Shown here: positions 1 through 36,564 of the stretch, piece after piece
Layout of the letters: each line of letters opens with the position of its first letter
Numbering within the stretch: position 1 is the stretch's first letter
Source: a virus
Lineage: Duplodnaviria > Caudoviricetes
Reading direction: 5' to 3' (one strand)
DNA: 36,564 bases
Virus record (IMG/VR): IMGVR_UViG_3300030330_002743
Location: 1-36,564 of that record
Program-made: the position numbers and the translations under genes
Notes under the pieces: generated by a model
Database searches by the model: none
Told to the model about the DNA's origin: nothing
What the model saw: the letters and a program-made list of their open reading frames with translations, nothing else

Positions 1-13
1 GTCCGAAATTACC
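1..13. repeat. 13-bp terminal direct repeat (left copy), putative cos cohesive end
   Basis: GTCCGAAATTACC at 1-13 is identical to 36552-36564. On circularisation it is flanked by GTG/CAC dyad symmetry and lies upstream of terS. Confidence 0.85.
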
Positions 14-200
14 CACAGCCGATTCGCAATAAAGGACCCTGATTCTCAATTGCAATAAGGTGGGGTCTGGGTTGATAATGATTCTCATTCTCATCTCATA
101 GTGAGAATGATTCTCATTCTCATCGCACTATTGCAAATGATTCTCAATTGCAACGGCTGAGACCCCCTGCGGTATTGCTATTGCGTCGCATTCTCAATAA
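14..200. promoter_or_regulatory. array 1 of Fur-family-box-like sites
   Basis: GATAATGATTCTCATTCTC at 74-92 matches the classical Fur box GATAATGATAATCATTATC at 16/19. Perfect 7-1-7 palindrome TGAGAATGATTCTCA at 102-116, TGCAAATGATTCTCA at 132-146, and degenerate copies near 21-28, 41-56 and 182-196. Confidence 0.65.
33..39 (-). promoter_or_regulatory. cosQ-like packaging termination signal
   Basis: The minus strand reads GGGTCCT(TT), identical to lambda cosQ, 19 nt before the terminal repeat. The phage has a GpA-type terminase. Confidence 0.65.
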
Positions 201-209
201 CAAAGGCAC

Positions 210-233
210 AAAAAAAACCGCCTCAATGGCGGT
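210..233 (-). terminator. rho-independent terminator of the left-end operon
   Basis: Minus strand: ACCGCC-ATTGA-GGCGGT stem-loop followed by a T run. Confidence 0.8.
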
Positions 234-396
234 CGGTGATGCTGACGCGGGATGGTGGCGGCCACCAATCGGGAGGATTCTCCCTTAGTCGCCGTTCTGA
301 TTCCATGTAAGCGGCCACAACCTCACGAAACAGTTGCGCGGTTGCATCATCGGGTGCATTAATCCACGCGGGGCAGTCTGGCGTTGGTTCATGCAT
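223..396 (-). CDS. hypothetical protein (57 aa, MHEPTPDCPAWINAPDD...)
   Basis: Not in the ORF track; translated by hand. The ATG overlaps the end of the upstream gene, is preceded by GAGGT, and the stop lies in the terminator loop. Confidence 0.55.
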   Translation of the reverse strand: MHEPTPDCPAWINAPDDATAQLFREVVAAYMESERRLRENPPDWWPPPSRVSITDRH

Positions 397-1099
397 GGCT
401 TACCTCTTGTAGTAGTTGATCGGCTTTCTTCTTACGCGTGCCGTGGGCGGTGAAGGCCACGATGACACGCTTGCCACGTTTGTGGCACAGCATGCACTGT
501 GAGCAGTCAGTCTCGCGGCGTTGCGCGGGGCAGACCATCACGAGATTGCGGTCAGGGGTGCGCCAGGTTGAGCGGGTCTCAGTGCTGGGGACGGTGATGG
601 TGGCTGGCAATCCTGCGGCAATGGCAGCATCAGCGGCGACCACTGATTCGGTGCTGACGTTAATGGTTAGGCCACTACGAAATGCACGGCGCAGCAGTTC
701 GGCGTTCTCACCCTTTGCCAGATCGTGATGCGTGTATGTCCATGCCTGAAGCTTGCGCCGCTTGATCACGTCAAGTAGCGCCACGAGATAACGCCGCGAG
801 ATCTTACCGGCTGAATGGGGCAGATCCCCTACCTGGTTAATTCTCAGGGGTGAGAAGACGGGCAACGTTGCCAGATCAGCGAGATGATCGCGCCAGCTCT
901 TGCCGCGCTCACCGTTGCTGACCTTATCCCAGTGGAGGGCAATGGGGCCAAGCATCCCGTAGCAGAAGTGACGAGCGCCACACGTTGGCGGGCAGGAGTT
1001 GCGCGACGTTGTTGTAACGGGGATTGGTCCCGTCTTTTTATTGCCTGAGACGCGGGATAAGTGAAACCGCGCTGAGGAGAGAGAGAGGGTCACGGTCAA
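389..1099 (-). CDS. Cys-rich phage protein (DUF7227/gp88-like; putative Fe-S, radical-SAM-like)
   Basis: Motifs SGNKKTGPIPVTT, CPPTCxxxxxCY, RINQVGD, WTYTH and CPAQ...CxxCxLC. Start probably TTG 1099 (overlapping the upstream TGA) or GTG 1093; the ORF track extends it to 1129. Confidence 0.7.
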   Translation of the reverse strand: MTVTLSLSSARFHLSRVSGNKKTGPIPVTTTSRNSCPPTCGARHFCYGMLGPIALHWDKVSNGERGKSWRDHLADLATLPVFSPLRINQVGDLPHSAGKISRRYLVALLDVIKRRKLQAWTYTHHDLAKGENAELLRRAFRSGLTINVSTESVVAADAAIAAGLPATITVPSTETRSTWRTPDRNLVMVCPAQRRETDCSQCMLCHKRGKRVIVAFTAHGTRKKKADQLLQEVSHA

Positions 1100-1311
1100 G
1101 AGATTTGGGGGTGTGGGGTTGGCTGCCAATCAATGGGGACAGGGATGCCCTGCGGCAGCCCGTACAGGATCCTGTACAGGGTGCGGCGACGTGCCAAGAC
1201 TTCACGGCGGGAGTCTTCCGCCCATAGCTTGCGCAGCAGTCGCTGACACTTCAGGATCTCGCGGGAGATGGTCGCGATCTGCTCAGGGCTAAGTTTTGGG
1301 TCTGGCGTCAT
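1096..1311 (-). CDS. hypothetical protein (MTPDPKLSPEQ...)
   Basis: ATG at 1311 overlaps the upstream stop (ATGA); basic helical protein within the operon. Confidence 0.6.
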   Translation of the reverse strand: MTPDPKLSPEQIATISREILKCQRLLRKLWAEDSRREVLARRRTLYRILYGLPQGIPVPIDWQPTPHPQIS

Positions 1312-1499
1312 GACAGGGTCATCCTGACGCGGTGGCGGGTGATGCCAAGACGGGCAGCGATGCGGCGCTGAGAATGCCCGCAACGGGTCAGCATGCGGAC
1401 GCGGCGATCCTGCGACATGGTCAGCAGATCAACCACGGCAACAATTGCGAGAAAAAAGAAGGCCACCTTGAAGATGGCCGCGATGGAGATGGAGATCAT
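1308..1499 (-). CDS. membrane-anchored helix-turn-helix protein
   Basis: N-terminal hydrophobic segment followed by an HTH-like GHSQRRIAARLGITRHRVR. Confidence 0.7.
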   Translation of the reverse strand: MISISIAAIFKVAFFFLAIVAVVDLLTMSQDRRVRMLTRCGHSQRRIAARLGITRHRVRMTLS

Positions 1500-1602
1500 T
1501 TAGGAAGTTTGGGGAGAGAGGGAGAGGGACCTGTCCAGCGGATTGGACGGGGTGGGAGTTGCTCACCGGGGAGCACGGGACGGGGACGGCGGAAGATGTT
1601 TG

Positions 1603-1749
1603 TCACTTGCACACCTTGGAGAATGCGGGAGCACGGTCTGCGCAATCAAGGAAGGCATGCTGCGCGGCGACATCAGCACCACAGAGAAGGAGAAGGCCTG
1701 CAAACCAATAGAAGAGAAGCCTGAGGTCGCGGCGAGCTGAGGTGGACAT
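1603..1749 (-). CDS. small membrane/secreted hypothetical protein (MSTSARRDLRLLFYWFAGLLLL...)
   Basis: ATG preceded by a CT-rich leader; one hydrophobic helix; first gene after the predicted promoter. Confidence 0.55.
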   Translation of the reverse strand: MSTSARRDLRLLFYWFAGLLLLCGADVAAQHAFLDCADRAPAFSKVCK

Positions 1750-1807
1750 AAAGGAGGAGAGAGAGAGAGAGAGAGAGGCGCACACTGTGGTAGGTGCGCT
1801 TGATAAG

Positions 1808-1836
1808 ACGATAGGACGTGAGGACGAAAAAAGCGA
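1808..1836 (-). promoter_or_regulatory. putative promoter of the left-end operon
   Basis: TCGCTT-N17-TATCGT. The spacer TTTCGTCCTCACGTCC resembles the spacer of the promoter at 7525-7552. Confidence 0.4.
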
Positions 1837-1993
1837 CCCTTTGAGCCGCAACTGGGGACAGTGCCCCGATTGTCCATAGGTGTCGCGTTGGTGGCCTCTT
1901 TATTGGCGCGGGACGCTGACGCGCACCGATGGCAGCGGCGACCATACAGAGACGCGGGGCGACCGATCCCGCGATTGTCACACCGTGTGCTTA

Positions 1994-2145
1994 TTGAGAT
2001 TGACTCTCAATTGCAACAACACGCCCCACCGGCTTATTGCAAATAATTCTCAATTGCGACAAGACTGAGAATGATTCTCATTCTCACCGTTGTTGCGAGC
2101 GATTCTCAATGTCAGGCTTATTGCGAATGATTCTCAATTGCAATA
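1994..2145. promoter_or_regulatory. array 2 of Fur-family-box-like sites
   Basis: 15-mers start at 1995 (TGAGATTGACTCTCA), 2038 (TGCAAATAATTCTCA), 2066 (TGAGAATGATTCTCA), 2094 (TGCGAGCGATTCTCA) and 2122 (TGCGAATGATTCTCA). The last four are exactly 28 bp apart. Confidence 0.65.
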
Positions 2146-2152
2146 GGCATGT

Positions 2153-2186
2153 AGTACATCTGTACCATATGTAGTACGTTTGTACT
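2153..2186. promoter_or_regulatory. two tandem cyanobacterial-type LexA (SOS) boxes
   Basis: AGTACATCTGTACC (2153-2166) and AGTACGTTTGTACT (2173-2186) both fit the cyanobacterial LexA consensus RGTACNNNDGTWCB. Confidence 0.65.
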
Positions 2187-2189
2187 ACC

Positions 2190-2295
2190 TAAACCGACCA
2201 CTTTCTGGTTCCGATATAAACCGAACCCTTGCAAGAACTGAGGTCATTATAAACCGATTGCCCGCAAGAACTTAAACCGATTGCTTGCAAGAACT
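2190..2295. repeat. 23-bp direct repeats TAAACCGA-N6-GCAAGAACT
   Basis: Full copies at 2217-2239, 2250-2272 and 2273-2295; partial TAAACCGA at 2190-2197. Confidence 0.8.
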
Positions 2296-3047
2296 CAGGC
2301 AGTTGCAATTGCTTTTCGCAATGCCTGCCCGAATGCCTTGTTCCAGTTCTTCTGCGCGAAGGCTGCGCCGATAGGGATGTAGGGAAACTTCTGCGGCAGG
2401 TTGCTCTGCCTTGTGATCCAGAACAGCGCAGAATCAATTTCCTGGCGTGCCATCTCGTCTTCTAGGTAAATGCCTGGGAAGTAGCGATTGCGAGAGGAGT
2501 TGAATGCTGCAGTTGTCCGTGCCTTGTACTGACGTGCAGCTCTCACGCGTTTGGCTTGGCGGCGATAGGTAAAGGCACTGCTGTCGCGGAATGCCTGCAG
2601 GCTGTACAGGATTTCGGTGTACTGCGATGGCATCACATTTCCATACTGGTTCCGCTTTAAGTAATCCGACTGGGTGGGGATAGCGATTTCTCCAGGGGCC
2701 AAAATCCCTTTAATGCGCAATGCCTTTTGGAAGCGTGTCAGGTAAGGCTTGCCGCCTTGAATCTGCGGGAGCAGGTACTTGCTTGTGGGGTTGCCCTTTG
2801 TTGCAAACTCCTTGAGGCCAACCTCAACGTACAGATTGCTTTTTGAGCTGGCTTTGATGTACATGCCATTCAATGTGAACGGCACAGGATTACGAAACCG
2901 CTGCTTCATCTCAGAGCGGTAGTTATCGCGAATGTCCTTTGCGAGGTTGTTTAGTGCAAGGGAACTGGCGAACGGGATCTGCACCTGCTTGATCGTGTCC
3001 ACCTTCTTCAGCATGTGGTTCACGTCAAAGGTGACAGGCTGCGCCAT
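2295..3047 (-). CDS. phage morphogenesis protein (tail completion/Neck1, HK97 gp10-like)
   Basis: QIPFASSLALNNLAK...F-x-x-P-x-PFTLN motif and basic C-terminus, typical of this family near cos in lambda-like phages. Confidence 0.6.
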   Translation of the reverse strand: MAQPVTFDVNHMLKKVDTIKQVQIPFASSLALNNLAKDIRDNYRSEMKQRFRNPVPFTLNGMYIKASSKSNLYVEVGLKEFATKGNPTSKYLLPQIQGGKPYLTRFQKALRIKGILAPGEIAIPTQSDYLKRNQYGNVMPSQYTEILYSLQAFRDSSAFTYRRQAKRVRAARQYKARTTAAFNSSRNRYFPGIYLEDEMARQEIDSALFWITRQSNLPQKFPYIPIGAAFAQKNWNKAFGQALRKAIATA

Positions 3048-3072
3048 CCCACTACCTCATATTGCACAGCAT

Positions 3073-3115
3073 AAAAAAAGAACCCCTACGCGGCTACAGC
3101 CAACGGCAGGGGCTC
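3073..3115 (-). terminator. putative terminator after rusA
   Basis: Imperfect GAACCCCT/AGGGGCTC stem next to an A7 run (T7 on the minus strand); long loop. Confidence 0.4.
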
Positions 3116-3136
3116 TCTCTCTCGTTCACAAGCATA

Positions 3137-3565
3137 CTACAGAGAGCTGACGGTGATGAGAGCACCAGGCGACTCAGTCCCGATCAGATACCGCTTGCTG
3201 CATTGCGTGCTGCAGACCAAGGAGTCATCTACGAGCAGCTTGTGCCCTGAGCAGTGCATGCCATCAAAAAGTGCCCGGAGAAGCTTGTCCAGATCCGGTT
3301 TGACGGCTGGGTAGATGCGCTTGACCGTCTTAGGACGCGGCAGGATGAACTCAACGCGCACATGCACTGGGCCAGTGAAAACATGATCAGTGGCATCGTG
3401 AGCGCCTTGTGCAATCTTTTGCCGCCAAGCCCTCAGCTCCTTGTGATTGGCGTCATAGACATTGCCCCAGCGTGAGACATTCTTGCTGCCTTGCGGCACA
3501 GGAATACCTTCCACAAAGAAAGTGACCTGCTCTAATTGCTCCTGCCTTTTAGATCCAGCCGTCAT
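3137..3565 (-). CDS. rusA: RusA-family Holliday junction resolvase
   Basis: GIPVPQGSK, KPDLDKLLRALFDGM and DDSLV signature motifs; start taken at the ATG after the upstream stop. Confidence 0.9.
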   Translation of the reverse strand: MTAGSKRQEQLEQVTFFVEGIPVPQGSKNVSRWGNVYDANHKELRAWRQKIAQGAHDATDHVFTGPVHVRVEFILPRPKTVKRIYPAVKPDLDKLLRALFDGMHCSGHKLLVDDSLVCSTQCSKRYLIGTESPGALITVSSL

Positions 3566-3570
3566 CACTG

Positions 3571-4305
3571 CTACCCGTAATAACGAAAATCTAGACCGCA
3601 AAGTGATCTTTGTTCTTTGCAGGATCTCCAGACGCTACTGACACTGACGTGATTAGCGTCAGCAGCTTTTCTCATTGACGGGTAGATGACGTTGTTGTTG
3701 ATGCAAACAACGCGTCGTTTGGGGTGACAAACAGTGGGTCTTTTAGGGTAATTTTTGGCGATGTGCTCGCAGAGCGCCTCGTCACCAAGGACGGAGAAAA
3801 GCCTGCTGTAGGGGATGCCGCCAAAGGACTGAGGGCGTTCACGAGCGAATCTAAGAACGTGTCGGTCACAGGTGTAGACCTTCTTTTTACGCCTCATCCT
3901 AGAAACGGTTTTAAGTCCGATCCGAGGCCATCTGATGACGGTGTGGGGGCTGATGCCCAGACGACGTGCCAGCAGTGATAAGCAGATGTACTCATAGAGG
4001 GATTCTTGGCGAAAGCCCAGCTTGTACAGCTTTTGTTCAATAGCATTTTGCGATCGCTTCTGATAGCCATTTGTGGTGGCCCATTGATTAAAGCGTTCAG
4101 CGACAAAAGAAAGCGGGCCAAAGTTGGCAACACATTTCAGCTCGTCTACCTCTGCTGCAGTCCACCAGAGTCGCTTCTTGCTTTTTCTGTTGAGACTGTT
4201 TTGACAGACGACTGAACAGGTGACGCGTTGTGATCTGCGATTTCTGGAGATGATGGGTGGGGTGAAAAGTTTGCCGCAAAAGCGGCAGCGGCGTCTACGT
4301 CCCAT
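3571..4305 (-). CDS. multi-domain DNA-binding protein (N-terminal Zn finger, HTH, C-terminal NUMOD1-like)
   Basis: CRFCGKLF...CSVVC; LARRLGISPHTVIRW; RVVCINNNVIYPSMRKAADANHVSVSSV. Confidence 0.65.
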   Translation of the reverse strand: MGRRRRCRFCGKLFTPPIISRNRRSQRVTCSVVCQNSLNRKSKKRLWWTAAEVDELKCVANFGPLSFVAERFNQWATTNGYQKRSQNAIEQKLYKLGFRQESLYEYICLSLLARRLGISPHTVIRWPRIGLKTVSRMRRKKKVYTCDRHVLRFARERPQSFGGIPYSRLFSVLGDEALCEHIAKNYPKRPTVCHPKRRVVCINNNVIYPSMRKAADANHVSVSSVWRSCKEQRSLCGLDFRYYG

Positions 4306-4345
4306 GCAGTGGGCGTTCTCCGTGCGTCCGGTTGTGAATGGTTGC

Positions 4346-4435
4346 GGACTAGGACAGGCTCACGCGCCTTACACCCCTCACACCTGATCCGCTGCAGGTC
4401 ACTTGTCCTTCGCCCGTTTCAGGGTGAAGAAGCCC
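4346..4435 (-). ncRNA. candidate structured RNA (multi-stem junction)
   Basis: Intergenic. Stems GGGCT/AGTCC, TTC-CCC/GGG-GAA capped by TGAAAC, GGACA/TGTCC, ACCTG/CAGGT and GGC/GCC. Confidence 0.45.
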
Positions 4436-4449
4436 AATGGTAGGGCAAA

Positions 4450-4821
4450 TCAGCGAACTGACCAGAAGGGCTTGCCTTGCTTTTGTTTAACGAGGCCAGT
4501 GGCTGCTGCCATGCTCTTGACCTCACGGAGGTTGTCTTCTGCAGCGACTACGTCTTCGCAGTGGCTGTAGTCGTAGGTGACTCTGCCAGGACAGAAGACG
4601 TAGCAGGTGTCTTCGTAGTAGAAGCTGTTTTTGTTTTCGGCGTCTTGCCAGAGGCGTAGATCACCTTGAGCCAAGGCTTGCGAGAGGCGGTTTTCTGCTT
4701 CCTTGATTTCGGCGTCAAGGACTCGGCGTTGAGCTTTGAGTTGCTTGAGGTCATTGAAGTAAGTGGCAGCCATGCGTTCGTAGATGGAGAGGCAGTCAAT
4801 TTCAGTTGTTGGAGATTTCAT
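4450..4821 (-). CDS. hypothetical protein (coiled-coil N-terminus)
   Basis: 123-aa ORF coupled to the upstream gene by an ATGA overlap. Confidence 0.75.
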   Translation of the reverse strand: MKSPTTEIDCLSIYERMAATYFNDLKQLKAQRRVLDAEIKEAENRLSQALAQGDLRLWQDAENKNSFYYEDTCYVFCPGRVTYDYSHCEDVVAAEDNLREVKSMAAATGLVKQKQGKPFWSVR

Positions 4822-5105
4822 TTTTGAGTTGATGGCAAGGTTTTTTCAGATCCCATAAAACGATTGGCTATTACGTTTGCAAGTGTTCTGGCTTGTATTT
4901 CAGTGTCAATATTCTTTTGAAGGCGAGCAGCCATAGAGTCAGGAAGTTTCCCTTCAGTTTCTTGTAGGTCTTTGATTGTATTTTCACGAAAACGTTCTGC
5001 GCATAGTGCTTGAGCTTTGCAGCAAGTTATTAAAAACATTGCTTCTTCATAGCTAAACGGCAATGACGCGTAAGTGAAATCCTCTTCAGGGGCTTTGCGG
5101 TCCAT
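4818..5105 (-). CDS. hypothetical protein
   Basis: 95-aa ATG ORF in operon orientation. Confidence 0.7.
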   Translation of the reverse strand: MDRKAPEEDFTYASLPFSYEEAMFLITCCKAQALCAERFRENTIKDLQETEGKLPDSMAARLQKNIDTEIQARTLANVIANRFMGSEKTLPSTQK

Positions 5106-5139
5106 AGGCTTGTGAGAGAGCCCTCAGATCCTATCGTCC

Positions 5140-5883
5140 TCACGCAGGCTGCGCAAGTTCATTGATCAACTGATACGCCTCACAACGACGAGCCCAGTGC
5201 TCCTCATGCTCCTTGAACTGCTTGTCGCTTGCAGCGACAGGATGTGGGGCCTTATCAGGGAAGGCGTAGAGCGCGATGAAGCGATCCACATGTATCCCGT
5301 AGTTCTCTTGCAGGCAGATCCTGTACGCCTGTAGCTGGCACATAGCCTCGTTGCTGATCTGCTTTGCAGGCTTGGCCTTGCCCTCAGCCTTCGTCTTCAG
5401 GTCAAACAGGACTATCTGCCCTGAGATCTTGAACAGGCCATCAAGCGTCCCTGCAAACGGCACATCACCTTCGTCACTGCAAACACGATGCTCCGTACAA
5501 ATGACATGATCCAGCTTTTTCCAGAGAGGCGAAGCTGCAAGTCGTACGCACCACGGAGCAATATCCTCAGGCACCTCAGGGTCATGACCGAGAATCCACT
5601 GCTCAAACCAGTCATGAATGCGCGAGCCGCGTCTCGCTGCTTCAAGGCGAGATACTTCTGGATCTTTGCCCTCTGCGAGTAACTTAGCTTTCCATTTTTT
5701 GAGCGCATATCGCGTTGCATCGCTCTGCGTAGCAGAAAGAATGCTCGTGACAGAGGCATACCTGATAGAAGGCTTCTGTTCGTTGAAATAGTACCGCTGC
5801 CGACCAGGGGGATTCCTCTGCAGTAGTGGCAACGGATCTAACGGCACATGACATGCGCAGTTAATGAGATCGTAGGTTCTCAC
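5140..5883 (-). CDS. PD-(D/E)XK exonuclease (phage recombination exonuclease)
   Basis: SVTSILS, RGSRIH, AGTLDG, DLKT and QLQAY motifs. Confidence 0.85.
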   Translation of the reverse strand: MRTYDLINCACHVPLDPLPLLQRNPPGRQRYYFNEQKPSIRYASVTSILSATQSDATRYALKKWKAKLLAEGKDPEVSRLEAARRGSRIHDWFEQWILGHDPEVPEDIAPWCVRLAASPLWKKLDHVICTEHRVCSDEGDVPFAGTLDGLFKISGQIVLFDLKTKAEGKAKPAKQISNEAMCQLQAYRICLQENYGIHVDRFIALYAFPDKAPHPVAASDKQFKEHEEHWARRCEAYQLINELAQPA

Positions 5884-6143
5884 CCTGTGAGTTCCTCCAA
5901 TATTTCTTTTAAAAACTTGAACATGTACCCAATTTCTAAGTCATACGCCAACTTCTGTTGCCAATAAGTTGTAAGCGGTATGACACGACCATCGCGTGTT
6001 TTTGGGAAATATGAAGGGATCTTCATAAGCTCCGCGCCAACCTTGTACTTATCAGGCGCTGGGGTTGTCTCCCAAAGGTTCAGCAGGCGTTCCGTCTGAA
6101 TTGCAAGCCAGATCTCCTTGTCTATCTGTCGTTCCTTGTTCAT
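5880..6143 (-). CDS. hypothetical protein
   Basis: 87-aa ORF with a GAG-type RBS; stop overlaps the exonuclease start. Confidence 0.65.
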   Translation of the reverse strand: MNKERQIDKEIWLAIQTERLLNLWETTPAPDKYKVGAELMKIPSYFPKTRDGRVIPLTTYWQQKLAYDLEIGYMFKFLKEILEELTG

Positions 6144-6333
6144 CTTGAGTCCTCAATAGGTTGACGTGTGGTTTGATCTTGAATGCCTTGTTCATGGGGT
6201 GTTTCGCCCAGACACGGCGGTTGTAAGCAGACGTTGGAGCTTCTTGATCTAAGTTCTCCAGCGTCCACAGGCCACTAGCTACCCCGCGCTGCAGTGTTTT
6301 GCGCACGGAAGCCAGATCAAATGCTTCATTCAT
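6052..6333 (-). CDS. hypothetical protein (MNEAFDLASVRKTLQRG...)
   Basis: ATG at 6333 overlaps the end of the upstream gene; the 3' end overlaps the next gene by ~90 nt. Confidence 0.6.
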   Translation of the reverse strand: MNEAFDLASVRKTLQRGVASGLWTLENLDQEAPTSAYNRRVWAKHPMNKAFKIKPHVNLLRTQDEQGTTDRQGDLACNSDGTPAEPLGDNPSA

Positions 6334-6823
6334 AGATGAGCTTCTGGATGGTGACGAGATTGGTTGGACAGGCATAGCGGTTTTGCTTGTAACCGATGTA
6401 CCGCCGATCTTCCGTCTCAATGACCTCCCACGATGAGAAGGTCTCTTTGACGTTGATCACAGCAACGTATGTCCTGCTTTTGTTGACAATGAAGTAGTAC
6501 GAAGGCGGCTGGGCCTTGTACTTCTCAAACGCATGAACAGCGCATACAAAAAACGTTGAGAACCGATGCGGCCTGACATCAGTGAAATCACTGGTGTTGG
6601 TCGTCTTGACCTCAACGATCAGACGCTTGCCGTTGTGTTCAAAGAAAAGATCACCCTTGTCTTGATTGTCTCCAATTTGACTCAGGCTGGAAGCAACTTT
6701 GAACGGCGGGATATACACCCCATAACCTTGACGGTGCAGATGGTGTGCAACCAGAAATACATCCTTTGTTGACTGACGAAGATGGTTTTTAAACCTTTCG
6801 TGATTGATTTGGCCTACATCCAT
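6326..6823 (-). CDS. putative PD-(D/E)XK-fold nuclease
   Basis: DKGDL...IVEVK catalytic-type motif. Confidence 0.6.
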   Translation of the reverse strand: MDVGQINHERFKNHLRQSTKDVFLVAHHLHRQGYGVYIPPFKVASSLSQIGDNQDKGDLFFEHNGKRLIVEVKTTNTSDFTDVRPHRFSTFFVCAVHAFEKYKAQPPSYYFIVNKSRTYVAVINVKETFSSWEVIETEDRRYIGYKQNRYACPTNLVTIQKLIYE

Positions 6824-7443
6824 CAGAACAGCTCGTTGATGATGTTGTTTTCCTGCGCCTCCTGCTCCAGCCGCTCAGCAGTGAAGTCACGGTATGCAGG
6901 GTGCTTTGTCTCAGGCTCAGCGGCCTTCTTGGCAGGCTGCATGTTCTCGTAGTTAGACAGCTCAATGCCTTTCCACTTGCCCGACTCAGCCCTGCCTAGC
7001 TGCTCCTCTACAACATCCTTTCCGTACTTGTCCAAGAACTTCAGCAGGTTGTTCATCAAGCGGTTCCACGCAGTGTCGCTTTTGCTCCCCTGCTTGACCC
7101 GCCAGTACGCGTCAATCGCACCTTTAAAAGGCTTCAGAGGTTCCGGATACCCCTTCTTAGGGGTTTCCCTCTGCACTCCCTTCCCGACATCTTCCCCACG
7201 AACAAAAGAGGGAGAAGAAGTTTTTTCAACAGCCGTTTGAGTGATTTTTACGCACTCATCACGCTGAATGACATGTACTTCTTTGTTTCCCGCATGCGCA
7301 GGGCACGGCGCTAACTTAGCCACCCTGTCAAGCTCTGCAGCTATCAAGTCAAGACAAAAACTAGAAAGCATCTTGTGGACTGGCTTTTCAGCCATCAACT
7401 TGTCGTGAAACTCATCTGGGACAACGAGATTGATGCGCTTCAT
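6823..7443 (-). CDS. putative replication/DNA-binding protein with N-terminal ribbon-helix-helix
   Basis: MKRINLVVPDEFHDKL (RHH-like) and a C-terminal domain with YWRVKQGSKSDTAW...WKGI; first gene of the leftward early operon. Confidence 0.55.
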   Translation of the reverse strand: MKRINLVVPDEFHDKLMAEKPVHKMLSSFCLDLIAAELDRVAKLAPCPAHAGNKEVHVIQRDECVKITQTAVEKTSSPSFVRGEDVGKGVQRETPKKGYPEPLKPFKGAIDAYWRVKQGSKSDTAWNRLMNNLLKFLDKYGKDVVEEQLGRAESGKWKGIELSNYENMQPAKKAAEPETKHPAYRDFTAERLEQEAQENNIINELF

Positions 7444-7488
7444 ACCGTGGAACATGGACGACGTGATGCTGCCACCGTGTAACACGGT
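7444..7488. promoter_or_regulatory. paired palindromic operator-like sites
   Basis: Perfect ACCGTGT-A-ACACGGT (7474-7488) and variant ACCGTGGAACATGGA (7444-7458) in the divergent intergenic region. Confidence 0.5.
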
Positions 7489-7524
7489 TCGCAACCTCAA
7501 CCAGAAGAAAATGTGGCAAGGGGG

Positions 7525-7552
7525 TTGACCTTTCCTCCTCAGTGCCTAAGCT
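7525..7552 (+). promoter_or_regulatory. putative sigma70-type promoter for the rightward operon
   Basis: TTGACC-N16-TAAGCT upstream of the ORF at 7577. Confidence 0.5.
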
Positions 7553-7576
7553 CTGCACGTCCTCACAGCACACCCC

Positions 7577-8200
7577 TTGGATCTTCCTTATCTGAAGGGC
7601 GCTCTGACCAAGGACGACCTCCGTCGTAAAGACAAATTTGACTATCTCCCGTGGGCCAAGTGCCTACAGATCGTCAATGAAAAAGCTCCTGGCTGGATGC
7701 CAGAACGTGGTGAGATCTGCCATGCCGCAGATACATCCGTCTGGATTCAAGTCCGCTGGGTTCATGTCAGCGGCGAGGCCAAAACTCCTTGGTTTGATTA
7801 CGCTCTCCGCGACTTCCGTAACAAGGCTGTTTTGGCAGACAAAGCAACAGCTAAAGCGATCTGCGACGCCTCCCGTCGTGCTTACTGTGCTTCTGCTGCT
7901 GCCTTCTTCTCACTCAACTACGAAACGTATGTTGACGAGGAGTTTGAGCCACAGGAAGATGCACCGGCCCCACGAGCATCAGCAACAACGACATCAGCCG
8001 ACGTTGGACCTTCCGTTGAGGAAGTGCAAGGCGTTCTGATTGATCTGCTGGCTAAAGCTGATGCTGGCAAGGTCTCCACTTACCTGGACATGCGGGCTAA
8101 GAAATTTGGCCTGACTAAACAGGTGCGCGGTAGCTGGATTGCTGCGATGTCCATTGATCAATTGCAAATTTGTATTGATGAACTCAACGCGGCCAAGTAA
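7577..8200 (+). CDS. single-strand annealing protein (Sak/DUF1071, Rad52-like)
   Basis: DYLPWA...DFRNKAV...ICDASRRAYCA-A-FF-L pattern typical of Sak-type recombinases; a partner exonuclease is nearby. Confidence 0.7.
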   Translation: MDLPYLKGALTKDDLRRKDKFDYLPWAKCLQIVNEKAPGWMPERGEICHAADTSVWIQVRWVHVSGEAKTPWFDYALRDFRNKAVLADKATAKAICDASRRAYCASAAAFFSLNYETYVDEEFEPQEDAPAPRASATTTSADVGPSVEEVQGVLIDLLAKADAGKVSTYLDMRAKKFGLTKQVRGSWIAAMSIDQLQICIDELNAAK

Positions 8201-8360
8201 AGAGCCCAAGGTGCGCATTACCTTGATGCTTGACGCTGACGCTCTTCCTTATGTGGAGAACGAAGTTCAGCGGCGCTACTCCGATCCAGACAAGCGCGTT
8301 ACCAAGTCAAGTCTGATCAACGAAATTATCCGCGCTCACTACGAGATCCTTCATGGCTGA
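8178..8360 (+). CDS. small ribbon-helix-helix-like DNA-binding protein
   Basis: KVRITLMLD...TKSSLINEIIRAHY. Confidence 0.6.
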   Translation: MNSTRPSKEPKVRITLMLDADALPYVENEVQRRYSDPDKRVTKSSLINEIIRAHYEILHG

Positions 8361-8709
8361 CTACAACCCTGCTCTGTCGCTGCCTGTCTCTTGGACCGTC
8401 AAGGACAACACCTATGACGACAAGGACAAGAACCCCAAGACCCTGTCATTGTTCGTGCCGCTTGAAGCTGCTCATCAATTTGCACAGCATTTGATGAATC
8501 TGGCTGACAGCACTGAGAAGCACAAGCAAGGCAAAGCTTGGGATTACAGCGCCAACGAAGCGCGTGAAGTGTCTGGCTTCTACATCAACGCCAAGGGCAA
8601 GTCCGGCAAGTACGGCGACTTTGGCAACATCAATCCTGCCAAGGTTGAAACGCCCTGCAGCACCGGCAACTGCCCAGTGCCTAGCTCTAACAGCGAGCTG
8701 CCCTTCTGA
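8353..8709 (+). CDS. hypothetical protein, possibly ssDNA-binding
   Basis: Follows the annealase and ends in the SSB-like tail SELPF. Confidence 0.6.
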   Translation: MADYNPALSLPVSWTVKDNTYDDKDKNPKTLSLFVPLEAAHQFAQHLMNLADSTEKHKQGKAWDYSANEAREVSGFYINAKGKSGKYGDFGNINPAKVETPCSTGNCPVPSSNSELPF

Positions 8710-8710
8710 T

Positions 8711-8907
8711 GTTTGGGGCAGGGGCGTTAGCTTATCGCGCCAGATGAATGCTGCCGTAGTTAGATCTTGGATACTGCTCGGGCCATGCGGTATCTCACAC
8801 CAAGGTCGGCTCAGAATAGGTGGGCGTCGTCCCCTGCTGGTGGTGCCGAGGGTCGCTGATTCCCTTTCATAGGCCAGTGGACAAGCATTCTCCGTAAGTC
8901 CCCAAAC
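8711..8907 (+). ncRNA. candidate ~200-nt structured RNA
   Basis: Closing stem GTTTGGGG/CCCCAAAC plus nested stems GAATGCT/AGCATTC, GATCTTGG/CCAAGGTC, ATACTGC/GCGGTAT, GTCC/GGAC, CTGG/CCAG and GAGGG/CCCTT. Confidence 0.6.
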
Positions 8908-8929
8908 TTTTCTCTCCCATCTCTCTCTC

Positions 8930-9124
8930 ATGAAAAGGATTCATCGTGACCATCTGCCTCAAGGAGCAAAGACCGTCAGTGGCAAGCGCGGCGGTCAGTA
9001 TTACATCAACGAAAACGGGGAAAAGGTCTATATCACTTCAAGCACTCGCCAGCCCCAGAGATCTTTTAAAGCCAAGAGGGGTGCCTTCTTACGCTGGTTG
9101 GAGTCCCAAAATGAAGTCAACTGA
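8930..9124 (+). CDS. hypothetical protein (basic; GKRGGQYYINENGEKVY motif)
   Basis: ATG after a CT-rich leader; the G-x-RGG-x-YY-x-N-x-x-G-x-K-x-Y pattern resembles PBCV-type basic adaptor domains. Confidence 0.7.
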   Translation: MKRIHRDHLPQGAKTVSGKRGGQYYINENGEKVYITSSTRQPQRSFKAKRGAFLRWLESQNEVN

Positions 9125-9266
9125 TATCGCTAACAAGGTGCGTGAGGTGGCTCGTCGCTATCCCGAACTGCACCCGTACACCATCTCTTTGAAGATGGAG
9201 GTTTTGTTTGGCATCAAGATTGGGGCCAAGCGAATCAAGCAGATTCTTAATGGAGAGGAGTCATGA
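9111..9266 (+). CDS. hypothetical protein (MKSTDIANKVREV...)
   Basis: ATG at 9111 with GGAG upstream; stop overlaps the next ATG (ATGA). Confidence 0.65.
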   Translation: MKSTDIANKVREVARRYPELHPYTISLKMEVLFGIKIGAKRIKQILNGEES

Positions 9267-9715
9267 GCTACGGCTACGATTCAGAAAATGCCTTCAGCGA
9301 GATGTCGGCCAGCACTCAGTTCACATTTACTGAGGGGCATATCCGTCTTCTCATTTGGATGTGTGATCAACAAGCAGAGGTCCTTGAGAACTGCTTTGAC
9401 GAAGCACTTAAAAACAATGAAGACCCGTCTGATGTCGTCCTGAACTGCAGGGAGGGCGTCTACGAGTTGAAATGTTGGGCATTGAGGTTGCTAGAGCAGC
9501 TTGAATACCCAGAAGATGATGAAATGGAGGACGAGGACGAAGACCTTACCGAAGATGAACTCGCACTACAGGAGTTTAGGCAAGATCTCATACTCAAATC
9601 GCAGGTACATAGAGCTGCTGAAGGACGAGAAGAGCGGCCAGGTCCACTACAGAAGCTGCGGGTATGGGTACTGTCTGTACTCGTACGACTTCTTGCAGGC
9701 GATGGCAAAGCTTGA
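9263..9715 (+). CDS. acidic hypothetical protein
   Basis: Strong RBS GAGGAG; 150 aa with an acidic tract. Confidence 0.7.
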   Translation: MSYGYDSENAFSEMSASTQFTFTEGHIRLLIWMCDQQAEVLENCFDEALKNNEDPSDVVLNCREGVYELKCWALRLLEQLEYPEDDEMEDEDEDLTEDELALQEFRQDLILKSQVHRAAEGREERPGPLQKLRVWVLSVLVRLLAGDGKA

Positions 9716-9734
9716 GCACCTCAATGGTGGTTAG
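9555..9734 (+). CDS. small hypothetical protein overlapping the previous gene
   Basis: MNSHYRS...YIELL...YRSCGYGYCLYSYDFLQA; protein-like motif in an alternate frame. Confidence 0.45.
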   Translation: MNSHYRSLGKISYSNRRYIELLKDEKSGQVHYRSCGYGYCLYSYDFLQAMAKLEHLNGG

Positions 9735-9936
9735 CCAAGTTGTCAGCGGCTTCCTTGACCATGAAGCCTGTCATGCCCTTCTGTAGATAGAACATCTCCA
9801 AGAGCTGATGGCTCATCTCGTGCAACGAGTTGATGTCCCCCATATCCCAATACTGATTGAGCGCACGTTTGATGCGCTCTTTTTGTAGCTGGTCCTCAAC
9901 GCTGAACTCAACAAGATTGGGCTTGTTGTCTTGCAT
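9721..9936 (-). CDS. hypothetical protein
   Basis: 71-aa helical ORF with ATG start. Confidence 0.7.
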   Translation of the reverse strand: MQDNKPNLVEFSVEDQLQKERIKRALNQYWDMGDINSLHEMSHQLLEMFYLQKGMTGFMVKEAADNLANHH

Positions 9937-10090
9937 GTTCCGCAGCCTCCACAGCTCGGGAATGTGTGTCGTAACAGCCTTCTAGGTAATTAACTACTCC
10001 GTTAATAATGTACCAACTTCTGAAGTAACCACCACCGTAATTTACTAACGTCGCACCAACATCATTCATCTTTTCTGCAGGAGGATTCAT
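9908..10090 (-). CDS. hypothetical protein (MNPPAEKMNDVGA...)
   Basis: 3' part of ORF 9908..10324 that does not overlap the HNH gene. Confidence 0.5.
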   Translation of the reverse strand: MNPPAEKMNDVGATLVNYGGGYFRSWYIINGVVNYLEGCYDTHSRAVEAAEHARQQAQSC

Positions 10091-10153
10091 TTGGCATTCC
10101 AACCGATTCGCATCTCTCATTCTGCGTAGACTTTGCTTATCTGGGTAGGGCTT

Positions 10154-10618
10154 ATGGGCTCTTGGATTGATGAGATTTATTTCGTCGGGAAGCGTCAGTC
10201 CAAGAAGCGATTCAGGAGGCAGATCTACAGCGCGTGGGGTGACAGGTGCGCTTACTGCGGAGAAGTTGCTAGAAGTCTTGATCACGTCATGCCTAGACAT
10301 AACGGCGGATTGACTGTTATGCAAAACTTAATACCTGCGTGTTTACATTGCAATGGGAATAAGGGTTCGCAGGATTGGGTTGTTTGGTATAGAAAACAAT
10401 CTTGGTATTCAATAGAACGAGAAACACTTATTTGGCTCTGGATTACGCAGTTTGATACTTCAGCGCACGATGGTGTGCCGCATCAGCCAATCTCTTGCCG
10501 ATTCAGGCCGGTAGAACATAGCGATCTTCTCCTCGCTGATTGCGACGTAGACAGGCCGTCCCTTGAGGACGGTTTTTTTGATGCTGGGTTTTTTGATGAG
10601 TTCCATCAGGCCGCTTAA
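10154..10618 (+). CDS. HNH endonuclease
   Basis: CAYCG...LDHVMPRHNGG...NLIPACLHCNGNKG; ATG at 10154. Confidence 0.88.
   Translation: MGSWIDEIYFVGKRQSKKRFRRQIYSAWGDRCAYCGEVARSLDHVMPRHNGGLTVMQNLIPACLHCNGNKGSQDWVVWYRKQSWYSIERETLIWLWITQFDTSAHDGVPHQPISCRFRPVEHSDLLLADCDVDRPSLEDGFFDAGFFDEFHQAA
10460..10606 (-). CDS. small hypothetical protein antisense to the HNH C-terminus
   Basis: Hand-translated 48 aa: MELIKKPSIKKTVLKGRPVYVAISEEKIAMFYRPESARDWLMRHTIVR, downstream of dcd on the same strand. Confidence 0.45.
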   Translation of the reverse strand: MELIKKPSIKKTVLKGRPVYVAISEEKIAMFYRPESARDWLMRHTIVR

Positions 10619-10661
10619 TTGGTATCTAATGATACGAGATCAAGCGACCTTAGGATGTTCG

Positions 10662-11177
10662 CTACGCCACTGACGGCATCACGCGATCGTGGTCAAGGTA
10701 GTGCCCCGTCTCTGCATAAGACTTAACTGGTACTTGGCTCATATGATGAAATACGATCTGCCCAATGCGCATGCCCTTGTACAGCGGCAGTTCGTGGTAT
10801 TTCCGGATGTTTTTGATCTCAAGGGTAAGGCGACCTCGGTAGCCAGGATCAATCCAACCGGCAAGAAGATGCTGATAGCCCTCGCGAGCACGCGAACTTT
10901 TGAGAACGAACTGAGCTGAGAGCCGATCTGGTATGCGGAACTTTTCAAAGGTTTCTGCAAGAACGAACTCCCCTGCTTTCAGCAGATACGGGTTCTCTTC
11001 TGTGTACTCCGAGATGTCAATCAACCTGAGATCGGACTCGTGCGGCCTCTCAACCATCAAGTTTTTGCCCAGCCTCACGTCAATAGAGGCAGGGTTGATG
11101 AATTCCATTGAAAACGGGGAGACAGCACCTCCGCCATTGCACAGCGTGCGAATCTCCCAGTCGCAAAGAACCGACAT
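10662..11177 (-). CDS. dcd: dCTP deaminase
   Basis: INPASIDVRLG, KSSRAREG, AGWIDPGYRGRLTLE and GMRIGQIVF motifs. Confidence 0.92.
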   Translation of the reverse strand: MSVLCDWEIRTLCNGGGAVSPFSMEFINPASIDVRLGKNLMVERPHESDLRLIDISEYTEENPYLLKAGEFVLAETFEKFRIPDRLSAQFVLKSSRAREGYQHLLAGWIDPGYRGRLTLEIKNIRKYHELPLYKGMRIGQIVFHHMSQVPVKSYAETGHYLDHDRVMPSVA

Positions 11178-11198
11178 TCAGTCCAAGAAAAACCGAGC

Positions 11199-11375
11199 CT
11201 AGTCGGTCAGTCCAGGGCTGTTCTGCAGGAGCAGCCGTTCTATGTATGCGACGGCTACGTCGTCTACTTGATTGTCAGTTTGCTTGCTCAGCGTGCGGAG
11301 ACTCTCAACAATAAATTCCTTTGCTGCCTTGGAGTTGATGAAACGCAGAAGGATTGGCTTGAGGAGTAGAAACAT
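11199..11375 (-). CDS. small hypothetical protein (TDNQVDD motif)
   Basis: Hand-translated 58 aa: MFLLLKPILLRFINSKAAKEFIVESLRTLSKQTDNQVDDVAVAYIERLL... Confidence 0.7.
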   Translation of the reverse strand: MFLLLKPILLRFINSKAAKEFIVESLRTLSKQTDNQVDDVAVAYIERLLLQNSPGLTD

Positions 11376-11417
11376 GATTTGTGAGGCCTACCATGTTTAC
11401 GGTAGCTCTGTGACGCA

Positions 11418-11687
11418 ATGGCTGACCATAATGACGAGCACGACGAAAAAGAGGGGCATTGTATCGCTGACATCATCAAGGCCTCTGTGCTGATCTGGAG
11501 CGCAACGCTTTTAACCGTTTCGTATCTGAACCTTGTTCCATCTATGAAGATGGACAGTACTTTCATTGCCAGCCTGCTGACAGGATCCATGGCCTCGTTC
11601 GGGGTCAATATCAAAAGCGGCAATGGAAATGGCAATGCCAAGAAAAAGCCAGATGTCAAGACTGACTCAAACGTCGGTATCAAATAG
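11418..11687 (+). CDS. two-TM membrane protein (holin-like topology)
   Basis: Two hydrophobic helices and a charged C-terminal tail. Confidence 0.7.
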   Translation: MADHNDEHDEKEGHCIADIIKASVLIWSATLLTVSYLNLVPSMKMDSTFIASLLTGSMASFGVNIKSGNGNGNAKKKPDVKTDSNVGIK

Positions 11688-11714
11688 CATTGAAGGGCTG
11701 CTTCCATTGAGCCG

Positions 11715-12068
11715 ATGAAAGCCCTTCTTTTATTGCTTCTGCTGCCTGCGAGCGTTTCGGCTCAAAGCATTTCTCCGCGCTTCACCTCTGCAACCGTCAA
11801 CGCGACGACCACCACGACGCAGACGATTGACGAGACCGTTGCGCATGAGATCTACGGGGCAGCCGTAAACACTTGGTCTGGCACTAACGTCAAGCCAAGC
11901 AGTGCTGACATTCAGAACAGCTCCACGACATGGGACATCGTCACAGAGGGCGAGGACTTCAATCTGGAAATCACCAGCAGAACGGCAGGGATCATAGAAA
12001 CGATAGATATAGAGCGCACCATAGAAACCGAGTCCACTACTACTACGCTCTCTGTCTTTGCGCAGTAA
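11715..12068 (+). CDS. secreted Thr-rich hypothetical protein
   Basis: Clear signal peptide MKALLLLLLLPASVSA; beta-rich, Thr-rich mature part. Confidence 0.75.
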   Translation: MKALLLLLLLPASVSAQSISPRFTSATVNATTTTTQTIDETVAHEIYGAAVNTWSGTNVKPSSADIQNSSTTWDIVTEGEDFNLEITSRTAGIIETIDIERTIETESTTTTLSVFAQ

Positions 12069-12670
12069 GTCTTGGTAGTGCTGTTAATGCAGCAGAGGTC
12101 AGCAACATTGCTGGCCCACAAGCTGCTGCAACGAGCAATAACACCAACACCTCAATGCAGTTCAATAACAACGGTGCGCCATCTAGGCAGCACATGGGCA
12201 AGGGGGTGTCTTGCAATGGTCCCACGCTAAATGTGACCCCTTTCTATCTAGGCTCAGAAACGCACACCGACAGCTACACAAGATCAGGCAATTTCGGCAT
12301 TCAAATTGGCATAGCAGCGCCACTGGATGGATCTATCAGTGAGATGTGCAAGGAGCTTGCCCGCCAACGCATTTACAAGGAGAAACTTGATTCACTGCTA
12401 GTCAGAGCCAAAGAATGCGCAGCTCTTTATGACCTTGGCTACATGTTTGACCCTAAGAGTGAGCTTGCTTCTCTTTGTTCCGGCGTAGTCTCAATCGCTG
12501 CCTACCAAAAGTTTCAGGCGCAGGACGACCCCGTAGCTTTGCAAGACGCTTCATACCAATCTTCAAAACAGGCTTTAGAAGCTGAACGAGCCGCTTTAAA
12601 AGCGTTGATGCAAGAAGTGTCCCAGCAACAGCAGCAACAGACGAAGCCCCAGCCGTCACAACAGCAGTAG
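11930..12670 (+). CDS. secreted/envelope hypothetical protein
   Basis: Signal-like ALCLCAVSLGSAVNA followed by GVSCNGPTLNVTPFYLG; start uncertain. Confidence 0.65.
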   Translation: MGHRHRGRGLQSGNHQQNGRDHRNDRYRAHHRNRVHYYYALCLCAVSLGSAVNAAEVSNIAGPQAAATSNNTNTSMQFNNNGAPSRQHMGKGVSCNGPTLNVTPFYLGSETHTDSYTRSGNFGIQIGIAAPLDGSISEMCKELARQRIYKEKLDSLLVRAKECAALYDLGYMFDPKSELASLCSGVVSIAAYQKFQAQDDPVALQDASYQSSKQALEAERAALKALMQEVSQQQQQQTKPQPSQQQ

Positions 12671-13001
12671 ATAATATCTCCTGTCTTGGGACTGGAATTG
12701 TTATGTCAGTTCCCGGTAGCGTGAACTCAGTTACTTCTTTGAACTGTGGGACGTTCTGCGGCACTTGGATGCCTTGCGGCTTCTTTGGTGTTAGGCGTTG
12801 GAGGGTTTCTTGCTTTTGCTCATCTAGCTCCTCTTGTTCTGCTTGAATCTGCTGCCTCATCTGCTTTGCGGAGGGCAAAACCAGACCTCGTCCCTGAGGA
12901 ATTTGCAGTTCCAATGCCGGTAGATCAGCTTCAACGGGAAGTTGAGGATTTCTTGGAATCCCCCATGCAGGGACCACTGGAACCTGTGGAACCTCAATCA
13001 T
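12453..13001 (-). CDS. Pro-rich membrane hypothetical protein
   Basis: Pro-rich N-terminus, hydrophobic TAVVTAGASSVAAVAGTLLA and basic C-terminus. Confidence 0.7.
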   Translation of the reverse strand: MIEVPQVPVVPAWGIPRNPQLPVEADLPALELQIPQGRGLVLPSAKQMRQQIQAEQEELDEQKQETLQRLTPKKPQGIQVPQNVPQFKEVTEFTLPGTDITIPVPRQEILSTAVVTAGASSVAAVAGTLLASTLLKRLVQLLKPVLKIGMKRLAKLRGRPAPETFGRQRLRLRRNKEKQAHS

Positions 13002-13040
13002 GCCCGCCCTGCATCGGATACATCAAACCTTATATCCAAT

Positions 13041-13076
13041 AAAAAAAAGCCCTCCTGAGCTACAAAAGGAGGGCTT
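13041..13076 (-). terminator. rho-independent terminator
   Basis: AAGCCCTCCT/AGGAGGGCTT stem with a T run on the minus strand, downstream of 13098..13445. Confidence 0.8.
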
Positions 13077-13097
13077 GTATAAGGCTAATTACCTTTC

Positions 13098-13445
13098 TCA
13101 GAATGCGTACTTGCTTCCGAGCTTGATGCCATAACCAGCATCAACATCCTTGAACTTGGCGTAGCTGGCCTCGGTGTACAGGCTCATCTTTTCGCTGACA
13201 TTGGCGGACACGCCGGTCTTGCCAGAGAAGCCCCACTCACTGTCAACGGTGTCGTTTGACAGAGCAGGACCTGCTTGGATGTACCAAGGGCCTTCTTCCC
13301 AGCCAACGTGCAGTTCCAGTGAAGATCCGGCGAACTTTGAGCCGGAAAATCCAGCGTTGTACTCCGGATTCAAGTACACGCTTTGTGCCATTGCGCTGGT
13401 GCCGGTCAGTGCCAAAGCACCAACCAAGGAAAGTTGTTTAAGCAT
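13098..13445 (-). CDS. small outer-membrane beta-barrel-like protein
   Basis: Signal peptide, amphipathic beta strands and C-terminal G-x-K-Y-x-F beta-signal. Confidence 0.75.
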   Translation of the reverse strand: MLKQLSLVGALALTGTSAMAQSVYLNPEYNAGFSGSKFAGSSLELHVGWEEGPWYIQAGPALSNDTVDSEWGFSGKTGVSANVSEKMSLYTEASYAKFKDVDAGYGIKLGSKYAF

Positions 13446-13594
13446 TGTGGTGGGAAAACCTTGGCCCGTTATAGGGGATCCTGCCTGCCAGCAAGTATTG
13501 CAATGGCACGCTTGTAAAACAGGCTGTCGGTCTTCCCCGCCTTTTCTAACATTTCTTTAATCAACCGCCAGTTGTTAAGAGTGGCTTTGTCCAT

Positions 13595-13702
13595 TCACCG
13601 GCCTTGACCTCTATATCGCTTTTTACCCTTTTTTGGCAGTGAATGCCGCCCTGATCCTTGACGTGTTTTTTTGGGCTTACCTTCTACAAAGGTCAAACCC
13701 AT
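13595..13702 (-). CDS. small basic protein (YRGQGR C-terminus)
   Basis: Hand-translated 35 aa: MGLTFVEGKPKKTRQGSGRHSLPKKGKKRYRGQGR. Confidence 0.65.
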   Translation of the reverse strand: MGLTFVEGKPKKTRQGSGRHSLPKKGKKRYRGQGR

Positions 13703-13709
13703 AGCGGAC

Positions 13710-13904
13710 TTAGGTTTCGCCATTTACGGAGTCAAGTTGCTGGTATTTAAGGGCAAGACCCGTGTAATGACCATGTTGTGGATGCGCCTTGTCGTGACGC
13801 CCGTCAAATCGGTAAAGGGTCTCAATCCATTTTTGACGATTTGCCATGCAGACAATATCTTCTGCGCCTGGCTTGCAGGGAATCATCGGGTCAGGTCGTT
13901 GCAT
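13710..13904 (-). CDS. hypothetical protein (DGRH...HPQHGHYTGL)
   Basis: 64-aa ORF coupled to the upstream microgene. Confidence 0.7.
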   Translation of the reverse strand: MQRPDPMIPCKPGAEDIVCMANRQKWIETLYRFDGRHDKAHPQHGHYTGLALKYQQLDSVNGET

Positions 13905-13981
13905 TAATCAGCAGCAATAGAAAGTAGCGCCCAGCCGAGCACCAGCAGGACGCCTGTTGCGACACCAGCCAGAAACGTCAT
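13904..13981 (-). CDS. 25-aa single-transmembrane peptide
   Basis: MTFLAGVATGVLLVLGWALLSIAAD; ATGA overlap upstream and TAATG overlap downstream. Confidence 0.6.
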   Translation of the reverse strand: MTFLAGVATGVLLVLGWALLSIAAD

Positions 13982-14562
13982 GCGATCGGATCAGGCCAAG
14001 CGGTCGCAATGTTGGGGTTGGCGATCATGACAGCGTTGCCGTCGTCATCCACAACACCGTTGCCATCATCGTCGGTTTGCTGGATCTGTGGTGATCCGGT
14101 CATCAACTCTTTCAACGCTGCAACATCAGAGCAAGCGTCAATCTCGGTCTGGCGCGTGTTGCAGGCTGTACGCACTGCAGCGCGATAGGTCTTCCAAGTA
14201 GACGGAATGTTAGTGCTAGTTTCCTTGGCCTTGATGACGCGCCAATCAGAAGGTGCAAGCAAACTAGCGGCGATCTCGTTCTGCTTTGCCTTCCACAGCG
14301 TCTTCAAGCCAGTCTGCGTCTCGCCGGTTTCATTGCCGTCTTCATCAACCTCAGGCTCATCATTGAGCTGTTTGGGGTTATCTACACCCCAATAGAAGCG
14401 ACGATCGTAGTCATTGCTGGTGTCATCAACCCATGTGATGCCAAGCAACTCGCGATCACGCTCGGTGCTCAAACGAAGCCAGTTTGCTGGACGTTGGATG
14501 CCATCTGCATCGGTCCAGGCAACGTCTAGAGGCAGTTTGCGGTCACCAATCTGGTAGCCCAT
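13978..14562 (-). CDS. tail fibre assembly protein
   Basis: PANWLRL...RFYWG...LLAPSDWRVIK...YRAAVR; directly after the tail fibre. Confidence 0.7.
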   Translation of the reverse strand: MGYQIGDRKLPLDVAWTDADGIQRPANWLRLSTERDRELLGITWVDDTSNDYDRRFYWGVDNPKQLNDEPEVDEDGNETGETQTGLKTLWKAKQNEIAASLLAPSDWRVIKAKETSTNIPSTWKTYRAAVRTACNTRQTEIDACSDVAALKELMTGSPQIQQTDDDGNGVVDDDGNAVMIANPNIATAWPDPIA

Positions 14563-14585
14563 GGGATTAGAACGATGGTGTGAGT

Positions 14586-17036
14586 TTAACGAGCAAGCCC
14601 GCCATTGGCTTGGAATGGGTTTTCAGCAAATGCGGCGTAAATTATCGTATTTCCGTTCCCGTTTGGATGTGTGCCGCTAGACCTCATACTGAATCCATTG
14701 GAAAGAATGTCTAATGTTCCATTTGAATCAGTTTCCTCTACGGCATTTGAATTTGGCTTTAAGTTAAGATCAACGACATTATAAGTATTTCTTGAGGTGT
14801 CAAAAATAAACCAGTTAGAGCCACTAAGGTCTGCGTTTTTCAATAATATAAATTTAGCGCGAAAACCTAAATACACGAAAGGCCCTGAGCCTCCTGATTG
14901 CCCGTTGCCTTCATACGAACCCACGGCAGAATATCCGGCTACAGGTGATATACAGTAGGCGACCATGTCATTAGACGATCCGTTCGCACTTGAGTCTGAG
15001 CCAACGCTAAAAACAGAAGTTGTCGGGACAGTACTGTTCCAGTAATTAGCAGAACTTTGTTGTGCGTTTGTTGTATTCAGACCTAAAAATTGACCACCTG
15101 ATATAGCCGTATGCCATACAGCCCAACTGGCAGTTGCGTCTCTATTTTTCACCAGCAGGAGCTTAGGCTGGGCATTTAAACTATGGCCGACCGTCGCATT
15201 AGCACCTGTTCCAGTCCAAGAAACAATGGATATGCCCGCCGTCTGCGAGGCTCTGACACTAGAAGTAATGCTGCCGTCAGTGTTGCTAGCCGTTGATGAT
15301 CCGGCGTCCCAGCACCACGCAACATAATTCTGATTATTAGCATTTGTATTGTTACCGTCGCCTTTAACAGTAAAGCCATTTGAATCAAACGACTCAAAAA
15401 AACCTTCATTATTAAAAGTAGTTGTTTGCGATGAGGACAAACGCTGTGTACTTGCGCGAACTGTGTCGTAAATGGCGTGACCAGCTGTAACACCACGAGA
15501 CTTGATCCATAGCCAATCAGGGCTAAAAGAGAAACCCGTTATCGCTTGTGTACTGCTAGCACTTGCGCCATCACCGGTATAGAGTTTGGAGTCAAAGTAA
15601 ACCGAACCATTTGCAATCGTCGGGGTCGGCAGAAACGCTGAACTTACTGGCCGATAACCACTTGGACTTGAATAGGCGAAGGCACGTTGCCCCCAGTTAC
15701 ATTGCCAGCTTCCGTCAAGCGTGCCACACAAAAACCCTTTCAAGCCAGACAATGATGAATAAATAGGGTTAGATTCAGTCGCTGGATTGCCAGACAAAAC
15801 CCATGTGTTGTTAATAGCCATATAAAGCTTGCCGTTTTTGACAGCAACTCCAATGACTTGATTAGCAGCGTGCGCGACTCCAGTATCCGTACCTGAAGAT
15901 TGATCTGTCAGCAGATACCATTTGTTGCCTGCACCGCTACCGCGCATACCCAAGCCAACGCCGCCAGTTTCACCCTTACCGTTGTTAGTTACGTTGAGTT
16001 GCGGAATAAGTTGTATATGCCCTCCTGGGTTAGTTCCTACGGTTACAACAGTAAATTCGCAGTAGTACCCAGTAGTGTCCTCAGGATCAATGAAAATTGT
16101 TGATACAGACTTTGTATATGTACCAGTGCTACTTCCACCAATATCTAGATTTCCATTTGTAGGATTATTGGTGATTGCATGCAAGGGGTTTAATGTCGCG
16201 TAGCAGCCTGAAACTTCTCCACCAGCCCCGTTGTCACTTTGAGATCCATTCGTTGGTACGTCAAACAGGCTGTCATTGCCTGAGCCTGCAGTAACGCTGA
16301 TACCGCTTGCAGTGAAATCGTTACCATTGCCGCTATTATCTTCCGCAATCGTTGTTGTGCTTGTCGAATCCGAAAAGGGCAAATGGAATCCATTTGTCCC
16401 AAAGGTTCCGTTATATGCTTTTGCCTGATATACACCATTATCATCTAGTTCAATAAAATTATCAACAGGCGACAAAGCAGATCCATCAATGAAGTAGACA
16501 TCAGCCAAGTACCCGCTAAAAGGCTCTCCACCTGATGAGTTTGCACCCAAACCGTGCTTGTTTGCCTTATTTAATCCGCCTTCAAAATTTTGGCTTGGGA
16601 ACGTGCCTGTTTTCCAGCTTGTCTGGCGAACTCCGTTAATGTATAACTTCAAACGATCTGTTGATGTTGACTGGGTGGTGTCCCATGCAACGCAAAGGTG
16701 AAAAAATGCTGCGGGATCACGGAAGACAGGATTAGAAACCAAATAAACAGCGCCAGCTCCTCCGTAGCAAAAAAATGCGTCTTCATTGCCTTGTGCAGAC
16801 TCGGCAAATGAATAGTGCATCTCGCTCGTATTAGTACGAAACAGAGTCCGCCTGCCACCCAATGATGATCTTTTTATCCAAGCTGCAAATGTATGCGTTC
16901 TGAGATTGCCAGCCGAAGACGGCGTGCGGTGAAGATACGCCGAGTTAAAACGAAGTGATTTCGTCGCAACCGCACCAGTACCAGCAGCAGCAGCAGTTGC
17001 CAGCAGCGGGGAAGAAAGATTGCCGGGAACTGTCAT
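14586..17036 (-). CDS. tail fibre/receptor-binding protein (LamG/ConA-like, SPRY-like and C-terminal repeat domains)
   Basis: SLRFN...WIKRS...KLYING (LamG-like), YGTNGFHL-type segment, FSPDWLWIKSR and YVAWCW motifs. Confidence 0.8.
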   Translation of the reverse strand: MTVPGNLSSPLLATAAAAGTGAVATKSLRFNSAYLHRTPSSAGNLRTHTFAAWIKRSSLGGRRTLFRTNTSEMHYSFAESAQGNEDAFFCYGGAGAVYLVSNPVFRDPAAFFHLCVAWDTTQSTSTDRLKLYINGVRQTSWKTGTFPSQNFEGGLNKANKHGLGANSSGGEPFSGYLADVYFIDGSALSPVDNFIELDDNGVYQAKAYNGTFGTNGFHLPFSDSTSTTTIAEDNSGNGNDFTASGISVTAGSGNDSLFDVPTNGSQSDNGAGGEVSGCYATLNPLHAITNNPTNGNLDIGGSSTGTYTKSVSTIFIDPEDTTGYYCEFTVVTVGTNPGGHIQLIPQLNVTNNGKGETGGVGLGMRGSGAGNKWYLLTDQSSGTDTGVAHAANQVIGVAVKNGKLYMAINNTWVLSGNPATESNPIYSSLSGLKGFLCGTLDGSWQCNWGQRAFAYSSPSGYRPVSSAFLPTPTIANGSVYFDSKLYTGDGASASSTQAITGFSFSPDWLWIKSRGVTAGHAIYDTVRASTQRLSSSQTTTFNNEGFFESFDSNGFTVKGDGNNTNANNQNYVAWCWDAGSSTASNTDGSITSSVRASQTAGISIVSWTGTGANATVGHSLNAQPKLLLVKNRDATASWAVWHTAISGGQFLGLNTTNAQQSSANYWNSTVPTTSVFSVGSDSSANGSSNDMVAYCISPVAGYSAVGSYEGNGQSGGSGPFVYLGFRAKFILLKNADLSGSNWFIFDTSRNTYNVVDLNLKPNSNAVEETDSNGTLDILSNGFSMRSSGTHPNGNGNTIIYAAFAENPFQANGGLAR

Positions 17037-17860
17037 CAGGAAGCAGCCTTAACGTCCAGGTGTGTTGTGATCATAATCTTCTCGTCAGAAAGCACCGCAT
17101 ACGCCAGCACATCTTTTGCACTAGCTGTGGTTGTTAGCGTCGGCGCACTGCCTCCAACAAAGCGATAATTCGACGAAAAACTCAATGTTCTGCTCCCGGT
17201 GCCGTCCTGAATAACCTCAATAAATCCAGTCTGTCCTTCGACAACATTTGAAGGGTTGCCGAGTGTTCTGTTGCCGCCCAGCGTCACCTTAAAGTTGTTG
17301 TTGTCATCCATATCCACAGCAATAGTTGCCGCGTCGGTCAGCGTTGTAATCGCTCCACGCACGCCGCCCGTGACCACCTGACCATTGGTGGTTTCAGTAG
17401 CAAGCAAGAAAGACGCAAAACCAAGGGCACCAGAGCCGTCAGTCTTCAGTGCCTGATTCGCGCTGCCGTCAGCCGCTGGAAGAGTCAGCGTGTAGTTAGA
17501 GGAGATTGTGGCGGGGGCCTGAAGCGCCACATAGTTGCTGCTATCCGAGTCAGCAAAACGCACATCAGACTGCGCGTTCAGCGTGATGTCACCCGTAAAC
17601 GTCGCGCCAGAGGCACTGACCAAGCCGAAGTTGGTCGTGACTTCTGCAACAGTGATCCACCCGTCATTTGCCGCATTGCGGATCTTGTAAACAGGCGGAG
17701 TGCTGCCAGTGTCAAACCACGGCATGTAGGCATACTTGGTGCCACTCGGCTCAGTAGAACCACTGTTGTGACTGACGATCGCGGCAAGGATCGTATTAAG
17801 CTCTGAACGGAAATTTGCTCCGCTCTGATTGGCAATTGAATAATCAGTGCTTTGCGCCAT
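17036..17860 (-). CDS. tail fibre protein
   Basis: N-terminal DYSIANQSGANFRSELN and C-terminal VTLGGNRTLGNP...QDGTGSRTL. Confidence 0.75.
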   Translation of the reverse strand: MAQSTDYSIANQSGANFRSELNTILAAIVSHNSGSTEPSGTKYAYMPWFDTGSTPPVYKIRNAANDGWITVAEVTTNFGLVSASGATFTGDITLNAQSDVRFADSDSSNYVALQAPATISSNYTLTLPAADGSANQALKTDGSGALGFASFLLATETTNGQVVTGGVRGAITTLTDAATIAVDMDDNNNFKVTLGGNRTLGNPSNVVEGQTGFIEVIQDGTGSRTLSFSSNYRFVGGSAPTLTTTASAKDVLAYAVLSDEKIMITTHLDVKAAS

Positions 17861-20800
17861 TAGGAGATCTCCTTGCCGTGCCCAGTGGCGGCGTAGTTAA
17901 TGGTCCGTGAAACTATCGTACCCGAAGAATTCTTAGTGGCGATAGTAAATCCAGTTCGGCTAATGCTTGTCAGCTCAAAGAAATCACCTGTCGCCATGTC
18001 AGTTGCTGTGACTGTGACGCTCGGCGTGCTGTAAAAGGCAGATGGGAAAGTAATTGCTTTCGCGCTAGTCCCAGTGCTGATGTTGCTTTGCTGCTCAGTG
18101 CGACGTTGCAAGCTGACCGTTACGCCGAGCGCCTCAACGATCGGATCTTGCGACGTATTGTCTGTAGCCAGCTCAACCTTGAACTGGAATGCTCTGCCAC
18201 GCTTGGTTGAATTAACAAATGGCTCCCATGTGCTCCACGTTGGAGTGCCACTGGGATCGTCTGCCGTTGACCGCACATAAAGCTCAGCGTCAGTTTCGTT
18301 GAAGTCGTCAGCGTCAATGTCAGTCCAAGTGTCAATCAGCTCAGTGCGTGAATCCCAGAAGTCATCAGGGTTGATGTTGCGTAGCTCAAGATCGGCCAGC
18401 AGCTCAACGTCATACTTGGCAGAAAGATCAAGAGTGTTGGCAAAGATGTAGCTGCCTGTGAATTCAACACCCCCAAAGAAGTCAATGTTAGTGACTGCAT
18501 CAAAATCAGTAATGTCGTCAATCAAGCCCTTACCGCTCAGGCTGATACCGCCCTCTGTGACACTGTTGAACGCTCTGTCAAACGTGCCGGTGAAATTGGG
18601 GTTTTCGGTGTAGGTCTGAACAACCTCCAAATCCTGTGGTTCAGGCAGCTCTACCTGCACTGAGGGGACGCCAGCTACTGGTGAAAGTTTTCCAATTGAA
18701 TCCTTTGCGCGAATGAAATATGTCCCTGACTTCAAAGGGACAATCTTGCGAGTGCTGCTGCCATTTACAGCAGGAACGATTTTTTGCGCCTTTGTCCAAA
18801 CAGCATTTGCATCTGTATGGGGTGTATGCCTAATTTCAACGGTGCCGCCAACACGCACATCAAGATCAGTTGATTGAGGCCAATGCAACTCAGCATTGTG
18901 TTGATCAATAGGCGTGATGTTCAGGCTTGCAATATTGGCAGGTTCTGCTGTTTTGCCAAGTGCCTCAAAAGTAATTACTGCAGGCTGCGACTCCTTTTTG
19001 AGGTTTTGGTCATAGCCAATAGCAACAACCTGAATCGTGTATGTACCTTTATCAGTATTGTCAATCGTGAAATCAGGTACTGTTGTCAATGCAGTAGTGA
19101 ACGTGTTGCCGTCTTGTGCATAACGAACCCGATACTCAGCAGCACGAGTGCTTGCCTGCCAACCAATAATCAGCTTCTGTAAAACTTTGCCACCAGCCTC
19201 ATATAAGACCTCTCGCACGTCCAAGTTCGTTGGAGCAGCAGGAGGCTCGTTGAGCAGCGTTACGTCACGAGGAGTAAATTCAATGTCTTGCTCAATGAAA
19301 TCGTATTTTCTTCTGTCATACGAGACTGCAGTGATTGCATAAGTCTCCTCGTCCTCAATAACTGCAAGGACACGCCAAGTGCTGAGCAACACTTGATCGT
19401 ATCCAATGGCAAATGGTGCCCCTGCAACTGGCGCTTGTGAAAATGCAGAACTTGGAGTGACGGTGTTGCCAACAATTGTGCAGTCGGCTTTTTGCTCGTA
19501 TGTCCCGTCAGGCAGGATCAAATTCAACGTAAACGTTGACGGCGCCTGAGCACCAAACATTTGCGTGTCACTGCGGTCCAGCTTGATTGACGAAGTTGTA
19601 GACCCAGATGTGATGCGACCAGACACCGTTGTGCCAGCCTTCAGAGGGTCGCCAACTTTTATCTTGTCACCAGGGCGAACAGTGATACCAGCGGCGATGT
19701 CAGTTGCAAAGCTGATGATTTCAGTTTCGTTCTGCTCGCTATAAAGCAACCACTTGCCCAGCCGATAGGCTTGTGCCCTGCTGGTGCAGCCAAAAGCTTC
19801 AATGCTGGTCTTGTTGTATCCATACTTGTTAATTGCATCCTCATCCTCTACCAGCTCATAGACGTAGTCTCTTCTCTCCATGTCAAAATATTTGACACTG
19901 ACACAGGTGTGACGAGTCTTGAGACTTGTGCCTGTATAAGTAAAGCCTTCTTCAGTAACGTTGGACTGGTTGAAGACGTAAGTAAAATCAGCGTTTGGAT
20001 CAGCTTCTTTGCTGTCTTGAGAGATTGATAGCGTTCCAAGTTCCCACTTAGGCATTACCCTGAAAACAGAGCAAAGATCCTTGATCATGTCATAGGCATC
20101 TTTGCGACTCTGAAGGGAAACATTGCAAGAGAAACGTGGCTCACCATTGACAAGCTCACCGCAGTATTCGGACGCCTTTTGAAAGGCATACACGTCAATA
20201 TTGTCTGGTACGTTGTCAGCACCAGAACCTTCAAAAGTACCAGCAGCATCTCTTGCACGCTCTTCTGGCGTAAGGATGTAGTTGCCAAGGCCGTAGCGAG
20301 TGTTCGTTAAAAGATCCAGCAAGATCATTGCAGGGCAAGAACACCACTCCCTGCTGGCCTTAAATGTGCCGTCAAAATCACCGCTGTAAGTCAGCCTGCC
20401 AGTTGTGCTGTCAACTGTTGCATTGTGAGGAATGCGGACCTTTACACCGCGTATGCGATAAGAACGCTGGGGAATACTTGGGAACTGCTTGGCGTCAAAC
20501 TTCAAGCCAACTAAAGCACTGTTGGGATAACGCGTTTTCTCGCCGATTCTTTCTGTGTAGTCATACCAATTCAGAGTGTCTGTAATAACATCGTCGTCTC
20601 TGTACTCTTGCAAGTTTCGGGTGATTCTTATGTCAACAGGAAATGCACTTCCAAAAGGAATGTTTATCAGATGTTTGACCTGAAACAAATCGGGAGTTCT
20701 GCCCACAATTTCAAAATTGCCAGCAGCTAATGGTGAGCCATTTTGCCCCATACCGAATTCAGGTACTGCAGTGAAACCACCGCCATTAAATTGAATCTCA

Positions 20801-21339
20801 ATCTTGTAACCAATATACCCACCAACAACATCCCCCTTCTTTTTTGCTCGCTGCAAAGCAGGAGTACCTACAACTACCCTTACAGAAGTGACATCTGTAT
20901 CAGTGATTTGACGAGTAATTGGTGCGCCATCATTCCGATCAAGCCCATCATCTTCTGTAGGACTAGTTGGCTTGGGTATTTCAACGCCAACAGAAATAGT
21001 GCGCTGGTTTGCTACACCAATACTTGATAAATATTTTTGATCTTGTGTCCCATACCGAAACGCATATTCTGCATCTACAAAGTCAAAATTAAGAGCAGAG
21101 GAAACGTCGCGTATCGTCGTGCCTGAGTTAATCTCAGCAGTGCTAGCCAAGACTGGTGTGTTGTTAAAAAACACATCTTTAAGCGCAGCTAAGTTGTACT
21201 GCGCCTCGTTTGTAGCCCTGTTGATTTGAACGCCATCAGGGTGTGTCGTACTAGGGAAGCCTTCAATCTCACCTTCACTAATGAGGTCAATAATTCGGGC
21301 AACCTGCTTGGAATCAAGATCGTCTGGTGCAATACCCAT
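17860..21339 (-). CDS. central tail fibre/host-specificity protein J
   Basis: IDLISEGEIEG, YPNSALVGL, G-x-KVRIP, GCTSRAQAYRLGKW and FN3-like repeats; lambda J position. Confidence 0.9.
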   Translation of the reverse strand: MGIAPDDLDSKQVARIIDLISEGEIEGFPSTTHPDGVQINRATNEAQYNLAALKDVFFNNTPVLASTAEINSGTTIRDVSSALNFDFVDAEYAFRYGTQDQKYLSSIGVANQRTISVGVEIPKPTSPTEDDGLDRNDGAPITRQITDTDVTSVRVVVGTPALQRAKKKGDVVGGYIGYKIEIQFNGGGFTAVPEFGMGQNGSPLAAGNFEIVGRTPDLFQVKHLINIPFGSAFPVDIRITRNLQEYRDDDVITDTLNWYDYTERIGEKTRYPNSALVGLKFDAKQFPSIPQRSYRIRGVKVRIPHNATVDSTTGRLTYSGDFDGTFKASREWCSCPAMILLDLLTNTRYGLGNYILTPEERARDAAGTFEGSGADNVPDNIDVYAFQKASEYCGELVNGEPRFSCNVSLQSRKDAYDMIKDLCSVFRVMPKWELGTLSISQDSKEADPNADFTYVFNQSNVTEEGFTYTGTSLKTRHTCVSVKYFDMERRDYVYELVEDEDAINKYGYNKTSIEAFGCTSRAQAYRLGKWLLYSEQNETEIISFATDIAAGITVRPGDKIKVGDPLKAGTTVSGRITSGSTTSSIKLDRSDTQMFGAQAPSTFTLNLILPDGTYEQKADCTIVGNTVTPSSAFSQAPVAGAPFAIGYDQVLLSTWRVLAVIEDEETYAITAVSYDRRKYDFIEQDIEFTPRDVTLLNEPPAAPTNLDVREVLYEAGGKVLQKLIIGWQASTRAAEYRVRYAQDGNTFTTALTTVPDFTIDNTDKGTYTIQVVAIGYDQNLKKESQPAVITFEALGKTAEPANIASLNITPIDQHNAELHWPQSTDLDVRVGGTVEIRHTPHTDANAVWTKAQKIVPAVNGSSTRKIVPLKSGTYFIRAKDSIGKLSPVAGVPSVQVELPEPQDLEVVQTYTENPNFTGTFDRAFNSVTEGGISLSGKGLIDDITDFDAVTNIDFFGGVEFTGSYIFANTLDLSAKYDVELLADLELRNINPDDFWDSRTELIDTWTDIDADDFNETDAELYVRSTADDPSGTPTWSTWEPFVNSTKRGRAFQFKVELATDNTSQDPIVEALGVTVSLQRRTEQQSNISTGTSAKAITFPSAFYSTPSVTVTATDMATGDFFELTSISRTGFTIATKNSSGTIVSRTINYAATGHGKEIS

Positions 21340-21935
21340 CAGTCTTCCTCAACGTTCAGGCCCAGTGAGATGACAAGGCTTCCAACTACAGTCTCGCCAT
21401 AAACAACTGGTACTGGCACGCCTTCCCGCGAAATATTTGTCTGCCCTGAGAAGGAGTAATTGTTTCTAGGGTCATCATCAAAGTCTGGTGTTTTAGGCGG
21501 TGGTGATATGACATCAGCAATAGAGGACAGCACCAACGCACTACCAACGCTCAATGCAGCAACACCAGCAACACTGAAACTAGAAGCTCCGATAGCAAGA
21601 GCAGTCCCTGGCATGAAGAAAGCAGCAGTGACCAAAGCTGCACCTAGAAAAAATTTGCCCAAACTACTCCAAAATCCTCCTGCACCACTGATAACCGGCA
21701 CGATCCGAATCTCATCGTTAGAGCCAGTTGGTAAGTGCAAATTACCAGTAGCGCCCTGCAAGTCCAATGACCCCACAAGCACCTGATAATGACCCTGCTG
21801 CATCACACCACGCAACGACGGATAGTTGCACAGCAAAAATTTCACTGCCTCAGCAGGCGTTCTAGCCAAAGCCTTAAACACACGCTTGCCTGTGTGCTTT
21901 GCGAGATGCCCGTAAATCTTGATCGTCCGCAGCAT
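21339..21935 (-). CDS. tail assembly protein I
   Basis: IKIYGHL...IRIVPVISGAGG...YSFSG...GVPVPVVYGE. Confidence 0.88.
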   Translation of the reverse strand: MLRTIKIYGHLAKHTGKRVFKALARTPAEAVKFLLCNYPSLRGVMQQGHYQVLVGSLDLQGATGNLHLPTGSNDEIRIVPVISGAGGFWSSLGKFFLGAALVTAAFFMPGTALAIGASSFSVAGVAALSVGSALVLSSIADVISPPPKTPDFDDDPRNNYSFSGQTNISREGVPVPVVYGETVVGSLVISLGLNVEED

Positions 21936-21962
21936 CTCAGCAAACGCCCAGCTCAGTTGATT

Positions 21963-22313
21963 CTATCGCCACTCAACTTCTTGTTCATGCTTTGGTTCTA
22001 GACAAGTCCATGTGTCATCTTGCACGCTGTAAATCCACCAAGGCAAACCACTCTGATTGCAGGCCGTGATGTCATGCTCACTTGGGGTTGATGGGCCTTT
22101 GGCATGGCTATGAACCACGGCAACGACATTGCCTGTGTCTTCTGCGCTTGCGTAATCAACTGGATCTAAGACGAAAAAGTCCTCCTCTTCTGCAAGGTTC
22201 TTGCAAGGTGCGTAAGTCTCAACGCCATCTATCACAACGACAAGACCGCAAGCCTCACGAGGCACATCGGAAATGCCCCACTTCCTTGCATCGTCCTGCC
22301 AATGCACCAACAT
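21963..22313 (-). CDS. tail assembly protein K (JAB/Mov34 domain only)
   Basis: PREACGL...VVHSH...PSEHD JAMM motif. Confidence 0.85.
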   Translation of the reverse strand: MLVHWQDDARKWGISDVPREACGLVVVIDGVETYAPCKNLAEEEDFFVLDPVDYASAEDTGNVVAVVHSHAKGPSTPSEHDITACNQSGLPWWIYSVQDDTWTCLEPKHEQEVEWR

Positions 22314-23959
22314 CAGACGCTATCTCCAAGAGCAGGGAACGAACCAAAAGGCAAGCCACCGTGGACGTCACCATTTGGAAAACGAAGCTTGCAATCACTA
22401 ATCCGTTTGCCGCAGACACCTGCAACTTCAATTGGGATGTCAGTGCCTTCTTGAATGTAAGGCTCACTGGTCACAGGCGTTGTACCTGAGCTATATGTCA
22501 CATCAGAGCCATCAGTGTCCTCAACAACCAAGACCCCATCGTCCTTCAGTCGCAACTGCTTTGTTTGAAACCATCCTGTGCTTGTAACTTTTAAATAGAT
22601 GCCAGACTCAGTGAGCGTGCCCTCTCCTGGATGGTTGTCCCTGAATGGGTTGCCGCTTGAAAGAGTCACACTTGCGATAAAAGCCTCACCGCTTTTGAAG
22701 AAACCTGTTGAGGAGTCAAAGGAAACACTACTAAAACCATTCCAAGCACGAGCTTCGCCTGAATAGTGATCAGCAGGAAGATTATTGGCCTGCAAGGTAA
22801 AAGTGACCGTGATGGTCCTTGCCCCAAGCGTGGGGTGCGTATCACTAAATGTTTTTTGCGCTGTAGTGGTCGTGCCAACGTCGCCTGCACTTGGCTGACT
22901 TCCTACCAACTCATATCCCAAAGCCCCACTGCGTCCCTGCCTTACATCGTCTGGGTAGTACTGAGTGTTCCCATCTGGCTGATATAAAGAGGCTCCAGAA
23001 GCTGCTGCAACCCTTTCAACTTGTGGAGACCAAGTAACCGATTGCGGGTAATCAGTCTTGGCATACTTGTCGTTGTACAAAACAAGGTTCCCATCATTTT
23101 GCATCACTAGCGAATAGTCATCTCCGTCATGTATCCCAGCCACGCGCCAAAAAGGGCCGTTATTTAGACCAGTCGGATCGTTCTTGATAAAAATATTGAG
23201 TGCGCCATCCCGTTCAACGTGCATCCGAAACCAGCCGTTGCTTGAAACAAGCTCACTGCCTTCTTGCAAGGTGCTGCCAGCAGATAAAATATTTTGCCCA
23301 CTTGAAAACGCAAAGTTTGTTGCAGCTACTCGCGTGATAGAAATACCAGTCGCCGTGAACTCATCAGCACCTGAGTAACCGCATTCTTTACTCTTGTATT
23401 TCCACTGGCAAAGATTCTGCATCGCCTGCCTTTTGGGTGCGCTTACATTCGCGAGGTCAAACGATGACGACAGCTCAAACTCAACTAGCTGCCTAGTCTC
23501 TTGCGTCTTGCGATCAATGTAGTAAATGTCGTCTGGCATCTTGGAGCCAGGATCAGGGTTGCCATAAGGGTTGACGCCATTTTGCCAATTCACAGCATCT
23601 AAAAATCTTGTCAAAGTACGAGTGCGCTTAACCCTTGCGCCGTTCAGATCGTTGTGTGGGTTGACTACGTTGATAGCCAACAGAATTGATGTCATGTACG
23701 CATTGACGTTTGCAAAGCGCAGCGTTGGGCGAGGCAACGTGCCATCACCTTTGTACTCAAAGCCATCAGCCTCAACAGGAAGCGCGAAGTACTCCTGTGA
23801 ATCAAAGACGATATTGCCAGGTGCGTCTTGAAAATTTGTCCCGCTATAAAAGCGATACTTTTCAGTGCTGCCGTGAATATCTTGAAACAGCTCAATCTCA
23901 AACAGCTCAATGATTGCAAACGGGCTGCTGTTGAGTAGCTCTTGAAAAACTAGGCTCAT
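22313..23959 (-). CDS. minor tail protein L with inserted B-type lectin domain
   Basis: gpL core (LPRPTL, RTRTL-RFLD, YYIDRK, CQWKY-ECGY, CGKRISDCKLRF, LPFGSFP) with an internal MQNDGNLVLY motif. Confidence 0.85.
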   Translation of the reverse strand: MSLVFQELLNSSPFAIIELFEIELFQDIHGSTEKYRFYSGTNFQDAPGNIVFDSQEYFALPVEADGFEYKGDGTLPRPTLRFANVNAYMTSILLAINVVNPHNDLNGARVKRTRTLTRFLDAVNWQNGVNPYGNPDPGSKMPDDIYYIDRKTQETRQLVEFELSSSFDLANVSAPKRQAMQNLCQWKYKSKECGYSGADEFTATGISITRVAATNFAFSSGQNILSAGSTLQEGSELVSSNGWFRMHVERDGALNIFIKNDPTGLNNGPFWRVAGIHDGDDYSLVMQNDGNLVLYNDKYAKTDYPQSVTWSPQVERVAAASGASLYQPDGNTQYYPDDVRQGRSGALGYELVGSQPSAGDVGTTTTAQKTFSDTHPTLGARTITVTFTLQANNLPADHYSGEARAWNGFSSVSFDSSTGFFKSGEAFIASVTLSSGNPFRDNHPGEGTLTESGIYLKVTSTGWFQTKQLRLKDDGVLVVEDTDGSDVTYSSGTTPVTSEPYIQEGTDIPIEVAGVCGKRISDCKLRFPNGDVHGGLPFGSFPALGDSV

Positions 23960-24327
23960 GGCTCAACTACCTGCCTAAACGTCGCAGTAATTTCGTTGAC
24001 CCCAGAGTAGTTAAAAGTTCTAGCCCAACTTGCCACCACCCACTTGTAAGTTTCAGTGTCACCGATTGGGCTCCAGTCAAATGACGCAGCATCATCAGCG
24101 CGAGCATCAAGAAAAGCCTCAATGGCGTCAGCGTCAGTATTGTCCTTAGCAGTCCACTTGAGGTTCCATTCCTTCAGATTTTGATCTTCGCCATATCTCA
24201 GCCGTTGCTCATACCCATCACCAAACTTGACGAGACGAATCTTGGGGTTGCTCTTTTTTACAGCACCAAAATCAGGCGTGGTGCCACCTGTGCTTGTGCC
24301 GACTGTGGAGTCATCAAAAGTAGCCAT
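23956..24327 (-). CDS. minor tail protein M (distal tail)
   Basis: VKFGDGYEQR...IEAFLDAR...SFDW...ITATFRQVVEP. Confidence 0.88.
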   Translation of the reverse strand: MATFDDSTVGTSTGGTTPDFGAVKKSNPKIRLVKFGDGYEQRLRYGEDQNLKEWNLKWTAKDNTDADAIEAFLDARADDAASFDWSPIGDTETYKWVVASWARTFNYSGVNEITATFRQVVEP

Positions 24328-26552
24328 TAGCGGAGCAAGCCTCCAGGACGACGTTGTTTAATTAGTTCAGCCTGAATAGCAGCGGCAATGGAGTTGCCGA
24401 GTTGCTTGGCTTGGTTGGAATCACCTTGCACGCTGGAGCCTGAAGCATCAACGTTCACAACCACGCTACCCATTCCATTGCCACTTGCCTCAACACCAAG
24501 CTTGCCGGATGGGCCACGACGCAGCGGCATAATTGCTTCTGGGCCAGCCTCACCCATTAGACCCATGCCATTTGCCATGGGGAACAAAGTGGGACGATTG
24601 ACGACACCACCTCTTGCATAAGGCATTACTCGGCCTTGCTGCAAGACGCCGCCATCAGCAAGACCAAGGATTGACTTGACACCGAACGAAATAGCAAGGC
24701 TTGCAAGCTGACGAAGGATGCCTGAAAGCGACTCAGCGAATGATTTGGTCCCGTCAATCAAGCCGTTAATGGCATTTGTCAATCCAGTAGCGACTGTCTC
24801 CTTGATGCTTTGCATCAATTGTTGTCCCTTAGTAAGTTCTTTGTTTATCTCAACCTCTCCGTTCTTTGCCTGCTTACGCAGCTTGATGCCATCCTCCCTG
24901 AGCTTGTTCTCGCTTTCCAAAAGACCGACCTTAAAAGTGTTTGCGTCAATTTCACCAGCTTGGAATTGCTCAGTAAGTTTTTGGTTCCTAATCAAGAATT
25001 CAGTTTGTACCTCAAGCTCTTTGTTGTTGCCGAATCTGGCCTCTTGCAGTCTTTCCGTAAGATTCAAAATATCTGCGCTTGTAGTTTTTATTTTTTTGCC
25101 CTTTTCTTCTGAATCTGGATCTGGGTCTGGGTCTACCACTCCTGGCAAGGCTGACTGTTTTACATCTGCCGCAGCTCCGAAGCCAGTAAGATCACGCAAT
25201 GTAGCTTGTGCAGCCTGCAATTGTTGTCTCTTGGCATCCAGCTGCTGCTCAACTTCTCTGATGTCACTTGGGCGAATCAATCCTGCAGCTACCAAAGGCT
25301 TGCGCTCTTCTTGCTTTTTTAGTAAACGTGTGATGTCATCAGACAATCTTTTGATCTTGTTTCTTGTCCCTGATGCGCCAAGCTCCAAAAACAAGTTCAA
25401 ACGAGCTGTAGCCGCATCAATAAATTCAATGATGTTCGTAAATGTAACTTGAAACGCTGCCCCAATTGGCTTCAGCAACGTACCTACATTCTCAGAAAGC
25501 CTTTCAAGCACTTTCTGTAAACGATCACCAGCAGCATCAGGGCTGTCAGCAATCTCCTTAGCCGTTTCTCCATATCGTGCAAACAACTCCTCTGCAAACT
25601 TTTGAAAGTCCTGCAGACTCACTTGACCTTGTTCCAACGCCTTATCCAACTCAGCAGGCGTTTTGCCCATTGACTCTGCAAACAGAGTGAATGCACCTGG
25701 CAAACGCTCACCAATTTGCTGTCGCAGTTCTTCTGCGGATACCTTGCCTTTACTAAAGACCTGAGCGGTAGCAGTTAGAGCTGCGTCTACATCACCGAGA
25801 GATCCACCTGTTGCTCTTACTGCAGCAACAATGCCTTTAAATGCAGTCTTTGTGTCCTCTAGATTGCCGCCAGCGCCCGAAACAGACGCCTGCAATCTTG
25901 TAAATTGCTTAGTAATAACACTTTGAGGAATAGCAAAATCTTCAGTTTGCTCTTGAACAAAACCTAGAGCTTCTGTGTACTCTCCTTGCCCATTAGTAAC
26001 GCCTTTAAGAGCAATTCTGAGTTTGGTTAAGTTGGCCGCGTATTCAGCAGTTGCGCCCAAAGCCTGCCTTACCTGACCAACCTGCGCACCGATTGCAGCA
26101 CCTACAGCAGCACCAGCAGGGCCGCCCAAGCCAAGGCCAATTGCGCCACCAATGGCGCCCTCAGGGCCACCAAACACGCCACCAGCAGCGATTGCACCAA
26201 CACCCTTGGCAATACCAGCAAGGCGTCCTCCACGCTGTGCCTTGCGTCCCTCAGCCTTAGCCAAAGCAGCATCAAGCTTTGCAACCTCAGCAGTAGCCTG
26301 TTTGAATTCTTTGCTCGTCAGGTCAACTGAATCGCGCAATGCCATGAAGGCATCTTTCTGCGCACGCAGGTTGTTAACTGAATTTTTGGTATTGACCTGC
26401 AGCTCTTTAATATTTGCAATCTGCTTTTTGAAGTCAACGTTTGATGCCTTGACTTCCTGCGAGACACGCCGAACAGCAGTCTTCAACCTGTTCAGGCCTT
26501 GCAGATTCTCAACCTCTGCTCTGATCTTTAAGACTGTGGGATTTTCGGCCAT
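24327..26552 (-). CDS. tape measure protein
   Basis: QVFSKGKVSAEELRQQIGERLPGA tape-measure domain; C-terminal GEAGPEAIMPL. Confidence 0.93.
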   Translation of the reverse strand: MAENPTVLKIRAEVENLQGLNRLKTAVRRVSQEVKASNVDFKKQIANIKELQVNTKNSVNNLRAQKDAFMALRDSVDLTSKEFKQATAEVAKLDAALAKAEGRKAQRGGRLAGIAKGVGAIAAGGVFGGPEGAIGGAIGLGLGGPAGAAVGAAIGAQVGQVRQALGATAEYAANLTKLRIALKGVTNGQGEYTEALGFVQEQTEDFAIPQSVITKQFTRLQASVSGAGGNLEDTKTAFKGIVAAVRATGGSLGDVDAALTATAQVFSKGKVSAEELRQQIGERLPGAFTLFAESMGKTPAELDKALEQGQVSLQDFQKFAEELFARYGETAKEIADSPDAAGDRLQKVLERLSENVGTLLKPIGAAFQVTFTNIIEFIDAATARLNLFLELGASGTRNKIKRLSDDITRLLKKQEERKPLVAAGLIRPSDIREVEQQLDAKRQQLQAAQATLRDLTGFGAAADVKQSALPGVVDPDPDPDSEEKGKKIKTTSADILNLTERLQEARFGNNKELEVQTEFLIRNQKLTEQFQAGEIDANTFKVGLLESENKLREDGIKLRKQAKNGEVEINKELTKGQQLMQSIKETVATGLTNAINGLIDGTKSFAESLSGILRQLASLAISFGVKSILGLADGGVLQQGRVMPYARGGVVNRPTLFPMANGMGLMGEAGPEAIMPLRRGPSGKLGVEASGNGMGSVVVNVDASGSSVQGDSNQAKQLGNSIAAAIQAELIKQRRPGGLLR

Positions 26553-26815
26553 CAGTTCTTCTTGTTAAAGCAGTTCAGAGCGGTGTACTCCATAACCTGC
26601 AAGCCCTCAAAAAGCTCTTGCGGGTTATCCACTGGATACAGTCTACAAAGCCATTCAAGCGCCGCATAGTCCAATCCAACGGCACCACTCATGCTTGTAC
26701 GCCATTGCGTTTGCATGCGCATAAACATTTCTACGATCTGACGATTGTCATCCCAGACCTCAAAATCCTGCACAACCTCCTCAAGCTTTAGCGCAGCAAG
26801 CTGTTCCTCAGACAT
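26552..26815 (-). CDS. tail assembly chaperone, gpT part (DUF1799-like), C-terminus of the GT frameshift product
   Basis: MQTQWR...GLDY motif; the frame is open back to the slippery site at 26890. Confidence 0.8.
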   Translation of the reverse strand: MSEEQLAALKLEEVVQDFEVWDDNRQIVEMFMRMQTQWRTSMSGAVGLDYAALEWLCRLYPVDNPQELFEGLQVMEYTALNCFNKKN

Positions 26816-26886
26816 GCCAAGTGCCTTGAGGTCAGCCTCACGCTCGTCTACAACGCCGCCTTGCGCCCAATACTGAGCTGCGGCCT

Positions 26887-27210
26887 CTAGTTTTTTGCCT
26901 TAGCTCCCTGCAGGCTTTGCAGATAAGCCTCCATCACGCCACGGACAAAATAGGTGTCGTCCATCAGCTCTACCTTCATGTCTTCCGTGAAGGGGATGGG
27001 CGTACCTTCATCATCAACGACATCTTCCCAGCCGAGCAGGACTTCATCCATCAGCTCAGCAGTCCGTGTGTCATCAAGGTCTTCAAAAGCTTTACGGCCA
27101 ACTCGCTTAAAGATGGCCGTGAAAGTTTCTTTCTTGTACTGACCGTTGTCGGGTAGTTCTACCGTGACAGGCCACTTGTAAGAAGTGACCTTGGTGTACT
27201 TAAAACCCAT
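26887..27210 (-). CDS. tail assembly chaperone G
   Basis: Lies between tail tube and tape measure; GWEDVVD...IPF; ends in AKN at a slippery heptamer. Confidence 0.85.
   Translation of the reverse strand: MGFKYTKVTSYKWPVTVELPDNGQYKKETFTAIFKRVGRKAFEDLDDTRTAELMDEVLLGWEDVVDDEGTPIPFTEDMKVELMDDTYFVRGVMEAYLQSLQGAKAKN
26890..26896 (-). other. -1 programmed ribosomal frameshift site (A AAA AAC)
   Basis: X XXY YYZ heptamer just before the G stop. The -1 frame reads LEAAAQYWAQGGVVDEREADLKALG into ORF 26552..26815. Confidence 0.85.
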
Positions 27211-27213
27211 GAA

Positions 27214-28155
27214 TTAGGTGAAAGCCAGACTGAAGGAATTATTACCTGCAGTTGTAGGAAGTGCCAAGTACGGCATCGTCAGGCTGATAACACCGTTGGT
27301 GTCGCCGTAGCTGATGCCAGTCACATCAGTCTGCGCCATCGTCAGCGTCGTGATGTTGCCTGCAGTGCCACCCAGAACAATGCTGCTGCTTGCGGTGCTG
27401 TTGCCGCGTGCATCCTCAAAGTAGTCAGTGGTGCTACGAGCAGGAGCTTCAATTACTGCAGTGCCGCCAGGTGCCCGATCAACAATCAACACCTGCTGAG
27501 AAGAAGCAGTCTCTTTGTAGGTAAGAGAGTTGTTTAGAGCAAAGTCAAGAGACTCAATGCGCTGGCTGGTCTCACCGAAGAACGTGGCAGTCGTCACGTT
27601 GGTGTCATTGACCTCAAGAGCTGCAGCTTGGTTGGCAACAGTGAAAGTGCCACTCAGTGCAGTGCTATCAGGGTTGTTGTAGATACCAGTGAACTGGAAG
27701 CTCATTGTGGCAAGCTGACCAGCACTAAAGTTGATGCTCACAGTGCCACGAGCACCAGTGATGATGTGACGAGTACCGTCATAGAAGCAGTACATCGTGA
27801 CTGAATCAAAGCTGCTGCTAACAGGTGCATAGGTTGCACTTGTAGAAGCAACAATGGTCTCCGAGCATCCGCATGCTTTCAGCAAAGGACCAAAAGCAGG
27901 AGCAGTTCCAGCAGCACCACTACCCCCAAGCTCAACATCAAAAGTGACGCTAACTCGCTTGTTTGCGGTCAACGTTGCGCGAGAGCTGTTGCCGATAAAT
28001 CCTTGAAAAGCAGCCGCTTGAACGTTGTCAGACTCCATAGGAGTCAGCTCAAGGCTGCTGATTTGAATTGCGTTACTACCGCCGACTGGTGTGGGATCAG
28101 TCCCCTCCGTCGCTTCAATCTTCGCTACTAGGAACTTCTTGCGAGTCAGAGCCAT
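27214..28155 (-). CDS. major tail (tube) protein
   Basis: 313 aa, beta-rich, VELGGSGAAGTAP...LLKACG; located upstream of the chaperones. Confidence 0.85.
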   Translation of the reverse strand: MALTRKKFLVAKIEATEGTDPTPVGGSNAIQISSLELTPMESDNVQAAAFQGFIGNSSRATLTANKRVSVTFDVELGGSGAAGTAPAFGPLLKACGCSETIVASTSATYAPVSSSFDSVTMYCFYDGTRHIITGARGTVSINFSAGQLATMSFQFTGIYNNPDSTALSGTFTVANQAAALEVNDTNVTTATFFGETSQRIESLDFALNNSLTYKETASSQQVLIVDRAPGGTAVIEAPARSTTDYFEDARGNSTASSSIVLGGTAGNITTLTMAQTDVTGISYGDTNGVISLTMPYLALPTTAGNNSFSLAFT

Positions 28156-28258
28156 TTTCTTGGGGGGCGGTGGGTGCTGTAATCAGTGTAGTTTCACCTG
28201 TTTCAGGATCAAACAGATAGCTGCCGCCTGCACCAGGATTGGGGACCTGCGAGTTCAT
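28115..28258 (-). CDS. small hypothetical protein (GGSYLFDPETG)
   Basis: Hand-translated 47 aa filling the gap between tail terminator and tail tube; alternative ATG at 28267. Confidence 0.55.
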   Translation of the reverse strand: MNSQVPNPGAGGSYLFDPETGETTLITAPTAPQENGSDSQEVPSSED

Positions 28259-28269
28259 ATTAGCCATAC

Positions 28270-28695
28270 TCAAGCAGATGTTAAATCAGTTCTGCTAGTA
28301 CGGTAGCGCACTAAAAAATCTTGACTGATTAAACCTAAAGGCACGTCAGCTTCAAACAGGCTGAACTCAGTACGATCAGGGGTTAAATCAAGCGCATAGC
28401 CATTGATTGTTTGATCGGCCATCAACAGTGAATGCACTTGCTGCGTGTAGGTGTCAGAGCTGTCGTCTGGCAATGCAGCGCGAACGATAGTCGTCACACG
28501 GACGCGCATTGTGTGATCAAGCTTGTCAAAAAAGTTGGTGTCATTAAGCGTGTCATCCATCGGCTCAATGATCACCGCTGGGACCTCTCCACGAGCCAGT
28601 GGCTCCACTCGGCTGCGATACACAGTCGCGCCAGTGATGGAGTCAAGATTGCTCTTCATGCGAGCAAGGATCAGCTCTCGGCGCGTGTCAGCCAT
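28270..28695 (-). CDS. tail terminator protein (gpU-like)
   Basis: Size, position and RRELIL...VYRSR...PAVIIEP motif. Confidence 0.75.
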   Translation of the reverse strand: MADTRRELILARMKSNLDSITGATVYRSRVEPLARGEVPAVIIEPMDDTLNDTNFFDKLDHTMRVRVTTIVRAALPDDSSDTYTQQVHSLLMADQTINGYALDLTPDRTEFSLFEADVPLGLISQDFLVRYRTSRTDLTSA

Positions 28696-28976
28696 CAGTC
28701 CTTACTCAGCAACAAGACAGAAAAAACACCATCATCAATAGCTCTGTTTTCTCTGCAGGTGTAATTCTCAGAGTTCACCACAACAGTGGTGCCGCGAGCG
28801 ACGCTGCTCACCTTGGAAGTTTCAGCTAGAAGCTCATACTCCCTACTAACAGCAACGCCGCCTGCGATCACTTCAACAGGCGAATCAAGGACACCGACGA
28901 AAGTCGTGCCACCAACAGAACAGTCAAGACCGAACTCGTCAGTGTTTAGAAAACCGTCAGTGTCGTTGATTGGCAT
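28695..28976 (-). CDS. head-tail joining protein (gpFII-like)
   Basis: 93 aa, beta-rich, DEFG...GVLD...DDG; position. Confidence 0.7.
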   Translation of the reverse strand: MPINDTDGFLNTDEFGLDCSVGGTTFVGVLDSPVEVIAGGVAVSREYELLAETSKVSSVARGTTVVVNSENYTCRENRAIDDGVFSVLLLSKD

Positions 28977-28978
28977 GA

Positions 28979-29356
28979 TCAGCCGTACTTCTTGGAACCA
29001 AGGGCAACGACGCTTACAGCGCCAGCGCCAGAACCACCAGCAACGGTGATCACGGCACGGATGTAACGACGAACTTCGTCGCTATTAATGCGAAGGGTCT
29101 CGCGAAGTGCGGTGTTTGCACTGGTGGTGGTGAAGGCCAGACCAGAGACATCAGCGTAAGTGCTGTCATCTGCAGAGTCTTGGATCTTTACCGCATAGGT
29201 GATGGAAGCACCACCGGCCTCAGCATCAAGAATCGCCATGATGTCGCCCTCGTAATCAACGAGGTCAACGCCAGTGCGGTTTGCGCTTGCAGCAACCACA
29301 TCATTTGGCGAGAGGGCCAAAAGGGTGGTTTTAGTGCCCAAATTTTGGACAGTCAT
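28979..29356 (-). CDS. virion structural protein (possible head decoration)
   Basis: Downstream of the capsid gene; beta-sandwich-like (VKIQDS...RRYIR). Confidence 0.65.
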   Translation of the reverse strand: MTVQNLGTKTTLLALSPNDVVAASANRTGVDLVDYEGDIMAILDAEAGGASITYAVKIQDSADDSTYADVSGLAFTTTSANTALRETLRINSDEVRRYIRAVITVAGGSGAGAVSVVALGSKKYG

Positions 29357-29577
29357 GATTTGGTCCTCCTGCGGGAAGTTGCTTTCGGTTTTGCCTCAGC
29401 CTTAGGCATAGGGCACTGCACGGGTGCCACCTCAGGTTCAGTTACGGGCTCCTCGTAGACAATGGCCGCAGCCTGTCCAATAAGGATTTGTGCATCCGCA
29501 GGGGAAGCCTCAACGACCTCCCCAATGCGGACAACTTGACCCGCCAGTGTTACCTGTTTACGGATCTTGATCTTCAT
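29353..29577 (-). CDS. hypothetical protein (possible gpFI-like packaging accessory)
   Basis: 74 aa immediately after the capsid gene; GEVVE...AQILI..AA. Confidence 0.65.
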   Translation of the reverse strand: MKIKIRKQVTLAGQVVRIGEVVEASPADAQILIGQAAAIVYEEPVTEPEVAPVQCPMPKAEAKPKATSRRRTKS

Positions 29578-29579
29578 GA

Positions 29580-31967
29580 TCAGAGGGTGTTGTTACCGCG
29601 TGAGAAGCTCGCACCATGGCGAGCAGCGATGTCAACATCCTGCAGAGCAACAACACGGACGGTGCCGGAAGTGCTGCCGGTGTAAGGATCAACCATCAGA
29701 TCAAGACCAGAGAAGTAGGCAATGATCAGGTCGGAGAAGTTACCGAACCAGAGATCGTTGCTAGCAACTTGGTTGGAGATCACAGCGCGATAGCCGTTGA
29801 CTTCACCGCCTTGCAAGATGAACTGAGCGGTGTTGCTGGCCTTCTCAGTGGTCTTCAGTGAACCTGCCATTGCAGAGTTCATCAGATAGACAGGGCTGCC
29901 AAGCAGTGCGTTAGCACCAGCCACGTCAGATTCCAGTGCCACAACCTCGGAGAAGGTAGGAGCGTTAGCTGCGAAGTCCTCGCTCAGAACACCAGTGGTG
30001 TCCTTCAGGCCCAGAGGCTGGTTAGAAGAACCAGAGCCATAGAGACCGACGCGGTCAATCTCAAGAGCCAGCACACGAGCAAGGTCGGTGCGAACCATGT
30101 TCTCCACGTCAATGGAGGACTGGATCATCAGGCGACGGCTGAAGTCGGTGAAAGCACCGCAGGTCTTAGGAGTCAGAGAGACCTGATCAATGGTCTGCTG
30201 GGACTCGGTGGGTGAACCAGACTCAGCAACCCAGTAAGCGGTAGCAGCGCCGGACTGACGGGGGATGTTGACGTTGCCAGACAGGCCAGTCAATACGGTT
30301 GCGCCAGCTTGATCCAGTGCAGAAGCATTCCGCAGCAGATCAATAAAGTTGGCGGCATCCAGTTCGGTCTCAACGAGGTTGCCACCAGCGGAGGCAGTAC
30401 CAACGTTCAAATCACGCTTCATCACATCCGTGGGGATGGTGATACCGCGTGAGGCGCGACCAAGCTTGGCGGCTTGTGCTTCAGAGGCTTCAATCTCAAA
30501 AGCAGCAGCTTCGCGAGCGGTGCGATCGCCAGGATTTGCCAGATAGTTGATGGCACGCAGGAAGGAGAAGCTGCGAGCCTCTTTCTGGGTCAGGCCGATC
30601 TCATCGCTGGCCTGTGCAACAGGCTTTTCGGTGACGGCTTTGCGCTCCAAAATGGCGGTGCGCAGCTCGTCAATGGAGCGGGAGTTGATAAGGAACTCAG
30701 AGGCAAGTTCCTCTGCGTTGTGACGCTTGCCGAGGGCAAACATTTCAGCGGCTTCCTTAGCCTTGGCCTCAACGGCCTCAGCGCGGATAGCCTCCACGTT
30801 GGGGGTAGTTTCCATGACGGAAGGTTCAGGTGTACTTGGTGCGGCTGAGACCGCGACCGTCTCCTCACTAGATGCGAGGGAACGGCCAATTCCAGCACCC
30901 ACGTTGTCTGCAGGGATTGAAACCATACTGACCTCGTAGGGCTGAAAAGAGGTGGCTCGGTACGTCACAGGTGTGGTGGACCGATCCTCCTCCATGTCGT
31001 TAATTCTGTAGCCAAAACTAACGTTGCGAACGATGCCGTCCCTAATTAGGTCTTGCATCTCGCGACCAAGCTCGTTGTTAGCGAGCTTGACCTTTGCGTA
31101 CGCTCTTTTGTTTTTGATGTACGCACGTTGGACAACACCAATGATCCGATCAGGGTCGTGATTGAAGAGCAGTGGTGCGCCGTCATTTAGACGGCTCATG
31201 TCCATCGCTTCAGAAGTCATGTTCAGTACTTCCATGCCGTAGACACGGTTGACTGGCTCCTCTGAAGCAAACGGGAACTCAAGAGTGCGGTCCTCGTCTT
31301 CTTCCTTGAATTCTGTGTAATGGGCACGCTTCAGGGATGCCTCGTCAAACATCCGAATAGCAGCAATCTTTGTAAGCGTGCTGAACTTATGGCCGACCTT
31401 GCGATCAGTTGCCTCGCCATCGCGATACAGCGTGATCAAGGCAGCGGGATCGTCCTCAGTGCCAGTGATCGTAAAGCTGGAATCTGGGACATCTATCGTC
31501 CCATCGCGTACCACACGATCAATACGTCCACGAGCACGACCGCCAGAAGAATTCCAACTGACGAAATCACCAACCTTGAGATCTCCGGGCTCGGCTCTTT
31601 GTTCATCGGTCATGGATCGTTCTCGTGCTTTTTTAATTGAAGCAGATTTTTCGCTGCTCCATGATTGACCAGCGTCACCGCCCCATGCTGCCCATGCTAC
31701 GCGTCCTTTGCTTGGGTAGCCATCTTCATCAGGACTAAATCCTTGCCCTTTTTTATCTACTTGGCGCCTCGCAAACCAAGCGGACATTTCAACAACTACA
31801 TCAGGCGATAATTCATCACCAGACAGAATCTGCGTGGCGCGACGTGCAGCAACCTCAGTGCCACCTGCCTCGCCATCTGACTTCCACTTGCGATAACGCT
31901 CAGCTTCAGCCTTCATCCCGTCAGTCGGGGTGAGATTGATGTCAGTGCCGTTGACGTTAGCCATCAA
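29580..31967 (-). CDS. fused prohead protease / major capsid protein (HK97 fold) with two extra N-terminal domains
   Basis: Protease motifs PLLFNHD, VSFGY and PYEVSMVSIPAD; capsid motifs AGGNLVET, AYWVAE and FGNFSDL. Confidence 0.93.
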   Translation of the reverse strand: MMANVNGTDINLTPTDGMKAEAERYRKWKSDGEAGGTEVAARRATQILSGDELSPDVVVEMSAWFARRQVDKKGQGFSPDEDGYPSKGRVAWAAWGGDAGQSWSSEKSASIKKARERSMTDEQRAEPGDLKVGDFVSWNSSGGRARGRIDRVVRDGTIDVPDSSFTITGTEDDPAALITLYRDGEATDRKVGHKFSTLTKIAAIRMFDEASLKRAHYTEFKEEDEDRTLEFPFASEEPVNRVYGMEVLNMTSEAMDMSRLNDGAPLLFNHDPDRIIGVVQRAYIKNKRAYAKVKLANNELGREMQDLIRDGIVRNVSFGYRINDMEEDRSTTPVTYRATSFQPYEVSMVSIPADNVGAGIGRSLASSEETVAVSAAPSTPEPSVMETTPNVEAIRAEAVEAKAKEAAEMFALGKRHNAEELASEFLINSRSIDELRTAILERKAVTEKPVAQASDEIGLTQKEARSFSFLRAINYLANPGDRTAREAAAFEIEASEAQAAKLGRASRGITIPTDVMKRDLNVGTASAGGNLVETELDAANFIDLLRNASALDQAGATVLTGLSGNVNIPRQSGAATAYWVAESGSPTESQQTIDQVSLTPKTCGAFTDFSRRLMIQSSIDVENMVRTDLARVLALEIDRVGLYGSGSSNQPLGLKDTTGVLSEDFAANAPTFSEVVALESDVAGANALLGSPVYLMNSAMAGSLKTTEKASNTAQFILQGGEVNGYRAVISNQVASNDLWFGNFSDLIIAYFSGLDLMVDPYTGSTSGTVRVVALQDVDIAARHGASFSRGNNTL

Positions 31968-33465
31968 TCGCTTCTCCTTCTTCGTGCATGACAGGATGCT
32001 GAGTTGGTGGGACAGGAGGACTTTGGGCTTGCCCTGCCTTCGTCACTTCGCTGGGGTCAGTGTCAGTGACAATGCCGAGTTCATCCAAAGTGGCAAGTTC
32101 ATGCTGCCGTTGACGCATTGTCTCCTCAAAATCACCGCCATGCAGGGCGATGACTTGTGAGAGGGTCATGATGCCGCTGCGAACAAGAGACTTGTAAGCC
32201 TCTGCTTCTTTCTGCGGGTCTACGAACTGCGCAGCAGGTGCAATCCACTTGCTCTCGTAATAACGATCGGGATCAATGTCAAAGCCGGGTGCGCGAACAG
32301 CACCGGACATGACTGCCATCTCCATCCAACGCTCGTAAATCGGTTGGCAGAGGTTGTCAATTAGGTACTGCTGCAGGGTGCGATAGTGCGCCCGCGTCTC
32401 AAGCAACTCAAGACGAGACGAGCTGTAGTTACTAGACGAGAAGTCGGAACTTACTTGCGTGTACGAGCATCCAACACCTGCGGCGACTGCACGAAGCATT
32501 TGGGCCACAAAAGGTGTAAAAGCATCATCTGGCCGCGTAGGTGAGAAGAACTGCATCTCTTCACCTGGAGCAAGACGCCGAATACTGCCAGGAGCGAAGT
32601 CCAGCACAGATTGCTCAGCATATGTGCCATCCTCAAACAGCTCCTGATCGGGTGTCCGGACGAACCCCATCATTGCCGAGCTGGCACGAGCGGCGATAAT
32701 CTCAGCCTCCTCAAAGCCCTTCAGGTTGTTGAGGCGCATGATTGCCGAGGCAAACGCGGTAACACCTCGCGTCTGACCAGGACGATCTACTGAGTAGAGG
32801 TGAATGATCTCGTCAGCAGGGACTCTTGTCCGACGCTTGACGTTGAGGTTGTTATTGACGAATTGGTAGTCGCCAGGGTGGTAGTTGAGGAAGTGATAGG
32901 CCACAGGTCGCGACCACTCGTCAACTTCAACCCCCATCCGTACACGATTGCCATTCTGCTCAATTCCGGTGTAATCATCGTCAAGCAGATCAGCCTCAAT
33001 GATCTCAAGGCCAAAGGGGACGCGGGAGTCACCAAAGCTTTGATTGACAAGGCGAATGAATACTTCGCCGGTCTCAATCATGCTGTTGATCGCCAAGCTT
33101 TGAATTGAGTTCCAGCTCAGCGTGCCGCCACAGTGGCAGTTCTTAGCTTTTGACCACTTCGTGAACTCATGCTCAATGACGGCGTTCAGGCGTTCATCTA
33201 GACGCCCGCCACGGATCATTCGGACTTGGGCTTGATGCTTGATCCCTTGACCAACAACGTTGTTTCTAACTGCGCGTAGAGCCGATTTGGCGAAATCAGA
33301 GTCACGAACAAGAGATCGCGCACGATTGCGCAGAACTCGGAGATTGTTCTTGACCTCTGCATCAGCACTTGTCCCAGATGACACCCAGTCAGATGTCAGG
33401 CGGTTGATTGATGCACCAGCGTAGTTGCGACGCTGAGGCTTCCTCTTGCGATTAAAGGGCCACAT
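31957..33465 (-). CDS. portal protein, lambda family
   Basis: LRNRARSL, GEVF, RPGQTRG, NYSSSR and VDPQKE motifs. Confidence 0.95.
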   Translation of the reverse strand: MWPFNRKRKPQRRNYAGASINRLTSDWVSSGTSADAEVKNNLRVLRNRARSLVRDSDFAKSALRAVRNNVVGQGIKHQAQVRMIRGGRLDERLNAVIEHEFTKWSKAKNCHCGGTLSWNSIQSLAINSMIETGEVFIRLVNQSFGDSRVPFGLEIIEADLLDDDYTGIEQNGNRVRMGVEVDEWSRPVAYHFLNYHPGDYQFVNNNLNVKRRTRVPADEIIHLYSVDRPGQTRGVTAFASAIMRLNNLKGFEEAEIIAARASSAMMGFVRTPDQELFEDGTYAEQSVLDFAPGSIRRLAPGEEMQFFSPTRPDDAFTPFVAQMLRAVAAGVGCSYTQVSSDFSSSNYSSSRLELLETRAHYRTLQQYLIDNLCQPIYERWMEMAVMSGAVRAPGFDIDPDRYYESKWIAPAAQFVDPQKEAEAYKSLVRSGIMTLSQVIALHGGDFEETMRQRQHELATLDELGIVTDTDPSEVTKAGQAQSPPVPPTQHPVMHEEGEAIDG

Positions 33466-34049
33466 CAGATAAACCTCACGCGGGTGACGCCGGGATTGCC
33501 AAGGCCCTGCCGAACTTTCTCGGCACGGCGTTCACGATCCACTTCAGCCTTTAAGTTATCGCGAAGCTGCAAAAGCTCACCCATCTTGTATCGCTTCAGG
33601 TTGCGACCTCCGATGGTGTATTCCTGCACCATGCCGCCACTGGCAAGAGTGCGGATTGCAGTTTCAACCTTCTCAAGGTCAACTTCAGCGCGTGAGCGAT
33701 CATCAAAAGCAGCGGGATGACCTGAACTGTCGTAGTAGGCAGTTGCCTTAACAGTGAACTGACCACGGCCAGCGGTGTACTGCTCACTGCTGTAAGTAGC
33801 AATCGCCTGCCAAGTCCAAGTGCCAGCATCAAAGCCAGTCGTCGTGCTACTAGGCACAGTGATGCGCCAACCATCGCCTTGAGCAGTGCCTGTGATTTCT
33901 GCGCCCTCGTGGGTCTTATTAAATCTGGCGTACCACTTCAGCGTGTAGGTGCCGCTGTCAATCTGTGTGCCTACTGAGTTAGTAAAAGCAGGGACATCAA
34001 AGATGACTGTGTCACCTGCGTAAACCAACTTGGGGACGAGAATACTCAC
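33465..34049 (-). CDS. head-tail adaptor (gpW-like C-terminus with extra N-terminal beta domain)
   Basis: Between terL and portal; QEYTIGGRNLKR...EL..LR. Confidence 0.7.
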   Translation of the reverse strand: MSILVPKLVYAGDTVIFDVPAFTNSVGTQIDSGTYTLKWYARFNKTHEGAEITGTAQGDGWRITVPSSTTTGFDAGTWTWQAIATYSSEQYTAGRGQFTVKATAYYDSSGHPAAFDDRSRAEVDLEKVETAIRTLASGGMVQEYTIGGRNLKRYKMGELLQLRDNLKAEVDRERRAEKVRQGLGNPGVTRVRFI

Positions 34050-35944
34050 CAGTTAGTCACGAACGACGACGAGGGCCGACGAGACATGCGCCTTCGTGTC
34101 GGCTGATAAGGCGATTCTACTCTTTTTTGTTCTTGAGGCTCGCTTTTTGGTTCTTGCGCTTTTGCAAACTGCTCAAAAATCGTGGAACGATTGAATCGCA
34201 TGTATAGATAGTTGAGAGCGCAGTAGCTGTAACAAAAACAGTCAAGAGCTTCATTGCGATCACCTGGCTTCTTCTTCCATTCACGAATAGCAAAGCCCTT
34301 GACATATCGCACCACCTGACGCTCACTTGTCAGTTGCTTGAAGTACTCAGGCGAAGCGGCAGCATGAAAATGAATGTATCCAGCCCCCTCTTCGTTCGTT
34401 TTCAATCTTGCGAACAGGGTTGATTTGATTGTGTCTACGCCTGCTGGAAAGACCTGTGCAGAGTTTTTCAGCACCTGACCTTTGTAGTTAATGTCCACCT
34501 TGCTTGGCTTGCCAATAGGCGGCTTGTTGCGCTGCGACTGACCCTTGAGCGCAAAAACACCACGCTTGGCACGCTCCCTGCAGTACGCATAGACCTCACT
34601 GGTGAAGTGACCACCAGAGTCAATTCCTGTAGCACTGACCTTTAGTTCAGTCCCGTCCTCTTTCTTGTACTTCCTGAAAATCACGTCATCTACTTGGTCC
34701 CATAGTTTCTTACCGGCAGGATCACCAAATATCTCAAAGTGATTGAGGAGCCAGCATTCCTCACCTTCTCCCCACGCATACAGCCCAACAGCAACTCTAT
34801 TGTCCTGCACGTCAACGCCACAAGTGACGATGCTTGCCTTTGCTGGGACCTGATCTGCTGGATAAAACTCTGCACGATCACGCAAGCCTTCTGCGCCCAT
34901 TTTTGCGCCGGTTTCTTCCTCCCATGTCTCACCAAGGACGGTATTTGTCCAAGTTTTTAACAAGGGCGGATCAGACTTAGCCCGCAGAAACTCCGTGACA
35001 ATTTCTTCCCAACTCTTCCAACCAAGCGGTGAATAAAGTGAGGACAGGTGAAAGCCAACGGTGCGCGGATCTTCCGCCGTGGCCGTAGCCCGCCATTCCC
35101 CACGACGGAGCATTTCACTCTTGTGATGCTCGGGAATGTGCGCTCCACATGAATTACACGCATACGCAGCAGTACGCGGATCACCGTCACGCCAGCGAAT
35201 GTTCTTCCACTCCAGCCATTGCATATGACCACAGTGCGGACAAGGAACGAAATACCGCATTTGATTGCTCGCTAGGTATTCCGTCTCAATCCGACTCATA
35301 TCTTTGACGGTCGGTGTAGAAGTAAGGATGATCTTCCTTCGCGAGAAGGTTGATGCTCTTCTCTCAGCTAGAGCACATGGATCACCTTCACCATCCACAT
35401 CAGCGGGAAACGCATCTACCTCATCCAGCAACACCCAACGACACGGCGCACTCCGTAGACCAGTTGCTGAATTTGCACCTGTCAACAGTAAGATCCCGCC
35501 GTCAAAGCTTTTTGAAAACATGGTGTTCCCTGAGTCACGACTGCGTGCAGGGGCCACCTTCTCCGACAACACAGGAGTCTCATGAATAAGAGAATCCAAA
35601 CGCTGCTTAGACAGCCTTTTCGCCATCTCAATCGTTGGCTGGACAAACAAAGCAGGACCAGGCGCATGGGCAATCATGTATCCGACGACGTTGTTTATGC
35701 ACTCCGTCTTGCCCAACTGAGCACCAGCCATGAAAACTACTTTCTGCACCGAGCTTGTGGAAGACATGCAATCCATGATTTCCCTGAGATACGGAGTGCG
35801 ATCCGTTCTCCACGGCCCTGGTTCCGCTGATGCCTTGTTTGACAGCATCCGGTACTGATCAGACCATTCGCTGACAGTCAGCTTTTCATCAGGCTTCAAC
35901 CCACTTAGAAATGCCTGCCGATAAATTGCAGCTCCGTCACGCAT
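34046..35944 (-). CDS. terL: terminase large subunit, GpA family
   Basis: TPYLREIM, AQLGKTE (Walker A), LLDEVD (Walker B), STPT, CPHC, GVDVQ, IDSGG and NEALDC. Confidence 0.96.
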   Translation of the reverse strand: MRDGAAIYRQAFLSGLKPDEKLTVSEWSDQYRMLSNKASAEPGPWRTDRTPYLREIMDCMSSTSSVQKVVFMAGAQLGKTECINNVVGYMIAHAPGPALFVQPTIEMAKRLSKQRLDSLIHETPVLSEKVAPARSRDSGNTMFSKSFDGGILLLTGANSATGLRSAPCRWVLLDEVDAFPADVDGEGDPCALAERRASTFSRRKIILTSTPTVKDMSRIETEYLASNQMRYFVPCPHCGHMQWLEWKNIRWRDGDPRTAAYACNSCGAHIPEHHKSEMLRRGEWRATATAEDPRTVGFHLSSLYSPLGWKSWEEIVTEFLRAKSDPPLLKTWTNTVLGETWEEETGAKMGAEGLRDRAEFYPADQVPAKASIVTCGVDVQDNRVAVGLYAWGEGEECWLLNHFEIFGDPAGKKLWDQVDDVIFRKYKKEDGTELKVSATGIDSGGHFTSEVYAYCRERAKRGVFALKGQSQRNKPPIGKPSKVDINYKGQVLKNSAQVFPAGVDTIKSTLFARLKTNEEGAGYIHFHAAASPEYFKQLTSERQVVRYVKGFAIREWKKKPGDRNEALDCFCYSYCALNYLYMRFNRSTIFEQFAKAQEPKSEPQEQKRVESPYQPTRRRMSRRPSSSFVTNW

Positions 35945-36410
35945 TAGTCAGTCTCTCCAATGCTTTTCGCAGTTCTTCCTGCAAAGTTTGATGGATTACA
36001 ACTGAATCTGTTTCGGCTGCGAATTGGTTGGCAACCCGGTCGGGGATGCTATCTAGCGCGTCACGAACAGAGCGGGCAAGGGTAAAAGCAGCACTCTTGA
36101 CCTTGTCTGCCTCGCACAGCAGCTCCTCCTTCTCCTCCAAATCCAGCCGAGCCATCTCAGCGCGAAAGAACTCAGTCTTAGCGCGAGACTCGTTGAAGCT
36201 TGGGATCTCTAGATCCTTGGAGGCGATTCTTGTGGTACTTTGGGGGATTTCGCCGTTCCACGCGGCTATCGCTGCGTCCTCGTCAAAAAATACAAATCGG
36301 CCTTCTGTGCGATAAGTGCCTTCTAAGCGGCCTGTTTTCTTGATTTGACTAACACGTCCTCGCGTAACACCTAGCTTCTCAGCTAACTGTGCGATTGTGA
36401 CTTCTGGCAC
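35937..36410 (-). CDS. terS: terminase small subunit (Nu1-like, N-terminal HTH)
   Basis: AQLAEKLGVTRGRVSQ HTH plus coiled coil; immediately upstream of terL. Confidence 0.85.
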   Translation of the reverse strand: MPEVTIAQLAEKLGVTRGRVSQIKKTGRLEGTYRTEGRFVFFDEDAAIAAWNGEIPQSTTRIASKDLEIPSFNESRAKTEFFRAEMARLDLEEKEELLCEADKVKSAAFTLARSVRDALDSIPDRVANQFAAETDSVVIHQTLQEELRKALERLTNA

Positions 36411-36490
36411 TCGTTGATAGGCCCTAATTACCGCAAAGTTATCTTATTTCCTCTTATTTCGCTTTTTGTGCATATATAAGTGGCATGTCC

Positions 36491-36505
36491 CATGTGACTC
36501 ACATG
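36491..36505. promoter_or_regulatory. perfect palindrome between cos and terS
   Basis: CATGTGA-C-TCACATG. Confidence 0.4.
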
Positions 36506-36551
36506 CGACGCTGGTTACGACCTAGGCGCCTGACGCTAGCGAAATAACGTG

Positions 36552-36564
36552 GTCCGAAATTACC
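36552..36564. repeat. 13-bp terminal direct repeat (right copy), putative cos
   Basis: Identical to bases 1-13. Confidence 0.85.

What the first reader, a model, noticed from the sequence alone, without database searches (positions are those of the whole stretch)
14..2295. Left-end cassette: small operon bracketed by arrays of host-regulator-like sites (candidate metal/SOS sensing or decoy system)
Seen: a 5-gene minus-strand operon (223-1749) with its own terminator, flanked on both sides by about 10 same-orientation Fur-box-like sites. Two LexA boxes and a third repeat family abut these, giving three motif arrays back to back in 1994-2295. Known: in lambda-type packaging, the end opposite terS is packaged last and ejected first. 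Inference: this first-entering DNA either reads host iron/zinc and DNA-damage status to gate infection, or titrates host Fur and LexA to derepress metal uptake and SOS genes. No integrase or CI is visible, so a classical prophage switch does not explain it. Array 1 lies downstream of the terminator, which fits a decoy or DNA-looping role better than a simple operator.
Basis: partly seen in the sequence, partly recalled or inferred. Interest (0 to 1): 0.88.

Follow-up and report, generated by a model that had tools for sequence, protein, structure and literature searches.

The report
Host repressor docks at phage end
A marine virus that likely infects picocyanobacteria carries, at the genome end where packaging likely stops and injection likely starts, rows of DNA words matching its host's metal (Fur-family) and DNA-damage (LexA) repressor sites, placed away from the predicted promoter, so host repressors likely coat this end as a barrier rather than switch a gene.

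Summary
Observation confirmed. The window is a whole lambda-like siphovirus cut at cos: a 13-nt terminal repeat, with a lambda-type cosQ word at 33-39. Eight full Fur-type 7-1-7 sites and three half-sites lie only at 21-198 and 1993-2138. Two cyanobacterial LexA boxes and a third repeat follow. They bracket six coupled ORFs, including a radical-SAM-like DUF7227. Relatives share the layout with variable counts: upstream LexA in 25 of 31, Fur in 19 of 31, cos-side sites in 10 of 26. The Fur reading is well supported: the perfect palindrome lies beside metal-homeostasis genes in 37 of 80 metagenome loci. Lambda, 434, 21, N15 and HK225 each have a Fur box 5-6 nt before cosQ, and Fur binding there is published for the Qin prophage. 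Fur versus Zur is unresolved. The sites sit about 245 nt upstream of the first start codon or behind a terminator, so an ordinary operator is unlikely. The likely TerS sites are a different word on the other side of cos. Best reading: a positional coat or roadblock of host repressors (0.4); decoy and sensing remain open; nothing is tested in a cyanobacterium. This scan found the same layout before on other DNA.

The parts
1..13 (.). 13-nt terminal repeat, identical to 36552-36564; likely cosN cohesive end
   Evidence: 13-nt match, not 14. Relatives' contigs end or begin with the same word. Contigs of runs X1 and X2 end exactly at base 1 (X1 may be the source of this record).
33..39 (-). cosQ-like word GGGTCCT, 19 nt from the terminal repeat
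   Evidence: Same 7-mer is annotated as cosQ in phages 434 and 21; it lies 23 nt from the end in lambda; conserved in the clade.
21..198 (+). Array 1 (cos side): full Fur-type 15-mers at 73-87, 102-116, 132-146; half-sites at 21-30, 41-50 (abuts cosQ) and 189-198
208..234 (-). Intrinsic-terminator-like hairpin (216-234) and T run closing the cassette
223..396 (-). 57-aa ORF of no known family; start overlaps the DUF7227 stop
   Evidence: only a marginal hit in 108 related loci (E 0.05)
389..1093 (-). DUF7227 protein, about 234 aa (GTG start inferred); predicted radical-SAM-like fold, Cys motif C-x3-C-x5-C plus a C-terminal Cys cluster; likely an Fe-S protein
   Evidence: Pfam E 3.7e-66; 7 invariant Cys in 23 sequences; model pLDDT 94; top 8 VIA-align rows are radical SAM enzymes at Z 5.8-6.8; Foldseek gave no hit at E<=0.001
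1096..1311 (-). 71-aa ORF, ATGA-coupled to the upstream gene
   Evidence: Homologues in L142 and L169 (48%) and L139 (28%)
1308..1499 (-). 63-aa protein with a hydrophobic N-terminus and a C-terminal helix-turn-helix
   Evidence: Weak HTH hits below cut-off; homologue in 14 of 31 clade loci
1496..1606 (-).
   Evidence: weak hit in L152 (E 0.001)
1603..1749 (-). 48-aa first ORF of the cassette
   Evidence: no homologue found
1800..1849 (-). Inferred weak promoter (about 1800-1828) with a terminator-like hairpin (1833-1849) just upstream of it
   Evidence: Hairpin. Promoter inferred by eye from the -35/-10-like words 45-75 nt before the HTH gene in relatives; one search did not score it.
1993..2138 (+). 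Array 2: five Fur-type 15-mers at 1995, 2038, 2066, 2094, 2122 (spacing 43, 28, 28, 28)
2153..2186 (.). Two cyanobacterial LexA-type boxes (2153-2166, 2173-2186)
   Evidence: consensus and Synechococcus recA boxes in PMC3091678
2190..2299 (+). Third repeat (R3): four asymmetric direct repeats with core TAAACCGA, overlapping the stop of the tail-completion gene; likely a phage-protein site
   Evidence: 2 or more copies in 13 of 14 evaluable loci with at least 45% identity in the adjacent gene, and present also in relatives lacking both host boxes
2295..3047 (-). gpZ-like tail-completion gene; upstream border of the inserted cassette
   Evidence: phrog_1924 E 9e-50; homologues annotated tail completion or minor tail Z; followed directly by cosQ in S-CBS1 and MD8, and by a one-base variant in S-CBS3
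36485..36551 (-). cosB-like zone before terS with degenerate TGAGAC(G/T)CA words; candidate TerS sites, with no Fur or LexA box
35937..36410 (-). Terminase small subunit, Nu1-like; fixes the packaging direction
   Evidence: phrog_57 E 1e-29

Best explanation
The arrays match host Fur-family and LexA repressor sites and lie at the cosQ end of a lambda-like phage, outside the predicted promoter, so host repressors likely dock on them and likely act by position, as a coat or roadblock that would fence off the early cassette and the cos end. Shown: the sites, their clustering, the cosQ word and terminal repeat, and the conserved order (tail-completion gene, R3, LexA, Fur, cassette, terminator, Fur or LexA, cosQ, cosN, terS). 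Established for lambdoid prophages of E. coli: Fur binds the single box beside cosQ. Inferred: a picocyanobacterial host, binding by its Fur, Zur or PerR and LexA, and entry of this end first. Conjectured: bound repressors back up the two terminators and block read-through into the cassette and across cos into terS, and may shield the entering end. The block would lift when replicating genomes outnumber free repressor, or when iron drops or RecA cleaves LexA. R3 is probably a separate phage-protein site.
For: (1) Site identity. The clade consensus from 133 distinct sites extends by one hexamer into GAGAAT-GAGAAT-C-ATTCTC, the 6-bp overlap typical of Fur clusters (PMC2189734). The window site at 2034-2056 closely resembles Synechocystis Fur boxes TU689 and TU1071 (PMC8634477 Table S5). 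The perfect palindrome lies beside metal-homeostasis genes in 37 of 80 metagenome loci. The LexA pattern is from the literature. (2) Precedent at the same position. A 7-1-7 box lies 5-6 nt before cosQ in 5 of 5 coliphages examined. The Qin (nohA) site is gel-shifted by Fur (PMC2189734). Iron-dependent ChIP peaks lie at nohA and nohB with no Fur-dependent change in expression, though expression is low (PMC4676285 Table S2). Coordinates map onto the cosQ-adjacent box. (3) Position rather than promoter. In 21 representative loci, Fur sites per kb are 2.95 upstream of the cassette, 4.4 on the cos side, 0.03 in the cassette and 0.10 elsewhere; LexA 2.35, 0.68, 0 and 0.02. The last site is 244-294 nt before the HTH gene start in 9 of 10 loci, outside the usual -100 to +50 Fur window. 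In isolate S-CRES3, LexA and Fur boxes sit between two convergent terminators. (4) Interchangeable binder. The cos side carries Fur sites in 8 and LexA sites in 4 of 26 loci. (5) Unrelated phages. Tandem copies of the motif lie within about 4 kb of a terminase or cos-type HNH gene in 14 of 35 clusters, spanning several terminase classes.
Against: No binding or expression datum exists for any cyanophage, and the host is inferred. The arrays are dispensable in kin: 16 of 26 complete relatives have no full site on the cos side, 4 of 31 have neither box upstream, and S-CBS1, S-CBS3 and S-SRP01 have none genome-wide; MD8 has none at its end. Spacing is not phased (26-68 nt), which suits simple titration as well as a barrier. 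In S-CRES3 the boxes are 18 kb from terL and its physical end is unknown. In 21 of 35 motif clusters no terminase was detected in the fetched flank. Enrichment near contig ends (20 of 68 versus 8.6 expected) could come from repeats breaking assemblies. The Fur pattern was derived from these sequences, so densities and the 0.81 versus 0.54 site-versus-spacer identity are partly circular. The 37 of 80 count has no matched control. A variant in run X5 moves site 132 away from consensus at base 137.
Confidence: 0.4

Rival explanations
1. Decoy sink: once genomes replicate, hundreds of Fur-family and LexA sites titrate the host repressors and derepress metal uptake and recA/ssb. The ends are simply where non-coding space is available.
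For: Copy number varies even inside 90%-identity clusters (LexA 3 to 7 and Fur 0 to 3 in L166/167/168/178). Spacing is free and LexA boxes pack at 16-17 nt. The phage has recombination genes but no polymerase or helicase was recognised. The cassette encodes a likely Fe-S protein. The nohA site was first found by in vivo selection for Fur sites (cited in PMC2189734).
Against: A sink needs no fixed place, yet coliphages keep one box 5-6 nt from cosQ and sites are nearly absent elsewhere. Eight sites per genome is small beside the cellular Fur pool (thousands in E. coli, recalled). The link between 3 or more Fur sites and an Fe-S gene is not significant (9 of 10 versus 9 of 16, Fisher p 0.10, loci not independent).
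Confidence: 0.2
2. Sensing operator: Fur and LexA bound upstream repress or activate the cassette promoter at a distance, so iron, zinc or DNA damage decides whether early genes fire.
For: Array 2 and the LexA pair lie upstream of the cassette in a conserved order. In one cluster the Fur array travels with the HTH+DUF7227 cassette (L178 versus L166-168). LexA-controlled phage promoters are known (recalled).
Against: Sites are about 170-220 nt beyond the predicted -35, with a terminator-like hairpin in between in the window. Array 1 is downstream of the terminator. No integrase, recombinase or CI was found. Seven of 12 relatives with no upstream Fur site still carry DUF7227.
Confidence: 0.17
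3. Phage-protein sites: the Fur-like words are amplified relatives of the TerS recognition word, or targets of the cassette's HTH protein, and only resemble Fur boxes.
For: The cosB side carries TGAGAC(G/T)CA words that share TGAGA with the arrays, and in L145 and L164 this word occupies the slot beside cosQ. The window site at 183-198 is a hybrid of the two.
Against: No full Fur 15-mer or LexA box occurs on the cosB side in any of 30 stretches (about 9 are false cos calls). The same arrays flank unrelated terminase classes. HTH presence does not track the arrays: 5 loci have Fur sites without HTH and 3 have HTH without sites (n 26, p 0.11). It does not explain the LexA matches.
Confidence: 0.13
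4. Neutral repeat expansion: one functional box near cos was duplicated by recombination in a gene-free end region, and the extra copies do nothing.
For: Rapid gain and loss among close relatives, and other tandem repeats fill the same zones in L095, L139, L143 and L158/L020.
Against: Spacers differ in length and sequence while the cores persist, unlike fresh tandem duplication. Two unrelated host motifs are both enriched.
Confidence: 0.1

Closest known systems
Fur box beside cosQ of lambdoid phages and prophages (nohA in Qin, nohB/nohD in DLP12; PMC2189734 passages, PMC4676285 Table S2)
   Same: 7-1-7 Fur-type palindrome next to the same GGGTCCT word at the packaging-termination end, with no shown effect on the downstream gene.
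   Different: One box there. Here 3 full sites plus half-sites at cos, a second array of 5 two kilobases in, LexA boxes and an inserted early cassette. In the passages I saw, the E. coli sites are listed as sites upstream of nohA/nohB, not linked to cos.
Lambda cos (cosQ-cosN-cosB) with host IHF as an architectural factor (cosQ from annotation; the rest recalled)
   Same: cosQ word, terminal repeat, gpA/Nu1-type terminase, repeated words before terS.
   Different: cosQ is 19 nt from the repeat instead of 23. The host-factor sites are repressor boxes on the cosQ side, variable in number and optional.
Cyanobacterial Fur, Zur and LexA operators (PMC8634477, PMC9337993, PMC3091678)
   Same: Sequence of the individual sites.
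   Different: Host operators are mostly single or paired and overlap promoters. These are arrays away from the predicted promoter or behind a terminator.
LexA-controlled phage promoters and antirepressors (coliphage 186 tum, N15, Bacillus GIL01; recalled)
   Same: Host LexA boxes in phage DNA.
   Different: No lysogeny module was found here, the boxes are about 400 nt from the first cassette gene, and they come with Fur arrays.
Synechococcus siphoviruses S-CBS1 and S-CBS3
   Same: Lambda-like head module (terL 45%), gpZ-like gene at the right end, cosQ word.
   Different: They have no cassette between gpZ and cos and no Fur or LexA boxes.

Membership tests
Lambda-type cos end | gpA/Nu1-type terminase | tested here: met
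   phrog_15 and phrog_57
Lambda-type cos end | cosQ word GGGTCCT a short fixed distance before cosN | tested here: met
   33-39, 19 nt from the repeat; conserved in the clade
Lambda-type cos end | Single-stranded cohesive overhang at a unique end | tested here: inconclusive
   13-nt terminal repeat and shared contig ends; contigs cannot show an overhang
Fur-family binding site | 7-1-7 inverted repeat with 6-bp overlapping extension | tested here: met
Fur-family binding site | Same word marks metal-homeostasis promoters in cells | tested here: met
   37 of 80 loci; the two named examples were Pelagibacter-cluster and Paraglaciecola proteins, none shown to be picocyanobacterial
Fur-family binding site | Metal-dependent binding by the host protein | not testable with these tools
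   Published only for the E. coli sites beside cosQ
Fur (iron) rather than Zur (zinc) site | Fits the FurA matrix and not the Zur consensus | tested here: inconclusive
   Three sites (73, 102, 2066) miss the RegPrecise Zur consensus at 1 of 16 fixed positions; the other five full sites miss at 4-6 and look like Synechocystis Fur boxes
Cyanobacterial LexA box | AGTACWNWTGTACT consensus | tested here: met
   Both sites within 2 mismatches; 1 other such hit in the remaining 34 kb
Classical repressor operator | Site overlaps or lies within about 100 nt of the promoter | tested here: inconclusive
   Sites are 244 nt or more from the start codon, but the promoter is only predicted; no start site is mapped
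SOS-inducible prophage switch | Integrase or resolvase and a cleavable repressor | tested here: not met
   PF00589, PF00239 and PF00717 absent from the 98%-complete record; an Arc/CopG-like protein at 6823-7500 is not excluded as a repressor
TerS recognition sites (cosB R sites) | Fixed set of repeats between cosN and terS | tested here: not met
   The arrays are on the cosQ side and variable; the cosB side has a different word
Radical SAM superfamily (DUF7227) | Partial TIM barrel with an N-terminal three-Cys cluster motif | tested here: inconclusive
   Top 8 VIA rows are radical SAM enzymes but Z is under 7, and the Cys spacing is x3/x5, not the canonical x3/x2 (recalled)

The most novel reading that the evidence does not exclude
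Unrelated phages place arrays of host-repressor sites (Fur/Zur, LexA, perhaps RpaB) at their packaging and entry ends and use the bound host proteins as a structural part: a coat on the entering DNA and a transcription barrier that lifts by itself as genome copies titrate the repressors, giving a protein-free timer for late genes that also reads iron and DNA damage. Lambda's lone Fur box beside cosQ would be the minimal version.
Probability: 0.25. Interest if true: 0.88.

Novelty: new variant of a known kind. Interest (0 to 1): 0.68.

Why it matters
If host repressors do load on phage ends, a large class of unexplained non-coding repeats at phage termini gets one testable explanation. Host iron and SOS state would then be tied to infection by picocyanobacterial viruses, in waters where iron often limits growth. 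The idea can be tested at once in lambda, which has a Fur box of proven binding 6 nt from cosQ with no role that I could find in print, and in the cultured cyanophage S-CRES3.

Tried and rejected
Host genome test: no picocyanobacterial genome could be reached. The host Fur box therefore rests on Synechocystis data and on mixed metagenome loci. Expression: no RNA holder listed; this is no evidence either way. A single-protein search with the gpZ-like gene found nothing; an alignment found 71 loci. blastn of 1985-2300 against cultured phages gave 16 short, weak hits (E 0.3-4); two were followed up (S-CRES3, P-RSP2). P-SSP7 carries DUF7227 as gene 1 but has no array at its left end. HTH63 as the binder was rejected for lack of co-occurrence. 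Fe-S gene linkage is not significant. Helical phasing between Fur sites was not seen. RpaB (HLR1) sites: 3 in 5.9 kb on the cos side versus 4 in 131 kb of background, none in the window; NtcA (pattern recalled): 1; a hint only. DUF7227 has no PDB relative by sequence or by Foldseek. Literature: 10 searches. Cyanophage+Fur box, cyanophage+LexA+binding site (25), nohA+Fur+prophage (36), cosQ+Fur (37, 0 papers), Fur+lambda+terminase+iron+cos site (56, 0 papers), Fur box/phage/genome end/Synechococcus (60) and phage/decoy/Fur/titrate (120) listed no title or abstract describing such arrays; listings only. Vassinova and Kozyrev 2000 and Seo 2014 are not held, and the first may discuss lambda cos. 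The cos call for L097 was misplaced; it was counted as having no cos-side site.
Full report
What the window is. The window is a whole IMG/VR virus record, 98% complete. It has a lambda-like head and tail module on the minus strand, from terS (35937-36410) and gpA-type terL onward. The nearest cyanophage isolates by terL are S-CBS1 and S-CBS3 at 45%; several proteobacterial phages score 46-50%. The host is inferred to be a picocyanobacterium: all 334 phage records matching the ORF at 13098-13445 are cyanophages or uncultured, the best DUF7227 hits are cyanopodoviruses, and the LexA boxes are of the cyanobacterial type. The two full holders among sequencing runs are marine metagenomes, one possibly the source.

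The end is a cos end. Bases 1-13 equal 36552-36564. Relatives' contigs start or stop on the same word, and contigs from X1 and X2 end at base 1. On the minus strand GGGTCCT lies at 33-39, 19 nt before the repeat. This is the word annotated as cosQ in phages 434 and 21 and found 23 nt from lambda's right end. The finding therefore lies on the packaging-termination side. That this end enters first is recalled from lambda and was not tested.

The observation. Eight full Fur-type 15-mers and three half-sites occur at 21-198 and 1993-2138. The 15-mer pattern has no hit in the other 34 kb; 200 shuffles gave mean 0.10 and max 2. Two LexA-type boxes (2153, 2173) and four copies of a third repeat (2190-2299) follow directly. 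Between the arrays lie six ORFs with overlapping or abutting starts and stops, closed by a terminator-like hairpin at 216-234. The main gene is DUF7227. Its model (pLDDT 94, from 23 of 30 sequences) matches radical SAM enzymes in the top 8 VIA-align rows, at modest Z of 5.8-6.8, while Foldseek found nothing significant. No integrase, resolvase, S24 peptidase or Fur gene was found.

Relatives. A profile of the adjacent gpZ-like gene gave 71 loci. In 31 of them (20 clusters at 90% identity) two or more R3 copies follow the stop codon; I took these as the clade. Upstream of the cassette, 25 of 31 have a LexA box, 19 of 31 a Fur-type site (10 have three or more), and 4 have neither. Of 26 that reach cos, 8 have a Fur-type site there, 4 a LexA box, and 16 neither, though many keep a half-site beside cosQ. 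Counts differ inside single clusters. In 21 representatives (window included) the sites concentrate in the two border zones and are nearly absent from the cassette and from 131 kb upstream. S-CBS1 and S-CBS3 have no cassette and no boxes, and MD8 has none at its end. The cassette is thus a variable insert between the gpZ-like gene and cosQ.

Are the sites Fur-family boxes? The clade consensus extends by one hexamer, the 6-bp overlap reported for Fur clusters (PMC2189734, passages). The site at 2034-2056 closely resembles Synechocystis boxes in Table S5 of PMC8634477 (supplement parts 1 and 3 seen). A scan of metagenome contigs for the perfect 19-bp palindrome returned 119 loci. Of the first 80, 74 had a testable flanking ORF, and 37 lie beside FUR, FeoB, FTR1, iron-type or ZnuA binding proteins, TonB plugs, HemS, ferritin and similar families by my reading of Pfam names (no matched control). 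This identifies a Fur-family word in general, not in the host. Three window sites also fit the cyanobacterial Zur consensus at 15 of 16 fixed positions (PMC9337993, passage), so iron versus zinc is open.

Precedent in coliphages. Lambda, 434, 21, N15 and HK225 (5 of 5 examined) have a 7-1-7 box 5-6 nt before cosQ; N15's has 3 mismatches. In E. coli K-12 the Qin and DLP12 cos regions carry the same box, and Qin's last 70 nt before cosN read the same as lambda's (by eye). Fur gel-shifts the nohA oligo (PMC2189734); its coordinate maps to the centre of the box with the 1976-nt offset derived. ChIP-seq shows iron-dependent peaks at nohA and nohB, flagged as unchanged in expression and poorly expressed (PMC4676285, Table S2 read whole). 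The DLP12 offset of 777 is recalled.

Unrelated phages. A tandem-motif scan of viral contigs gave 68 loci in 35 clusters. Fourteen clusters have a terminase or cos-type HNH gene in the fetched flank, of T7-like, HK97-like, lambda-like and other classes; the queries came from these loci after annotation. Nine clusters have a GP88 or DUF7227 gene nearby. Twenty of 68 arrays lie within 700 nt of a contig end against 8.6 expected, which assembly breaks could inflate. The isolate Synechococcus phage S-CRES3 has two LexA boxes, two Fur-type sites and a further LexA-like site between two convergent terminators, far from its terL. P-RSP2 has two Fur-type sites in a non-coding gap.

How it likely works. 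A classical operator fits poorly. The last Fur site ends 244-294 nt before the HTH gene start in 9 of 10 relatives, where -35/-10-like words sit 45-75 nt before the start, and Synechocystis Fur boxes mostly fall within -100 to +50 of the start site. Array 1 is behind the terminator. TerS fits poorly too: the cosB side has a different word and no Fur or LexA box, and the arrays are optional. The HTH gene does not track them. What remains is binding by host repressors at places with no promoter to block. The fixed position beside cosQ in coliphages, the recurrence near unrelated terminases, and the swap of LexA for Fur on the cos side favour a positional role: a roadblock that backs up the terminators (Fur as a roadblock is described at isiA) or a coat on the entering end (0.4). 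Free spacing and changing copy number keep titration alive (0.2). Sensing at a distance (0.17), a phage binder (0.13) and neutral expansion (0.1) are not excluded. The identity of the sites as host boxes I put at about 0.8. Every functional step is inferred. R3 persists where both host boxes are absent and is probably a phage-protein site.

Novelty. Single Fur sites upstream of nohA and nohB are published, and LexA sites in phages are known (recalled). Seven targeted searches listed nothing on arrays of host-repressor boxes at phage ends; the library lacks most subscription journals, and Vassinova and Kozyrev 2000 was seen only as a citation. Earlier agents of this scan reported the same layout in a related cyanophage, Fur boxes at phi92, T5 and lambda ends, and MetJ arrays at other phage ends. 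These are unchecked notes. I had found the lambda link before reading them; the MetJ notes moved me toward a role in which the identity of the repressor matters less than its position.

Noticed in passing
window 1753-1777: Run of AG dinucleotides just before the first cassette start codon (a CT run on the coding strand); similar purine runs precede ORFs at about 1075-1087 and 1510-1527. Reads are cut there.
   Followed up: no
window 6823-7500 (-): Protein with an Arc/CopG-like N-terminus at the divergent junction 7500/7577; candidate regulator or replication initiator. No polymerase or helicase was recognised in this genome.
   Followed up: partly
window 1308-1499 (-): Small protein joining a hydrophobic N-terminal segment to an HTH, kept in 14 of 31 clade loci; could tether DNA to the membrane.
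   Followed up: partly
L011 4476-5543, L139, L145: GP88-family protein takes the place of DUF7227 in some cassettes; the two related Cys-motif families recur beside the arrays in unrelated phages.
   Followed up: partly
L140, L160, L161 cos side; L185 cos side: RpaB HLR1-like direct repeats and one NtcA-like palindrome beside the arrays; suggests further host regulators.
   Followed up: partly
L095 100-330 and 2450-2640; L020 4300-4560; L139, L141, L143: Other tandem repeat families fill the same two border zones where Fur sites are few or absent.
   Followed up: no
L388 17630-18425 (S-CRES3, OQ587941.1 29629-30424): Unannotated 800-bp gap between convergent gene blocks with LexA and Fur-type boxes; possibly the physical genome end; a cultured test system.
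   Followed up: partly
L011 4240-4389, L013 294-437: Some relatives have a small ORF on the opposite strand just inside array 1, with a promoter-like stretch next to the boxes; here Fur or LexA could act as true operators.
   Followed up: no
window 9318: One further LexA-like site (2 mismatches) inside the ORF at 9263-9715.
   Followed up: no
window 13098-13445 (-): Cyanophage outer-membrane-protein-like barrel (PF24653), used here as a host marker.
   Followed up: yes
NC_023693.1 70-93 (hit H136): Lambda's Fur box also matches the terminal repeat of coliphage phi92.
   Followed up: no

Follow-up and report, generated by a model that had tools for sequence, protein, structure and literature searches.

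A conserved structured RNA, apparently uncatalogued, behind a likely SSB gene in one clade of marine siphoviruses

Directly behind the stop codon of an early gene, the genome of a lambda-like siphovirus carries 197 nt that a previous sequence-only reading described as a highly paired RNA with alternative pairings. Is this stretch a functional RNA, does it belong to a known family, and what might it do for the phage? The window analysed here is a whole 36.6-kb virus record (36,564 nt), estimated to be 98% complete, with a large terminase of the lambda gpA type. The element (8711-8907, + strand) lies within an early run of + strand genes in the order Sak-like gene, small ORF, 118-aa gene, element, 64-aa gene and two more ORFs. 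The Sak-like annealing gene (7577-8200, +) matches PHROG 659 with an E value of 4e-5. The upstream 118-aa gene (8353-8709, +) has 33 homologues that terminate with an acidic tail and F, and this tail and the neighbouring genes suggest that its product is likely an SSB. The protein gives a beta-rich model and has no Pfam or PHROG match and no match in a fold search (best Z 2.9 or lower); in the Atlas, DUF736 comes up as a weak lead with a score of 0.88 (21% of the cluster). In this clade only, a conserved C-x-x-G-N-C-P motif precedes the acidic-F tail.

On its downstream side, the element is followed by a C/U-rich leader of 22 nt (8908-8929, +; 22-25 nt in 10 of 11 copies), which lacks a Shine-Dalgarno-like purine run, and by the gene of a basic 64-aa protein (8930-9124, +; pI 10.5). 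With six homologue clusters at 64-89% identity, the 64-aa product is, judged by its conservation, a real protein. It shows a weak PBCV basic-adaptor-like beta-hairpin (PF08789, E 0.032, under the family cut-off; Atlas 0.87) and no match in a fold search, where the best Z values of the proteins flanking the element were 2.9 and 2.1. In the available part of PMC3281028, the PBCV basic adaptor is listed as a domain on DNA-associated chlorovirus kinases. At its four-fold sites, the 64-aa gene shows unusual conservation (18-22 of 21-23, compared to ~65-70% in the Sak-like and SSB-like genes). In addition, a GTG-start frame (8946-9266, +) that covers most of this gene is free of stops over 106 codons in all 11 copies and might possibly be an overlapping gene or a longer form of ORF 9111-9266.

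The start and end of the element are clearly defined. The TGA of the upstream gene occupies 8707-8709, and after a single base the closing helix 8711-8718/8900-8907 begins, so that the earlier description of an element starting just past a stop codon and closed by its own paired ends was read correctly from the sequence. The six nested stems proposed at that time are also all complementary, three of them with G-U pairs, and most are included in the minimum free energy (MFE) structure of the window copy. The element measures 197 nt in the window and 197-201 nt across seven complete copies (197, 199, 200 and 201 nt); as these lengths differ out of frame, the element is not coding. The overlapping ORFs 8564-8872 (+) and 8446-8931 (-) were rejected as coding, since they are broken or out of frame in relatives, and a conserved translated ORF, the coding alternative raised by the earlier reading, was looked for in the relatives and not found. 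Complementarity of the element to the rest of the genome reaches at best only 10-11 nt (E at least 1.3).

Metagenomes were scanned with aligned sequences of the 64-aa protein, and the best 80 of 293 matching stretches were examined. Among these are 11 full-length homologues (L080-L090), and all 11 contigs carry the element or the portion of it that they span. One copy (L080) is identical to the window, six (L083-L087 and L089) are complete with 83-87% identity, and three (L081, L082 and L090) are clipped by the contig start. In the remaining one, L088, the first ~30 nt of the element are replaced by unrelated sequence. The stretch upstream of this truncated RNA (L088:1-470) has no relation to the phage studied here and resembles by eye what we take to be a bacterial galactose-1-phosphate uridylyltransferase gene; the contig is probably chimeric. 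The alignment, termed A5, consists of the window and nine loci, leaving out L080 and L088; it samples about five distinct lineages, because L085, L087 and L089 are near-identical. Beyond these contigs, 15 public runs contain at least half of the words of the kilobase around the element, and the runs with this region are marine or aquatic metagenomes.

Compared to the window, 63-65 of 69 positions in the junctions and conserved loops match, as do 89-95 of 104 stem positions, whereas the four-fold codon sites of the neighbouring genes match at 0.69-0.77. The element is thus under selection as a sequence, with junctions more conserved than silent sites. The variable loops and the bulge match at only 9-11 of 24 positions, a set picked after viewing the alignment, which favours the contrast; two loops vary freely, those of hairpins P2 and P7. 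Directly outside the closing helix P1, identity to the relatives falls. The 64-aa gene follows the element in 10 of 11 loci, all from one clade, and in L082 another ORF sits between the two, directly after P1, showing that the downstream neighbour of the element can be swapped. This extra ORF (L082:46-326) has ~75 codons, and a short post-P1 word recurs ahead of the leader of the 64-aa gene, which suggests gene exchange at microhomology. Conversely, the beta-hairpin motif of the 64-aa protein occurs in 69 other metagenome loci, none of which carries the RNA. The sequence-only reading took the small basic protein for a possible partner of the RNA; its conservation and charge would suit such a role, but the inserted ORF in L082 and the 69 loci lacking the RNA speak against it, so that the protein is at most a candidate partner.

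One homologue of the upstream gene lies in a Prochlorococcaceae MAG (42%), and the terminase matches those of Synechococcus phages S-CBS1/3 at ~45%, but other phages match equally well. A host test with gene 13101-13445 was negative in all 61 genomes, and a picocyanobacterial host is only inferred.

Is the pairing itself conserved? A 58-pair model on A5 leaves 99.8% of 469 cells paired, with one broken cell, which is terminal, and eight pairs (16 cells) spread over six of nine helices have changed on both sides. None of 500 shuffles reaches this covariation and slid registers pair only 38-48% of cells, with the proviso that the model was tuned on the same sequences and that the shuffle control ignores relatedness, which can inflate the result. 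The 43 pairs of the sequence-only reading are themselves 98.0% paired with five double changes; the comparison of relatives for compensatory changes that it had called for thus bears out its highly paired RNA, whose stems are kept by double-sided changes. Outside the alignment, one Logan contig (X13 record 3) retains all pairs at three double changes (A8771G with T8793C, T8772G with A8792T and G8776A with C8788T), but it is mismatched at 8764, and a further change, at 8808, disrupts one pair of the model. The same contig carries T8749C, and A8887G was seen in L082 as well as in contigs from two RNA runs; if linked, the two changes would make a double change in helix P3. Overall, pairing on the + strand is conserved.

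The folding energy of the window copy alone is at chance level (-71.6 kcal/mol, z -0.43, with 60 of 200 shuffles folding equally well), and six full-length relatives reach z scores of -1.5 to -2.5. The - strand folds 9-14 kcal/mol worse than the + strand in all seven complete copies, and many of the base exchanges run through G-U, where G-U/A-U/G-C exchanges pair on the + strand only. The functional strand is therefore the + strand, and an RNA is likelier than single-stranded DNA. A single-stranded DNA structure serving as an origin or recombination signal would suit the annealing and SSB-like genes next to it, which act on single-stranded DNA, and covariation does not reliably tell single-stranded DNA from RNA, as noted in the available part of PMC5737381; a mere chance fold would agree with the shuffle-level energy in the window. 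We nevertheless give these two explanations the least credence of all, as the G-U-mediated exchanges and the poorer folding of the - strand suit RNA, and covariation and junction conservation exclude a chance fold. Altogether, covariation, junction conservation, pairing exchanges confined to the + strand and copy lengths indicate that 8711-8907 is almost certainly a functional structured non-coding RNA.

In the predicted fold, helix P1 (8711-8718 with 8900-8907, +) seals the two ends with a mean pair probability of 0.92-0.98, and identity drops immediately past its 3' strand. Its terminal pair G8711-C8907 is U-A in five copies and U.C in one, and the remaining seven pairs are invariant. P1, the variable hairpin P2 and helix P3 meet at a three-way junction in the model. 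P2 (8723-8741, +; 8723-8727/8737-8741), which was absent from the sequence-only reading, is paired in all cells (100%), has a free loop and is the richest in double-sided changes (three of five pairs). P3 (8746-8752 with 8884-8890, +) closes the inner multiloop; in the alignment it has one one-sided change and zero double changes, and A8887G lies in its 3' strand. The invariant stretch 8891-8899 (+) forms a single-stranded junction ahead of the 3' strand of P1 across the aligned copies.

The long arm P4 (8758-8811, +) consists of 11 bp (8758-8761/8808-8811 and 8763-8769/8801-8807), a 6-nt bulge and another 8 bp (8770-8777/8787-8794), capped by an invariant 9-nt loop (8778-8786). In the alignment, it shows the exchange of U8772-A8792 to C-G in addition to four one-sided changes, and none is broken. 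The previously proposed stem 8763-8770/8800-8807 is retained for the most part, except for its last pair: G8770-C8800 is broken in five of eight copies, and G8770 pairs with C8794. The loop 8778-8786 contains a 4-base palindrome that could kiss a second RNA copy (self-duplex -8.7 kcal/mol, no covariation). Kissing of this loop with 8842-8849 (4+3 bp), at the P6 internal loop, would be no more than a guess: both sides are invariant, without covariation, and shuffled junctions do as well (p 0.36).

Between P4 and P6 lies a conserved junction (8812-8833, +), for which the preferred pairing combines 8753-8755/8819-8821 with a 3-bp hairpin 8822-8824/8831-8833. This pairing fits all aligned variants, and G8823-C8832 swaps with A-U in 9 of 9 copies; the predicted probability of the 3-bp hairpin is at most 0.05, and the two short helices show no or one double change. 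A rival pairing, 8809-8813/8821-8825, is broken in L090, yet it is 1-5 kcal/mol more stable. C8832 covaries also with 8879, the register of the sequence-only reading, in 8 of 9 copies. Beyond the junction (8834-8880, +), P6 (8834-8841/8873-8880) is followed by an invariant internal loop (8842-8847 and 8867-8872) and by P7 (8848-8852/8862-8866) with its free loop; the changes here are C8837-G8877 to U-A, G8850-C8864 to A-U and two one-sided ones, with none broken. The earlier stem 8829-8832/8879-8882 is complementary and has one double change, but it also has one broken cell (in L090) and competes with the longer register 8834-8841/8873-8880, which has one double change and none broken. From this model we infer a compact core, in which P3, the P4 arm, the short hairpin and the P6 arm would meet in a nearly seamless four-way junction.

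Alternative pairings complicate this picture. The sequence-only reading had suggested that 8718-8724 and 8831-8837 form a pseudoknot or a switch. The two segments are indeed complementary and pair in all seven complete copies, varying only by wobble changes. In the final fold, this helix cannot be a pseudoknot, because it occupies bases needed by P1, P2 and P6; moreover, none of its seven pairs has changed on both sides, and its probability is at most 0.03 in the full-length ensembles of all seven complete copies. A second exclusive helix, 8743-8755/8819-8831 (12 bp), competes with P3, and both it and P3 are kept; it dominates the predicted full-length ensemble over P3 in four of seven copies, with zero double changes. 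As the MFE structure of the 5' ~135 nt contains part of the first helix in seven of seven complete copies and the second in six of seven, a co-transcriptional intermediate is plausible; the stability of these fragment folds is unremarkable (z -1.6 to +0.1).

Such helices could make the element a two-state switch in cis, riboswitch-like or protein-sensing, in which the 5' two-thirds would form 8717-8722/8833-8838 and 8743-8755/8819-8831 and refold to P1, P3 and P6, while a ligand, a protein or a ribosome at the upstream stop would bias read-through, processing or downstream translation. All 18 alternative pairs are kept bar one terminal cell, and in 10 of 11 copies the element stands 22-25 nt ahead of a start codon. 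On the other hand, the 18 pairs include no double-sided change, one-sided transitions keep a pair compatible nearly by definition, and no riboswitch model matches. Nor was an output seen through which a switch would act: a terminator-like site was looked for at the 3' end of the element and not found, and the U-run past P1 is not retained in relatives. A helix between 8862-8870 and the start codon of the 64-aa gene (-9.0 kcal/mol) is unremarkable against other gene starts, eight of nine control sites scoring stronger (one of the nine, 13098, is no true + strand start), and it is lost in L090 (-0.7 kcal/mol). We thus regard the switch as rather unlikely.

Instead, we tentatively favour, at somewhat less than an even chance, an RNA that is released from the early transcript with ends sealed by P1 and that binds a protein via a conserved tertiary surface. 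It would be made within an early recombination transcript alongside the Sak-like and SSB-like genes; this co-transcription is suggested by the common strand, by the single base between stop codon and element and by the absence of any promoter-like site found between them. Host nucleases may trim the RNA out of the transcript, with P1 stopping the trimming at the 3' side, and the invariant junction bases might bind a putative protein, for which the RNA would serve as a decoy or scaffold. The paired ends, the fall of identity outside P1 and the ORF inserted right after P1 in L082 mark the element as self-contained, and the missing switch outputs add to the case for a released RNA. Contigs from four RNA runs cover parts of the region; they reveal no ends, strand or level and possibly derive from DNA. 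Against release, one RNA-library contig (X17 record 10, 8575-9110) spans the upstream gene, the element and the downstream gene. Further points against it are that only about five lineages stand behind it, that the core is ambiguous, with P3 versus its exclusive alternative fitting a switch equally well, and that the simpler rival of the four-way-junction model is favoured over it by 1-5 kcal/mol.

Does the element belong to a known class? At the Rfam 15 gathering score, none of 4227 families matched the window, and at E values up to 10 over 8500-9200 there was one weak match outside the element and none to it; the Rfam check urged by the sequence-only reading, covering manA, wcaG and PhotoRC (PhotoRC-I/II), therefore returned no family. 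A single-family search of the genome with manA (RF01745) found no match either. The position is not that of manA: in T4-like phages or gamma-proteobacteria, the latter precedes mannose/fructose, nucleotide, photosynthesis or ibpA genes (PMC2864571), whereas the element stands by an unassigned 64-aa gene in a genome with a lambda gpA-like terminase. As the earlier reading had judged, the element is no tRNA, tmRNA or RNase P RNA. ARAGORN reports 0 genes, the single candidate for a tRNA-like loop (8853-8861) varies freely, and the element lacks a CCA end. The type A RNase P RNA model (RF00010) gave no match here, while its controls exceeded the cut-off in 8 of 14 genomes. The group I intron core model (RF00028) gave no match, and the element is intergenic and interrupts no gene. 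Likewise, the c-di-AMP, M-box and T-box riboswitch models (RF00379, RF00380 and RF00230) gave no match, whereas the controls of each model exceeded the cut-off in 2 of 14 genomes. We had presumed short resemblances to T-box, RNase P, M-box, c-di-AMP, hairpin and hammerhead RNAs; the first four failed these family-model tests, and the hairpin- and hammerhead-type loop motifs, judged by eye against their consensus, do not fit. With its non-coding sequence, covariation-supported stems and conserved junctions, the element has the features of an orphan phage ncRNA.

The element belongs to none of manA, wcaG, GOLLD and ROOL, and resembles them as a covariation-defined orphan motif. As far as the accessible parts of PMC2864571 and PMC9964418 describe them, manA (RF01745; model of 192 positions) and wcaG (RF01761) are likewise multi-stem RNAs of ~200 nt from marine phages, with function unassigned and a possible pseudoknot with weak support. 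By contrast, manA occurs in T4-like phages, where its sites are potential 5' UTRs of genes for sugars, nucleotides or photosynthesis (PMC2864571, in part); the element has no model match, belongs to a lambda-like siphovirus and is flanked by a likely SSB gene and a 64-aa gene. GOLLD and ROOL, in the portion consulted of 10.1101/2024.12.08.627333, are also covariation-defined orphan structured RNAs of phages with no assigned function, but they are 659 to >800 nt long, often lie near tRNA islands and form cages, compared to 197 nt in a genome without tRNA (ARAGORN). The raiA motif, in the available text of PMC5737381, is similarly a structured RNA near an upstream gene of the same strand that was argued not to be a downstream cis regulator; it is bacterial (Firmicutes and Actinobacteria), whereas the element has no Rfam match. 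The candidate RNAs of PMC10690425, of which part was accessible, rest on the same class of evidence from the same source collection (IMG/VR) and share the association with SSB genes, but the gp32 RNAs lie upstream of the SSB gene and the element downstream of a likely one. Six motif strings of the element are absent from seven searchable supplementary files of PMC10690425, which cover its 10,006 candidates only in part. A literature search found no description of the element in the texts accessible, and it may be listed as an unnamed candidate in the supplements of PMC10690425 or PMC5737381. The element is thus a structured RNA confined, as far as found, to one marine siphovirus clade and apparently uncatalogued.

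Searches beyond the clade agree with this narrow distribution. A blastn search of annotated phages with window and variant queries gave only three short chance matches, and three motif scans of viral contigs (63 loci, 119 loci with 53 of 64 parts scanned, and 24 loci) gave zero homologues by blast or model. A model of the element, R1, found no copy in 86 protein-selected viral loci, in 69 metagenome loci with the small-protein motif only, in 50 whole virus records (50 of 80 loci), or in 151 + 151 genomes sampled at family and phylum level around the Prochlorococcaceae MAG; as R1 was built on near-identical sequences (effective number 1.01), these nulls mean not found rather than absent.

What do other phages hold at this slot? 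Of 81 loci whose homologue of the upstream gene is more distant (43-56% among those listed), none carries the element, and several of them (e.g. L200, L208 and L235) show, by eye, a U-tailed simple hairpin right past the stop. Two identical records (L226:826-1038 and L227:2824-3036) have a different closed-end fold of ~213 nt after the homologue, with a 10-bp closing stem, a folding z of -3.6, stops in six of six frames and no Rfam match. Its overall layout is similar to that of the element, yet R1 gives it no score, and homology was rejected on this negative result and on shared words (p 0.015 against the window, 0.10 against L085). Further copies of this fold were sought in 58 loci, where only the same two records appeared. 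Since a hairpin or a different fold stands there in other phages, exchangeable RNA modules seem to be tolerated at this slot.

This setting bears on two further explanations. Small ribozymes are often found at such intergenic places in operons, and a new self-cleaving or processing ribozyme could cut the polycistronic early mRNA and uncouple upstream from downstream genes. The element is intergenic within a phage operon, has invariant junctions and dispensable variable hairpins, and stands where relatives have a terminator-like hairpin; no Rfam ribozyme family matches, the hairpin and hammerhead motifs do not fit by eye, and its conserved core, at ~170 nt, exceeds the size of the small nucleolytic ribozymes, so that we consider a ribozyme improbable. 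Antitermination RNA elements such as put and EAR suggest instead an RNA acting on the elongating RNA polymerase, or else the element may stabilise the upstream mRNA. The coding strand, the early operon and the place right behind a gene likely needed in bulk would suit both, but only ~800 nt of same-strand genes remain ahead of convergent genes. As for a stabiliser, a simple hairpin suffices in relatives at the same position, so a conserved fold of seven helices exceeds the needs of stabilisation. Either role is very improbable, though less so than the DNA structure or chance fold.

Large structured RNAs with invariant junctions have been a source of ribozymes, riboswitches and RNA-protein machines. 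A bolder and unlikely extension is that the element is the first of a new catalytic or ligand-sensing class of four-way-junction RNAs in marine siphoviruses, which would refold between two conserved states during transcription, with the slot behind phage SSB genes as a recurring launch site, where L226/L227 have a second, different RNA. As described in PMC2864571 and PMC9964418, the cyanophage examples of manA and wcaG come from T4-like phages; by contrast, the element comes from a small, widespread marine siphovirus. With 197 nt, defined ends and natural variants, it is amenable to in vitro work on cleavage, refolding, ligand or protein binding and three-dimensional structure. In addition, low-GC relatives (L001-L015) have a conserved intergenic stretch ~270-350 nt past the stop of the homologous gene, which lies between two opposite-strand ORFs and forms two hairpins with compensatory variation by eye.
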